Shown here: piece after piece, positions 1 through 64,000 of the stretch
Layout of the letters: every line of letters begins with the position of its first letter
How positions within the stretch are numbered: position 1 is the stretch's first letter
From: an uncultured Pseudomonadales bacterium
GTDB taxonomy: Bacteria > Pseudomonadota > Gammaproteobacteria > Pseudomonadales > Azotimanducaceae
DNA length: 64,000 nucleotides
Reading direction: 5' to 3'
NCBI GenBank assembly: GCA_958296195.1
Contig: OY282455.1
Coordinates: forward strand, 3,829,809 to 3,893,808
Notes under the pieces: model-generated
What the model was told of the DNA's origin: nothing
Seen by the model: the letters and a program-made list of their open reading frames with translations, nothing else
Database searches by the model: none
Program-made: the position numbers and the translations under genes

Positions 1-8160: not shown

Positions 8161-10032
8161 TTACCGCAGCCGCGCTTCGATCTCGCCGATAATGGCCGGG
8201 TCATCAATGGTGGAGGGAATGTTTGGGGTTTCTCCGTCCAACAACTGCCGCAGGGCTTGGCGCAGGATTTTGCCGGAGCGGGTCTTCGGCAGCCGCGCCA
8301 CCAGCAGGGCCTGCTTGAAGTTGGCGAAGGGGCCGACTTGAGTGCGCACCAATTGCACCAACTCCGCCTGCAGCGCGGCCTCCCCCAAGTTCACGCCGTC
8401 CTTCAGCACCACCAAGCCAAAGGGAACTTCGCCCTTGTCCGCATCCTGAACGCCGACCACGGCGCATTCCGCCACCGCCGGATGGCTGGCCACCACCTCC
8501 TCCAGCTGACCAGTCGAAAGGCGGTGGCCGGCCACGTTGATCACGTCGTCTATGCGGCCCATGACATAGACATAACCGTCCACGTCCCGATGGCCGCCGT
8601 CCCCGGTAAGGTAAAAGCCTGGATAGCGGGACCAATAGGCATCGACATAGCGCTCATGATCGCGCCAGATGGTGGTGAAGGCGCCCGGCGGCAGCGGCGC
8701 CTTGATGACGATGGCGCCCTGTTCGCCGGGGCCAAGCTCGCACCCGCCTTCGTCCAGAATGCGCAGGTCGTAGCCCGGTGCCGGCACGGTTGGGGAGCCG
8801 GGCTTGGTTTCCATCAGTTCCACCCCGGCGAGGTTGGCGCAGATGGACCAGCCGGTCTCCGTCTGCCACCAATGGTCGATGACGGGAACGCCCAAGTGTT
8901 GCCTAAGCCACTGGTAGGTGGGCGGGTCCAGGCGCTCCCCAGCAACGAATTGGTAGCGCAGGGAGGAGAGCTCGTAGCCCTGCTTCAGGCGGCAGTCCGG
9001 GTCCTCCTTCTTGATGGCGCGGAAGGCGGTGGGCGCGGTGAAGAAGCAGTTGACCCGGTGGTCCTGAATCACTCGCCAAAACGCCCCCGCGTCCGGCGTG
9101 CGCACCGGTTTGCCCTCGAACAGCACGGTGGTGCAGCCACGCAGCAGAGGGCCATAGACGATGTAGGAGTGGCCCACCACCCAGCCCACGTCCGATGCCG
9201 CCCAGAACACGTCCCCGGCAGCGACGCCGTAAATGGCCTGCATGGTCCAGTGCAGCGCCACCGCATGGCCGCCGGTGTCGCGCACTACGCCCTTGGGTTT
9301 GCCGGTGGTGCCGGAGGTGTAGAGGATGTACAGGGGGTCCAGAGCGTCCAGCGGCGTCCACTGCGCCGGCGCCGCAGCCGCCTCCCAGCCCGCCCAGTCC
9401 AAGTCCCGGCCCGGAACCAGCGCCGCTTCGCACTGCGGCCGTTGCAGCACCACGCAGTGGGCCACCGGATGCCGCGCCAAGCGGACCGCCTCGTCAAGCA
9501 ACGGCTTGTAGGGAATGACGGTGGTCACCTCAATGCCGCAGGAGGCGCTCAGGATCACCTTGGGCGCGGCGTCGTCTATGCGGCTGGCCAACTCCGGCGC
9601 GGCGAAGCCGCCGAACACCACGGAGTGGACGGCGCCGATGCGGGCGCAGGCCAGCATGGCGATGACCGCCTCCGGCACCATCGGCATGTAGATGACCACC
9701 CGGTCGCCCTTGCCCACCCCCAGCGCCTTGAGGCCGCCGGCCACCCGCGCTGCCCGGTCCCTAAGCTGCGCATAGCTGTGCCGGGTGACCGTGCCGGTGA
9801 CCGGCGAATCGTAAATCAGCGCGGTTTGCTCTCCCCGCCCCGCTTCGACGTGGCGGTCCAAGGCCAGCCAACAAGTGTTGGTCTTGCCGCCGCGAAACCA
9901 GCGCCAAGCGCCGTTGCCGTCTTGCTCCAAGACGCTGCGGGGAAACTCCAGCCAAGGGATTTCCTCGGCCCGCTCCCGCCAAAACCCTTCCGGGTCCGTC
10001 AGGGAACGCTGGTAAAGGGAGGCGTAGCTCAA
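8161..10032 (-). CDS. prpE: propionate--CoA ligase (acyl-CoA synthetase family)
   Basis: 623 aa. MSYASLYQRSLTDPEGFWRERAEEI...TSGTTGKPKG carries the AMP-binding motif. The apparent start is a TTG at 10032-10030. Confidence 0.85.
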   Translation of the reverse strand: MSYASLYQRSLTDPEGFWRERAEEIPWLEFPRSVLEQDGNGAWRWFRGGKTNTCWLALDRHVEAGRGEQTALIYDSPVTGTVTRHSYAQLRDRAARVAGGLKALGVGKGDRVVIYMPMVPEAVIAMLACARIGAVHSVVFGGFAAPELASRIDDAAPKVILSASCGIEVTTVIPYKPLLDEAVRLARHPVAHCVVLQRPQCEAALVPGRDLDWAGWEAAAAPAQWTPLDALDPLYILYTSGTTGKPKGVVRDTGGHAVALHWTMQAIYGVAAGDVFWAASDVGWVVGHSYIVYGPLLRGCTTVLFEGKPVRTPDAGAFWRVIQDHRVNCFFTAPTAFRAIKKEDPDCRLKQGYELSSLRYQFVAGERLDPPTYQWLRQHLGVPVIDHWWQTETGWSICANLAGVELMETKPGSPTVPAPGYDLRILDEGGCELGPGEQGAIVIKAPLPPGAFTTIWRDHERYVDAYWSRYPGFYLTGDGGHRDVDGYVYVMGRIDDVINVAGHRLSTGQLEEVVASHPAVAECAVVGVQDADKGEVPFGLVVLKDGVNLGEAALQAELVQLVRTQVGPFANFKQALLVARLPKTRSGKILRQALRQLLDGETPNIPSTIDDPAIIGEIEARLR

Positions 10033-10087
10033 CGCTTGCGGTTCCTGAGCGCGGCGAACGGCCGCGCTGCGGCGTCCTCAATTTGCA

Positions 10088-10570
10088 TCAGCCGAATAGC
10101 CTAAGCCCCACCATGGCGGCAAGAAGGCCAGCGCCCATTAGCCACAGATGCCAATAGATCCGTCCAATTTCGCGCCCGACCTTCCCTGTCAAGCTGGCCA
10201 CCTCCGCCTTGATCGCACCACGGAAGTCGGCCACCTCCGCCATGATTTCACCCCGGAAGTCGGCCACCTCAGCCGTGATTGCACCCCGGAATTCAGCCAT
10301 CTCAGCCTTGATTTCACCCCGGAATTCAGCCATCTCAGCTCTGACTTCGCCGCGGAAATCAGCCACTTCGACCCTGATCTCCGCAACTTCGCTTCTCAGT
10401 TGGGCGACGTCCCCTCTAACATCGGCGATCTCGCCCTTCACTTCCGCAATGTCGGCTTTCGTCGCCAAGGTTTCAATGGCGGGAACCGCCTGTGCGGCGG
10501 CCATCGCCTTGTCCTCGTCGGCGCCGACGTCCTTGAACGCTTCGTAAACTTCCTTGACCATGACGTTCAT
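10088..10570 (-). CDS. DUF1640-like coiled-coil protein with a C-terminal transmembrane helix
   Basis: 160 aa. It has tandem 11-residue units (AEMAEFRGEIK, AEVADFRGAIT...) and ends IYWHLWLMGAGLLAAMVGLRLFG. Confidence 0.7.
   Translation of the reverse strand: MNVMVKEVYEAFKDVGADEDKAMAAAQAVPAIETLATKADIAEVKGEIADVRGDVAQLRSEVAEIRVEVADFRGEVRAEMAEFRGEIKAEMAEFRGAITAEVADFRGEIMAEVADFRGAIKAEVASLTGKVGREIGRIYWHLWLMGAGLLAAMVGLRLFG
10197..10394. repeat. Six tandem 33-bp units (plus degenerate units to about 10460) inside the coiled-coil gene
   Basis: I counted units at 10197, 10230, 10263, 10296, 10329 and 10362. Each encodes one 11-aa repeat. Confidence 0.9.
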
Positions 10571-10739
10571 TGTCGTTTCCCCTTTGCAAGGTGGCTAATG
10601 TTGCAAGCCATTGTTCAGGGGATTTTTCGAAGCCTCCAGCAGCTTAGGCTGAAGATTGTGTCAGTTTTCCGCCGCCAACGCCAACGGGCGGGGTCGCACG
10701 GAAGCGCCGCCCAACGCCAATGGACCTTCAGCCAATCTC

Positions 10740-12524
10740 TCAAGCCGCCGGCAGGGTTCGTCCTTCGAGTTGCAGACGGGAGAAGCGGGCGTAAAGGTCG
10801 TTGCTGCGAATCAGGGCGTCATGCCCTCCTTCTGCGACCAGGACGCCGCTGTCGAGCACCAGTATGCGATCTGCTTGGCGCACGGTGGACAGCCGATGGG
10901 CGATCACCAGAATGCTGCAGCGGCCCTTGATTTCGTTGATGCTCCTGCGAATGGCGTGTTCGCTCTCCGCGTCCAGAGCACTGGTGGCTTCATCGAGCAG
11001 CAGCAGGGCCGGGTCGGTCAGCAGCGCCCGGGCGATGGCTAGACGCTGCTTCTGCCCCCCGGAGAGGCCAACGCCCCCCTCCCCCACCAAGGTTTCCAAA
11101 CCCTTCGGCAAGGCGTGTACAAAGGTCTCGGCGTGGGCCAGCCTTAGAGCGTTGTCCAGCTGTTCGGCGGTGGCGCCGGGGTTTCCGTAAAGCACGTTCG
11201 ACCTGAGCGCACCGGAAAAGAGCACCGGGTCTTGGGGCACGAAGCCGATGCGCTCGCGCACGTCGCTGCGTCGCAAGGTGCGCAGCCCACATTCGTTAAG
11301 GCTAATGGCGCCGCCGCTCGGATCGTAAAAGCGCTGAATCAGGTCGAAAAGCGTGCTCTTGCCGGCGCCGGAGGGGCCCACCAAGGCGACCATCTCGCCA
11401 GGGCGCACTTGGAAACTGACGCCATTGAGCACCAAGACTTCAGGTCGGGACGGATAGGCGAAGGACAGATCGCGTACGCTTAGGGTGAGGCCGCCGCTCT
11501 TGGACAACTCCGCCGGCTTGGCCGGCTCCGGCAAACCGTCCGCGGCACCGAGCAGCTCCACCAGCCGCTCCGTTGCGCCGGCCGCCCGCTGCAGGTCGCT
11601 GTACACCTCGCTGATGGCGCCCAAGGCACCGGCGACTATGAAGGCGTAGAAAATGAAGGCCGCCAGCTCCCCGGCGGAGGTGCGGCCGGCGATCACGTCC
11701 TGACCGCCGATCCACAGCATGACGCCGATGGCCGCCATCACCACCAGCATCACCAAGGCGATCAAAAAAGTGCGCTGCCTGATGCGGCTGACCGCCACGC
11801 CGAAAGCGGCGCCCACGCGGTCGGTGAACTCGAACTCGTCCCGAGCTTCGTGGTTGAAAGACTGCACGATCTTCACGTGCCGCAGCGACTCCCCGGCATG
11901 GGTGCCCACATCCGCCAGCCGATCCTGGCTGCTGCGCGACAGGCGCCGCACCCGGCGGCCAAGGAATAGGATGGGCGCGATCACCAAGGGTGCGCTGACC
12001 AGCACCACCAGGGTCAACTTCGGGTTGGTCAGCACCAGCAAAACCACGCCGCCGATGAACATCAGCGCGTTCCTGAGCGCGATGGAGGCGGACGATCCAA
12101 TCACCGTTTGCAGCAAGGTCGTGTCCGTGGTGATGCGGCTCTGGATCTCGGTGGGCCGGTTTTCCTCAAAAAAGGCCGGATGCAGCCGAATGAGGTGCTT
12201 GAACACGGCCAGTCGAATGTCCGCGCTGACCCGCTCGCCGATCCAGGACACCAAGTAAAAGCGCAGCATGGTGCCCACCGTGAGGCAAACGACCAGCAGG
12301 GCGAAAATGATGATGGTGCGCTCCAGCAGAGCGCCCGACTCCTCGGAAAGCCCCTGATCGATCACCAAGCGCAGGCCTTGGCCGATGGACAGCGTAATGG
12401 CGGCGGTGGCCACCAAGGCGACGCCGGCGAACGCAACTTGCTTGAGGTACGGCCGCAGGAAGAGGATCGCCGGCAGCAGTTTGGTTAGTTCCCGCGACGC
12501 CTCGCGGTTGTAGCCATCGTCCAT
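10740..12524 (-). CDS. ABC transporter, fused permease/ATP-binding protein (type I exporter, MsbA/ATM1-like)
   Basis: 594 aa. It has an N-terminal six-TM domain, Walker A GPSGAGKST, signature LSGGQKQR and Walker B LLLDEATS. Confidence 0.85.
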   Translation of the reverse strand: MDDGYNREASRELTKLLPAILFLRPYLKQVAFAGVALVATAAITLSIGQGLRLVIDQGLSEESGALLERTIIIFALLVVCLTVGTMLRFYLVSWIGERVSADIRLAVFKHLIRLHPAFFEENRPTEIQSRITTDTTLLQTVIGSSASIALRNALMFIGGVVLLVLTNPKLTLVVLVSAPLVIAPILFLGRRVRRLSRSSQDRLADVGTHAGESLRHVKIVQSFNHEARDEFEFTDRVGAAFGVAVSRIRQRTFLIALVMLVVMAAIGVMLWIGGQDVIAGRTSAGELAAFIFYAFIVAGALGAISEVYSDLQRAAGATERLVELLGAADGLPEPAKPAELSKSGGLTLSVRDLSFAYPSRPEVLVLNGVSFQVRPGEMVALVGPSGAGKSTLFDLIQRFYDPSGGAISLNECGLRTLRRSDVRERIGFVPQDPVLFSGALRSNVLYGNPGATAEQLDNALRLAHAETFVHALPKGLETLVGEGGVGLSGGQKQRLAIARALLTDPALLLLDEATSALDAESEHAIRRSINEIKGRCSILVIAHRLSTVRQADRILVLDSGVLVAEGGHDALIRSNDLYARFSRLQLEGRTLPAA

Positions 12525-12774
12525 GGGCGCATTATGTTAGTGCAAAGCCGTAATGTCCCCTCATCTGCAGTTTCAAAGCGTCCCTGCGGCCGGGGCGGTT
12601 GAAAATCCACAAAGCCAACCGCATTTACAATTTCCAAAGACGGAATCCTGCCTCCTGCAAACCCGGACAGGTCCAAGCGCTCCAAAAGGCGTGGCACGTC
12701 AATGCAGCGGCGCCAATAGGGGTAACATGTGGTGCAAGCAGACGTTTCCTAGTTTCGGGCAACCAAACACGATC

Positions 12775-13440
12775 ATGAGTCTTGAGTACGTTACCGTGGA
12801 GACTGGGGAAACCCCAGTCGGTTGCGTGGTCTGGCTGCACGGCCTAGGCGCGGACGCTCATGACTTCGAACCGATCATTCCGATGCTGAAGCTGGAGACA
12901 CCCCTGCGCTTCGTCTTTCCCAACGCGCCCATGCGCTCTGTGGCCATCAACAACGGCATGGAAATGCGCGCCTGGTACGACGTCGATTCCAATTCGCCGC
13001 TGGCGAGCGACGCCGACATCAGGGCATCGGTCGCCTCTGTCGCGGAAATCATCGGCAACCAGGATCTGGTCCGCGCCGCAGCAAACCGGATCGTGTTGGC
13101 CGGCTTCAGCCAAGGCGGCGTCATCGCCTTGGAGTTGGGCCTCTCCCATCAGCAGCGGTTGGGCGGCATCATGGCCCTGTCAACCTACATCCACGATCAT
13201 GAGCGCCTTGCTGAGCGCATTGGCCTAGCCAACGTGGAAACCCCCATCTTCATGGCCCACGGCCTGCTGGATCCGCTCATTCCCGTCACTCGCGGGGCCA
13301 CGGCCCGCGCAGCATTGCGCAGCCTGAACTATGCAGTGGAGTGGCGGGAGTACAGCATGGGGCACCAAGTTTGCCCGGAGGAAGTCATCGACATCGGCAA
13401 CTGGCTGAACGCCATTTTCGCATCAGGCCAAGGAACCTGA
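12775..13440 (+). CDS. alpha/beta hydrolase, carboxylesterase/phospholipase family
   Basis: VVWLHGLGADAHDF and the GFSQGG nucleophile elbow. The internal ATG at 12775 (MSLEYVTVE) was chosen. Confidence 0.8.
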   Translation: MSLEYVTVETGETPVGCVVWLHGLGADAHDFEPIIPMLKLETPLRFVFPNAPMRSVAINNGMEMRAWYDVDSNSPLASDADIRASVASVAEIIGNQDLVRAAANRIVLAGFSQGGVIALELGLSHQQRLGGIMALSTYIHDHERLAERIGLANVETPIFMAHGLLDPLIPVTRGATARAALRSLNYAVEWREYSMGHQVCPEEVIDIGNWLNAIFASGQGT

Positions 13441-13445
13441 ATCCA

Positions 13446-13466
13446 CCGCCCCGGCGGATGGGGCGG
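13446..13466. terminator. GC hairpin between the esterase gene and tRNA-Val, a possible terminator
   Basis: CCGCCCC-ggcggat-GGGGCGG forms a 7-bp stem. No clear U-tract follows. Confidence 0.3.
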
Positions 13467-13497
13467 AGCGGAAACTGCCGAGGGCGCAAGAGGCGAT

Positions 13498-13574
<77 letters not shown>

Positions 13575-13650
13575 GCCGCAAACCCGCTTCCCGCTGCCGG
13601 GGCATGATACAAAACCGAACTCCAGAAGGGCAATCTCTGCTTCCCGGCGC

Positions 13651-15696
13651 CTATTCCGCCTCCCCGGTGGCGGGGCGGAACCAAATTGGGGAAGTCCAAG
13701 CCATCTCCACCGTGGTTTCCGGCAGGGCACCAGCAGTGCAAATAGCCGGCCGCTCCGCCTCTGCAATGCGTTGGCAGTCATGGGCGCTCCAGCGCAAGGT
13801 CGGCATCTGCACCGCACGCAAATAATAGTAGGCGGATTGATCGGCTTGGAAAGCCTCATCCCGGACCACGGCACATAATGAATCAGACCCGGCTGCGGCG
13901 GCAGCGGAGCCGGCGACGGTGCGCACCTCGTTGCGCATGGCCCCCTCCCCGTCAATCCAACCCTTGATGAGCTGCAACTGCTGCAAGGGCGCGGCGCTTG
14001 CCGCGGCGTCCCGAGCAGCCAGGGCGATGAAGGCCGGCTTGGCGTCCGCGCTAGGGGCTGCGCCAAGGTCGCCGCCCATGGGCACACCGCCGGCGTACCC
14101 CTGCTCCACCAAGGATTCGCTGGCGCAAAGATCCTCGGCAAAGCCCCAACCGGCGAAGAAGCGCGGGGCGATGCGCGGCCCGGAGGTACCGAACACCTCG
14201 CGGCGCTGCATGGCCTCAAAGATGGCGTCCCGGGAGTTCTCCACCGCCCAAACCCCGGCCAAGCCGCCGGGGTTGCCTTCCGGGCCGGAGGTCAACACCC
14301 CAGGCTGCAGGCGCTCCACGGGACTGGCCTCCCCAGTGACGTGGCCCCGGTAGTCGTCCTCCAAAACCGCGCCGGGCGTCGCCGCATGGGTGTCCGTAGC
14401 GGCGACGATGCCGAGCTTGATGGGGTTGAGGCCGATGTCCCGCTCTTCCTTTAGGCCCACCAGCAAGGCGGAGCGCACGAAGTCCGTCTCATCCACGCAG
14501 CCGGCGCCCAACATGCCCTGCTCGCCGACCGCGTCACCGCACTCCTCGGTCATGATGGTGCTGGCGCTGGGCGCCAAATTGCCCGTGACCGCGTCTATGT
14601 CGATGTAGTGCTCCATCCGCCCGAGCTGCCGCACCGCCTCCACAGCGCAAAGCTCATCCGGTGCTCCCAACACTGCCCCAAGGCCGTTGATGCACTCCGA
14701 GGCGCCCTTGTGCTGGAAGATTTCGATGATCGGCTCCCGCTTCAGGCGGGTGGCGGCGTAGCCTTGCCGCCCCTCCGCCGTCTGCGCAACGCCGCCGTAG
14801 GGGGCCATGCGCCCGTTGGACAGGTTGGTGTTGTGGGGAATGGTCAGGTAGTCGCAGCCTTCCTGCTCCGAACAGACGGCATCCAGGGCGGCCCAAAGCC
14901 GACTGTCGGTGGGCGCTTCAAAATAGGAGACCGGCAGGTCAGGCACCTTGGCGTTGCGGAAGATGACGTTGCGGTGGTAGTTGGAGGTGCCCGGCGTACC
15001 CGTGTACTCATAGCCGACGAAGCTGGTGAAGGTGCATTGCTCACTGCGGTCGTAAGCGGCCTCGGCGGCTTCCACTATCCGCCGCCAAGGCGCGGCGGCC
15101 GCCTGCGGGCAGAGGGCGCCGTCCTCCCCGCAAAGGGTTTCGATGCGCACCGGCGCCTCCGCGTTGATGGACTGGGCGAACATCACCATCCCCTGCCGTT
15201 GATCCATTCGATAACCGGCGCAGAATTCCGTGTCGTAGCTGGCGGCCCCTGGGGAGCGGCATAACGCCCGCTCGCCGAGAAACTCGCCGTGGTCGGTGAC
15301 CGCCAGGAAGTCCAAGGGCCGGTCGATGCTGAACTCCCCGGCCGGCTTGCCCTCCTCATCCAAGGGCCAAAAAGGGATGGGTTGCCCCTTGGCGAAGCGA
15401 TGCGCATCCTCCGGGGTGGCGCCCGTGGTGTTGGCGGCGGCGTCAAACGAATAGCTCGTGTGGACATGCACATCGCCGAACAACGGCTTGCGCAAGGGCC
15501 TGTAGTCCAAGCAAGGCGCCCGCTCCTCGGTGTAGTGCACCAAGCGCTCCTCGGATTGTGCGTCCGCAACCGCTGCTCGCTGCGTAGGAGAATCCTCCTT
15601 CGTTGCCGCCGAACCAGCCCCTTCCTGACCACAGCCATTGGCCAACAACAGCGCAAGGCAAAAAGCCGCTCCCAAATGAATGGCCCGCATTGTCAT
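13651..15696 (-). CDS. DUF3604-family protein (PHP-like metal-binding motif), secreted or lipoprotein
   Basis: FGDVHVHTSYSFDA is typical of DUF3604. The signal/lipobox is LALLLANGCG. The start was set at MTMRAIH. Confidence 0.7.
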   Translation of the reverse strand: MTMRAIHLGAAFCLALLLANGCGQEGAGSAATKEDSPTQRAAVADAQSEERLVHYTEERAPCLDYRPLRKPLFGDVHVHTSYSFDAAANTTGATPEDAHRFAKGQPIPFWPLDEEGKPAGEFSIDRPLDFLAVTDHGEFLGERALCRSPGAASYDTEFCAGYRMDQRQGMVMFAQSINAEAPVRIETLCGEDGALCPQAAAAPWRRIVEAAEAAYDRSEQCTFTSFVGYEYTGTPGTSNYHRNVIFRNAKVPDLPVSYFEAPTDSRLWAALDAVCSEQEGCDYLTIPHNTNLSNGRMAPYGGVAQTAEGRQGYAATRLKREPIIEIFQHKGASECINGLGAVLGAPDELCAVEAVRQLGRMEHYIDIDAVTGNLAPSASTIMTEECGDAVGEQGMLGAGCVDETDFVRSALLVGLKEERDIGLNPIKLGIVAATDTHAATPGAVLEDDYRGHVTGEASPVERLQPGVLTSGPEGNPGGLAGVWAVENSRDAIFEAMQRREVFGTSGPRIAPRFFAGWGFAEDLCASESLVEQGYAGGVPMGGDLGAAPSADAKPAFIALAARDAAASAAPLQQLQLIKGWIDGEGAMRNEVRTVAGSAAAAAGSDSLCAVVRDEAFQADQSAYYYLRAVQMPTLRWSAHDCQRIAEAERPAICTAGALPETTVEMAWTSPIWFRPATGEAE

Positions 15697-16082
15697 CCCC
15701 CAATTGCAACAGGCGGCCATCCTATCATGTTGGCAACGCCCAAAGGTCGCCCCGCGGCAAGGCCCCTCGTATTATTATGGATGTCTGCGCAAACAAAGCC
15801 CTTGCCATTGGCATGGCGGCAAGAGCGAGGTTTGCGCAGCTTGGGAGAGAATTCGTTTGAGCTTGACCCGCTATGTAAGTAGAATACCGCGCCTCGCCGC
15901 ATCGGGCCGGAAAAGGCGCAGGCGGCGGGAGATAGCTGCTATCATTGCCCGTGACGCGGTGAATGCCCATTCGTCGGCCTAGCGGTGCCGGCATTCACGG
16001 CAGAGGACGGCAAGGCTCTTGATGGGCGGGGGTCTTGCAAAACCGCAGGTTTTAGCCCGGAGGGCACCTATGGAGAGCACTC

Positions 16083-16619
16083 ATCAAAAAGAGCGGTAGG
16101 CGCACCGAGCGCACCCTTCTGAACGAGGACATCACCGCCCCGACTGTCCGGTTGATCGCTTCCAGTGGGCAGCAGGTGGGCATTGTCTCCCGCAATGACG
16201 CCCTCGGCGAGGCCAGCCGCTCCGGATTGGACTTGGTGTTGATCGCCCCGGACGCAGCGCCGCCGGTCGTGAAGATCATGGACTACGGCAAGCACCTGTT
16301 CGAGATCAAGAAGACCAGGGCGGCGCAGCGCAGGAAGCAAAAGCAGACCCACGTCAAGGAGATCAAGTTCCGGCCCGGCACCGAAGAGGGGGACTATCAG
16401 ATCAAGCTGCGCAACCTGATTCGCTTCCTTAGCGATGGGGATAAAGCCAAGGTTTCGCTGCGGTTCCGAGGCCGTGAAATGGTGCATCCCGAAATCGGCA
16501 TGGAACTGATGTCCCGCGTTGAAGGCGATTTGGCTGACTACGGGTCGATGGAGGCCGAACCAAAGTTTGAAGGCCGTCAAGTGGTGATGGTCTTGGCGCC
16601 CAAGAAGCGCAAGAAATAG
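16083..16619 (+). CDS. infC: translation initiation factor IF-3, probable non-AUG (AUC) start
   Basis: ...[35 protein letters not shown]...[15 protein letters not shown]. The frame is open back to the stop at 16053. The IF-3-like N-terminus [24 protein letters not shown] begins at ATC 16083. Confidence 0.8.
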
Positions 16620-16728
16620 AGCGTCCTGCCGCGGCCTTGGGCATGACCTTGGCCAGTGCGCGTTCGTATTTTGGAAACCAAAGCCACCCGACGCAATCAG
16701 GGTGCATGGCAAGCAGATGGAGTGGGTA

Positions 16729-16929
16729 ATGCCCAAACAAAAGACCAACCGAGGCGCCGCAAAGCGATTTCGCCGCACGGCGACCGGCTTTAAGCATCGG
16801 CGCTCGCAGCGAAACCACATCCTCACCAAGAAGTCGCAAAAGCGCAAACGGCAGTTGCGCGGCCTCGAGCGGGTGTCCCGGGCGGACGTTCCCGGCCTTA
16901 AGCGCCTCACGCCGAAGAAGGCCCGCTAG
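16729..16929 (+). CDS. rpmI: 50S ribosomal protein L35
   Basis: [36 protein letters not shown]. Confidence 0.9.
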
Positions 16930-16982
16930 GGCAACTAGACCAAGCAGCCCAGACAAAACCAAGACGAAGGAGGAAGCAGGCA

Positions 16983-17342
16983 ATGCCCAGAGCGAAGCGC
17001 AGCGTGGCCTCCCGCGCCCGCCGCAAGAAGATCCTGAAGCAGGCCAAGGGTTATTACGGCGCCCGCAGCCGTTCGTTCAAGGTGGCCAAGCAGGCGGTCA
17101 TTCGAGCCGGGCAATACGCCTATCGGGACCGCCGCCAGCGCAAGCGCCAATTCCGTTCCCTGTGGATCTTGCGCATCAACGCCGCCGCCCGCCAGCACGG
17201 TCTGTCCTACAGCCGCTTGATCAACGGCCTGAAGCGGGCGCAAATCGACATGGACCGCCGGGTTCTGGCCGACCTCGCCATGCACGAACAAGAGGCTTTC
17301 GGCACCTTGGCGGAGAAAGCCAAGGCGGCGCTCGCCGCCTGA
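16983..17342 (+). CDS. rplT: 50S ribosomal protein L20
   Basis: [30 protein letters not shown]. Confidence 0.95.
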
Positions 17343-17360
17343 ATGCGGCCCGCCGTCTAA

Positions 17361-18419
<1,059 letters not shown>

Positions 18420-18445
18420 CCGGCCGGGCGGCGCTTGGAGCGAAA

Positions 18446-20833
18446 ATGAAGTTCAGCGAAGCTTGGCTGCGCGAGTGGGTCAATCCAGCCATCAACCGTG
18501 CGCAACTGCTCGATCAGCTCACCATGGCCGGGCTTGAGGTCAAAGCCGTAACGCCGGTTGCCCCCAAGTCGGACGGCGTCGTGGTCGCTCGGGTGGAGCA
18601 AGTGGCGCTCCATCCCGCCAAGGGCCTGTCCGTCTGCCAAGTGAACGACGGCCGCGGCCGCCGACAGATCGTCTGCGGCGCCTCCAACCTGCAACCCGGC
18701 TTGGTTGCGGCGTTGGCGAAGGTCGGCGCGGTGCTGCCCGGCGGCGTCCGCATTGAGCAGGCCGACATCCACGGCGTCGCCTCCGCCGGCATGCTGTGCA
18801 GCGCCGCCGAACTAGGGCTTGGGGAGCGCAGCGACGGCATCCTGAACCTCGGCGCCGGCTACGAACTGGGCGCTGATCTAGGCGACGCCTTGACGTTGGA
18901 TGACGTCAGCATCGAAGTGGACCTTACGCCCAATCGCGGCGACTGCCTCAGCTTGCGCGGGCTGGCGCGGGAGCTGGGCACACTCAACAACCTGCCTGTG
19001 CAGCAGCAGCCGGCGCCGCCGGTGGCGGCGCAAATCGACGCCGCCCTAGCCGTGGACTTGGAGGCCGCCGAAGGGTGCCCCCGATATCTGGGGCGCGTCA
19101 TCCGCGGCCTGAACGCCAACGCCGAAACTCCGCTGTGGATGCAGGAGCGCTTGCGCCGCAGCGGCTTGCGCAGCATCGATCCGATAGTCGATGTCACCAA
19201 CTACGTCATGCTGGAGCTCGGCCAGCCCATGCACGCCTTTGACCTCGGCGCTCTAGTCGGGACTATCAGGGTGCGCTGGGCGCAGGCCGGAGAGGCGCTG
19301 CGCCTGCTCGACGGAAGCGAACTTCAGCTTGACCCATCGGTTCTGGTCATCGCCGACGCAGCCGGCGCGGTGGCCATCGCCGGGGTCATGGGCGGTGAGC
19401 GCAGCGGCGTGCGGCCCAACACCAGCGACGTCTTTCTGGAGTCCGCCTATTTCGACCCCCTGACCGTGGCCCGCACAGCGCGCCGGTTCGGCTTGCACAC
19501 TGACGCCTCGCATCGCTATGAACGCGGTGTGGACTTCGATGCGCCGGCGATGGCGATGGAACGAGCGACGGGGCTTCTAACCAGCATCGCCGGCGGCTCT
19601 CCCGGCCCCACCCTAGCGTCCGAGCAGGCCGCCCACCTACCGCGCCGAAATCCGGTTTCCCTTCGACAAAACCGCCTGCAGGAACTGGCCGGCCTAAACT
19701 TCGACGCCCAACAGGTGGACGCGCTGTTGGCGCGGTTGGGCTTCCGCTTGCTGGACCGGGCCGAAACAGAGGCAGAGGGTACCGTATGGACCATCGCCCC
19801 CCCTCCCCATCGCTTCGACATCAAGATCGAGGCGGATTTGATCGAGGAGGTCTGCCGCATCCAAGGCTACCCCAACATCCCCAGCATCCTGCCGGCGGCA
19901 CCCTTAGCGCCCCGCCCAGTCGCCTTGGAACGAAGCGGGGAGAGACAGTTGCAGGCGCAAATGGCCGGCGGCGGCTTTCAAGAGGTCATCACTTACAGCT
20001 TCGTGGATCCGCTGCGCCAAGAATTGCTGGACCCCAAGGCGGAGCGCTTGGTGCTGGCCAACCCAATGTCTTCAGAGCAGTCGGTGATGCGCACGAACCT
20101 TTTGCCGGGCCTGACCGAAGCCTTGCGCTTCAACCAGAGCCGTCAGCAAAGGCGGGCGCAGCTATTCGAACTCGGCCTATGCTTCAGGCCCGGCGCCGCC
20201 TTGCAGCAGGTATTGATGCTCGGCGGCCTGATGTGGGGCGAACGCGGCCTCGAATCCTGGCATGAGCAGCACGCCGGCATGGATTTCTTTGATTTGAAGG
20301 GTGCCGTAGAGCGCCTGCTCGAGTGGGCCTTGGGAGACCTCGACGCCGTCACCTTCAAGGCCACGCAAGACCAGGTGCTGCATCCCGGCCAGCGGGCGAC
20401 CATCGTTGTTGACGGCGACGCGGTCGGGCGTCTAGGGCGCCTGCATCCCGAAATTGAGCAGCGCCTGCAGCTCGGCGACGGCGTTTACGTCTTTGAAATC
20501 ACTGGCGAGGCGATTCTAGCCCGCCCGCTGCGCAAGTTCGCGGAAATCCCCAAAACGCCCAGCGCCCGGCGGGATCTGGCGGTGGTTGTGGATGAGGCGG
20601 TCAGCGCCCAGCAAATCCGCGACACCTTGGCCAAAACCCTTGGAGCTACGCTAAAAGATCTGTGCCTTTTTGACGTGTATCGAAGCAAGGACATTGATTT
20701 ACATAAAAAAAGCATCGCCATCGGCTTGACCTTCCAAAGCTTTTCCTCAACACTAACCGACGCGGAAATATCGCGGCATCTGAACAAGGCCATTGCCGCT
20801 TTGCAAGCCGAACTGGGCGCTCGCATGCGCTAG
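18446..20833 (+). CDS. pheT: phenylalanine--tRNA ligase beta subunit
   Basis: MKFSEAWLREWVNP starts at the ATG at 18446. The ORF-track start at 18182 overlaps pheS and was rejected. Confidence 0.95.
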   Translation: MKFSEAWLREWVNPAINRAQLLDQLTMAGLEVKAVTPVAPKSDGVVVARVEQVALHPAKGLSVCQVNDGRGRRQIVCGASNLQPGLVAALAKVGAVLPGGVRIEQADIHGVASAGMLCSAAELGLGERSDGILNLGAGYELGADLGDALTLDDVSIEVDLTPNRGDCLSLRGLARELGTLNNLPVQQQPAPPVAAQIDAALAVDLEAAEGCPRYLGRVIRGLNANAETPLWMQERLRRSGLRSIDPIVDVTNYVMLELGQPMHAFDLGALVGTIRVRWAQAGEALRLLDGSELQLDPSVLVIADAAGAVAIAGVMGGERSGVRPNTSDVFLESAYFDPLTVARTARRFGLHTDASHRYERGVDFDAPAMAMERATGLLTSIAGGSPGPTLASEQAAHLPRRNPVSLRQNRLQELAGLNFDAQQVDALLARLGFRLLDRAETEAEGTVWTIAPPPHRFDIKIEADLIEEVCRIQGYPNIPSILPAAPLAPRPVALERSGERQLQAQMAGGGFQEVITYSFVDPLRQELLDPKAERLVLANPMSSEQSVMRTNLLPGLTEALRFNQSRQQRRAQLFELGLCFRPGAALQQVLMLGGLMWGERGLESWHEQHAGMDFFDLKGAVERLLEWALGDLDAVTFKATQDQVLHPGQRATIVVDGDAVGRLGRLHPEIEQRLQLGDGVYVFEITGEAILARPLRKFAEIPKTPSARRDLAVVVDEAVSAQQIRDTLAKTLGATLKDLCLFDVYRSKDIDLHKKSIAIGLTFQSFSSTLTDAEISRHLNKAIAALQAELGARMR

Positions 20834-20915
20834 GTAAGGTGGGTTTGCCCTTAGCAAGCGTCAACAGAAACGCCGGGCGGCCAGCCGATGCGGTCCACTG
20901 GGGGGGCTGGATTTT

Positions 20916-21224
20916 GTGGCAGCGCTGACCAAAGCACAGATGGCGGAGCGCCTGTTCGACGAGCTGGGCCTGAACAAGCGTGAAGCCAAAGAGATTGTCG
21001 AGACGTTCTTTGAAGAGCTTGTGCGATGCCTTGAGCGCAACGAACAGGTCAAACTGTCCGGCTTCGGCAATTTCGGCCTGCGCGACAAGAGCGAACGTCC
21101 GGGCCGCAACCCCAAGTCCGGCCAAGGCGTTCCCATATCGGCTAGGCGCGTGGTGACTTTTCATTCCGGGCAGAAGCTGAAGGCCAGAGTGAGCGCCTAT
21201 GCCGGAACCGAATCAGAAAGCTAA
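20916..21224 (+). CDS. ihfA: integration host factor subunit alpha
   Basis: [33 protein letters not shown]...[23 protein letters not shown] start. Confidence 0.9.
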
Positions 21225-21552
21225 ACTGCCCCCCATTCCCGCCAAGCGCTACCTGACCATCAGCGAGGTCAGCAAACTGCTGGGCGTGGCGCCTCATGTT
21301 CTGCGCTACTGGGAGCAGGAGTTTCCACAGTTGCAGGTCGAGCGGCGCCGCAAGCGGCGTTACTACCAGCAGCGCGACCTACTGGTGATCGAGCGGATTC
21401 GAGCGCTGCTCCGCGACCAAGGCTTCACCATCAGCGGCGCCCGACAACACCTTCAGGGGACCGATGTCCGCAAGGGCGAAACTCAGTCAAAGCTGCTGTT
21501 GCGCCAACTCATCGGCGAACTGGAAAGCCTGTTGCAGGCTATTAGGGTCTGA
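21199..21552 (+). CDS. MerR-family transcriptional regulator
   Basis: The HTH is [24 protein letters not shown]. The position after ihfA is conserved in many gammaproteobacteria. Confidence 0.8.
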
Positions 21553-21659
21553 CCTTCACCGCACCCCCGTTTGCGAAAAGCACCAACGCCAGCCCGGACC
21601 AAGGCCGCCAACGCGCCTTCCGAACGAGCCGGGCATGGAGTATGATTCCACCTCGCGGA

Positions 21660-21736
21660 CGGGGCGTAGCGCAGTCTGGTAGCGCACTTGACTGGGGGTC
21701 AAGTGGTCGCAGGTTCAAATCCTGCCGTCCCGACCA
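21660..21736 (+). tRNA. tRNA-Pro (anticodon GGG)
   Basis: CGGGGCGTAGCGCAGTCTGGTAGCGCACTTGACTGGGGGTCAAGTGGTCGCAGGTTCAAATCCTGCCGTCCCGACCA. 77 nt, anticodon loop CTGGGGG. Confidence 0.9.
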
Positions 21737-21796
21737 ATCACAATGGAGCAAGGACCGGCGCAAGGGACGCCGCCAATAATTCGGAGGACAAAACCA

Positions 21797-23290
21797 ATGG
21801 CGGAGCGACTGCCCCTGTTCATCAACGGCAAATTCGTTGACAGCGAAAGCAACGAAACCCTGCCGGTGCGGGACCCGGCCACCCAGGAAGTATTGGCGGA
21901 ACTGCCCTTCGCCAGCCAGAAGGAGGTCGATCAAGCCGTCGCCAGCGCCAAGGACACCTTCAATGTTTGGCGGGAGACTCCCACCCCGGAGCGGGCCCGC
22001 TTGATGCTGCGCTACCAGGATTTGCTCAAGCAGCACCAAAACGACATCGCCAAAATACTCAGCCGCGAAACCGGCAAGACCTTTGCGGACGCCCAAGGCG
22101 ATGTCTGGCGGGGCATTGAAGTGGTGGAGCACGCCTGCAGCATCGCCAGCCTGATGATGGGCGAGACGGTGGAGAACGTGGCCGGCCGCATCGACACCTA
22201 CAGCTACACCCAGCCCTTGGGCGTGTGCGCCGGCATCACGCCATTCAACTTCCCCGCCATGATCCCGCTCTGGATGTTTCCCCTCTCCATAGCTTGCGGC
22301 AACACTTTCGTGCTGAAGCCCTCGGAGCAGGATCCGATGACGCCCAATCGGCTCACGGAGCTGTTCGTGGAGGCGGGGGCTCCGGAGGGCGTCCTGCAGG
22401 TCATCCACGGCGGCAAGGATCAGGTCAACGCCTTGCTCACCCACCCGGACATTCGCGCCATCTCCTTCGTCGGCTCGGTGCCGGTGGCGCAGCACGTTTA
22501 CCGCACCGGCACCGAGCACCTCAAGCGGGTGCAGGCGATGGCCGGGGCCAAGAACCACATGGTCATCATGCCGGACGCCAACAAGGCGCAAGTCATCAAC
22601 AATCTGGTCGGCTCCTCCTGCGGTGCGGCCGGGCAGCGCTGCATGGCCATCAGCGTGGCGGTTTTTGTCGGCGAGGCGGCCAGTTGGATCCCGGAGCTGC
22701 GGGACGCCATGGCCGCAGTGCGCCCCGGCCCCTGGGATGACGAAAGCGCCGCCTACGGCCCGCAGATCACCCCCCAAGCCAAGGAGCGCATCCTCGGATT
22801 CATCGCCGCCGGCAAGCGCGAAGGCGCAGATTGCCTGCTGGACGGCTCCGACTGCGTCGTGGAGGGCTATCCCGAAGGAAACTGGGTGGGGCCGACGCTG
22901 TTCAACAGGGTTTCCAACGACATGAGCATCTATCAAGAGGAAATTTTCGGGCCAGTGTTGCTGTGCGCCGAGACTTCAGGCCTTGATGAGGCCATCGGCA
23001 TGATCAACGCCAACCCCTACGGCAATGGCACATCCATCTTCACGTCCTCCGGCGGCGCGGCGCGCAAGTTCCAGCACGAGATAGAGGTCGGCCAAGTGGG
23101 CATCAACATTCCCATACCGGTGCCGCTGCCCTTCTTCAGCTTCACCGGCTGGCGGCAGTCCTTTTTTGGCGACCAGCACGCCTACGGCAAGCAGGCGGTG
23201 AAGTTCTACACCGAAACCAAGACGGTGACGGCCAGATGGTTTGATGATGCGCCGGCAAGCGGGCCCAACATGACCATCAAGCTGTCATAA
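21797..23290 (+). CDS. mmsA: CoA-acylating methylmalonate-semialdehyde dehydrogenase
   Basis: [18 protein letters not shown]..., an aldehyde dehydrogenase fold. A GGAGGA RBS precedes the ATG at 21797. The longer ORF start abuts tRNA-Pro. Confidence 0.85.
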
Positions 23291-23426
23291 GGCAGGGGAA
23301 CGGCCGTGGCGGTTTTACGGAGCACGACAAACGGTTGTCGGGAATTAACCTAGGGCAAGAGGGGCTTAGCCAGCAGGCGTCGTCGAACCGGCGCTCGAGC
23401 TGCGAAACGGCAAGCAGGCAGGGCTT

Positions 23427-23966
23427 ATGGTGATTTTGGAAACCAAGAGGCTGCGGTTAAGACCCCTTGCAGAGGCGGACATTCCCGCCCTGCACCGCTT
23501 CTGGACCCAACCGGGCGTACGCCGCTACCTGTGGGACAACGTCATCATCTCCGTCAAACGGGTGGCGGAAATCGTCGCCGGGAGCACCGCCTTCTTTGAC
23601 CAATGCGGCTCCGGTTTCTTCGCCATCGAGTCCAAGGACGGTTCAGGCGCATTGCTGGGCTTCTGCGGCCACCGACAGTTCGAGGATGGGGAGACGGTGG
23701 AACTGCTGTACGGCATCCTGCCGGAATACACGGGGGACGGCTTGGTCACGGAAGCGGCCACCGAGGTGATGCGCCACGGCTTCCAGGACTGCGGCTTCGA
23801 GAAGGTCATCGCGGTGACGGACACGCCCAACCAAAAGTCCGTGAATGTCATGCAACGCTTGGGCATGGTGTTCCTGCATCGGCGCGAGTGGCACGGCCTC
23901 GATACGGTCTTCTACGCCATGGAAAAAGCGGATTTCGCGCACCAACGCCTGGGCGCCGATGCCTAA
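23427..23966 (+). CDS. GNAT-family N-acetyltransferase (RimJ/RimL-like)
   Basis: 179 aa. TKRLRLRPLAEADIPALHRFW is a typical N-terminus. Confidence 0.75.
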   Translation: MVILETKRLRLRPLAEADIPALHRFWTQPGVRRYLWDNVIISVKRVAEIVAGSTAFFDQCGSGFFAIESKDGSGALLGFCGHRQFEDGETVELLYGILPEYTGDGLVTEAATEVMRHGFQDCGFEKVIAVTDTPNQKSVNVMQRLGMVFLHRREWHGLDTVFYAMEKADFAHQRLGADA

Positions 23967-24246
23967 AGCCTGCCTGTTGCGCATAGACCTGCATTTCAGC
24001 GGCTGCCGCTCCCTCAAGGAGAAACGCCAGCGCCTGCGCGGGCTGCGGGACCGGCTGGGGCAAGCCAGCAACGTGGCGGTCTGCGAGAGCGGCCACCAAA
24101 ACGCCCACCAACGCTCCGAATGGAGCATCATCGCGCTGGCTGCCGACGCCGTGGTGGTGGAGAGGATTCTGGCCGACGCCGAGCGCTTGGTGGAGCGATC
24201 CCTAGACGCCCAATTGGTCGGCGCCGAGCGCGAATGGCTATGCTGA
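23959..24246 (+). CDS. DUF503-family protein
   Basis: MPKACLLRIDLHFSGCRSLKEKRQRLRGLRDRL. It overlaps the GNAT stop by 8 bp. Confidence 0.65.
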   Translation: MPKACLLRIDLHFSGCRSLKEKRQRLRGLRDRLGQASNVAVCESGHQNAHQRSEWSIIALAADAVVVERILADAERLVERSLDAQLVGAEREWLC

Positions 24247-24391
24247 CTCGCCGCACCGGTCTCAGGGAGCGCATCTTCGCAAACGGATCCCCACGAGTCG
24301 ATCAGAGCGGGATGGGCCAAAAGCGGTTTGACGCCATCCGTCCGCTACGGCGCGCGTCATCCTAGACTACGGACAACGCAGCAGCTCCCTC

Positions 24392-25285
24392 ATGCAAGAG
24401 TCCCTGAAACCACTGGTTGCGGTCGCCGAAACCCTCGCCGCGCGCCTGCTGCGCTTGCTGCCTGAGCGTGCCGAGGTGGACTGGAGCGCGGCTTCGGCAG
24501 CTTTTTGGCATGGCAACGGCTTGGACCGAGGGCTCTCAACACACGGTGACATCGACGACATCGACTTGGACGACCTTCGGGAAATAGACGACCAAAAGGC
24601 TCGCATCGTTGCCAATACACGGCAGTTCCTAGCCGGCTATCCCGCCAACAACGCCCTACTTTGGGGAGCGCGGGGCACCGGCAAGTCATCTCTCATCCAT
24701 GGCCTGCTGAACGAGTTCGCACCCACCGGGCTACGGCTGGTCGAAGTCCACAAGACGCAGTTGGCGGCGCTGCCGGAAATCGCCCAGCGACTGCGGGACG
24801 AACCCTACAAGTTCGTGCTGTTTTGCGACGATCTTTCGTTCGAGGCCAACGACGACGCCTCCAAGTCCCTGAAAAGCGCCTTGGAGGGCTCCATATTCAA
24901 GGGGTGCGGCAACGCGGTCATCTACGCCACCTCCAATCGCCGCCATCTGCTACCGGAGACGATGGCGGACAACCAAGGCGCCGGCTTTGTTGAAGGCGAA
25001 CTGCATCAAGGAGACGCACTGGAGGAGAAGATTTCCCTGTCCGACCGCTTCGGACTCTGGCTGTCGTTCCACCCGTTTCGGCAGGCCGCTTACTTGGCGA
25101 TTGCCCGTCACTGGATTGGAGCCTTGGCGGAGCGCCACCAAGCACCGGTTCAATGGAACGAGGAATTGCAGGCCGCCGCCCTGCGTTGGGCGCTGGGCCG
25201 GGGCGCCCGCAACGGTCGCACCGCCCAGCACTTCGCCAAGCACTGGGTCGGGCAGGCCCTGCTTGAAGCCGAAGCCAATGTTTGA
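24392..25285 (+). CDS. AAA-type ATPase, DUF815 family
   Basis: Walker A LLWGARGTGKSS and Walker B-like FVLFCDDLSFE. Confidence 0.75.
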   Translation: MQESLKPLVAVAETLAARLLRLLPERAEVDWSAASAAFWHGNGLDRGLSTHGDIDDIDLDDLREIDDQKARIVANTRQFLAGYPANNALLWGARGTGKSSLIHGLLNEFAPTGLRLVEVHKTQLAALPEIAQRLRDEPYKFVLFCDDLSFEANDDASKSLKSALEGSIFKGCGNAVIYATSNRRHLLPETMADNQGAGFVEGELHQGDALEEKISLSDRFGLWLSFHPFRQAAYLAIARHWIGALAERHQAPVQWNEELQAAALRWALGRGARNGRTAQHFAKHWVGQALLEAEANV

Positions 25286-25326
25286 CGCAACAGCCTCTCG
25301 TAAGTCAACGGCAAGAACAGCCTAGC

Positions 25327-27207
25327 ATGTGCGGCATCACCGGCATCCACCACTACGGCGGCGCGAACGCCCACGCCGACATCGTGCGGCGCATGACCCG
25401 GAGCCTGAACCATCGGGGACCGGACGACTGTGGCCTGCATGTCACCGGATCGATTGGCCTAGGCCACACCCGGTTAAGCATTATCGATCTTTCCGCCGCC
25501 GGACGGCAGCCGATGCATTCCGAAGACGGCCGCTGCACGCTGAGCTACAATGGCGAGGTCTATAATTTCTCCGAACTGCGCAACACCTTGGAGGCCAAGG
25601 GGCACCGCTTCCGCGGCAAATCGGACACCGAGGTGGTTCTGCGTTCCTACATCGAATGGGGCACGGACTGCTTTCGTCGGTTCGAGGGCATGTTCGCCTT
25701 GGCGCTTTGGGACGAGGCGCAGCAACGCCTGCTCCTAGCCCGAGACTGCTTCGGCATCAAACCCCTCTATTACTACGACTCCGGTGCTGCACTATTCTTC
25801 GGTTCCGAAATCAAGGCGCTGCTGGCGTCAAAAGCGGTGACGCCGCGAATCAACTGGGCGGGCGTTCACGAATATCTGTGCTTCGGCGCAGCCTTGGGGG
25901 CCAACACCACCTATGACGGCATTCACAAGCTCCCGCCTGGACATCTGCTGAGTGCGGACGCCGATGGGGTGAAGATCGCCCAATACGCTTCCATGTTCGA
26001 GGCAACGCACGTGGCGGACGACCTTGCCAGCGCGGAGACCAAGGTGCGCACCTTGCTGGGAAGAGCGGTCAAGGACCACTTGGCCAGCGACGTGCCCGTC
26101 GGCGTTTTCCTGAGCGCCGGCATCGACTCCTCAGCAATCACCGCCTTCGCCAGCCAACAATACCCCGGACGGCTCACCACCTACACCGCCGGCTTCGACT
26201 TCGACTGGGAGGCCAGCGAACTGGCCGGGGCCCGGCAAGTGGCCGAGCGTTTCGGCACGGACCACCACGAACTGCACATCGGCGGCGAGAAGGTGGCACC
26301 CCTCATCGAACGCTTGGTTCGTTGTCACGACGGTCCGTTCGGCAATCCGGCCAACATTCCCTTATACCTGCTGTGCGAAGCCGTGGGCGGGCGGCACAAG
26401 GTCATTCTGACGGGGGAAGGCGGCGACGAACTGTTCGGCGGCTACCGAACCTATTGGCTGGCCGCTCTGCAGCGGCTGACGCCCTCCTTGCTGCGGGCGG
26501 GCCGCCGGCTTGGACATGTTGAGCGTTTGGTTCCGCGCCGCTGGGGCATGGCGAAACCCTTGCGGCACCTGCGCATCCTCACCCAGCTGGGGATGGATCC
26601 TTCTCAGGACATGGCCTTGCTGCGCTCCGTGGACAGCCCGGTGACAGCGCCCTTTGCGGGGCCGGCGCAAGCCATGCTGCAAGCCTCGGATCCGTTCCAG
26701 CGCTACCGGGAGCATTTCCATCAGTTCGCGAACTTGGATCCAGCGCAGCGCATGATGCGCACCGACTGCGGCATCCGCTTGACGGACCTATACTTTGAAA
26801 AGGCGGATCGGGCGAGCATGGCCCACGGCATTGAAGTTCGGGTGCCCTTGGTGGACAGGCAACTGGCGGCCTACGCCATGGGTCTGCCGGCCGCCTATAA
26901 GGTGCGGGGGCGAACCGGCAAGCTGATCCTGCGCCGGTCCTTGCGCGGTCTAGTGCCTGATGCCGTGCTGAACCGCCCCAAAACCGGCTTCTCCGTGCCC
27001 CTGCACCACTGGCTGCGCACCTCGTTGGTGGACTATCTGCGCTCCGTGCTGTTCGATGAAGCGACATTGCGCACGGGCTTGTTTGACCGCGTGGCGATGG
27101 AGCGGATGGTGCATGAGCATGAGCGCGGCCAGCGCAACCACGGCCAACTGCTCCACCACCTGCTCAACCTGGCGCTTTGGCTGCACGCTTATCGCGTGAT
27201 CGCTTAG
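25327..27207 (+). CDS. asnB: asparagine synthase (glutamine-hydrolysing) family amidotransferase
   Basis: MCGITGI has the N-terminal nucleophile Cys. The SGGIDSS-like PP-loop is LSAGIDSS. Confidence 0.85.
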   Translation: MCGITGIHHYGGANAHADIVRRMTRSLNHRGPDDCGLHVTGSIGLGHTRLSIIDLSAAGRQPMHSEDGRCTLSYNGEVYNFSELRNTLEAKGHRFRGKSDTEVVLRSYIEWGTDCFRRFEGMFALALWDEAQQRLLLARDCFGIKPLYYYDSGAALFFGSEIKALLASKAVTPRINWAGVHEYLCFGAALGANTTYDGIHKLPPGHLLSADADGVKIAQYASMFEATHVADDLASAETKVRTLLGRAVKDHLASDVPVGVFLSAGIDSSAITAFASQQYPGRLTTYTAGFDFDWEASELAGARQVAERFGTDHHELHIGGEKVAPLIERLVRCHDGPFGNPANIPLYLLCEAVGGRHKVILTGEGGDELFGGYRTYWLAALQRLTPSLLRAGRRLGHVERLVPRRWGMAKPLRHLRILTQLGMDPSQDMALLRSVDSPVTAPFAGPAQAMLQASDPFQRYREHFHQFANLDPAQRMMRTDCGIRLTDLYFEKADRASMAHGIEVRVPLVDRQLAAYAMGLPAAYKVRGRTGKLILRRSLRGLVPDAVLNRPKTGFSVPLHHWLRTSLVDYLRSVLFDEATLRTGLFDRVAMERMVHEHERGQRNHGQLLHHLLNLALWLHAYRVIA

Positions 27208-28336
27208 TTCCAGCAACCAAGGCGGCCAAGGCGGCTTGCAACTCGTCCGCTTCGTTGGTGATGGTGTGGACCTCCGGCGGCAAGGCGGCGGCGTTAGCCC
27301 GCCAACTCTCCCATTGCTCCGCCTCCACCACGCCGATTTCCGCAGCGGCGGCAGCCACGTCCTCGGCCTGCACCACCGCTCCAATGTCATGCTGCTGCAC
27401 CAAGGAAGCGTCTCCGCTGCCGGCCCGAACGATCAGCGGCTTGGCAAACAGGCAGGCGTCGTAGAGCCTGTTGGTTCGGGACCAGGCATCCGGGATGGTC
27501 GGGGGCTTGCCGGCCATGACCACGTCAATGTCCGCATAGAGCGCCGACAGGCTGTCCGGGTGCAGGTACGGACCGCGAAACTCGAACGCGGGATTGCCGG
27601 CCACCGTGCTCTGAACTTTCTTTTCATCCAAGGGATAGTGGGGCTCTCCGGCCAACAGAACCGAATAGCGCTTGGGCCTCGCTCGGGTCAACGCATCAAG
27701 CACGGACAACGACCATTCGTCCCGCAGCAAGCCAAACCACCCGATACGCAGCGGGCGGCCGTTCAGGGGGGCAGCGGTCCGACCGCAAGGCGAGTCGGCA
27801 CGGACCGCCGCGCCGTAAGGCGCATCCAGTTTGTTTTCGATCACCATACGCGGCGTGGTTACCCCCAACCAGTCCTGGTAGTAGTTGTTGTAGCCTTCCG
27901 CCGTCAGCACCAGCAGCCGGCAGGCGCCGGTCAGGACTCTGTCGATCCTCCGAAACACCAGTCCTTGCAAGCCGCTATCCACCTGCACTTCCCTGATGTC
28001 ACCCACTTCCAAAACAATCGGTTTGCGCAGTCCGGCGCCAGCGATCAACGCCAACAACGCCATGTCGGGATTGAAGGCGTAAACCAAATCGTTGCGGCCA
28101 ACCGCCGCTCTGACCTTGGGCACGACGCAAGTCATCTTGAAAACCCGGCTAACGTAACGTGCGTGCTCGACGGGGCCGAGGGACTCGACCGGGCAATTTG
28201 GCAACCGGCCCGTGGAGAGATTGCGCTCAAAGCCCATGCTCTCGAACTTGCAGCCAATGCGTTGCAGCATGTCGATGCGCTTGGCCACCCGAGCCACGGT
28301 CAAGGTGGGCTGAAGGCTAAGAATGCGGATTGTCAT
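27164..28336 (-). CDS. glycosyltransferase (GT-B, family 4-like)
   Basis: MTIRILSLQPTL... starts at 28336 in an ATGA overlap with the flippase stop. The 3' end overlaps the convergent asnB by 44 bp. Confidence 0.65.
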   Translation of the reverse strand: MTIRILSLQPTLTVARVAKRIDMLQRIGCKFESMGFERNLSTGRLPNCPVESLGPVEHARYVSRVFKMTCVVPKVRAAVGRNDLVYAFNPDMALLALIAGAGLRKPIVLEVGDIREVQVDSGLQGLVFRRIDRVLTGACRLLVLTAEGYNNYYQDWLGVTTPRMVIENKLDAPYGAAVRADSPCGRTAAPLNGRPLRIGWFGLLRDEWSLSVLDALTRARPKRYSVLLAGEPHYPLDEKKVQSTVAGNPAFEFRGPYLHPDSLSALYADIDVVMAGKPPTIPDAWSRTNRLYDACLFAKPLIVRAGSGDASLVQQHDIGAVVQAEDVAAAAAEIGVVEAEQWESWRANAAALPPEVHTITNEADELQAALAALVAGTKRSRDKRAAKAPG

Positions 28337-29673
28337 CGAAGCGGCCACAAGGGACGAATCAAGGTCCAAAGATAGGCGAAGTCGCCCTGCTTCGGCAACC
28401 AAGGCGCCAACAAGGCGGTCCCAGTCCAGCGATGGAACTGAAAGGCCAGAAAGGCGGCCCGGCAAGCCAGCCCTGCCGTCAACGCCCAAGCGGCGCTCGC
28501 CATGCCGAGGATTGGATGCAGCGCCAACAGGGTGGCGGCATTGACGCCTAAGCCAAGCCAAGCCGCCCAAGAGCAAACTGCAGGTCGGTTGACGCTGTTG
28601 AAGTAGGTCGCAAACAGGCTGGCGGCGGCGTAGGCCAGAATCCCCGGCGCCATGACCCACATCAAAGGGACTGCCGGCACGAAAGCTTCGGAGAACAGCA
28701 GCCGCACCAAGGGCGCACCAAAAGCGAGCACCAACGCCAGCGCAGCACCAGTGGCCAAGCAGATGAGACGCAGGTACAACCCAACCCGCTCCAAGGGCAT
28801 GGCTTGTCCGGCTGCCGCCCGCGGATAGAGCACAGCATTCGCGGAAACGGGGATCAGGTTGAAGCGCAGCATGAGCATGCTTATGGTGGCGAACAAGCCG
28901 ATGTCCGATTGACTGGCCAACACGCCTAGAAACAAGACACCGACGCGCGGCTCGAGCTCATTGCCCAGCCGCGTTGGATGATACCTAGCGCCGTACCCAA
29001 AAATACGGCGAAACCCTGCTGTGGAAGGCATTTGGACGCGAAAGCCGGCGCTTCGGCGCAAATCCACAAGCCCAAAGACCAGAAGCAAGGCATGTCCGGC
29101 GGCCAACGCCAGGATGGCCCCCACAACCCCCATGTCCAACTGCCATACCGAGACCAAGGTGAACAGAACCACAACCGCCGACTGGCAGAGCAGCAGCGCC
29201 GCCAACGGGCCGAAGCGCTTCAACCCCGCCAGCTGCAGCTCCACCGCATAGGAACAGGAGACGAGCGGAATCAGCAGCAGGGAAAGTCGAAAGGCGCCGG
29301 GCTCCGCCTTGCTGAAAAACGCCAGACCGCTGTATGTGAGCGGCAGCGCCACCGCCACCGCCAAGGTGCTGCCGGCTAGGCAGACGCCAAGCGCCGCCGT
29401 CAGGTTTTGCGGGACTTCCGCCCGATCCTTGATCGAGAAAAACTGGGCGCCCATTTCGACGCTTAGGGACAGGCCAACAGCGATCAGGTAGGCGAAGGTG
29501 ACGCAAACCGCGTAAGCGCCCCGTCCGCTGGGAAGCAGCAAGTAAGCCAGCAGACTCTGGGTGAGGAGGCCGGCGGCGTGCGTCGCGAGCCGAGCGGCGA
29601 ACAGCGCCACGAACTCCCGCCCCGCGCTGCTGCCGGCGCTAGTCGACATTAAAGACGGTTGGGAACGCCGCAA
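28333..29673 (-). CDS. polysaccharide/oligosaccharide flippase (Wzx/MOP superfamily), polytopic membrane protein
   Basis: 446 aa, hydrophobic throughout, with multiple predicted TM segments. The start is uncertain: TTG at 29673 or ATG at 29649. Confidence 0.65.
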   Translation of the reverse strand: MRRSQPSLMSTSAGSSAGREFVALFAARLATHAAGLLTQSLLAYLLLPSGRGAYAVCVTFAYLIAVGLSLSVEMGAQFFSIKDRAEVPQNLTAALGVCLAGSTLAVAVALPLTYSGLAFFSKAEPGAFRLSLLLIPLVSCSYAVELQLAGLKRFGPLAALLLCQSAVVVLFTLVSVWQLDMGVVGAILALAAGHALLLVFGLVDLRRSAGFRVQMPSTAGFRRIFGYGARYHPTRLGNELEPRVGVLFLGVLASQSDIGLFATISMLMLRFNLIPVSANAVLYPRAAAGQAMPLERVGLYLRLICLATGAALALVLAFGAPLVRLLFSEAFVPAVPLMWVMAPGILAYAAASLFATYFNSVNRPAVCSWAAWLGLGVNAATLLALHPILGMASAAWALTAGLACRAAFLAFQFHRWTGTALLAPWLPKQGDFAYLWTLIRPLWPLR

Positions 29674-29682
29674 AGACGGCGT

Positions 29683-30561
29683 TTATTCGATAACGCACTC
29701 CGCCCGCTCTGCCGCAATCCGGTGCTCGATGTGGCCGAGCTTTTCGATCTCCACCCGCACTAGGTCCCCCTCCTTGAGAAACTTCGGGGGCTTCATGGCC
29801 GCAGCCACGCCGCTTGGAGTGCCCATGAACAGGACATCCCCCACCTCCAAGGTGAACGCCTTGGTGAGATGGGCCACGGCGTCGTAGCAATCGAAGATCA
29901 GATGCTTGGTGTTGGAGTTCTGCCGCACCTCGCCGTTGACGGTGCAGCGGATGTCCAGACTGTGCGGATCACCCACCTCGTCCGCGGTCACCAAAAAGGG
30001 ACCGAAGGGACCGTGGCTGTCGAAGGATTTCCCTATCTGCATGGTCATGGCCGCCATCTGCCAATCCCGGACGCTGACATCGTTGCCGCAGCAGTAGCCG
30101 GCGATGACCTCGGCCGCCCGGTCTTTGGGCACATGCTTGCAGCGCTTACCGATGACGGCGCAAAGCTCCGCCTCATAGTCCAAGGCCGACGACACGGACG
30201 GTAGGTTGATTTCCCCATAGGGGCCGTTGGCGCAGGTGCGCTGCTTGTTGAACCACATTTGGGTTTCCGGCTTCTTCATGCCGGTCTCCGCGATGTGGTC
30301 GGCGTAGTTCAGGCCGATGCCGAGCATCTTGGAAGGGTTGGGAACCGGAGCGCAGAGCCGCACGGATTCCAAGGGCAGGACTGCAGTGGCCTGCTCCGCC
30401 GCCCGCCGCACCGCCGCCCACGCCGGCTCCCCGGCGGCCAACAACTCGATCATGGTGGCGGGAACGCCGTCCACACCGGAAAGATCGACCAAGCCGCCGT
30501 CCCGCGCCACGCCGATATGCTGACCGGCGGCGTCCCCAATGGTGAAAGTGGCAAGTTTCAT
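29683..30561 (-). CDS. fumarylacetoacetate hydrolase (FAH) family protein
   Basis: MKLATFTIGD... with an FAH C-terminal domain (GDVLFMGTPSGV). Confidence 0.8.
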   Translation of the reverse strand: MKLATFTIGDAAGQHIGVARDGGLVDLSGVDGVPATMIELLAAGEPAWAAVRRAAEQATAVLPLESVRLCAPVPNPSKMLGIGLNYADHIAETGMKKPETQMWFNKQRTCANGPYGEINLPSVSSALDYEAELCAVIGKRCKHVPKDRAAEVIAGYCCGNDVSVRDWQMAAMTMQIGKSFDSHGPFGPFLVTADEVGDPHSLDIRCTVNGEVRQNSNTKHLIFDCYDAVAHLTKAFTLEVGDVLFMGTPSGVAAAMKPPKFLKEGDLVRVEIEKLGHIEHRIAAERAECVIE

Positions 30562-30663
30562 GAATAAACCCCGTTCAGCAAATGCCCATGCTACATCTGA
30601 TCGCGAAATCCAAAACCTACTTCGCACCGACCGCCGTTGCCTTGAAACCCTTTTGGAACCAAG

Positions 30664-32151
30664 CTAAAAACCCTGCTGCACCACGTCCTTGGGGATCAGC
30701 GGATAGGAGATGCCGGCCCACTTCTGCACCACCCGCACCACCTGGCAGGCGTAGCCGAACTCGTTGTCGTACCAAACGTAGAGCACGGCCCGGTTGTCCT
30801 TGGACAAGGTGGCACCGCCATCAACAATGCAGGCGTGGCGATTGCCGACGAAATCCGAAGACACCACGTCCGAAGCCTCGGTGTAGTCGATCTGCCGCTG
30901 CAGGCTGGAGTGCAGGGCGGCGTTGCGCAGAAAGTCGTTGACGCCGGCCACGGTCACATCTTCAGCAAGGGTGAGGTTGAGGATAGCCAAGGACACATTC
31001 GGGGTCGGCACCCGGATGGCGTTGCCGGTAAGCTTGCCCTGGAGTTCCGGCAGCAGTTCCGTAACCGCCGACGAAGCGCCCGTCTCGGTGATGACCATGT
31101 TCAGCGGCGCCCCGCGGCCGCGCCGGTTCTTCTTGTGGTAGTTGTCGATCAGGTTCTGGTCATTGGTGTAGGCGTGGACCGTTTCCATATGGCCATGCAC
31201 CAGTTTGTAGCGCTCGTTCACCGCCTTCATCACCGGCACGATGGCGTTGGTGGTGCAGGAGGCGGCGCCGAGTATGCGGTCTCCGGCGTCGACGTCGTTG
31301 GAGTTGACGCCAGAGACGATGTTCTTGACGCCGCCCTTCGCAGGTGCGGTGAGGATGACCTTGGCGACACCTGGGCTGCGCAGGTGGGCACCCAAGCCAT
31401 CCTGGTCCCGCCAAACGCCAGTGTTGTCGATGACGATGGCGTCCTTGATGCCGTATTGCGCGTAATCAGCCTGGTCCGGCGCATCGGCGTACAGCACCCG
31501 CACCACGTTGCCGTTGGCGATCAGGCAGCTGTTTTCCTCATCCACCCGCAGGGTGCCCGGAAAGGCGCCATGCACGGAGTCCCGACGCAGTAGGGAGGCC
31601 CGTTTCAGCAGATCGTTGGGGCCGCCGCGCCGCACGACGATGGCCTTCAGGCGCAGTTGATGGCCGCCGCCGGTCTTCTCGACCAGCAGCCGCGCCAGCA
31701 GCCGGCCGATGCGCCCGAAGCCGTACAGCACGATGTCCTGGGGGCGCTGCAGGGGAGGAACATGGCGCCCGATGACCTCTGCGCACTCGCGCCGCACGAA
31801 GGCCACGGGATCGATGCCGTTGCCTTCCGACTCCTCCATGTAGCGGGTGGCGAGCTTGCCCACGTCGATGTGGCAGGGGCCGAGATCCAGCTGCGAAAGC
31901 GCGTCCAGGATGGGGTAGCTTTCGAACTCCGACAACTCGTTGTGCGCCACTTGGCGAACGTAGCGGTGCGTCTTCATGATCTGGATGACGCTCTGGTTGT
32001 AGAGCGCCCGCCCGTAGCAGTAGGCGACCACGTTCTTGCGGTAGAGGCGGCCGATGGTGGGAATCATCGCCTCGGCCAATGCCTCCCGCTCCTTCCAGTC
32101 CGGAAAGTAGTCTTCAAGGTTCGGCAGCGCCACTGGATTTGTGCTCCACAA
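30664..32151 (-). CDS. gap: glyceraldehyde-3-phosphate dehydrogenase, long (about 490 aa) form
   Basis: GFGRIGRLLARLLVEK and the active site ASCTTNAIVP. The N-terminal extension is as in Pseudomonas Gap2-type enzymes. TTG start. Confidence 0.85.
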   Translation of the reverse strand: MWSTNPVALPNLEDYFPDWKEREALAEAMIPTIGRLYRKNVVAYCYGRALYNQSVIQIMKTHRYVRQVAHNELSEFESYPILDALSQLDLGPCHIDVGKLATRYMEESEGNGIDPVAFVRRECAEVIGRHVPPLQRPQDIVLYGFGRIGRLLARLLVEKTGGGHQLRLKAIVVRRGGPNDLLKRASLLRRDSVHGAFPGTLRVDEENSCLIANGNVVRVLYADAPDQADYAQYGIKDAIVIDNTGVWRDQDGLGAHLRSPGVAKVILTAPAKGGVKNIVSGVNSNDVDAGDRILGAASCTTNAIVPVMKAVNERYKLVHGHMETVHAYTNDQNLIDNYHKKNRRGRGAPLNMVITETGASSAVTELLPELQGKLTGNAIRVPTPNVSLAILNLTLAEDVTVAGVNDFLRNAALHSSLQRQIDYTEASDVVSSDFVGNRHACIVDGGATLSKDNRAVLYVWYDNEFGYACQVVRVVQKWAGISYPLIPKDVVQQGF

Positions 32152-32269
32152 GATTAGGGAGGAGGGCCACTCCCTCCGGAGAGCGGCGGATTATAAGGCT
32201 TGCTTTTGCGCCGCAACAGAACAACGCGGCATTTCCGCCGCCATTGGGCGATTCGGGAACCAGCCCCCC

Positions 32270-33325
32270 CTAGCGGAAACTCTCGTTCAGCCGGTCAAGC
32301 TCCCGGCTGCCGGGGCATAGATCCGCTTCGGCAAGTGCGTTCAACGGCGTCTCCACCGTGCCGAGAACGTCGTGGCAGTCGGCGGCGTCGGGATCAACGT
32401 ACAAAAGGCCGGTCAACACCTCGCCCTGCTCCTGGCAACGCTGCACATGGGCCAAGGCGCCAATGCGGTCATGCACATCATAGCTGGCCTCCACCTTGCG
32501 CAACCGCAGGGTTGACCCGTCCGGCATGTTCACATCCTCGGCGGCGCCGGCTTCGTAGTCCGCGGTGATCTCGGCGCTGGGCGCGATGTAGTCCGCCTCC
32601 ATCAGCTTGGCGCTGTGCTCACGCACATACTGGAAGCTCTTGGTGGAGCCGTTGTGGTTGTTGAAGGCCACGCAGGGGGAGATGACGTCCAGAAACGCCA
32701 TGCCGGGATGCATCAGCCCGGCCTTGATGAGGGGCACCAACTGCCGCTTGTCCCCAGAGAAGCTGCGCCCGACGAAGCTGGCGCCGATCTGCAGGGCCAT
32801 GCTGGCCAGGTCGATGGGTTCGTAGAGGTTGGGCACGCCGCGCTTGCTGGTGGAGCCGCGGTCATTGGTGGCGGAGAACTGCCCCTTGGTCAGCCCGTAG
32901 GTGCCGTTGTTGTCAACGATGTAGAGCATGTTGATGCGACGGCGGACGATGTGCGCAAACTGGCCAAGGCCGATGGAGGCGCTGTCCCCATCGCCGGAGA
33001 CGCCGATGCAGTACAGCGCCCGGTTGGCCAGGTTGGCGCCGGTGGCCACAGACGGCATTCGCCCATGCACGGAGTTGAAGCCGTGGGACTTGTCCAAGAA
33101 GTAGCTGGGCGTCTTTGACGAGCAGCCGATGCCGGACAGCTTGGCGAAGCGATGCGGCGGCAGCGACAGCTCGGCGCAGGCTTGGACGATGGCGGCGCTC
33201 ACCGAGTCGTGCCCGCAGCCGGCGCACAGGGTGGAGACCGCGCCCTCGTAGTCCCGCCGGGTCAGGTCGAGTTCGTTCAGCGGCAGCAGCGGATGGCGGG
33301 TGCGCGGCTTGGCTACGAAGGTCAT
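32270..33325 (-). CDS. korB: 2-oxoacid:acceptor oxidoreductase beta subunit (TPP-binding)
   Basis: The Cys motif CAGCGHDS and the TPP motif GDGDSASIG. Confidence 0.85.
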   Translation of the reverse strand: MTFVAKPRTRHPLLPLNELDLTRRDYEGAVSTLCAGCGHDSVSAAIVQACAELSLPPHRFAKLSGIGCSSKTPSYFLDKSHGFNSVHGRMPSVATGANLANRALYCIGVSGDGDSASIGLGQFAHIVRRRINMLYIVDNNGTYGLTKGQFSATNDRGSTSKRGVPNLYEPIDLASMALQIGASFVGRSFSGDKRQLVPLIKAGLMHPGMAFLDVISPCVAFNNHNGSTKSFQYVREHSAKLMEADYIAPSAEITADYEAGAAEDVNMPDGSTLRLRKVEASYDVHDRIGALAHVQRCQEQGEVLTGLLYVDPDAADCHDVLGTVETPLNALAEADLCPGSRELDRLNESFR

Positions 33326-35148
33326 GCGCCCACCTCCTTAAGCCGCGGCAGCTTCTGCGCCTTGTAGTGGTCAAGCACTTGACGGTGAATTTCGTCGGCG
33401 GAAATCGACAGGCCGGCGTAATAGCGCAGGGAGATGAGCTTGGCGGGGTTCAGGTCCCCTTCGTTGACCAGCAGGGTGCGCATCTGCCCATCCCGGTTCT
33501 GATCGACCACGAACACCATCGCGTGCCTGTCGATGAATTCATAAACCTCCGCACCAAAGGGGAAACCACGCACCCGAATCCGATCCAGCCGGACGCCGTC
33601 CTCGCGCAACAGGTCCAGCGCCTCCTGCATGGGGGCGGCGCTGGTGCCGTAGTAGAGGATGCCGGCCTTGCGGCCGTCCGACTGGATTTCCGCCTCGGGC
33701 ACCAAGGTCGCCGCCGTGGCCCACTTGCGCTGCAGCCGCTCCATGTTGCGCTGGTAGGCGTCCGGGTTTTCGGTGTAGGCGGCGAACTCGTCCCTGGAGG
33801 TGCCTCTGGTGAAGAAGGCGCCCTTGCTCGGATGGGTGCCGGGCAGGGTGCGGTAGCCAATGCCGTCGCCATCCACGTCCAGATAGCGGCCAAAGCGTTC
33901 GATGCCGTCCAGCGCCGCCGCGTCCAGCACCTTGCCCCGGTCGTAGCGGCGGGCGTCGTCCCAAGCCAGCGGCTCGGAGACGCTGTCGTTCATGCCCAGA
34001 TCCAAATCGCTCATTACGATGACTGGGGTTTGCAGGCGGTCCGCCAGATCCAAGGCTTCGGCGGCGAAGTCAAAGCACTCCTTGGGGGTGGAGGGGAACA
34101 GCAGCACATGGCGGGTGTCCCCGTGGGAGGCGTAGGCGGCGCCCAGCAAGTCGCTCTGCTGAGTGCGGGTGGGCATGCCGGTGGAGGGGCCGGCGCGCTG
34201 AATGTCGAACAGCACCGCAGGAATTTCCGCGAAGTAGGCGAGGCCGAGGAACTCCGACATCAGGGAGACGCCGGGGCCGCTGGTGGCGGTGAAGGCGCGC
34301 GCCCCGTTCCAGGCCGCGCCGATGACGATGCCGATGGCGGAGAGTTCGTCCTCCGCTTGGATGACGGCGAACTTCCTGCGCTCCGTCTTCCTGTCCACCC
34401 GCAAGCCGTTGGCGTAGCGCTCAAAGGCTTCCGCCATGGAGGTCGAAGGCGTGATGGGATACCAAGCGCACACCGTGGCGCCGCCGTACAGGGCGCCTAA
34501 GCCGGCGGCGGTGTTGCCGTCTATTAGGATCCTGTCGCCGTTGGCGTCCGTGCGCCGCACTTGGTGTTCGATGGGGCTGTCCAAGTAGTCCAAGGCGTAG
34601 CGGCGGCCCAACTCCAAGGCGTGGATGTTGGGTTGAATGAGGTCGTCCTTGCCCTTGTACTGCTTGGCCACCATGCCGGTGATGACGTCGAACTCAATGT
34701 TCAACAGGGCCGAGAGGGCGCCCAGATAGACGATGTTCTTGAACAGCGAGCGCTGCTTCAAGTCCGTGAACTCCGTAAGCAGCAGGGTGGCGATGGGCAT
34801 GCCGATCTCGCGGATGTCGCTGCGCTTGAGGGATGCCGGCAATGGCTTGGAGTTGTCGTGGAACAGGTAGCCGCCGGGCTTCAAGGCGGCGATGTCCTCG
34901 GCGTAGGTTTCGGCGTTCATGGCCACCATGACGTCCACTCCTTCGCGGCGGCCTAGATAGCCCTGCTCATTCACCCGCACCTCGAACCAAGTGGGCAGCC
35001 CTTGGATGTTGGAGGGGAAGATGTTGCGCGCCGCCACCGGCACACCCATGCGGAACAGCGCCTTGGCGAACATGCCGTTGGCGCTGGCGGAGCCGGAGCC
35101 GTTGACGTTGGCGAAGCGGATGACGAAGTCGTTGTAGGTGACGTTCAT
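33322..35148 (-). CDS. korA: 2-oxoacid:acceptor oxidoreductase alpha subunit
   Basis: MNVTYNDFVIRFANVNGSGSASANGMF. ATGA overlaps with both neighbours. Confidence 0.85.
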   Translation of the reverse strand: MNVTYNDFVIRFANVNGSGSASANGMFAKALFRMGVPVAARNIFPSNIQGLPTWFEVRVNEQGYLGRREGVDVMVAMNAETYAEDIAALKPGGYLFHDNSKPLPASLKRSDIREIGMPIATLLLTEFTDLKQRSLFKNIVYLGALSALLNIEFDVITGMVAKQYKGKDDLIQPNIHALELGRRYALDYLDSPIEHQVRRTDANGDRILIDGNTAAGLGALYGGATVCAWYPITPSTSMAEAFERYANGLRVDRKTERRKFAVIQAEDELSAIGIVIGAAWNGARAFTATSGPGVSLMSEFLGLAYFAEIPAVLFDIQRAGPSTGMPTRTQQSDLLGAAYASHGDTRHVLLFPSTPKECFDFAAEALDLADRLQTPVIVMSDLDLGMNDSVSEPLAWDDARRYDRGKVLDAAALDGIERFGRYLDVDGDGIGYRTLPGTHPSKGAFFTRGTSRDEFAAYTENPDAYQRNMERLQRKWATAATLVPEAEIQSDGRKAGILYYGTSAAPMQEALDLLREDGVRLDRIRVRGFPFGAEVYEFIDRHAMVFVVDQNRDGQMRTLLVNEGDLNPAKLISLRYYAGLSISADEIHRQVLDHYKAQKLPRLKEVGA

Positions 35149-36929
35149 CCGGCGTAGGACCCCAGTTGCGGCACATGCACCACGGCGCGCTGCATGTCCC
35201 AGGCGTTGGTGGGGCAGCGCTCCGCGCACAGGCCGCAGTGCAGGCACAGGTCTTCGTCCTTGACCATCACCCGGCCGGTGGCCAGCTGGCCGGAAACATA
35301 GAGGTCCTGCTCCGTGGTCAGGGCCGGCGCAGTCAGGCGCTGACGCAGTTCGTCCTCCTCCCCGTTGTCGGTGAAGGAGATGCAGTCCATGGGGCAGATA
35401 TCGACACAGGCGTCGCACTCGATGCACAGCTGGTCGGTGAACACCGTCTGCACGTCGCAGTTCAGGCAGCGCTGCGCCTCCTTGGCGCCCAAGCGCCGGT
35501 CAAAGCCCAGCTCCACCTCGATCTTGATGTTGCCGAGGGCCTGCTTTTTGTCCGCATGGGGCACCAGGTAGCGCACTGCGGGGTCGTGCTCGCTGTCGTA
35601 GCTCCACTCATGGATGCCCATCTTGGTGCTGAGCAGGTTGACTCCTTCGGGCGGGCGGTCCGCCTTCAGGTCCTGACCTTGACAGAACAGGTGGATGGAG
35701 ATGGCCGCTTGGTGGGCGTGGGCGGAGGCCCAGATGATGTTCTCCGGGCCGAAGGCGCTGTCCCCGCCGAAAAACACCTTGGGGTGGGTCGACTGCAGGG
35801 TGGTCTCGTCCAGAACGGGGCAGTCCCACTTGTCGAACTGAATGCCGATGTCCCGTTCGATCCAAGGGCAGTGGTTCTCCTGGCCGATGGCCATGAGGAT
35901 GCGGTCCGCCTTCAGGAACACGTCCGGCTCGCCGCTCGGCTCGTAGCGCAGGCGACCGTCCTCCCCCTTGACCGGCTTGACGCAGCCGAAGACGACGCCC
36001 TTGAGCTTGCCGTCGTCATGCACGAATTCCTTGGGCGGGCGGTTGTTGATGATGGGGATGCCCTCGCTCATGGCGTCCTCCTTCTCCCAATCAGACGCCT
36101 TCATCACCTCGAACGCGGAGCGCACCACCACGCTGACGCTGTTCGCGCCGAGCCGCTTGGAGGTGCGGCAGCAGTCCATGGCCGTGTTGCCGCCGCCCAT
36201 GACGATGACGTCCCCGGAAATGGAGTTGGTGTGGCCGAAGGCGACGCTGGACAGCCAGTCGATGCCGATGGAGATGTGCTCGTCCACCTCCTCGCGGCCC
36301 GGCAGGTTCAGGTCCCGTCCCCTAGGCGCCCCAGTGCCGACGAAGTAGGCGTCAAAGCCCATTTCCAGCATCTCCTTCATGCTGGCGATCTCATGGTTGA
36401 AGTGGCATTCGACGCCCATGTTGAGGATGAGATCCACCTCTTCCTCCAGCACGTCCGCCGGCAGGCGGAAGGCCGGAATCTGGCTGCGCATCATGCCGCC
36501 GCCGGCCGGGTCCTTCTCGAACAGGTGAACCTCATAGCCCAAGGGCAGGAGATCCCGCGCCACCGCCAGCGACGCGGGGCCGGCCCCCAACAGGGCGATG
36601 CGCTTGCCGTTCTTGCGGGAAGGCACTCGAGGCAGGTAGGCGGAGATGTCGCCCTTGTGGTCCGCCGCCACCCGCTTGAGGCGGCAGATGGCCACGGGTT
36701 TCTCCTCGGTGCGCACCCGCCGGCAGGCGGGCTCGCAGGGCCGGTCGCAAGTGCGGCCGAGAATGCCTGGAAAGACGTTGCTGTCCCAGTTCAGCATGTA
36801 GGCCTCGGTGTAGCGCTCCTGGGCGATCAGGCGAATGTACTCCGGCACGGGCGTGTGCGCCGGGCAGGCCCACTGGCAATCCACCACCTTGTGGAAGTAG
36901 TTCGGGTCAAAAATGTTGGTTGGCTTCAT
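35145..36929 (-). CDS. GltD-like FAD/NAD(P)H oxidoreductase fused to a 2x[4Fe-4S] ferredoxin domain (KorC-like)
   Basis: The N-terminus CQWACPAHTPVPEYIRLI...RTCDRPCEPAC is like the glutamate synthase small subunit. It has the dinucleotide motif LLGAGPASL. The C-terminus has CLNCDV..CIECDACVDICP and CLHCGLCAERCP. Confidence 0.75.
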   Translation of the reverse strand: MKPTNIFDPNYFHKVVDCQWACPAHTPVPEYIRLIAQERYTEAYMLNWDSNVFPGILGRTCDRPCEPACRRVRTEEKPVAICRLKRVAADHKGDISAYLPRVPSRKNGKRIALLGAGPASLAVARDLLPLGYEVHLFEKDPAGGGMMRSQIPAFRLPADVLEEEVDLILNMGVECHFNHEIASMKEMLEMGFDAYFVGTGAPRGRDLNLPGREEVDEHISIGIDWLSSVAFGHTNSISGDVIVMGGGNTAMDCCRTSKRLGANSVSVVVRSAFEVMKASDWEKEDAMSEGIPIINNRPPKEFVHDDGKLKGVVFGCVKPVKGEDGRLRYEPSGEPDVFLKADRILMAIGQENHCPWIERDIGIQFDKWDCPVLDETTLQSTHPKVFFGGDSAFGPENIIWASAHAHQAAISIHLFCQGQDLKADRPPEGVNLLSTKMGIHEWSYDSEHDPAVRYLVPHADKKQALGNIKIEVELGFDRRLGAKEAQRCLNCDVQTVFTDQLCIECDACVDICPMDCISFTDNGEEDELRQRLTAPALTTEQDLYVSGQLATGRVMVKDEDLCLHCGLCAERCPTNAWDMQRAVVHVPQLGSYAG

Positions 36930-37214
36930 GGCTTTTGAGAGGGGCTAGGCTCCCTGCGGCTAGATGCGAACTAACCGGAATTGGGGCCACGACCCTAGCA
37001 AGCAGGGATGTTTGCTCAAAATCTAGCAGACAAAATGTCTCGACAGAGGGCGCACTCTACCCTTTTCTGCGCCAATTAGGAAGACAGCAAGTTCATTTTC
37101 CCCGTTGGTCTTCAAGGCCTGCGTCCAGCATTTCCTTGACCGCGCCCCCGCCGTGCAAGCGGCGTTGATGAATCCAGATGACGAATTCGCACCCTCCCCA
37201 TTCCTGATTTGCAT

Positions 37215-37264
37215 AAACACGACTTGACGAAACACGACTTGACGAAACACGACTTGACGAAACA
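37215..37264. repeat. 3.3 tandem copies of the 15-bp unit AAACACGACTTGACG, about 30 bp upstream of the ATPase start
   Basis: I counted exact units at 37215, 37230 and 37245, plus a partial fourth. Each contains TTGACG, which is -35-like. Confidence 0.9.
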
Positions 37265-37289
37265 GGAAGAGCGCTGCACACTGGCTCGC

Positions 37290-38690
37290 ATGGCGAAATT
37301 CATCGGACGCACGGATGAACTTAGGTTGTTGGCGAGAGCCTTCGACTCCCCGCGGTCGGAGTTCATCCCAGTTTACGGCAGGCGCCGCGTCGGCAAAAGC
37401 GAGCTCATTTTGCAGTTCATGGCCGACAAGCCGGGCGTTTACCACTTGGGGCAGCAGTCCTCCGCGGTCTTGCAGGTGCGTGAGTTTTTGGCTGAGGCAG
37501 CCCTGGCGCTGGACATGCCACTGCTCGCGGAACTGCGCACAGACAGTTGGCGGCAGGCGTTGCTCACCGTGGTTGAGCAATGGCGGGCGGCCCACTCCAA
37601 CACCAAGCTCATCCTGGCGCTGGATGAGTTTCAGTGGCTCGCCGCCTCCAGCCCTGAACTTCTCTCCGCGCTGCAGCAGTGCTGGGACCGGCATTGGCGA
37701 AGCGCAGGAAACGTCATGCTGCTGCTATGCGGTTCATATCTGGGGTTCATGGAGCGGGAGGTGCTCGGCAAGTCAAGCCCGCTGTTCGGGCGGCGCACCG
37801 CGCAGATTCACTTGCAGCCATTCAATTACTTAGATGCGGCCCGATTCCATCCTAGATGGTCGGATGTGGATAGGGCAAAAGCACACTCCCTCGTAGGCGG
37901 CCTGCCCCAATACCTGCTCTGCTTGGACGATGGCCTCTCCATCAATCAGAACATTCTGTTGCGACTGCTCAATGAATTTGCGCCCCTGTTCCACGAACCA
38001 ACCTTTCTTCTGCGCGAAGAGTTGCGCGAAATCGCACCGTACCATGCGGTCCTCTTCGCAATCGCCTCCGGGGAAGGAACCGTGCCCGCCATCGCCTCCG
38101 CCAGCGGCCTGGCGGAGCGAAACCTGCACTATTACCTACAGCAACTCGTGAACCTTGGCTACCTCCGGCGTCGGCATCCACTGGACCGCAAGCGTCCGAA
38201 TCCCAAGCAGGTGCGCTTTGGCGTTGAGGACCCCTTGCTTCAGTTCTGGTTTCGCTTCGTGTTCCCCAACATGAGCCTCATCCGCAGCGGCGGCGCCAAA
38301 ATGGCCTTCGCCGAGCGCATCAGGCCGCACCTTGACGCTTGGTTCGGGAGGGGCTTTGAACGCCTGTGTCGGGAGGCGCTGCCGCTCATCTACGCCAGCG
38401 AAGGCGTCAGCGCCGGCTTTGAGATCGGCGAATACTGGAGCGCGACGACGCAGATCGACGTGGTTGGCCGGCGCGACGACAACTGGACCGACCTCGGCGA
38501 ATGCAAGTGGGGCGCAGTGCGTTCGCCGCGCATGCTGGAGGCTGAACTGGAGCGCAAGGCCAAGGAGTTCCCCAACCACCGCGGCGCCACTCTGGGACGC
38601 CGCTACTTCGTTCGCCGCAAACCCACCGCCAAAGCCGGGGAGAGTGGCTGGCATTCATTGTCGGACCTGTACGCCCTGGACTCCCCATAG
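37290..38690 (+). CDS. ATP-binding protein (archaeal-type ATPase with a DUF234-like C-terminus)
   Basis: MAKFIGRTDELRLL...VYGRRRVGKSEL is Walker A and LILALDEFQWL is Walker B. The C-terminus ...QIDVVGRRDDNWTDLGECKW resembles a DUF234 restriction-endonuclease-like tail. Confidence 0.7.
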   Translation: MAKFIGRTDELRLLARAFDSPRSEFIPVYGRRRVGKSELILQFMADKPGVYHLGQQSSAVLQVREFLAEAALALDMPLLAELRTDSWRQALLTVVEQWRAAHSNTKLILALDEFQWLAASSPELLSALQQCWDRHWRSAGNVMLLLCGSYLGFMEREVLGKSSPLFGRRTAQIHLQPFNYLDAARFHPRWSDVDRAKAHSLVGGLPQYLLCLDDGLSINQNILLRLLNEFAPLFHEPTFLLREELREIAPYHAVLFAIASGEGTVPAIASASGLAERNLHYYLQQLVNLGYLRRRHPLDRKRPNPKQVRFGVEDPLLQFWFRFVFPNMSLIRSGGAKMAFAERIRPHLDAWFGRGFERLCREALPLIYASEGVSAGFEIGEYWSATTQIDVVGRRDDNWTDLGECKWGAVRSPRMLEAELERKAKEFPNHRGATLGRRYFVRRKPTAKAGESGWHSLSDLYALDSP

Positions 38691-38796
38691 GCTCCGCCAC
38701 GGGCCCCTCAAGTTAGCTGCTCTGGCCGAGACCACATGCATTGGTCTTCGCGCCTTTGCAGCAGGACCTAATTTCCCAATCGGAAACCGGGCTAAA

Positions 38797-41700
38797 ATGC
38801 CCGCCTCCCGCACCCGAATGTTGCCTTTGATGTCCGCTTCTCCCTCCATCTTCCAACCCCTGCCCACCGATGCGTTGCCGGCCGCGCCAGGGGAGCGGCG
38901 GGCTTGGACCGGGCTGGCGGACGGGGCGGTGGGTTGTTTCACCGCCAGCGCAGTCGCCGCCCATCCAGGGTTGACTCTCATCATCGCGGTTGACGCGGCG
39001 GCGGCCAGGCGGCGCTTGGAGGAGCTGGCCTTCTATGGGACGGGCGCGGCGCCCATTCTGCACTTTCCGGCTTGGGAGACCCTGCCCTACGACGCCTTCT
39101 CCCCCCATCAGGACATCATCTCCGAACGGCTTGCCACCTTGCAGCGGCTGCCCTCCGCCCAACCGGGCGCCTTGGTGGTGCCGGCCGCCACCCTCATGCA
39201 GCGTTTGCCACCGCGCGGCTACATGGACGGGCAGGCGATGTCTTGGGCCGTGGGGCAACGCTTCGACCTGCACGAGCAGCGCAGCCGCCTGCAGGCCGCC
39301 GGCTATCTGGCGGTGGAGACGGTCAGCCAACGCGGTGAGTTCGCGGTGCGTGGCTCCCTGATGGACATCTACCCCATGGGCCTCGCCCAGCCGGTGCGCA
39401 TCGACCTGTTTGACGACGAGATCGACACCCTGCGCTACTTTGATGTTGAGTCGCAGATGACCATTGACCGGGTGCAGTGCATCGAGGTGCTGCCGGCCAA
39501 GGAGTTCCCTTTCGACGCCGCCGCCATCGCCCGCTTCCGCGGCACCTGGCACGACGTCTTCAATGTGGATGTGCGGCGCTGTCCGGTCTATCAGGATGTC
39601 TCCGCCGGCATTGCGCCCAACGGCGTGGAACACTACCTGCCGCTGTTCTTCGACCGTAGCGAGGGCCTGGCCAGCCTGTTCGACCACTTGCCGGACAACA
39701 CCCTGATCCTGCAGCAGTCCGGCCTGGAGGAGGCCGTCACCCGCTTCTGGGAGCAGGTCAACAGCCGCCATCGCAGTCTTTCCGGGGACATCGAGCGACC
39801 CATCCTGCCGCCACCGGACCTTTATCTGCGTCCAGACGAACTGAACGGCCTGCTGCGCCGCCGACCCCGGGTCATCCTAGGCGAAGAGGGCAAGCATTCA
39901 ACCCGCTTCAACGCCAAGCCCCTGCCGAACCTGCAGGCCAACGCCCGCTTGAAGGTTCCGGCGCAGCCGCTCAAGGACTTCCTGGCCGCCAATCCCGAAA
40001 CCCCGGTCCTGTTCACCGCCGAAAGCGGCGGCCGCCGCACCCTACTGGAGGAGTTCCTCAACCGGGCCGGGTTGCAGCCGAAGGACTGCGCCGGCTGGGC
40101 GGACTTCCGTGAGCGCGGCTGCCGAACAGGGCTCACTGTGGCGCCCATAGATCAGGGCCTCTGGCTGGAGGACGCCATCCTCATCACCGAAAGCCAGATA
40201 TTCGGCCATCGCCCCGTCGAGGAGCGCATCAGCGGCGCCCGCGCCCTGGACCCGGAGCAGATCATCCGCAACCTGACGGAGCTTTCCATCGGCGCCCCGG
40301 TGGTGCATCAGGAGCACGGCATCGGCCGCTACCGGGGCCTGCAAACCCTGAACGTGGATGGAGTGGTCGGCGAATACCTCGCCTTGGAGTACGCCGAGGA
40401 AGCCAAGCTGTACGTTCCGGTCACCTCCCTGCATCTGATCGCCCGCTATGCCGGGGTCGATGAGGCGCAAGCCCCCCTGCACCGGCTAGGCTCCGACCAA
40501 TGGGCCAAGGCGCGGCGGCGGGCGGCGGAGAAGGTGGTCGATGCGGCCGCCGAACTGCTCGATGTGCTTGCCCGCCGCGCCGCCCGTCCCGCCCCAAAGC
40601 TGCGTTGCGAACAGGCCGAGTACGAGCGCTTCGCCGCCCAGTTCCCCTTCGAGTTGACCGCCGACCAAGCCAAGGCGGTGGACGCGGTGCTGGCCGATCT
40701 CGGCTCCGGCACGCCCACCGACCGGCTGATCTGCGGCGACGTGGGCTTCGGCAAGACCGAGGTGGCCATGCGGGCCGCCTTCGCCGCGGTGCAAAGCGGC
40801 AAGCAGGTGGCCGTGCTGGCCCCCACCACCTTGCTGGCGCAGCAGCATTTGGAGACCTTCCGCGACCGCTTCGCGGACTGGCCGGTCCACATCGACATGG
40901 CCTCCCGACTGCGCAGCGCCGGCGAGATCAGGGCCATCGGCGAGCGCTTGGCCAAGGGCGCCATCGACATCCTCATCGGCACCCACCGGCTGCTCGGCGC
41001 CGGGCTGGATTTCAAGGACTTGGGGCTGATCGTCATCGACGAGGAGCACCGCTTCGGCGTGCGGCAGAAGGAGCGGCTGAAGGCGTTGCGGGCGCAGGCG
41101 GACGTTCTCACCCTGACCGCCACTCCCATCCCCCGCACCCTGAACATGGCGCTGGCCGGCGTGCGCGACTTCTCCATCATCGCCACGCCGCCGGCCAAGC
41201 GCCTTTCCATCAACACCTTCGTCCACGAGCGGCGCAACCACATCATCCGCGAGGCGCTGAACCGGGAACTGATGCGCGGCGGCCAGGTCTTCTACGTCCA
41301 CAACCAGGTGCGCAGCATCGGCCAAGCAGCGGAGGCCGTGGCGGCGCTGGCCCCAGAGGCGCGCATCGGCATCGGCCACGGGCAGATGCCCAAACGTCAG
41401 TTGGAGCAGGTGATGGCGGACTTCCTCCATCGCCGCCTGAACGTGCTGGTGTGCAGCACCATCATCGAAAACGGCTTGGACATCCCCAACGCCAACACCA
41501 TCATCATCGACCGCGCCGACAAGTTCGGCTTGGCCCAGTTGCATCAGTTGCGCGGGCGGGTTGGGCGCTCCCACCGGCAGGCCTACGCCTATCTTCTGAC
41601 CCCCCATCCGAGCGCCATGACGCCGGATTCGGCGAAGCGGCTCAAGGCCATTGAAGCCGCCGGGGAACTCGGTGTCGGCTTCGCCTTGGCCACCCAAGAC

Positions 41701-42321
41701 TTGGAAATTCGCGGGGCCGGAGAACTGCTGGGGGAGGAGCAGTCCGGGCAGATCGAGTCCATCGGCCTATCTCTGTACATGGACATGCTGGACGCGGCGG
41801 TCAAGGCCATCAAACGGGGCGAGCCGCCCAATCTGGACGCCCCCTTGCTGCCGGTCAGCCAAGAGGTGAACCTGCATTGCTCCGCGCTGATTCCAGAGGA
41901 CTACCTGCCGGACGTGCAACTGCGCCTGATGCTGTACAAGCGCATCAGCGCCGCCGCCAACGACGCCGCCTTGGATGAATTGCGCGCCGAACTGATCGAC
42001 CGCTTCGGGCGCTTGCCGCCTCCCCTTATGCAGTTGTTCCGGGTCACCGCCTTGAAGCTGCGCCTGAACCGCATCGGCGCCAGCCGCTTCGACCTGGGCG
42101 AGAACGGCGGCCGAGTGAAGTTCAGCAAGGACGCCAAGGTCGATCCCGCAGCCGTCGTCAGCCTAGTGCAGCGGCAGCCCAACACCTACCGCTTGGCCGG
42201 CTCCACGCGCCTGCGCATCACCCGCGCCCTGCCCACCTTGGACGAGCGCTTCGCCTTCGCCGACCAACTCATCCACGCGCTGACGCCGACGGCGCAGCCA
42301 AGCGGCATCGCCGCCGGATGA
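38797..42321 (+). CDS. mfd: transcription-repair coupling factor
   Basis: Collinear with E. coli Mfd (FPAWETLPYDAFSPHQDIISERL, GDVGFGKTEVAMRAAF, DEEHRFGV, TATPIPRTL, QLHQLRGRVGRS). The start is uncertain among the ATGs at 38797, 38818 and 38830. Confidence 0.9.
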   Translation: MPASRTRMLPLMSASPSIFQPLPTDALPAAPGERRAWTGLADGAVGCFTASAVAAHPGLTLIIAVDAAAARRRLEELAFYGTGAAPILHFPAWETLPYDAFSPHQDIISERLATLQRLPSAQPGALVVPAATLMQRLPPRGYMDGQAMSWAVGQRFDLHEQRSRLQAAGYLAVETVSQRGEFAVRGSLMDIYPMGLAQPVRIDLFDDEIDTLRYFDVESQMTIDRVQCIEVLPAKEFPFDAAAIARFRGTWHDVFNVDVRRCPVYQDVSAGIAPNGVEHYLPLFFDRSEGLASLFDHLPDNTLILQQSGLEEAVTRFWEQVNSRHRSLSGDIERPILPPPDLYLRPDELNGLLRRRPRVILGEEGKHSTRFNAKPLPNLQANARLKVPAQPLKDFLAANPETPVLFTAESGGRRTLLEEFLNRAGLQPKDCAGWADFRERGCRTGLTVAPIDQGLWLEDAILITESQIFGHRPVEERISGARALDPEQIIRNLTELSIGAPVVHQEHGIGRYRGLQTLNVDGVVGEYLALEYAEEAKLYVPVTSLHLIARYAGVDEAQAPLHRLGSDQWAKARRRAAEKVVDAAAELLDVLARRAARPAPKLRCEQAEYERFAAQFPFELTADQAKAVDAVLADLGSGTPTDRLICGDVGFGKTEVAMRAAFAAVQSGKQVAVLAPTTLLAQQHLETFRDRFADWPVHIDMASRLRSAGEIRAIGERLAKGAIDILIGTHRLLGAGLDFKDLGLIVIDEEHRFGVRQKERLKALRAQADVLTLTATPIPRTLNMALAGVRDFSIIATPPAKRLSINTFVHERRNHIIREALNRELMRGGQVFYVHNQVRSIGQAAEAVAALAPEARIGIGHGQMPKRQLEQVMADFLHRRLNVLVCSTIIENGLDIPNANTIIIDRADKFGLAQLHQLRGRVGRSHRQAYAYLLTPHPSAMTPDSAKRLKAIEAAGELGVGFALATQDLEIRGAGELLGEEQSGQIESIGLSLYMDMLDAAVKAIKRGEPPNLDAPLLPVSQEVNLHCSALIPEDYLPDVQLRLMLYKRISAAANDAALDELRAELIDRFGRLPPPLMQLFRVTALKLRLNRIGASRFDLGENGGRVKFSKDAKVDPAAVVSLVQRQPNTYRLAGSTRLRITRALPTLDERFAFADQLIHALTPTAQPSGIAAG

Positions 42322-43307
42322 ACATGCGAACCGGTGCCGGCCAACCAGCAGGTTGTTCCGCCAAGGCCGGCGGACTAAAACTTGGCCTAGCGGCGGTTCT
42401 GTTGTCGTTGCCGGCTATCGCGGTCGAACTTGAGGAGGCACAAGACCTGCTGCGTGGACGTTGGTACGCCGCCGAGGTCATCATTTTTGAGCGCCTGAAC
42501 TCCAACGAAGCCGGCCCGGAAGACTTGGTCCGCTTCGATGAGCGATTCTACCCGGCCAACATCCGCGCCATGGCCGAACCAAACCCTTGGAGCGCCGCCG
42601 AACTCGACCCCTTCACCCGCGTCTGCTTGGAATTTCCCCGGTTGGAAGTGCGGTTGCCCAACCCGCCGTCACCAGCACCGGCTGAGGACGCCGGAATCCA
42701 ACCACAGCCGACGGCGCCAATCGCCGATCGCGGCGCCCCCACTTCGCTCGTTGAAGAAATGCCTCGGCGCGAGCCGCCCACCATCCATCCAACTTTAGCG
42801 CCGCATCCCTTGCTGGACTTGCTAAGCGCCGCCGTCGCCGCCGAGCGCCTCCTCCAGCAAAACAGCTATCGCTGGCTGGACGCGAGCGCCCTGCAACTGC
42901 AAGCGGAGGCCCGCCGCATCCGCCAGGCGCCCAACCTGCAATTAATTTGGCACGGGCGCTGGATGCAGCCGACGCCGGCCCGCGACGCCGGCGAGCCCCT
43001 GCTACTGCAAGTGGGGCCGCAGTCCAACAGCCTCCATGCATTGGAGGGCACCCTGCAAATCACTCTGGGCCGCTACCTGCACTTCCAAGCGGAACTCTGG
43101 CGCCCGGCGCAGAGGCCACCGGCCAGCGAATCGGGCGAACAAGGAGCCTTCCCCTACGTCACCCTAAACCAAAGCCGCACCATGCGCAGCGGCGAACTGC
43201 ACTACTTGGACCACCCCGAAGTCGGCGTTCTGGTGCGCATCGACCCGGTGCCCCCAGCGGCGGAGTTAGTGAAAGCTTTGGAGCTATGGAAACGAGCTTC
43301 CGCCTAG
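42318..43307 (+). CDS. csiV: CsiV-family periplasmic protein
   Basis: It has a signal peptide. The YAAEVIIFERL start and SGELHYLDHPEVGVLVRIDPV end are motifs typical of the family usually encoded after mfd. ATGA overlap with mfd. Confidence 0.6.
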   Translation: MNMRTGAGQPAGCSAKAGGLKLGLAAVLLSLPAIAVELEEAQDLLRGRWYAAEVIIFERLNSNEAGPEDLVRFDERFYPANIRAMAEPNPWSAAELDPFTRVCLEFPRLEVRLPNPPSPAPAEDAGIQPQPTAPIADRGAPTSLVEEMPRREPPTIHPTLAPHPLLDLLSAAVAAERLLQQNSYRWLDASALQLQAEARRIRQAPNLQLIWHGRWMQPTPARDAGEPLLLQVGPQSNSLHALEGTLQITLGRYLHFQAELWRPAQRPPASESGEQGAFPYVTLNQSRTMRSGELHYLDHPEVGVLVRIDPVPPAAELVKALELWKRASA

Positions 43308-43342
43308 CCGCACTGCTAAGGGCGACGCAGATAGCTGTGGTT

Positions 43343-43535
43343 GCTACTCTCTACCTCAAGTCGCGGGTGACAGTTGCCGCTTAAGTGCCGACTCCCTTGG
43401 AGGAATGGGGCCGTGCGGTCCCAAGTGGAACCGATGGCCGCAGTGCAAAGCACTTTGCCGCACCTGCCCAGCCGCACCTGCCCAGCCGTAGCCTGTCCAA
43501 GTCGGGGCAGCGTTGTGGATGTCTTCTGCGGCATC
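43343..43535 (+). pseudogene. Duplicated upstream region plus the first ~34 codons of the C5-methyltransferase gene, truncated inside motif I
   Basis: It aligns with 45565-45757, with several substitutions and a small indel. It encodes MAAVQSTLPHLPS...RGSVVDVFCGI and then diverges (FYAFCTST-stop), whereas the intact copy continues ...VDVFCGIGGLSHGF. Confidence 0.8.
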
Positions 43536-43587
43536 TTTTATGCTTTTTGCACAAGCACATGATGTCCTTGGCGGCGCTATTCACCAA

Positions 43588-45540
43588 ATGCCCCCTCCGA
43601 GAAAATGGGTTAGACAATCCCCGAAACCAAAGCTGCACGGTGCGCAAACCCCGCTGCTCGGCGTTCTGGCCTTGGCTTTGTTGGTGGCCGCCAGCTACTT
43701 CCCCGCGGTGTTCGGCGGCTTCGTGTGGGACGACCGGGTATTCACCGAAGCCGTGCCGGTGCGGGAGTTCTCCGGCCTTTGGCGAATCTGGCTCTCGCCT
43801 AGTGAAATCGAATTCGAAGGGCACTACTGGCCCCTTACCTACACCACCTTTTGGCTGGAGCACAAGCTGTGGGGCTTTGCCCCGGCCGGCTTCCACATCG
43901 TTAACCTAGCGCTGCACACCGTCAACGCGGCGCTGCTCTGGCGCCTGCTTGAACGGCTTGCAGTGCCGGGTGCTTGGGTGGCGGCGGCGGTCTTCGCAGT
44001 GCATCCGGTACATGTTGAAGCTGTTGCCTGGATCATGGGACGCAAGGACTTGCTGGCGACGCTGTTCTACTTGGCTGCCGCGGCAGTTTGGATGAGCTTC
44101 ATCGAAGCGCCGCACTCGAGGCGGCGAACAAGGCGCTACTTTCTGGCCTTGGGCCTGTTTGCCGCCGGCCTGCTGTGCAAGTCCATAGGCGTCACCCTGC
44201 CGGTAGCCTTGCTGGTTTTGCGCTGGTGGAAACGCGGCCGCGTCACTGGGTTGGACATGCTTCGGCTGGCACCGTTTTTCGTAGTGGGCGCCGGCATTGC
44301 CGCGGCGGACCTGAGCTACTACGAAGAAGCCGTTGAAATGGACCACGCTTTGTTTGAGCGGCCAATCGTCGCCGCCAAAGTGCTGTGGTTCTATTTGGGC
44401 AAGCTGCTGTGGCCGACTGGCTTGGTCGCCATTTATCCGCGGTGGGAGGTGGATGCCGCCGACTTGCTCGCATGGGGCTGGGTGGCAGCCGCGTTGGCTC
44501 TACCGACGGCCTTGTGGCTTTTGCGCCGCCGCATTGGCAGGGGCCCCTTGGCCGGCGCACTGTTCTTTGCACTCACCCTGTCGCCGGTCCTCGGGTTCGT
44601 GGAATTTGGCTACATGCAGTTCTCGTTCGTCGCCGATCGCTACCAATACCTCGCCAGCGCTGGTCCCTTGGCTGTCGTCATCGCCGCCGCCAATAGCGTC
44701 GGGCGACGAAGGCTCCCGAGATGGAGCTTGGCCGCCTTCGTTGCAGCTGCGCTGGCCCTGCTGGGCGCATTGACGTGGCGCCAAGCCGACGTCTATCGAG
44801 ACGACGTGGCATTTTTCAACTACGTCATTGAGCGCAATCCAACGGCGCGGCACGCTCATCTGAACCTCAGCAGGGGGTTGTTCGAATCCGGGCGGTGGGA
44901 GGACGGGCTGGCCGCCGTGCGCACCCACATCGCCCAAACACCAAACGAACCCACGGGGCACTACAATGCCGGCTTGGCGCTCCTGCGGTTGGGGCGGCCC
45001 GACGAGGCGCTGGAGAGCCTGCAGCGCGCCCTCCTGCTCGATGCGGACATGGAAAATGCGCAATTCGTCGCCGGCCTAGCCTTGGCGCAGCTGGGGCGTC
45101 TGGAGGAGGCTGCGTCACGCCATCACCAAGCATTGGAAATTGATCCGAACCATCTAGCCGCCCGCGTGGAGGTCGGCAATGTGCTCGGAAGGCTGGGCCG
45201 CTTGGCCGAAGCGGAGCGGCACCTAACTCTTGCCGTGGAAACCAGCCCGAACCACCTAGGGGCGCTAATGGCCCTCGCCACGACGTTGTTTCTACAACAG
45301 CGCCATCAAGAAGCACTGGACATCTACAGCCGCGTTGTCGAGTTGGCTCCAGACAACGTCCGGGCCCATTCTGGTGCCGGTGCTGCCTTGCATTACCTAG
45401 GCCGTGACGATGAGGCGCTGAAGCGCATCGACCAAGCCCTCGCCCTGGACCCGACCTTGGCGGAGGCGCACGCCAACCGCGCGGCCATCACCAAAAGCAT
45501 CGCCGCCAAAAAACCTCCCCCATCCTCCCCGAACCCGTAA
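43588..45540 (+). CDS. polytopic membrane protein with C-terminal TPR repeats (PMT/TMTC-like glycosyltransferase architecture)
   Basis: The N-terminus has multiple TM segments with GGFVWDDRVF. The C-terminus has about 7 TPR units (AHLNLSRGLFESGRWEDGLAAV..., NAGLALLRLGRPDEALESL...). The start is uncertain, and the ORF maximum begins inside the repeat. Confidence 0.7.
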   Translation: MPPPRKWVRQSPKPKLHGAQTPLLGVLALALLVAASYFPAVFGGFVWDDRVFTEAVPVREFSGLWRIWLSPSEIEFEGHYWPLTYTTFWLEHKLWGFAPAGFHIVNLALHTVNAALLWRLLERLAVPGAWVAAAVFAVHPVHVEAVAWIMGRKDLLATLFYLAAAAVWMSFIEAPHSRRRTRRYFLALGLFAAGLLCKSIGVTLPVALLVLRWWKRGRVTGLDMLRLAPFFVVGAGIAAADLSYYEEAVEMDHALFERPIVAAKVLWFYLGKLLWPTGLVAIYPRWEVDAADLLAWGWVAAALALPTALWLLRRRIGRGPLAGALFFALTLSPVLGFVEFGYMQFSFVADRYQYLASAGPLAVVIAAANSVGRRRLPRWSLAAFVAAALALLGALTWRQADVYRDDVAFFNYVIERNPTARHAHLNLSRGLFESGRWEDGLAAVRTHIAQTPNEPTGHYNAGLALLRLGRPDEALESLQRALLLDADMENAQFVAGLALAQLGRLEEAASRHHQALEIDPNHLAARVEVGNVLGRLGRLAEAERHLTLAVETSPNHLGALMALATTLFLQQRHQEALDIYSRVVELAPDNVRAHSGAGAALHYLGRDDEALKRIDQALALDPTLAEAHANRAAITKSIAAKKPPPSSPNP

Positions 45541-45656
45541 GACTCCCACACAGGCAGCAAAAACAGTTACTCTTCACCCCAAGTCGCGGATGACAGTTGC
45601 CGCTTGAGTGCCAACTCCCTTGGAGGAATGGGGCCGCGCAGCCCCAAGAGGAACCG

Positions 45657-46766
45657 ATGGCCGCAGTGCAAAAGCATTTTGCCGCACCTACCCAGTCACA
45701 CCAAGAAGCCATAGCCTGTCCACGTCGGGGCAGCGTTGTGGATGTCTTCTGCGGCATCGGGGGCCTAAGCCACGGCTTCGTGTCGGAGGGCTTTGACGTC
45801 AGGGCGGGAATCGACATTGACGCCTCCTGCCGCTACGCCTACGAGCGCAACAATGGAGCTAGGTTCATCGGTCGGGACGTTGGCGATCTGCGTGGTGGCG
45901 AAATCAACCACCTGTTCGCCAAAGACGAACCGCGCATCTTGGTCGGCTGCGCACCATGCCAGCCCTTTTCCACTTACAGCCAGAACCGGTCCGATGCGAA
46001 ATGGCGGCTGCTCGCGGAATTCGGGCGCCTTGTAAGTGAAGTTCAACCCGATGTGGTTTCAATGGAGAACGTCCCGCGCCTCACCAGCTTCCACAAGGGC
46101 GAACTGTTCAAGCAATTCGTGGCGGCGCTTGAAACGGCCGGCTACGATGTCCGGCCGAAGGTCGTCAACTGCGCGGACTACGGGGTGCCGCAGACTCGCC
46201 TGCGCTTGGTGGTGCTGGCTTCAAGAGTTGGTCCCATCGAGCTGATGCCACCAACACATGCGGCCGATGCACATGTGACGGTACGAGATGCCATCGCCCA
46301 CCTACCGCCGATCACCGCCGGCGGCAAAGACGCCGAGGATCCGCTGCACTATGCCAGCCGGCTGTCCGAGACCAATCTCGCCCGCATCCGCGAGGCAAAG
46401 CCCGGCCAATCCTGGCGCGACTGGAAGCCAGCGCTTGTCGCCCCATGCCACCGCAAGCACTCCGGGCGCTGGTATCAAAGCGTGTACGGCAGAATGCACT
46501 GGGATGCGCCCGCGCCGACCATCACGACGCAATGCAATGGCTTCGGCAACGGCCGATTCGGCCACCCGAAACAGGATCGCGCCATTTCGCTGCGTGAGGC
46601 GGCTCTGTTGCAGACGTTTCCTGAGGGCTACGAGTTCTTTGACCCGAACGAACGCTGGTTCGTTTCAGCGGCCGCACGCTGGATCGGAAACGCCGTGCCA
46701 GTGGCGCTGGCAAGAGCCGTGGCGCGGAGCGTGGCGCGGGCGCTGGAGGGCAAGAGCGATGCCTAG
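45657..46766 (+). CDS. dcm: DNA (cytosine-5)-methyltransferase
   Basis: Motif I VDVFCGIGGLSHGF, motif IV GCAPCQPFS, motif VI MENVPRL, motif VIII QTRLRLV, motif X GNAVPV. Confidence 0.9.
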   Translation: MAAVQKHFAAPTQSHQEAIACPRRGSVVDVFCGIGGLSHGFVSEGFDVRAGIDIDASCRYAYERNNGARFIGRDVGDLRGGEINHLFAKDEPRILVGCAPCQPFSTYSQNRSDAKWRLLAEFGRLVSEVQPDVVSMENVPRLTSFHKGELFKQFVAALETAGYDVRPKVVNCADYGVPQTRLRLVVLASRVGPIELMPPTHAADAHVTVRDAIAHLPPITAGGKDAEDPLHYASRLSETNLARIREAKPGQSWRDWKPALVAPCHRKHSGRWYQSVYGRMHWDAPAPTITTQCNGFGNGRFGHPKQDRAISLREAALLQTFPEGYEFFDPNERWFVSAAARWIGNAVPVALARAVARSVARALEGKSDA

Positions 46767-48756
46767 CCAACCCGCCAAGCGCCCACTGGAGATGAAGATC
46801 AATCTAAATGCCTTGGAGCATTTGGGAATGAACCTTTACAGCACAATTCCCGCCGTGCTCTCGGAGATCGTCGCCAACGCTTGGGATGCGGATGCCAGCC
46901 AAGTCTCGGTGACGCTCGGTGATGGCGAGATATCCATTAAGGACAATGGCGTCGGCATGACGCGGGACGAGGTGATAGATCGCTTCCTGAATGTCGGCTT
47001 CCAGCGACGTTCCGAGATGGGTTCGATGACTCCCAGAAATAGGAAGCCGATGGGACGCAAGGGCATCGGCAAGCTATCGTCCTTCTCGATAGCGAACGTC
47101 GTGACTGTCTATACGGCCCGCGATGATGAACAAACAGCGTTCCGCATGGACGCGGCGAAGATCAGGGAGCAGATGCGGCGGGACGACGGCGATGCGTACC
47201 ATCCCGAAGAGATCAACCATGCGCCGGAGAAAAGGCAATCGGGAACATGCATCGTTCTGACTGCCCTGAAACATAGCGCCACCCAACAGACGTCACGAAG
47301 CCTGCGCCAACGCATTGCGAGGCGCTTTTCGATAATCGGTCCGCGGAACGGGTTCTCCGTATCCGTAGATAACGACGACGTCCGCCCCGAAGACCGCGGC
47401 TACTACCAACATGTCGAGTATTGCTGGACCTACGGCGATCAAGAGGAGACCGTGGGCCGCTTCTCAAGGCTAGCGGACGGACAGCCGCCAATGGACCGAA
47501 CAGCGGAAGCTATGAAGGCCGCCAGAAATCTAGACATCACTGGCTGGATCGGCACCGTCCAACGCTCCGGCTTACTGAAAACCGAAGATGGGGAAAACTT
47601 GAACCGTCTCGCCATCTTCATGCGCGGCAAGGTTGCTCACGAGGACCTTCTTGGAGACTTCGGACTAAAGGAGATATTCGCAGACTATGTCGTTGGTGAG
47701 ATTCACTGCGATAGTCTCGACCAAGACGACGACGAGGACATCGCTACCAGCAGCCGTCAAACCCTCAAGCATGACGACCCGAGATTTAGAAAAATACGAG
47801 ATGTGGTCCACAAAGAACTTCGCCACATCGCCAACCAATGGAGTGAGCTACGCAACCGCCATGGCTCCAAGGTATTCTGCAAGGAAGTGCCGGCTGTTGC
47901 GGAGTGGCTCGGTGACCTGCAGGGCGATACTAGAAAAAAGGCGGAAAGATGGATTGGACGTCTCAATGTGTTGAAGTCAGGAGACGAAACCAAGCGTGAA
48001 TTGCTAAAGGCGTCTATCCTAGCCTTTGAGAGCTATCGCCGGAAAGAGCAATTAGACTTTCTGGAGAATATGTCGGATGAGAACATAGAGCCGATCCTTC
48101 AAGTCTTCGATGATATAGACGACCTACAGCTAAGTTACTATGGGCAGATTGTCAAACTCCGCCTTGGCGTGATTAAAACTCTGGAACAGAAACTCAATAC
48201 CGACCAGAAGGAAATTGTGATTCGAGATCACATCTACAAACACCTTTGGTTGCTGGACCCATCTTGGGAGAGGGTCAAGGGATCAGAAGCGAAAGAAAAA
48301 CGAATTACCAACTTCCTGAAGGAAGACTCACAAGGTCTAACGGCGCAGGAACGCAGGGCGCGTATTGACATTGGCTACAGAACAGCGCAAGGCCGACATG
48401 TGATTATCGAGTTGAAGCGAGCATCCGTGCAAACGCCAGTGGACGAACTAACCCGACAGATCAGAAAGTACCGTAGTGGAGCGAAGCAGCTAATCGCCAA
48501 AACGGACTTTCCGAATTGGCAGGTCGACATTATTTGCCTTGTTGGGAGGCCGCCGCCAGAATGGAATGAAGGTGATGGCAAGAAAGACGTTGAAAGAGCA
48601 CTTGCAAGCGTCGAAGCTCGATTGATGTTCTATGATAGCCTACTGGATCAATCGCAAAGAGCTTATGCAGACTACCTTGAAGAACACAAGAAAATTGATC
48701 GATTGTGGAAGATATTCGAAGGTATTGATGATTTTGCTGAGGCAGCAAGCGACTAG
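46758..48756 (+). CDS. GHKL (Bergerat-fold, HATPase_c_3/paraMORC-like) ATPase fused to a C-terminal PD-(D/E)xK-like nuclease motif
   Basis: N-box EIVANAWDADAS, G1 box KDNGVGM and G2 box GRKGIGKLSSF near the N-terminus. IDIGYRTAQGRHVIIELKR lies near the C-terminus. It overlaps the dcm stop by 9 bp. Confidence 0.7.
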
Positions 48757-51296
48757 GATGCCAGCAGCGCATTCAGCCGCTGTTCCCACTCATCCTCATC
48801 CACCACCTCGAAGCGCACCACCTTGTTGCGCATGGCCGGCGCGAAGGTGGCCCAATCCGTCTTCTTGGCGTGTTCGGAGCAGATGTCGAACACCGAGCGC
48901 TTGTAGGCCGTGTCGGCGGACTCCTTCAGGTGGACGCCCTTGGTTTCGACCACGAACACTTGGTGGAACTGGTCGTCTTGGTCGGGCTCGTCGGGCTTGA
49001 GGGTGAGGATGAAGTCAGCATAGATGCGCTGCGGCCTCCAAGCCTGCACATAGTAGTCCTTGCGGGAGCGGTTGCGGTACCAGAAGAACAGCCTCGCCTG
49101 CCGGTCCAGATAGGTGGCCACCTTGTTCTCCAGGCCGTTCAGGTCGCCCTCGCCGGTGCGGTCGAACAGGTTGAGTTGGTATTGGGCGCCGTCCTCTCGG
49201 TTGGCTTGGCGTTCCGTTGCCGGTGCATCGATCTGAACGGGCAAGCGGTTGCACTGCAAGTCCTCGGTGACGACGATGAAGCGCACCGTGCCGGCGTCCA
49301 AAAGCTCAGCGAACACCTGCTTGGATAGGCGGTCGCGTTCCGCCTCCAAACGCTTGCGCAGTTCCTCCAGCACGAACATGTAGTTGCCGACCACCTGTTC
49401 GCGGGGATGCCTTGCCAGCAGCGCGTTGAAGACCCTTTGCGCCGCCTCGGCGCCGCGCCACGGGTTGGGCATCGCATCGAGCAGGTGGCTGGCGGCGAAG
49501 TAGTAGTCGATGTCGCCGTCCCCCTCTTGGGCGGACAGCCCGCCCGCCGCCGCGTCAGGGTCGGAGAAGAAGGGTTCGGCGTCCAGCCCGGTACGCAGCG
49601 CCACATCCCCGCGCCCTTGCGCCTCAAGCGGCAAGTCGAACAGCGGGGTGACGTCCACCTCGTCCCAAGGCACCCGGGAGAGGATGTCCGCTTCATAGTG
49701 GACCAGCCGCCACTCGCGCCCGTCGCGGATCATGAATGTCGGCAGCACCAGATCCCGGGCGGCCTTGCGGAAACCCTCCCTTTGCATGGAGGTCACCAGA
49801 TCGCCGGAGCGCACCGCGCCTTCTTCGGCCTTGATGCGGGCCTCCAAGCCCTGCAACCCCTCAAGGCCGAACCCCTTGCGCACCTCCTGCAGGAGATCTT
49901 TGCCGCGGCGTTGGAAGCAGAAGACGTAGCTCTCATCCAAGGCCGCAACGCCGGTCTTGGCGGCGTAGGGCTGGCGCAGGATGCGGCCCACCAATTGCGT
50001 CAAGGCGCTCTTGGAACTTGGGTTGGTGAGAATGGCCAGAACATAGGCGAAGGAGCAGTCCCAGCCCTCCTGCAGCGCCTGCTTGGTGATGATGAAGCGG
50101 ATGGGGCAATCCCGGGAGAGCAGCCCGCCGGCTTCATCCACCACCTTCAATTCGTCGCGCTGGCTGGTCTTCACTGCAACCTGTTCGGCCGTGATGGCCG
50201 GATGGCGCAGCAGGTATTCACGCACGTCCTCCGCGTGAATGAACCCAGCTTGGCGCTGATCCTTTCCGGTGCGCTCCACCTGCACCAAGCAGATGGGGCG
50301 AATGTAGGTGCCCGTCTCCGCTTCGTGCCGCCGCGCCTCGCCCTCCAAGGCTTGGCGATGCTCGATGGCGGCCAGCAGCGTATCCCGCCAACTGACGCTG
50401 GCTTTGTTCTGAATGTGTAAGTCCAGCTTGATCATCTCCTCCGCGTTCAGCGCTTGGCCGGAAATGTCCACCAGCACGTTCGCCTCCCGCGGCGGCGTGG
50501 CGGAAAGCTCCACGATCATGCAGGGGTTGAAGCCTTCGAGCGTCTTCTTGGCGTTGCGGCTGTACGCCTTGTGGCCTTCGTCCAGAATGATGAGCGGCTG
50601 CAGCAGGCGCAGAGTGTTGCCCAGCGAAGTCTTGGCCCGCCGACCCCAAACGCCGCCGGCGGAATCGAAAACGTCCAGATTGGGGACTTCCGCCAACAGC
50701 CGCTCGTGAGCGCGCGCATCGTCATCGGCGGGAAAGAAGCGGTCGAAGCCGCCGCTGTCCCGGAACATCCGCAGTTGCTCCTTGGTTTCGCGGTTCGCCG
50801 ACGGCAGCATCAGCAGCAACACGCACAGCCGCTCGCGCACATCCTGCGGCCCGAAGCCGCTGTTCTTCTCCAGCACCAGGGTTCGGCCGGCGGAGGCGAC
50901 GTCGAGTTGCTGGCGGTAGGGGTGGTCGCGGTCCTTGAGCGCCTTCAGGGTTTGGCTGTATATCTGGGTGCTGGGCACGATCCACAGCACCAAGCCGTTT
51001 TGCCGGCGGCGGTAGCGCGTGTGTACCAAGTCGATCACCTTGGTGGCCAGCAGCGTCTTGCCGCCGCCGGTGGGAACTTTCAGGCAGAAGGCGGGCAGCG
51101 GCTCGCCCAAGCCGTTCTTGCGCGGCAGGTAGGGGCGGTGGGGGACGGATTTCTCCCACGCCTTCGCCACCCAGTCGATGGCGAGGTCGGGAACGGTCTC
51201 ATGCGCCTGCGCCGCCTTTAGCCGCCATTCCGTCAGCCGTTCAAGGAACTCCCGCACTTGGCTGAGTGCATTCTTCTGGAACTCCTTGAGAATCAT
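48753..51296 (-). CDS. res: Type III restriction enzyme Res subunit (SF2 helicase-nuclease)
   Basis: Walker A VPTGGGKTLLA, the DEAH-like ILDEGHKAY and helicase motif VI QLVGRILRQ. 847 aa. ATGA overlap with mod. Confidence 0.85.
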   Translation of the reverse strand: MILKEFQKNALSQVREFLERLTEWRLKAAQAHETVPDLAIDWVAKAWEKSVPHRPYLPRKNGLGEPLPAFCLKVPTGGGKTLLATKVIDLVHTRYRRRQNGLVLWIVPSTQIYSQTLKALKDRDHPYRQQLDVASAGRTLVLEKNSGFGPQDVRERLCVLLLMLPSANRETKEQLRMFRDSGGFDRFFPADDDARAHERLLAEVPNLDVFDSAGGVWGRRAKTSLGNTLRLLQPLIILDEGHKAYSRNAKKTLEGFNPCMIVELSATPPREANVLVDISGQALNAEEMIKLDLHIQNKASVSWRDTLLAAIEHRQALEGEARRHEAETGTYIRPICLVQVERTGKDQRQAGFIHAEDVREYLLRHPAITAEQVAVKTSQRDELKVVDEAGGLLSRDCPIRFIITKQALQEGWDCSFAYVLAILTNPSSKSALTQLVGRILRQPYAAKTGVAALDESYVFCFQRRGKDLLQEVRKGFGLEGLQGLEARIKAEEGAVRSGDLVTSMQREGFRKAARDLVLPTFMIRDGREWRLVHYEADILSRVPWDEVDVTPLFDLPLEAQGRGDVALRTGLDAEPFFSDPDAAAGGLSAQEGDGDIDYYFAASHLLDAMPNPWRGAEAAQRVFNALLARHPREQVVGNYMFVLEELRKRLEAERDRLSKQVFAELLDAGTVRFIVVTEDLQCNRLPVQIDAPATERQANREDGAQYQLNLFDRTGEGDLNGLENKVATYLDRQARLFFWYRNRSRKDYYVQAWRPQRIYADFILTLKPDEPDQDDQFHQVFVVETKGVHLKESADTAYKRSVFDICSEHAKKTDWATFAPAMRNKVVRFEVVDEDEWEQRLNALLAS

Positions 51297-53089
51297 CGCG
51301 CCAGCCGCTCCGCTGTTTCATAGATCTCGAACGGCAGTTGCTGGAAGGTGATGCGGTGGCGGTGCAGGAACTCCTGATCGACGTACTTCGTCGGCGCGAA
51401 CACCAGCTTGTCGCGTTTGCTGCGGGAGAGCTTGCGGACGACGTCCAGGGTCAGCGCCATGTCCTTGAGCCGCTCGAATTCGTCCGTGTAGATCAGGAAC
51501 ACATCGGTGTTCCGGCTTTTGCCGATGAACCATCGCTCCGGCCGCATCCCTGCCGCCTCGAACTCCTCGCCGGTGGCGGTGAAGAAGATGTACGCCGCCA
51601 ACTTCTCGTAGCTCGGCAGCTTGTCGGGGTGCAGCATGGACTCCTTGCGCAGCGCTTTGCCGAGCTTGAAGTAGCTGAAGGTGCCGCCCAGCCCGTCCGT
51701 CCTTTCGGTGATGCGCTTTTCCCCCGTGACGATCAACTTGTCGTTTTTGACCTCCTTCCTAATTTTGTCGAAACGCCCGCCTTCCCGTCCCTCCAGCGCC
51801 TCCACCTCGGCAACCAAGCCGTCGGCCCGCTTAAGAGTGGCCCAGGACAGCTTCTCGTTCAGCAGCTCCGTTCTCTGCACGCCGGTGTGCCCGTAGCCCT
51901 TGATGACCCGCCGCACCCGCTCCGCGGTGATGCGGTCCACATAGTCCTCGCACTCGATAAGCACGAAGCGGCGGTTGCCGCCGTCGGCCTTGTTGAGGGC
52001 GAGGACCGCGTGGGCGGTGGTGCCGGAACCGGCGAAGGAGTCTAGGATGATGGAGTCCTTGTCGGTTGCCATCCGAATAATGTGGCGAATGAGCGACGAC
52101 GGTTTAGGGGTAATAAAAACATCGTTGGACGTCTCGAAGTCAAGTATCGACACAATCTCCCGCTTGGAGTCCTGCGTGTGCCCCACTTCCTGATAAGTCC
52201 ACAACGTCTGCGGTACGCGACCTTGTTTTGTCTCAGAAAGAAATATCTTCGGTGCCGGCACATTGTTGCCGTCTTGTCCCCACCAAATACGACCATCGGC
52301 GTCAAGTTCCCTAAGTCGTTCCTCAGACACCCGCCAATACGACCCTCGCGGTGGGCCATCAACTATGCGCCCGCTCGGACAGATAATCGGGTACACGCCC
52401 TTGCTGTAGTAGTTTCTTGCCGCCAAGTTGTTGGGGCGCCAAGGGCCTCGTGGATCGTTGTCTGGATTTCGATAAATTGCATCCTGTGCCTTGGTTCTCG
52501 GCAACAGGTTGGGTGACCAAGCATTGTGATCGCGAGCGTATACGACGATGAAGTCATGGTCTTCCGAGAAGTGCTTGGCTGAACTCTTGGGCGCATATAC
52601 TTTCTGCCAAACTACCGTCGCAACAAAATTCTCCTCCCCAAAAACCTCATCCATCAACGAGCGCAGCCGATGCACCTCGTTGTCGTCAATGGAAACGAAA
52701 ATCGCCCCGTCGTCGCGCAGCAACTCGCGCAGCAGCTTCAGGCGCGGCAGCATCATGCAGCACCACTTATCGTGGCGGGTCAGGTCGTCCCGGTCCACCA
52801 CCTTGCCGAGCCAATCCTTCATCAGTGGGGAGTTCACGCGGTCGTTGTACGCCCAGCCCTCGTTGCCGGTGTTGTAGGGCGGATCGATGGTGATGCACTT
52901 GACCTTGCCGTGATGGGTCGGCAGCAACGCCTTCAGCGCCGCCAGGTTGTCCCCCTCAATAATCAGATTGTCATGCAGGCTGGCCTTCTTGGAGAGCCCC
53001 TTGCCGCGCACAGACGTCAACTCGTGGTACGGCACCCCCAGATGGAAGTTCTCCACAAACACCCTTCCCTTGAATTGCAGCAACGACAT
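51293..53089 (-). CDS. mod: Type III Mod-like (beta-class) DNA methyltransferase, N6-adenine or N4-cytosine
   Basis: Motif IV IDPPYN precedes motif I DSFAGSGTTAHAV. The N-terminus MSLLQFKGRVFVENFHLGVPYHEL is typical. A GGAG RBS precedes the ATG at 53089. Confidence 0.85.
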   Translation of the reverse strand: MSLLQFKGRVFVENFHLGVPYHELTSVRGKGLSKKASLHDNLIIEGDNLAALKALLPTHHGKVKCITIDPPYNTGNEGWAYNDRVNSPLMKDWLGKVVDRDDLTRHDKWCCMMLPRLKLLRELLRDDGAIFVSIDDNEVHRLRSLMDEVFGEENFVATVVWQKVYAPKSSAKHFSEDHDFIVVYARDHNAWSPNLLPRTKAQDAIYRNPDNDPRGPWRPNNLAARNYYSKGVYPIICPSGRIVDGPPRGSYWRVSEERLRELDADGRIWWGQDGNNVPAPKIFLSETKQGRVPQTLWTYQEVGHTQDSKREIVSILDFETSNDVFITPKPSSLIRHIIRMATDKDSIILDSFAGSGTTAHAVLALNKADGGNRRFVLIECEDYVDRITAERVRRVIKGYGHTGVQRTELLNEKLSWATLKRADGLVAEVEALEGREGGRFDKIRKEVKNDKLIVTGEKRITERTDGLGGTFSYFKLGKALRKESMLHPDKLPSYEKLAAYIFFTATGEEFEAAGMRPERWFIGKSRNTDVFLIYTDEFERLKDMALTLDVVRKLSRSKRDKLVFAPTKYVDQEFLHRHRITFQQLPFEIYETAERLAR

Positions 53090-53131
53090 ACTCAGCGCTC
53101 CGATTAGGTTACATCCCCGGAAAGTGAACAA

Positions 53132-53380
53132 CTATGAGCCTTGAAAATGAAGTCCACAAGGCGTCCGCAGCCCGAAGCCAGCCGAGCCTAATCGCTGACC
53201 AGACCGTTTGCTATTCAGGCCATTGGAATTGATTAGGAGTCCATTCACAACATTAGCTGGCCGCAGACAGTACGCCAGATTACGCTCGCGGTCTTGGACC
53301 TCTATCGCAAAGGGCTTGTCCCCAATTACTTGTGACCTAGGCGCTTCGGTGCAACGTTCCGGTTTTAGCAACGACGACAT
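53132..53380 (-). CDS. possible small ORF (82 aa) filling the gap between the accessory genes and mod
   Basis: It has an ATG start and the same strand, and its spacing to both neighbours is tight. It has no recognisable motif and could be non-coding leader. Confidence 0.3.
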   Translation of the reverse strand: MSSLLKPERCTEAPRSQVIGDKPFAIEVQDRERNLAYCLRPANVVNGLLINSNGLNSKRSGQRLGSAGFGLRTPCGLHFQGS

Positions 53381-53385
53381 CGATT

Positions 53386-53811
53386 CTACTTAGGGCGACG
53401 AAGAAATCTGACCGGACGCCCGTAGTCAGGAACGGATATGGAGGCCAAGTCATGATGCTCAATATCTTCAAGGCTGCCTAGCTTGCTCGTCCACAAGCCC
53501 GAAGACAATTGCCTAGCAACATGAGTGAACTGGCCACCATCCCCACCATAGATGGCGATCTTCTCAAACCCCTGCTCGTACTGGGGTGTCGCGCACAACT
53601 CAAAGCCCAACGACGCAAACATATCGGCATACGCAGCTATCGAGCCGTCTCGACTTGCGTTGTTGGGCCAATATCCAAAGAGGTGGTCCCACCAAGCATC
53701 GGTTTTCCCTGCCGCCCACGCCACGCAATTGTAAGCGCAGTCCCGGGGGCTGGTTACTCTGTGATTCCCTCCCTTGAGTTTGGGAAATAGTTCGGTCAAT
53801 GGGTTGGCCAT
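53386..53811 (-). CDS. hypothetical protein (141 aa) with a conserved-looking Cys/His pair, possibly a papain/NlpC-P60-like fold
   Basis: CAYNCVAWAAGKTDAWW ... QFTHVARQL ... WTSKLGSLEDIEH. An AGGA RBS follows directly after the upstream stop, with an 8-bp gap. Confidence 0.5.
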   Translation of the reverse strand: MANPLTELFPKLKGGNHRVTSPRDCAYNCVAWAAGKTDAWWDHLFGYWPNNASRDGSIAAYADMFASLGFELCATPQYEQGFEKIAIYGGDGGQFTHVARQLSSGLWTSKLGSLEDIEHHDLASISVPDYGRPVRFLRRPK

Positions 53812-53819
53812 CGTTCCTG

Positions 53820-54785
53820 CTATATCAAGTTCCGATTGCGGCCCCACTTGAGCCAGGCGTTCCGCATTGCATCGAACTTGCCGATGTCGCCGGTGGCCAC
53901 CGGATCCTCTCCGGAGATTGCTCGGAGAGCCCAAAACCAGTGATTGGGTTCAATAGACAGCTTCTTCAGAATCAGCGGCAGGGCATCGCGCCCGAGACCA
54001 ATGATTTCTTGGTAGCTCCGGTGCAGGACTATGTTCGACATCACTGAATGGTGCATAGTTTCAGATTTCCATTTTTCTGCAAGGTCATTGAAGTGCCTTT
54101 CCAATTCTTGTCCACATGGGATGTTTCTATCCGTTCCTAGGATTTCCGACAGCTTCTTCCAAGAGAGGACATTGCTCTTACTCAGGTAGGACATTTCGAT
54201 CATGAACTTGACTTGACCATTTTTGATCAGCTCCTCCCGGCAATCGCCAACTACGAACGGAACCACCTTCTTCTTGCTGCCGGTAAGTTCGACGAGGATT
54301 CTCGCCATAACATACTGTCGGATGAGTTGATGCACGAGAATATACTCAAGGGAGGCACCGAATTTAGCCTCGCATTTGACCTCCCCGATGCACAAGTGCT
54401 TCGGCGTTTGGAGAACGACATCAACCTCGGTGCGGAATAGGTTGTCATATAGCGACGGCTTGCATTTGTAGTTGTCCTTTTCCAGCTCCCGGAACTCATC
54501 AGAGCGCTCAATCTCCTGCCGTAAGCGGGGGAAGCAACTGCGATAGCATTCAAGAACCTGTTTCCTATAGTGCTCCACATCTGGGTGTTCTTGGCAGCGC
54601 TGATGTATATAGTCGCGCATGCCATACCAAAACAGCTCGAATTCAATGTTGTCGCCGTGTTGCTCCCTCGAGCCAAGGAGATGACTGGCGAGGGAAATGC
54701 GGGCATCTGGTTTCTCAACCAAGGGAGATAGGACGCTCGCCGTGCGCCAATTCTCGGTTCTGTTCTTGATGTCAAGTATGCCCAT
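53820..54785 (-). CDS. hypothetical protein (321 aa) with a PD-(D/E)xK-like nuclease motif
   Basis: TEVDVVLQTPKHLCIGEVKCEAKF (D...E-x-K) is encoded at about 54375-54425. A distinct C-terminal ~90 aa includes EPNHWFWALRAISGEDPV. The DNA is A/T-rich. Confidence 0.5.
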   Translation of the reverse strand: MGILDIKNRTENWRTASVLSPLVEKPDARISLASHLLGSREQHGDNIEFELFWYGMRDYIHQRCQEHPDVEHYRKQVLECYRSCFPRLRQEIERSDEFRELEKDNYKCKPSLYDNLFRTEVDVVLQTPKHLCIGEVKCEAKFGASLEYILVHQLIRQYVMARILVELTGSKKKVVPFVVGDCREELIKNGQVKFMIEMSYLSKSNVLSWKKLSEILGTDRNIPCGQELERHFNDLAEKWKSETMHHSVMSNIVLHRSYQEIIGLGRDALPLILKKLSIEPNHWFWALRAISGEDPVATGDIGKFDAMRNAWLKWGRNRNLI

Positions 54786-55049
54786 CGTCTGTTCCCCTCG
54801 TCGCACTCGGGTCCTGAGAGCCGTGCCCAGAAAAACCCGTGCGTTCGTCGACCTCACTGCGCATTGTCCTTCAGGTCAGGTGGCTGTGTCCACCGCTAGC
54901 GCTTCCCGGTAGCCACTAGAGCACCTCAGCCGGTGCTCGGCTTACGCGCCGTAGAAATGGTGCCATCCGCCGAAGCTGTTGATGGTGTTCGACTTTCCGC
55001 GCACCGATCACTACACTTCCCTTCCGCAAACTTCCCGAAAGACTGGGCC

Positions 55050-64000: not shown

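What the first reader, a model, noticed from the sequence alone, without database searches (positions are those of the whole stretch)
45657..48756. C5-methyltransferase coupled to a GHKL-ATPase/PD-(D/E)xK fusion, a paraMORC-style restriction module of uncharacterised mechanism
The dcm-type gene has all the canonical motifs. It overlaps by 9 bp a 666-aa protein with a Bergerat ATPase N-terminus (N, G1 and G2 boxes) and a C-terminal D...ELK nuclease-like motif. Computational work has noted MutL/MORC-like GHKL ATPases embedded in restriction-modification contexts. As far as I know, how such single-polypeptide ATPase-nucleases restrict DNA has not been worked out. The effector gene is visibly more A/T-rich than its methyltransferase partner, which suggests modular exchange.
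Basis: partly seen in the sequence, partly recalled or inferred. Interest (0 to 1): 0.7.

Follow-up and report, generated by a model that had tools for sequence, protein, structure and literature searches.

The report
HgiDII/BbrUII-family Type II restriction-modification pair
This is an ordinary two-gene restriction-modification system (a cytosine methylase plus a cutting enzyme) from an already curated family whose founding members cut GTCGAC; the only open question is why the cutting enzyme carries a strictly conserved ATP-binding domain.

Summary
A C5-cytosine methyltransferase gene (45657-46766) overlaps by 8 bp a 665-aa gene (46759-48756). That gene encodes an N-terminal GHKL ATPase, an Hsp90/MORC-like middle domain, a helical linker and a C-terminal E-D-ExK-Q nuclease domain.

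It is not an unnamed system. The 665-aa protein matches NCBIfam equivalog NF050001, 'BbrUII/HgiDII family restriction enzyme', over its full length (769.5 bits, cutoff 550). It also matches PADLOC Type II REase models, and the methylase matches Type II MTase models. Published work gives M.HgiDII as a 5mC methylase for GTCGAC. The GHKL domain of R.HgiDII was described in 2008.

New here:
- All ATP-binding and nuclease residues are invariant in 81 homologues, down to 41% identity.
- The gene order methylase then enzyme holds in 70 of 82 loci.
- The C-terminal domain, unassigned in 2008, looks like a PD-(D/E)xK fold nearest to the Shedu nuclease, but only on sub-threshold evidence.
- Close relatives show gene-sized allelic replacement of the restriction gene.

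I found no published test of what ATP does in this family. Verdict: a new member of a known kind, of low to moderate interest.

The parts
45657..46766 (+). C5-cytosine DNA methyltransferase (M subunit), 369 aa, M.HgiDII-like
   Evidence: PF00145 E 4e-60. TIGR00675 128.7 bits. PADLOC MTase_II PDLC03378 E 9e-92. Motifs I, IV, VI, VIII, IX and X are visible in the translation.
46759..46766 (+). 8-bp overlap ATGCCTAG between the methylase stop codon and the restriction-enzyme start codon. Translational coupling, with the methylase made first, is inferred.
   Evidence: Sequence. The order methylase then enzyme, on the same strand and with gaps of -1 to about 100 bp, holds in 70 of 82 related loci.
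46759..48756 (+). BbrUII/HgiDII-family Type II restriction endonuclease, 665 aa
   Evidence: NCBIfam NF050001 equivalog: 769.5 bits (cutoff 550), aa 12-656 against profile 2-658 of 659. PADLOC REase_II PDLC03419 E 4e-89.
46792..47268 (+). GHKL (Bergerat) ATPase domain, about aa 12-170. N box E36/N40/D43, G1 D62xGxG66, G2 G99RKG102IG104, and G162-T163.
   Evidence: HATPase_c_3 E 8e-21. All motif residues are invariant in 81 homologues, apart from one G162S. Foldseek hits to MORC2 and TRAP1/Hsp90 at E about 5e-11.
47281..47718 (+). Beta-rich middle domain, about aa 175-320, of the S5/transducer-like kind found in Hsp90, MORC and MutL. It carries an invariant R289-G-K291.
   Evidence: AF2 model with pLDDT 84-95 here. 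Foldseek alignments to MORC2 9cdh and to TRAP1 N+M domains span 390-480 columns. Invariance. The assignment as an S5-like domain is inferred.
47776..48255 (+). Long helical linker or coiled region, about aa 340-499
   Evidence: AF2 secondary structure shows helices 342-499, with lower pLDDT of 45-80. No Pfam hit.
48256..48738 (+). C-terminal PD-(D/E)xK-type nuclease domain, about aa 500-660. Motif I is E513, II is D537, III is E551-x-K553 and IV is Q567.
   Evidence: All five residues are invariant in 81 homologues. The AF2 C-terminal model (pLDDT 81.6) has an alpha-beta-beta-alpha-beta core. The best Foldseek hit is the Shedu nuclease 8ti9 (prob 0.93, E 0.02, not significant). Sub-threshold Pfam hits: SduA_C in 13 of 21 members, PDDEXK_2 in 10, HSDR_N in 6, PDDEXK_4 in 4 and NucS_C in 2.

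Best explanation
The two genes form a Type II restriction-modification system of the HgiDII/BbrUII family.

The methylase (45657-46766) puts 5-methylcytosine on a short palindromic site. That site is most likely GTCGAC, as for M.HgiDII (inferred). This protects host DNA.

The 665-aa enzyme (46759-48756) cuts unmethylated copies of the same site with its C-terminal PD-(D/E)xK active site (E513, D537, E551, K553, Q567).

The 8-bp overlap, with the methylase gene first, probably couples translation so that protection comes before restriction (inferred).

The N-terminal GHKL ATPase and middle domain probably dimerise on binding ATP, as in MutL, Hsp90, MORC and the GHKL-Shedu protein VcSduA. That would form a clamp which positions or licenses the two nuclease domains on DNA. 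This step is inferred from strict conservation and from analogy. It has not been shown for any member of the family.

Shown here: family membership, domain architecture, conservation of residues, conserved linkage of the two genes, and mosaic exchange of alleles.
For: - Family: NCBIfam equivalog NF050001 over the full length, 769.5 bits against a cutoff of 550. PADLOC REase_II and MTase_II models.
- Literature: R.HgiDII is a Type IIP enzyme with a GHKL N-terminus (PMC2441816). M.HgiDII is a 5mC methylase for GTCGAC, and M.BbrUII is homologous to it (PMC5867850; PMC6329791).
- Linkage: a dcm homologue lies directly upstream on the same strand in 70 of 82 loci, from many phyla.
- Conservation: the ATP-binding residues and the E-D-ExK-Q residues are invariant in 81 homologues down to 41% identity.
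- Structure: Foldseek matches the N-terminal two-thirds to MORC2 and TRAP1/Hsp90 N+M domains.
- Nuclease domain: sub-threshold but convergent hits to PD-(D/E)xK families.
- Site: GTCGAC is under-represented in the window, 6 observed against 21 expected. This is weak evidence.
- Analogy: VcSduA has the same architecture, and both its ATPase mutant (E27A) and its nuclease mutant (K557A) lose phage defence (PMC12137116).
Against: - The recognition site is not shown. I could not obtain the R/M.HgiDII or BbrUII sequences to compare target-recognition domains directly. Several other palindromes are as depleted as GTCGAC or more so.
- The published accounts disagree on M.BbrUII. PMC5829577 says it makes N6-adenine methylation, while PMC5867850 calls it a 5mC methyltransferase.
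- The PD-(D/E)xK assignment rests on motifs, secondary structure and sub-threshold hits. No Foldseek hit reaches E 1e-3, and Pfam SduA_C scores 15.5 bits against a cutoff of 27.
- From my own memory, unverified here, HgiDII was found with ordinary Mg2+ assays lacking ATP. If so, ATP may not be strictly needed for cutting.
- About 10% of homologues have no methylase within 4 kb.
Confidence: 0.82

Rival explanations
1. Same family and same kind of system, but the recognition sequence is not GTCGAC. This lineage would have a diverged specificity.
For: - The match to the family profile is strong but not near-identical (769.5 bits over 659 positions).
- Type II specificities can change within families (general knowledge).
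- GTCGAC depletion (observed/expected 0.28) is no greater than for GTGCAC (0.07), ACGCGT (0.17) or CGATCG (0.23).
Against: - NCBI treats the family as an equivalog.
- The two characterised methylases cited are grouped as homologues, with GTCGAC given for M.HgiDII.
- The methylase segment 46150-46600, where I would expect the target-recognition domain (my inference from C5-MTase motif order; not mapped here), stays 93-99% identical in relatives whose restriction alleles differ by 27% at protein level. This suggests a stable specificity in this lineage.
Confidence: 0.3
2. The GHKL domain is only a structural or dimerisation scaffold. The enzyme is a classical ATP-independent Type IIP endonuclease.
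For: - HgiDII is classed as an orthodox Type IIP enzyme.
- To my knowledge (memory, unverified) it was detected in standard assays without ATP.
- No paper found reports a need for ATP.
Against: - The catalytic glutamate E36, the Mg-binding N40, the adenine-contacting D62 and both glycine boxes are 100% invariant in 81 homologues across many phyla. Such conservation is not expected for a domain that no longer binds nucleotide.
- The ATPase mutant of the architecturally similar VcSduA loses defence.
Confidence: 0.25
3. It is a GHKL-Shedu (paraMORC3, Shedu type 1D) defence nuclease that senses infection independently of methylation, and the adjacent methylase is functionally unrelated.
For: - The architecture matches VcSduA/paraMORC3: GHKL, middle domain, then an E-D-ExK nuclease.
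- The best Foldseek hit of the C-terminal domain is the Shedu nuclease 8ti9.
- SduA_C gives sub-threshold hits in 13 of 21 members.
- About 10% of homologues lack a nearby methylase.
Against: - The 8-bp overlap with dcm, and the conserved methylase-then-enzyme operon in 70 of 82 loci.
- The curated family prototypes are Type II restriction enzymes.
- No PADLOC Shedu model is matched, and SduA_C is below the Pfam threshold.
Confidence: 0.06

Closest known systems
HgiDII R-M system (Herpetosiphon giganteus Hpa2) and BbrUII (Bifidobacterium breve UCC2003); NCBIfam NF050001 'BbrUII/HgiDII family restriction enzyme'
   Same: - Full-length match above the curated cutoff.
- N-terminal GHKL domain followed by a distinct C-terminal domain, as described for R.HgiDII.
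- Partner is a C5 methyltransferase.
   Different: - This is a new sequence from an uncultured lineage. The nearest named relatives are uncultured Pseudomonadales genomes.
- The recognition site is untested.
VcSduA / paraMORC3 / Shedu type 1D (GHKL ATPase + DUF4263 nuclease)
   Same: - Single polypeptide of similar length with a GHKL domain, an Hsp90/MORC-like middle domain and a C-terminal E-D-ExK(-Q) nuclease.
- The Shedu nuclease is the best structural match to the C-terminal domain.
   Different: - VcSduA and most paraMORC3 genes stand alone and are not tied to methylation. This protein is encoded in a conserved operon with a C5 methylase.
- SduA_C is matched only below threshold, and no PADLOC Shedu model is matched.
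MutL, MORC and Hsp90 GHKL ATPases
   Same: - Bergerat fold with all four motifs, plus a middle domain.
- Foldseek E about 5e-11 to MORC2 (9cdh) and TRAP1.
- Weak HMM hits to MutL and HtpG.
   Different: - No MutL C-terminal endonuclease or dimerisation domain and no Hsp90 C-terminal domain.
- The similarity is confined to the ATPase module.
- The MORC-specific motif was not tested.
SalI-type Type IIP systems (GTCGAC)
   Same: The likely recognition sequence is the same, if this pair behaves like HgiDII.
   Different: I believe (from memory, untested here) that SalI pairs with an adenine methylase and has no GHKL domain. Any shared site would be convergence, not homology.

Membership tests
BbrUII/HgiDII family Type II restriction enzyme (NCBIfam NF050001) | Full-length match to the curated equivalog profile, above its cutoff | tested here: met
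   769.5 bits against a cutoff of 550, E 3e-231, aa 12-656 against profile 2-658 of 659.
BbrUII/HgiDII family Type II restriction enzyme (NCBIfam NF050001) | N-terminal GHKL domain followed by a family-specific C-terminal domain, as described for R.HgiDII | tested here: met
   HATPase_c_3 at aa 32-164. The description of R.HgiDII is in PMC2441816. The C-terminal domain is conserved across 81 homologues.
BbrUII/HgiDII family Type II restriction enzyme (NCBIfam NF050001) | Encoded next to a cognate C5-cytosine methyltransferase | tested here: met
   8-bp overlap with a PF00145 methylase. The same arrangement holds in 70 of 82 loci.
BbrUII/HgiDII family Type II restriction enzyme (NCBIfam NF050001) | Cuts unmethylated GTCGAC, with protection by 5mC at that site | not testable with these tools
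   Only indirect evidence: GTCGAC occurs 6 times against 21 expected. This needs methylome and cleavage assays.
C5-cytosine DNA methyltransferase (Pfam PF00145 / TIGR00675) | Conserved motifs I (FxGxG), IV (PCQ), VI (ENV), VIII (QxRxR), IX and X (GNAV), and a profile score above the cutoff | tested here: met
   204.3 bits against a cutoff of 22 and 128.7 bits against 100.65. The motifs were read in the translation.
paraMORC3 / Shedu type 1D (GHKL + DUF4263) | GHKL ATPase with intact motifs plus an S5/Hsp90-like middle domain | tested here: met
   Motifs invariant. Foldseek matches to MORC2 and TRAP1 N+M domains.
paraMORC3 / Shedu type 1D (GHKL + DUF4263) | C-terminal nuclease recognised as DUF4263/SduA_C | tested here: inconclusive
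   SduA_C scores 15.5 bits against a cutoff of 27. It gives sub-threshold hits in 13 of 21 members, best E 5e-4. The top Foldseek hit is 8ti9, prob 0.93 but E 0.02. No PADLOC Shedu model is matched. The E-D-ExK-Q motif order is present.
paraMORC3 / Shedu type 1D (GHKL + DUF4263) | Single-gene system with no obligate methylase partner | tested here: not met
   A conserved operon with a C5 methylase is found in 70 of 82 loci.
MORC proper (Iyer et al. 2008) | The MORC-specific GhXhhpXXRhl motif that unites prokaryotic and eukaryotic MORCs | not tested
   The motif is described in PMC2292703. I did not search for it. Sequence profiles place the protein in NF050001, not in a MORC family.

The most novel reading that the evidence does not exclude
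HgiDII-family 'Type II' enzymes may in fact be ATP-gated clamp nucleases that share ancestry with GHKL-Shedu/paraMORC3 defence proteins. On this reading the GHKL ATPase cycle is needed for restriction in vivo, for example to close a dimeric clamp around DNA or to license double-strand cutting. That would make them an unrecognised ATP-dependent subclass hidden among orthodox Type IIP enzymes, and an evolutionary bridge between Shedu and classical restriction-modification.
Probability: 0.3. Interest if true: 0.55.

Novelty: new member of a known kind. Interest (0 to 1): 0.27.

Why it matters
As a restriction-modification system it is routine. Current NCBI and PADLOC models name both genes.

Its residual value lies in one question, noted since 2008 and apparently still untested: why does a Type II restriction enzyme family keep a fully intact GHKL ATPase? 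The conservation data here (ATP-binding and nuclease residues invariant across 81 homologues from many phyla) and the tentative link of the C-terminal domain to the Shedu nuclease make that question directly testable with a few point mutants.

The locus also gives a clear natural example of gene-sized allelic replacement of a restriction gene next to a nearly unchanged methylase.

Tried and rejected
- Sequence search of the whole protein against PDB chains found only the GHKL region (HtpG/Hsp90, E 2e-6 or weaker).
- A profile of the C-terminal domain against PDB sequences gave only chance hits.
- Foldseek with the full-length model returned only GHKL proteins and said nothing about the nuclease domain. 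I therefore modelled the C-terminal 189 aa separately. Its best hit is the Shedu nuclease, but nothing is significant.
- An exact-sequence look-up of the window protein found nothing. Relatives P0001 and P0011 gave context instead.
- Homologue searches returned no REBASE-style names. Plasmid RefSeq records still call homologues 'ATP-binding protein'.
- The key BbrUII paper (PMC3815753) is not held. Other Bifidobacterium papers did not give the BbrUII site.
- I could not obtain the R/M.HgiDII or BbrUII sequences for a direct pairwise comparison.
- I considered and rejected a Type IV (methylation-dependent) reading and a MutL-like accessory-only reading. The nuclease motif is invariant and the methylase is translationally coupled upstream.
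Full report
**Observation.**
The region holds two co-oriented, overlapping genes. The first (45657-46766, 369 aa) is a C5-cytosine methyltransferase. It matches Pfam PF00145 (E 4e-60) and TIGR00675 above its cutoff, and motifs I, IV, VI, VIII, IX and X are visible in the translation. The second gene starts at the ATG at 46759, and the dcm stop TAG is at 46764-46766. The product has a HATPase_c_3 domain at aa 32-164 with N, G1 and G2 boxes, and a C-terminal D537...E551-L-K553 motif. The restriction gene is more A/T-rich than its neighbours: 52.4% GC overall and 48.2% in its 3' half, against 62.8% for dcm and 63.1% for the window.

**What it is.**
The 665-aa protein matches NCBIfam equivalog NF050001, 'BbrUII/HgiDII family restriction enzyme'. 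The score is 769.5 bits against a cutoff of 550, covering aa 12-656 against profile positions 2-658 of 659. PADLOC calls it REase_II (PDLC03419, E 4e-89) and calls the methylase MTase_II (E 9e-92). Its other matches in these libraries are weak and confined to the GHKL region: MzaB (PADLOC E 8e-6; NCBIfam 31 bits against a cutoff of 850) and HSP90/HtpG/MutL.

The literature agrees. Orlowski & Bujnicki 2008 list R.HgiDII as a Type IIP enzyme with an N-terminal GHKL domain and a C-terminal domain that they could not assign to any fold (PMC2441816). M.HgiDII is a characterised 5mC methylase for GTCGAC, and M.BbrUII is described as its homologue (PMC5867850; REBASE-derived table in PMC6329791). One paper instead describes M.BbrUII as an N6-adenine methylase (PMC5829577), and I could not resolve this conflict.

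**Family and context.**
The family is large. A search found 5042 proteins at E<=1e-5 among the candidates scored, and the best 120 are all at least 58% identical over the full length. A scan of species-representative genomes found 308 relatives, spread across Proteobacteria, Acidobacteriota, Chloroflexota, Gemmatimonadota, Bacteroidota and others. In 70 of 82 loci a dcm homologue lies directly upstream on the same strand, with a gap of -1 to about 100 bp. About ten loci have no recognisable methylase within 4 kb, and two of those are at contig ends. One such locus (L034) has an MZB-domain protein (PF09369, MrfA Zn-binding domain) and a PLD nuclease upstream and a Vsr gene downstream.

In an alignment of 81 homologues down to 41% identity, these residues are 100% invariant:
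- ATPase: E36, N40, D43, D62, G64, G66, G99, G102, G104 and T163.
- Nuclease: E513, D537, E551, K553 and Q567.

Both activities are therefore under strong purifying selection.

**Structure.**
[quoted passage not shown] Foldseek aligns 390-480 columns of it to MORC2 (9cdh) and to TRAP1/Hsp90 N+M domains at E about 5e-11.

A separate model of the C-terminal 189 aa (pLDDT 81.6) has an alpha-beta-beta-alpha-beta core that carries the E-D-ExK-Q residues. Its best Foldseek hit is the Bacillus cereus Shedu nuclease domain 8ti9 (prob 0.93, E 0.02). Weaker hits are also PD-(D/E)xK-type nucleases (EcoT38I, Cap4, XisH), and none reaches E 1e-3. Pfam gives only sub-threshold hits, but they converge: SduA_C in 13 of 21 family members (best E 5e-4), PDDEXK_2 in 10, HSDR_N in 6, PDDEXK_4 in 4 and NucS_C in 2. 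The motif order matches that described for Shedu, with motifs I-IV being E204, D249, E264/K266 and Q295. I conclude, with moderate confidence, that the domain left unassigned in 2008 is a PD-(D/E)xK fold nearest to the Shedu/DUF4263 type. Membership of that Pfam family is not established.

**Mechanism.**
The best-supported reading is an orthodox restriction-modification logic. The methylase marks host sites, probably GTCGAC, and the enzyme cuts unmarked sites with the PD-(D/E)xK centre. The overlap, with the methylase gene first, favours protection before restriction.

The ATPase step is inferred. GHKL modules dimerise on ATP binding and act as clamps. The architecturally similar VcSduA (GHKL + DUF4263, formerly paraMORC3, Shedu type 1D) loses phage defence when either its ATPase (E27A) or its nuclease (K557A) is mutated (PMC12137116). 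Strict invariance of the catalytic glutamate and the nucleotide-binding residues argues that nucleotide binding matters here too. I found no paper that tests it for HgiDII or BbrUII. GTCGAC is under-represented in the window (6 against 21 expected), but other palindromes are as depleted or more so, so this is weak support for the site.

**Modular exchange.**
- Against L002, nucleotide identity is 97-99% in dcm and in res but falls to 65-84% across 46750-48750. That is exactly the restriction gene.
- Against L001, the restriction gene and res are 98-99% identical, but the 5' part of dcm is only 54-76% identical.

The restriction gene and the 5' part of the methylase gene have therefore been replaced independently by homologous alleles. 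The methylase segment 46150-46600, where I would expect the target-recognition domain (my inference from motif order), stays 93-99% identical in all three.

**Comparison and novelty.**
In function and in membership it is an HgiDII/BbrUII-family Type II system. All testable defining features are met, and the recognition site is untestable here. It works like, and resembles, paraMORC3/GHKL-Shedu proteins, but it fails two of their features: it is operon-linked to a methylase, and it does not reach the DUF4263 threshold. It is a new member of a known kind.

The remaining interest is the untested role of ATP in this enzyme family and the possible evolutionary link to Shedu. I put the probability that these are truly ATP-gated clamp nucleases at about 0.3. 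Overall interest is low to moderate (0.27).

Noticed in passing
43345-43535 and 45568-45758: A direct repeat of about 190 bp at about 90% identity. The upstream region and first 34 codons of dcm, up to motif I (FCGI), are duplicated 2.2 kb upstream, with a 1-nt deletion in the upstream copy. The gene for a TPR membrane protein (about 43541-45540) begins 5 nt after that copy ends. Relative L002 has the same layout. L001 has a Fic gene in place of the TPR gene and only one copy. This looks like a scar of cassette exchange at the island edge.
   Followed up: partly
48753-53131 (- strand): A complete Type III restriction-modification system lies convergent to the Type II pair: res at 48753-51296 (ResIII; PADLOC REase_III E 2e-170) and mod at 51293-53131 (N6_N4_Mtase; MTase_III E 2e-171). 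The stop codons of the Type II enzyme and of res share the palindrome CTAG at 48753-48756, so there is no intergenic terminator.
   Followed up: partly
53386-54857 (- strand): A DUF7689 protein gene (53386-53934, E 5e-36) and a 345-aa ORF (53820-54857) with no hit in Pfam, NCBIfam or PADLOC. Both lie in the lowest-GC stretch of the island (0.47-0.56). They are possible further defence genes of unknown function.
   Followed up: no
38800-43307 and 54933-58953: The defence island sits between the housekeeping genes mfd and csiV on one side and an AAA_35 ATPase gene, an aldo-keto reductase gene and a purE-like gene on the other. The same flanks are found in relatives L001 and L002, so this is a conserved integration hotspot with variable cargo. 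There is no tRNA gene at its edges.
   Followed up: partly
L034-L038, L046, L047, L051, L054 (related loci): About a tenth of HgiDII-family homologues have no recognisable methyltransferase within 4 kb. L034 instead has an MZB-domain protein (PF09369) and a PLD-like nuclease upstream and a Vsr gene downstream. L054 has a DUF4268 protein upstream. Either the methylase is unlinked, or this subgroup works differently.
   Followed up: partly
L011, L064, L065, L078 (related loci): In a few long-read metagenome-assembled genomes the dcm homologue next to an intact restriction gene matches over only 63-191 aa. This could be assembly frameshifts or decaying methylase genes.
   Followed up: no

Follow-up and report, generated by a model that had tools for sequence, protein, structure and literature searches.

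A putative nuclease-like domain fused to the Cdom partner of a DUF7689 gene beside a Type III mod-res locus: a possible toxin–antitoxin-like or conflict module

The window analysed here is a stretch of 64,000 nucleotides from an uncultured Pseudomonadales bacterium (Azotimanducaceae; GenBank assembly GCA_958296195.1, contig OY282455.1, positions 3,829,809 to 3,893,808). It contains three closely packed minus-strand ORFs, which are designated as A, B and C and lie upstream of the mod and res genes of a Type III restriction–modification system (Table 1). A sequence-only reading had described these ORFs, and we confirmed their presence and coordinates: 8 nt separate the stop codon of A from the ATG of B, 5 nt the stop codon of B from the ATG of C, and 42 nt the stop codon of C from the ATG of mod at 53089, which has a GGAG sequence 9 nt on its 5′ side. 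The region is also A/T-richer, as stated there, with a GC content of 0.52–0.55 at 53–55 kb versus approximately 0.64 typical of the window; the A–B cassette is thus GC-poor relative to the host, as judged from the window. The 1-kb block 48001–49000 has a lower GC content (0.506) than the A–B–C region. A sigma-70-like site is present at 54892–54863, and the counts from the promoter and terminator scans were at chance level. No Rfam family was found in the region, nor were terminal repeats or a tRNA marking a mobile element found around the cassette.

Table 1. Features of the A–B cassette and the adjoining ORF C (positions in the window)
Feature	Positions	Strand	Description
Gene A, 321 aa	53820..54785	-	N-terminal PD-(D/E)xK-like domain, short variable linker and C-terminal Cdom
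N-domain of A, residues 1–215	54141..54785	-	Predicted restriction-endonuclease-like (PD-(D/E)xK)
Cdom, residues 226–321 and stop codon	53820..54110	-	All-helical domain, DUF7689 partner
Gene B, 141 aa	53386..53811	-	DUF7689 protein, predicted Cys-His hydrolase (papain/NlpC-P60/CHAP-like)
Upstream non-coding leader/promoter region	54786..54997	-	Shared with other A–B loci (blastn)
ORF C, 82 aa	53132..53380	-	Most likely non-coding spacer between the A–B cassette and mod; outside the cassette

A and B are real genes. The coding sequence of A starts at an ATG (MGILDIK), and its N-terminus (M-G-I-L-x-I-x-NRTENW) aligns with that of 97 homologues, while approximately 22 full-length homologues of A are 62–86% identical to it. 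The GC contents at the three codon positions of A (0.55/0.34/0.64) are those of a typical coding sequence. Both genes diverge with third-position bias, which for B was seen in its differences from the homologous loci L002 and L120. The case of ORF C, already considered questionable in the sequence-only reading, is different. Its sequence was found only in the near-identical locus L001, from which it differs at five positions without third-position bias, and it lies just beyond the edge of the DNA common to other A–B loci. No RBS was found for ORF C, and it had no match in Pfam, NCBIfam, PADLOC or PHROGs. Its GC3 (0.52) shows no excess of the kind seen in A (0.64) and B (0.61), and it is absent among 15 billion predicted proteins, where A and B of the same contig are present. 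As judged from these sequence features, ORF C is probably not a gene but spacer DNA. The local annotation is corrected accordingly: the Type III system appears as an ordinary two-gene mod-res system, and the 82-aa ORF is dropped from the gene list.

The position of the three ORFs had been read in two ways, as part of an extended five-gene Type III-like operon or as an independent two-gene cassette, and the comparison with other genomes separated the two. The A–B pair is found again, with an unchanged 8-nt junction, in L002 (A, 82% identical) and L120 (A, 68%; B, 82%), in neither of which is mod-res nearby. The blastn homology covers 53379–54905 and 54911–54997 in L002 and 53393–54892 in L120, and the DNA shared among the A–B loci stops 7 nt past the stop codon of B. 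Given these occurrences elsewhere with no mod-res, A–B does not belong to the Type III operon. The wider family of DUF7689 loci, described below, agrees with this. Among the directly adjacent neighbours (±1) of 80 such loci, ResIII accounted for just 2 of 132 and N6_N4_Mtase was outside the 25 most frequent families, and none of 115 loci depends on Type III genes. A five-gene operon, in which A, B and C would be accessory subunits or regulators of mod-res, could draw on the shared strand of all five ORFs, on the lack of a predicted terminator-like site between B and mod, and on the same arrangement in L001. However, L001 is essentially the same locus (94–96% DNA identity), so mod-res linkage is confined to the window and this near-copy; moreover, ORF C is probably not a gene and mod has its own RBS, separated from B by a 296-nt spacer. 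We consider such an operon very improbable. The comparison supports the independent cassette: in the reading favoured below, A–B (approximately 53379–54997) is autonomous, was acquired horizontally and landed beside mod-res without being an accessory to the operon.

The motif D-x12-E-x-K, which the sequence-only reading had singled out in A, is conserved: E120 and D122 are present in 98 of 98 homologues, and E135 and K137 in 97 of 98. The resulting signature, T-E120-x-D122 ... G-E135-x-K137 ... H152-Q153, is invariant or nearly so in the 98 sequences. Towards the N-terminus lies a distinctive region, NRTENW / ELFWxGMRD. In the AF2 model of A (mean pLDDT 87.4), DSSP assigned strands at 121–126 (with D122) and 130–136 (with E135), a helix at 153–167 and a strand at 173–180, which gives a strand–strand–helix–strand order around the motif, consistent with the alpha-beta-beta-beta-alpha-beta core of the superfamily, where D begins strand 2 and ExK lies in strand 3. 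Variability is highest and model confidence lowest (pLDDT 66–75) in the linker that joins the N-domain to Cdom. Neither the whole of A nor either of its halves matched Pfam, NCBIfam, PADLOC or PHROGs, and searches of the PDB with the sequence of A and with the N-domain profile yielded chance matches only. Foldseek likewise gave no match at E ≤ 0.001; the best hits of the N-domain had E 0.15 in the PDB and 4e-3 in BFVD, the BFVD hit being an uncharacterised protein of a phage. Nevertheless, the non-significant Foldseek lists obtained with A from both databases were enriched in nucleases of the PD-(D/E)xK fold. The proposal of a PD-(D/E)xK-like protein is consistent with the invariant residues, the predicted secondary structure and this enrichment, but no match reached significance. 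Since the N-domain keeps all of the motif residues, it is probably catalytically active.

The C-terminal domain of approximately 95 aa had been described as separate, and its separability was borne out: it is missing from more than 400 N-domain homologues of approximately 220 aa and occurs elsewhere as a stand-alone protein. The ~220-aa form was a solo gene at the 34 loci that we examined, where no methyltransferase was seen beside it; it is therefore evidently tolerated by cells when unregulated. The solo gene adjoins a gene for a DUF2779 protein in 11 of 28 loci, and in one clade its chromosomal site, next to fatty-acid oxidation genes, is conserved. A three-gene system of N-domain, Cdom and B was considered as the general state and rejected, with the N-domain-only homologues being solo genes and neither Cdom nor B lying nearby.

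B matches DUF7689 (PF24738) with an E-value of 2.3e-36 and a score of 125.5 bits against a cut-off of 22.6, its residues 18–137 covering positions 1–117 of the 118-position profile, and PF24738 was found in all 120 B homologues listed. The cysteine of the NC-x-AWA motif (C29) and the histidine of the THVAR motif (H97), which had been noted as reminiscent of papain or NlpC/P60 folds, are conserved in 111 of 112 relatives each; when D116 and H119 are included, each of the four residues is found in 111–112 of 112. We regard C29 and H97, together with D116 or H119, as candidate catalytic residues. In the AF2 model of B (pLDDT 93.7), C29 opens a helix (29–33), H97 lies in a strand (94–101), and D116 and H119 lie in another (116–119). 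A Foldseek search of the PDB with B gave a best E-value of 0.13 and nothing at E ≤ 0.001, and hmmsearch with B and the DUF7689 profile against PDB sequences returned nothing relevant beyond chance matches. The non-significant Foldseek hits were mostly NlpC/P60 and CHAP-like enzymes and deubiquitinases; Spr (2k1g, probability 0.72), 4xcm, 3h41, CwlO, LytE and AvrPphB were among the top ones. The confident model of B thus bears a weak papain/NlpC-P60 likeness, and this assignment is consistent with the invariant residues, the fitting secondary structure and the enriched Foldseek list, but not backed by a significant match. For both the N-domain of A and B, the motifs and the non-significant Foldseek lists are consistent with the fold assignments. 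Our literature search returned no papers naming DUF7689, PF24738 or TIGR04255, and nothing specific on papain-like or NlpC toxins in toxin–antitoxin (TA) systems.

The C-terminal domain of A, designated as Cdom, is the universal partner of DUF7689, and A is a fusion of this partner with a nuclease-like domain. A Cdom HMM matched the ORF immediately 5′ of the DUF7689 gene, on the same strand, in 82 of 82 genomic and 33 of 33 IMG/VR loci, 115 of 115 in all. The median stop-to-start distance was −3 nt, and 80 of the 82 genomic pairs were within ±40 nt. Profile search retrieved 10,053 representative proteins with Cdom (approximately 10,000 clusters at 50% identity). The motif of the domain is F..LA..W..ET...S......H.xYQxIIGLG..ALPLIL..L...PNHWFWALRAI(S/T)GEDP......G....M..AWL.WG. 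Stand-alone relatives are 94–160 aa long, and most of the Cdom proteins listed are 110–240 aa long. Cdom has no Pfam model, had no PDB match in a profile search, and showed no recognisable DNA-binding domain in family scans or in PDB and Pfam searches. A, B and Cdom gave no match to the TA families of Pfam or NCBIfam. In 52 long Cdom proteins that were scanned, an effector domain was not detected; one had a weak match (E 0.0033) to the addiction-module family Unstab_antitox. The role of Cdom as the universal partner of DUF7689 had been overlooked in the sequence-only reading.

Other domains and genes are found next to the pair. Among rare relatives, locus L065 encodes SIR2_2 N-terminal to Cdom (E 8e-11), and L034 encodes an HsdS fragment at this position. 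A separate TIGR04255 gene lies 5′ of the pair in 21 of 80 loci; a relationship of this neighbour to the N-domain of A was rejected (hhalign probability 0.1%). The order N-domain, Cdom and B as separate ORFs was seen once, in L118, and looks like a frameshift. An apparent pairing of Cdom with Fic in L119 was also rejected, as the locus is a decayed remnant in which NRTEN is joined directly to Cdom and B is lost.

In the window, the cassette lies in a defence island with the Type III system, a BbrUII-type restriction enzyme and an AAA/PDDEXK_9 gene. The argument from this island holds for the window but not for the family, where defence models matched 2–3 of the 132 immediate neighbours of the core pair; these neighbours are heterogeneous and mostly metabolic or housekeeping genes, with no conserved metabolic neighbourhood. 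As the sequence-only reading had found no named defence system to fit, so PADLOC-DB v2 contained no family matching A, B or C at E-values up to 1. The distribution of the pair is patchy across many phyla, and some genomes carry two copies, one such pair adjoining an IS1595 transposase. Sequenced plasmids and GenBank phage records, in which classical TA modules are frequent, contain the pair only very rarely.

The reading that we favour, with a confidence that stays just below one half, is that A–B is an autonomous TA-like or conflict module and belongs, as a nuclease-fused form, to a very large family of uncharacterised gene pairs. B would be a cytoplasmic Cys-His hydrolase, namely an amidase or peptidase of the papain, NlpC/P60 or CHAP type, and would act as the harmful or effector component. 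Cdom would bind B and hold it in check, in the manner of the upstream partner in type II TA systems; such inhibition would account for genes that are small, strictly paired and fixed in order, and for their scattered occurrence, in some genomes in more than one copy. In the lineage to which the window belongs, the Cdom partner may have gained an N-terminal nuclease domain of the PD-(D/E)xK type, which we infer would add a DNA-directed activity (sensing or cutting) to the regulator of B. With this acquisition, a simple addiction-type pair would have become a composite module for conflict or defence.

Some features of the family sit uneasily with a TA-like function. Nuclease and SIR2 domains are normally effectors and would be unusual on a supposed antitoxin, and a model in which an adaptor tethers an effector fits them at least as well. 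The rarity of the pair on plasmids and in GenBank phage records, the lack of known toxin or antitoxin homology, and a Cdom with no recognisable DNA-binding domain are further observations of this kind.

If the adaptor idea is followed, B would be a cysteine peptidase that recognises Cdom, cleaves or remodels the Cdom-tethered protein on a trigger such as infection and thereby releases or activates the N-terminal effector; Cdom would serve as a handle or adaptor and not as an inhibitor. The SIR2_2 and nuclease-like domains, which are typical of defence, are indeed N-terminal to Cdom; the linker of A is its most variable and least confidently modelled part, peptidases and deubiquitinases are among the weak structural neighbours of B, and the window copy lies in a defence island. 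However, most of the listed Cdom proteins are short (110–240 aa), and the long ones scanned had no detected effector domain; therefore, the core pair must work without an effector. In addition, the linker of A shows no conserved motif for cleavage, defence genes are not enriched around the core pair, and the N-domain, which the loci examined encode as a solo gene without regulation, seems not to need activation. We consider protease-driven activation of this kind unlikely. An extension of the idea would make Cdom–DUF7689 the core of a new, very widespread conflict or abortive-infection class, in which exchangeable effectors are controlled by a Cys-His enzyme with its helical adaptor and released by proteolysis or amidolysis; the effectors would be PD-(D/E)xK in the window, SIR2 in L065 and perhaps the upstream TIGR04255 proteins in a quarter of the loci. 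We consider this broader proposal unlikely.

The roles may also be reversed, with the Cdom protein (here carrying a nuclease) being harmful and B serving as an enzymatic antitoxin that acts by cleavage or modification. Type VII TA systems provide established examples of enzymatic antitoxins, and the arrangement would suit a family in which the enzyme is the invariant partner and the Cdom protein bears variable, potentially toxic N-terminal domains. Against this, a small helical protein encoded first corresponds to the usual antitoxin-to-toxin order, the stand-alone Cdom of approximately 95 aa has no obvious toxic feature, and the examined loci show a solo N-domain that cells tolerate with no B present, all of which leaves a type VII-like arrangement decidedly improbable. 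Outside conflict biology, B could be an amidase for small molecules or peptides, such as a glutathione-like or cell-wall-precursor amide, with Cdom as a dedicated accessory or specificity subunit and the N-domain as a DNA-repair or housekeeping nuclease that became fused by chance. The mainly metabolic and housekeeping neighbours, the scarcity on plasmids and in phage records, and, for one clade, the solo N-domain near fatty-acid oxidation genes are in line with this explanation. It is nonetheless doubtful: a conserved metabolic neighbourhood was not found, the pair is spread unevenly over many phyla, is duplicated in some genomes and in one case adjoins an IS element, the window copy has a foreign base composition, and the SIR2 fusion and the copies adjacent to restriction–modification genes point to conflict biology.

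Irrespective of the reading, the analysis defines a unit: a strictly linked pair (115/115 loci) consisting of a family of approximately 10,000 clusters with no Pfam model and a DUF with a near-invariant Cys and His. The nuclease and SIR2 fusions offer a natural entry point to the function of Cdom. If the pair is a TA or defence module, its papain-like hydrolase would be an enzymatic toxin of a new class, and its partner would have a new fold. If the release-based class is real, such control of effectors would be a regulatory logic undescribed for bacterial immunity.

Several known systems resemble parts of this unit. The N-domain is comparable to solitary PD-(D/E)xK proteins of the Type IV-like and NERD-like kinds in its D...ExK signature, its strand–strand–helix–strand order and its occurrence as a solo gene (34 loci), although it has no significant match to a named nuclease family. 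B recalls the NlpC/P60-CHAP effector–immunity pairs such as Tse1–Tsi1, as it is a predicted Cys-His enzyme of similar size with a dedicated small partner adjacent, and its model places the Cys at the N-terminus of a helix and the His in a β-strand, as in those effectors. However, its partner is encoded upstream and not downstream as in Tse1–Tsi1, no obvious signal peptide or trafficking domain was noticed in B, and the structural hits fall short of significance (best E 0.13; 0.72 is the probability for Spr). In short Argonaute systems (SPARSA, SPARTA and SPARDA), interchangeable effectors (SIR2 or a PD-(D/E)xK nuclease) precede a small adaptor domain in the same chain, and the protein that the adaptor binds comes from the neighbouring gene. 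By analogy, the effector-type domains of A and the L065 protein are fused N-terminally to Cdom with DUF7689 adjacent, but there is no known homology to APAZ or Argonaute, and most members of the Cdom family apparently lack an effector domain. With respect to type II TA systems, Cdom–DUF7689 differs in having no match to known toxin or antitoxin families, in an upstream protein with no recognisable DNA-binding domain, and in a Cys-His papain-like toxin for which our literature search found no precedent. It nevertheless resembles them in its basic design: two small genes run in the same direction with frames that overlap or abut, a helical protein is encoded first and an enzyme of approximately 145 aa second, and the pair is scattered among unrelated genes, sometimes in multiple copies and, in the window, compositionally foreign.

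Three minus-strand ORFs, here called A, B and C, precede the Type III mod and res genes in that order, with gaps of 8, 5 and 42 nt (A–B, B–C and C–mod), as the sequence-only reading had given them. The identities of mod (PADLOC MTase_III, E 2e-171; Pfam N6_N4_Mtase) and res (PADLOC REase_III, E 2e-170; Pfam ResIII) are unambiguous. Beyond res lies a restriction enzyme of the BbrUII/HgiDII family, whose region makes up another R-M system of the island and runs convergently to res. L001 is this locus in a close relative, and a C5 DNA methylase (PF00145) occupies the position of the ORF that precedes the enzyme. The GC content of the A–B region is 0.51–0.55 versus ~0.64 for the window. This DNA had been described as the most compositionally foreign of the window, and it is among the lowest-GC stretches, although 48–49 kb is lower still (0.506). 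Just outside the island, two small overlapping plus-strand ORFs of 98 and 78 aa (58925-59454), the latter corresponding to a DUF2283 protein annotated in L001, are probably an ordinary small TA-like pair.

Coordinates of the genes in and around the A–B region (window positions)
Feature	Position	Strand	Remarks
A	53820-54785	-	321 aa from ATG (MGILDIK...)
B	53386-53811	-	141 aa
C	53132-53380	-	82 aa
mod, Type III methyltransferase	ATG at 53089	-	GGAG ahead of ATG
res	48753-51296	-	
AAA_35/AAA_22 ATPase, weak PDDEXK_9 match	54933/55050-56606	+	upstream of A, divergently transcribed
restriction enzyme (BbrUII/HgiDII family) and preceding 389-aa ORF	45597-48756	+	NCBIfam E 7e-231

L001, with 94–96% DNA identity, carries A, B, C and mod-res. 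At L002 (A 82% identical), A and B are present with the same junction among metabolic genes, with neither C nor an R-M system, and at L120 (A 68%, B 82%) they are separated by 8 nt, again with no R-M system. A–B is thus an autonomous cassette, as one of two earlier proposals had it, and the other, an extended Type III operon, is essentially excluded by these comparative loci. The DNA shared in blastn with L002 (window 53379-54905 and 54911-54997) and L120 (53393-54892) places the end of the cassette 7 nt past the B stop codon and includes ~210 nt upstream of A; neither terminal repeats nor a tRNA were found at the cassette ends. At L120, an unrelated locus, homologues of the window's AAA/PDDEXK_9 gene with 59% identity, one of them split, lie to either side of the cassette (L120:6209-7845 and L120:10720-12372). 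L002 retains only ~87 nt of the A-to-AAA intergenic DNA of the window, where the AAA gene starts ~50 nt further on. A–B and this gene may travel together. The central part of mod (51694-52601) does not align with L001, which is otherwise 95–98% identical, and this fits a swap of the target-recognition domain, i.e., a different specificity.

ORF C, already called questionable in the sequence-only reading, was not borne out as a gene. It lies wholly outside the shared cassette, occurs besides the window only in L001, and has no RBS, no family match and, unlike A, B and the neighboring genes, no GC3 excess. It differs from L001 by five substitutions, distributed 3/0/2 over the codon positions, compared with 9/4/29 for B versus L002, and it is missing from a collection of 15 billion proteins in which A and B of the same 4.31-Mb contig are present. 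We take C to be probable spacer or leader DNA that separates the cassette from mod.

A is a fusion of two units, an N-domain (residues 1-215) and a C-terminal helical domain, Cdom (226-321): of ~470 homologues, only ~22 are full length, while the remainder are ~220 aa long and match residues 1-215 only. An HMM of Cdom, built from residues 225-321 of the 22 full-length proteins, was run on six-frame ORFs of loci fetched with an alignment of DUF7689, the family of B. In 82/82 genomic loci (80 from GTDB genomes, L001 and L002), the DUF7689 gene is directly preceded by a same-strand ORF that matches Cdom (E 1e-15 to 1e-57), and so it is in 33/33 IMG/VR contigs with DUF7689. The extrapolated distance from Cdom stop to DUF7689 start has a median of -3 nt and is within ±40 nt in 80/82 loci; the N-domain HMM matches only L001 and L002 among them. 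The Cdom of A is therefore a member of the family that forms the obligate partner of DUF7689. Most stand-alone Cdom proteins have a length of 94–160 aa, with N-terminal extensions that vary. Among 1.84 billion cluster representatives, 10,053 proteins matched the Cdom profile at E ≤ 1e-3 (8,287 at E ≤ 1e-10), almost all 110–240 aa long with Cdom at the C-terminus; neither a Pfam model nor a PDB relative of Cdom was found. The family thus comprises ~10,000 clusters of 50% identity with no Pfam entry, and some members (P0304-P0308, P0316, P0426) carry a tandem double Cdom.

B matches DUF7689 over its full length (PF24738, E 2.3e-36; 125 bits, cut-off 22.6). The protein database contains at least 282 relatives, and GTDB species representatives from many phyla encode a relative at no fewer than 584 places. 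Y27, N28, W41, W48, W107, S109, K110, D116 and H119 are invariant among 112 sequences, and C29 and H97 are each conserved in 111. In the AF2 model (pLDDT 93.7), a short helix begins at C29 and H97 lies mid-strand. Foldseek gave no significant match in PDB (best E 0.13). The top of this non-significant list consists mostly of papain-fold enzymes: Spr, two other NlpC/P60 proteins, CwlO, LytE, AvrPphB and the deubiquitinases Josephin, USP and PLpro. The papain/NlpC-P60 fold suggested from the sequence is accordingly plausible but unproven.

The D-x12-E-x-K motif previously noticed in A is conserved within a larger pattern, TExD...GExK...HQ: among 98 sequences, E120, D122, H152 and Q153 are invariant, while 97 have E135 and 97 have K137. 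Both predicted enzymes thus show conservation of their motif residues. The N-terminal part carries characteristic NRTENW and ELFWxGMRD sequences. The AF2 model of A (pLDDT 87) places strand-strand-helix-strand around the motif, the order expected of a PD-(D/E)xK core. The N-domain had no match in any profile library or PDB sequence search, and Foldseek gave it no significant match (E 0.15 in PDB, 4e-3 in BFVD). Proteins of the restriction-endonuclease fold are nevertheless enriched in both lists, among them Nt.BspD6I, the R2 endonuclease, VC1899, AF1548, HamA, McrC, Can2, Hjc, NERD, DUF2800 and 'restriction endonuclease'. Stand-alone N-domain genes are solo genes whose surroundings vary and often include ordinary TA pairs; none at the loci examined has a Cdom or DUF7689 gene nearby. 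A DUF2779 protein (PF11074, E 6e-40, ~500 aa) adjoins them in 11/28 loci (e.g., L094:1374-2879, L096:504-1991 and L103:1114-2499 within L086-L112), which may be a second, separate partnership of the nuclease-like domain. Between the window and L001, A shares only 86% identity and differs by a 13-aa indel, whereas B, Cdom and flanking genes are 97–100% identical. The divergence is localized to 54400-54640 (A residues ~60-125, a helical insert of the N-domain) and may have arisen by either recombination or diversifying selection.

The core pair is scattered and not bound to defence islands. The 132 immediate neighbors of the 80 GTDB loci, a set excluding TIGR04255 neighbors, are heterogeneous (ABC transporters, gyrB, tRNA synthetases, dehydrogenases), and only 2–3/132 match PADLOC defence models. 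In tblastn, 50,697 GenBank phage records gave no match to B, and 72,556 plasmids gave a single weak one. Some genomes have two copies of the pair. In one Acidobacteriota genome (OZ252113.1), identical pairs ~200 kb apart (L023 and L024) each have an IS1595-family transposase gene directly upstream, hinting that the pair can be mobilized as IS cargo. At 21/80 loci, the Cdom gene is directly preceded, in the same orientation, by the gene of an uncharacterized TIGR04255-family protein (~250 aa, NCBIfam ~E 1e-40; e.g., L004:3951-4718, L011:4788-5543 and L073:4556-5305 within L003-L082), suggesting a three-gene variant of the module. Kinship of this protein with the N-domain of A was ruled out (hhalign probability 0.1%). 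L118 has a split N-domain, Cdom and B arrangement, and L119 is a decayed remnant.

We infer that B would be a Cys-His hydrolase bound and regulated by Cdom, that the pair would act like a toxin-antitoxin module, and that the nuclease-like N-domain may add a DNA-directed function to the regulator of B in the lineage of the window. Under the main rival explanation, Cdom would serve as an adaptor by which B controls tethered effectors such as a nuclease or SIR2. N-terminal fusions to Cdom do occur, as with SIR2_2 in a member of the Planctomycetota (L065 ~4712-5989, E 8e-11) and a Type I HsdS target-recognition fragment that follows hsdM directly (L034 ~5210-6001), but they are rare, and 52 long Cdom members yielded GAF, DUF7387 and ICMT once each, plus one weak 'Unstab_antitox' match. 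L034 is another Cdom copy up against an R-M system. The adaptor reading is disfavoured chiefly because sampled Cdom proteins mostly have no recognizable effector domain and because cells tolerate an unregulated, solo N-domain gene. Less likely are a housekeeping role of the pair and a reversed, type VII-like arrangement, and the comparative loci essentially exclude a role of A–B as a Type III accessory.

The literature library searched contains no paper that mentions DUF7689, PF24738 or TIGR04255, and nothing on a papain-like toxin paired with a Cdom-like partner. Compact two-gene modules of the conflict or TA-like kind are familiar, whereas these families and the fusion of nuclease and partner are not described. 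A–B/Cdom-DUF7689 is thus a clearly delimited and very abundant candidate, amenable to experiment, with a putative mechanism.
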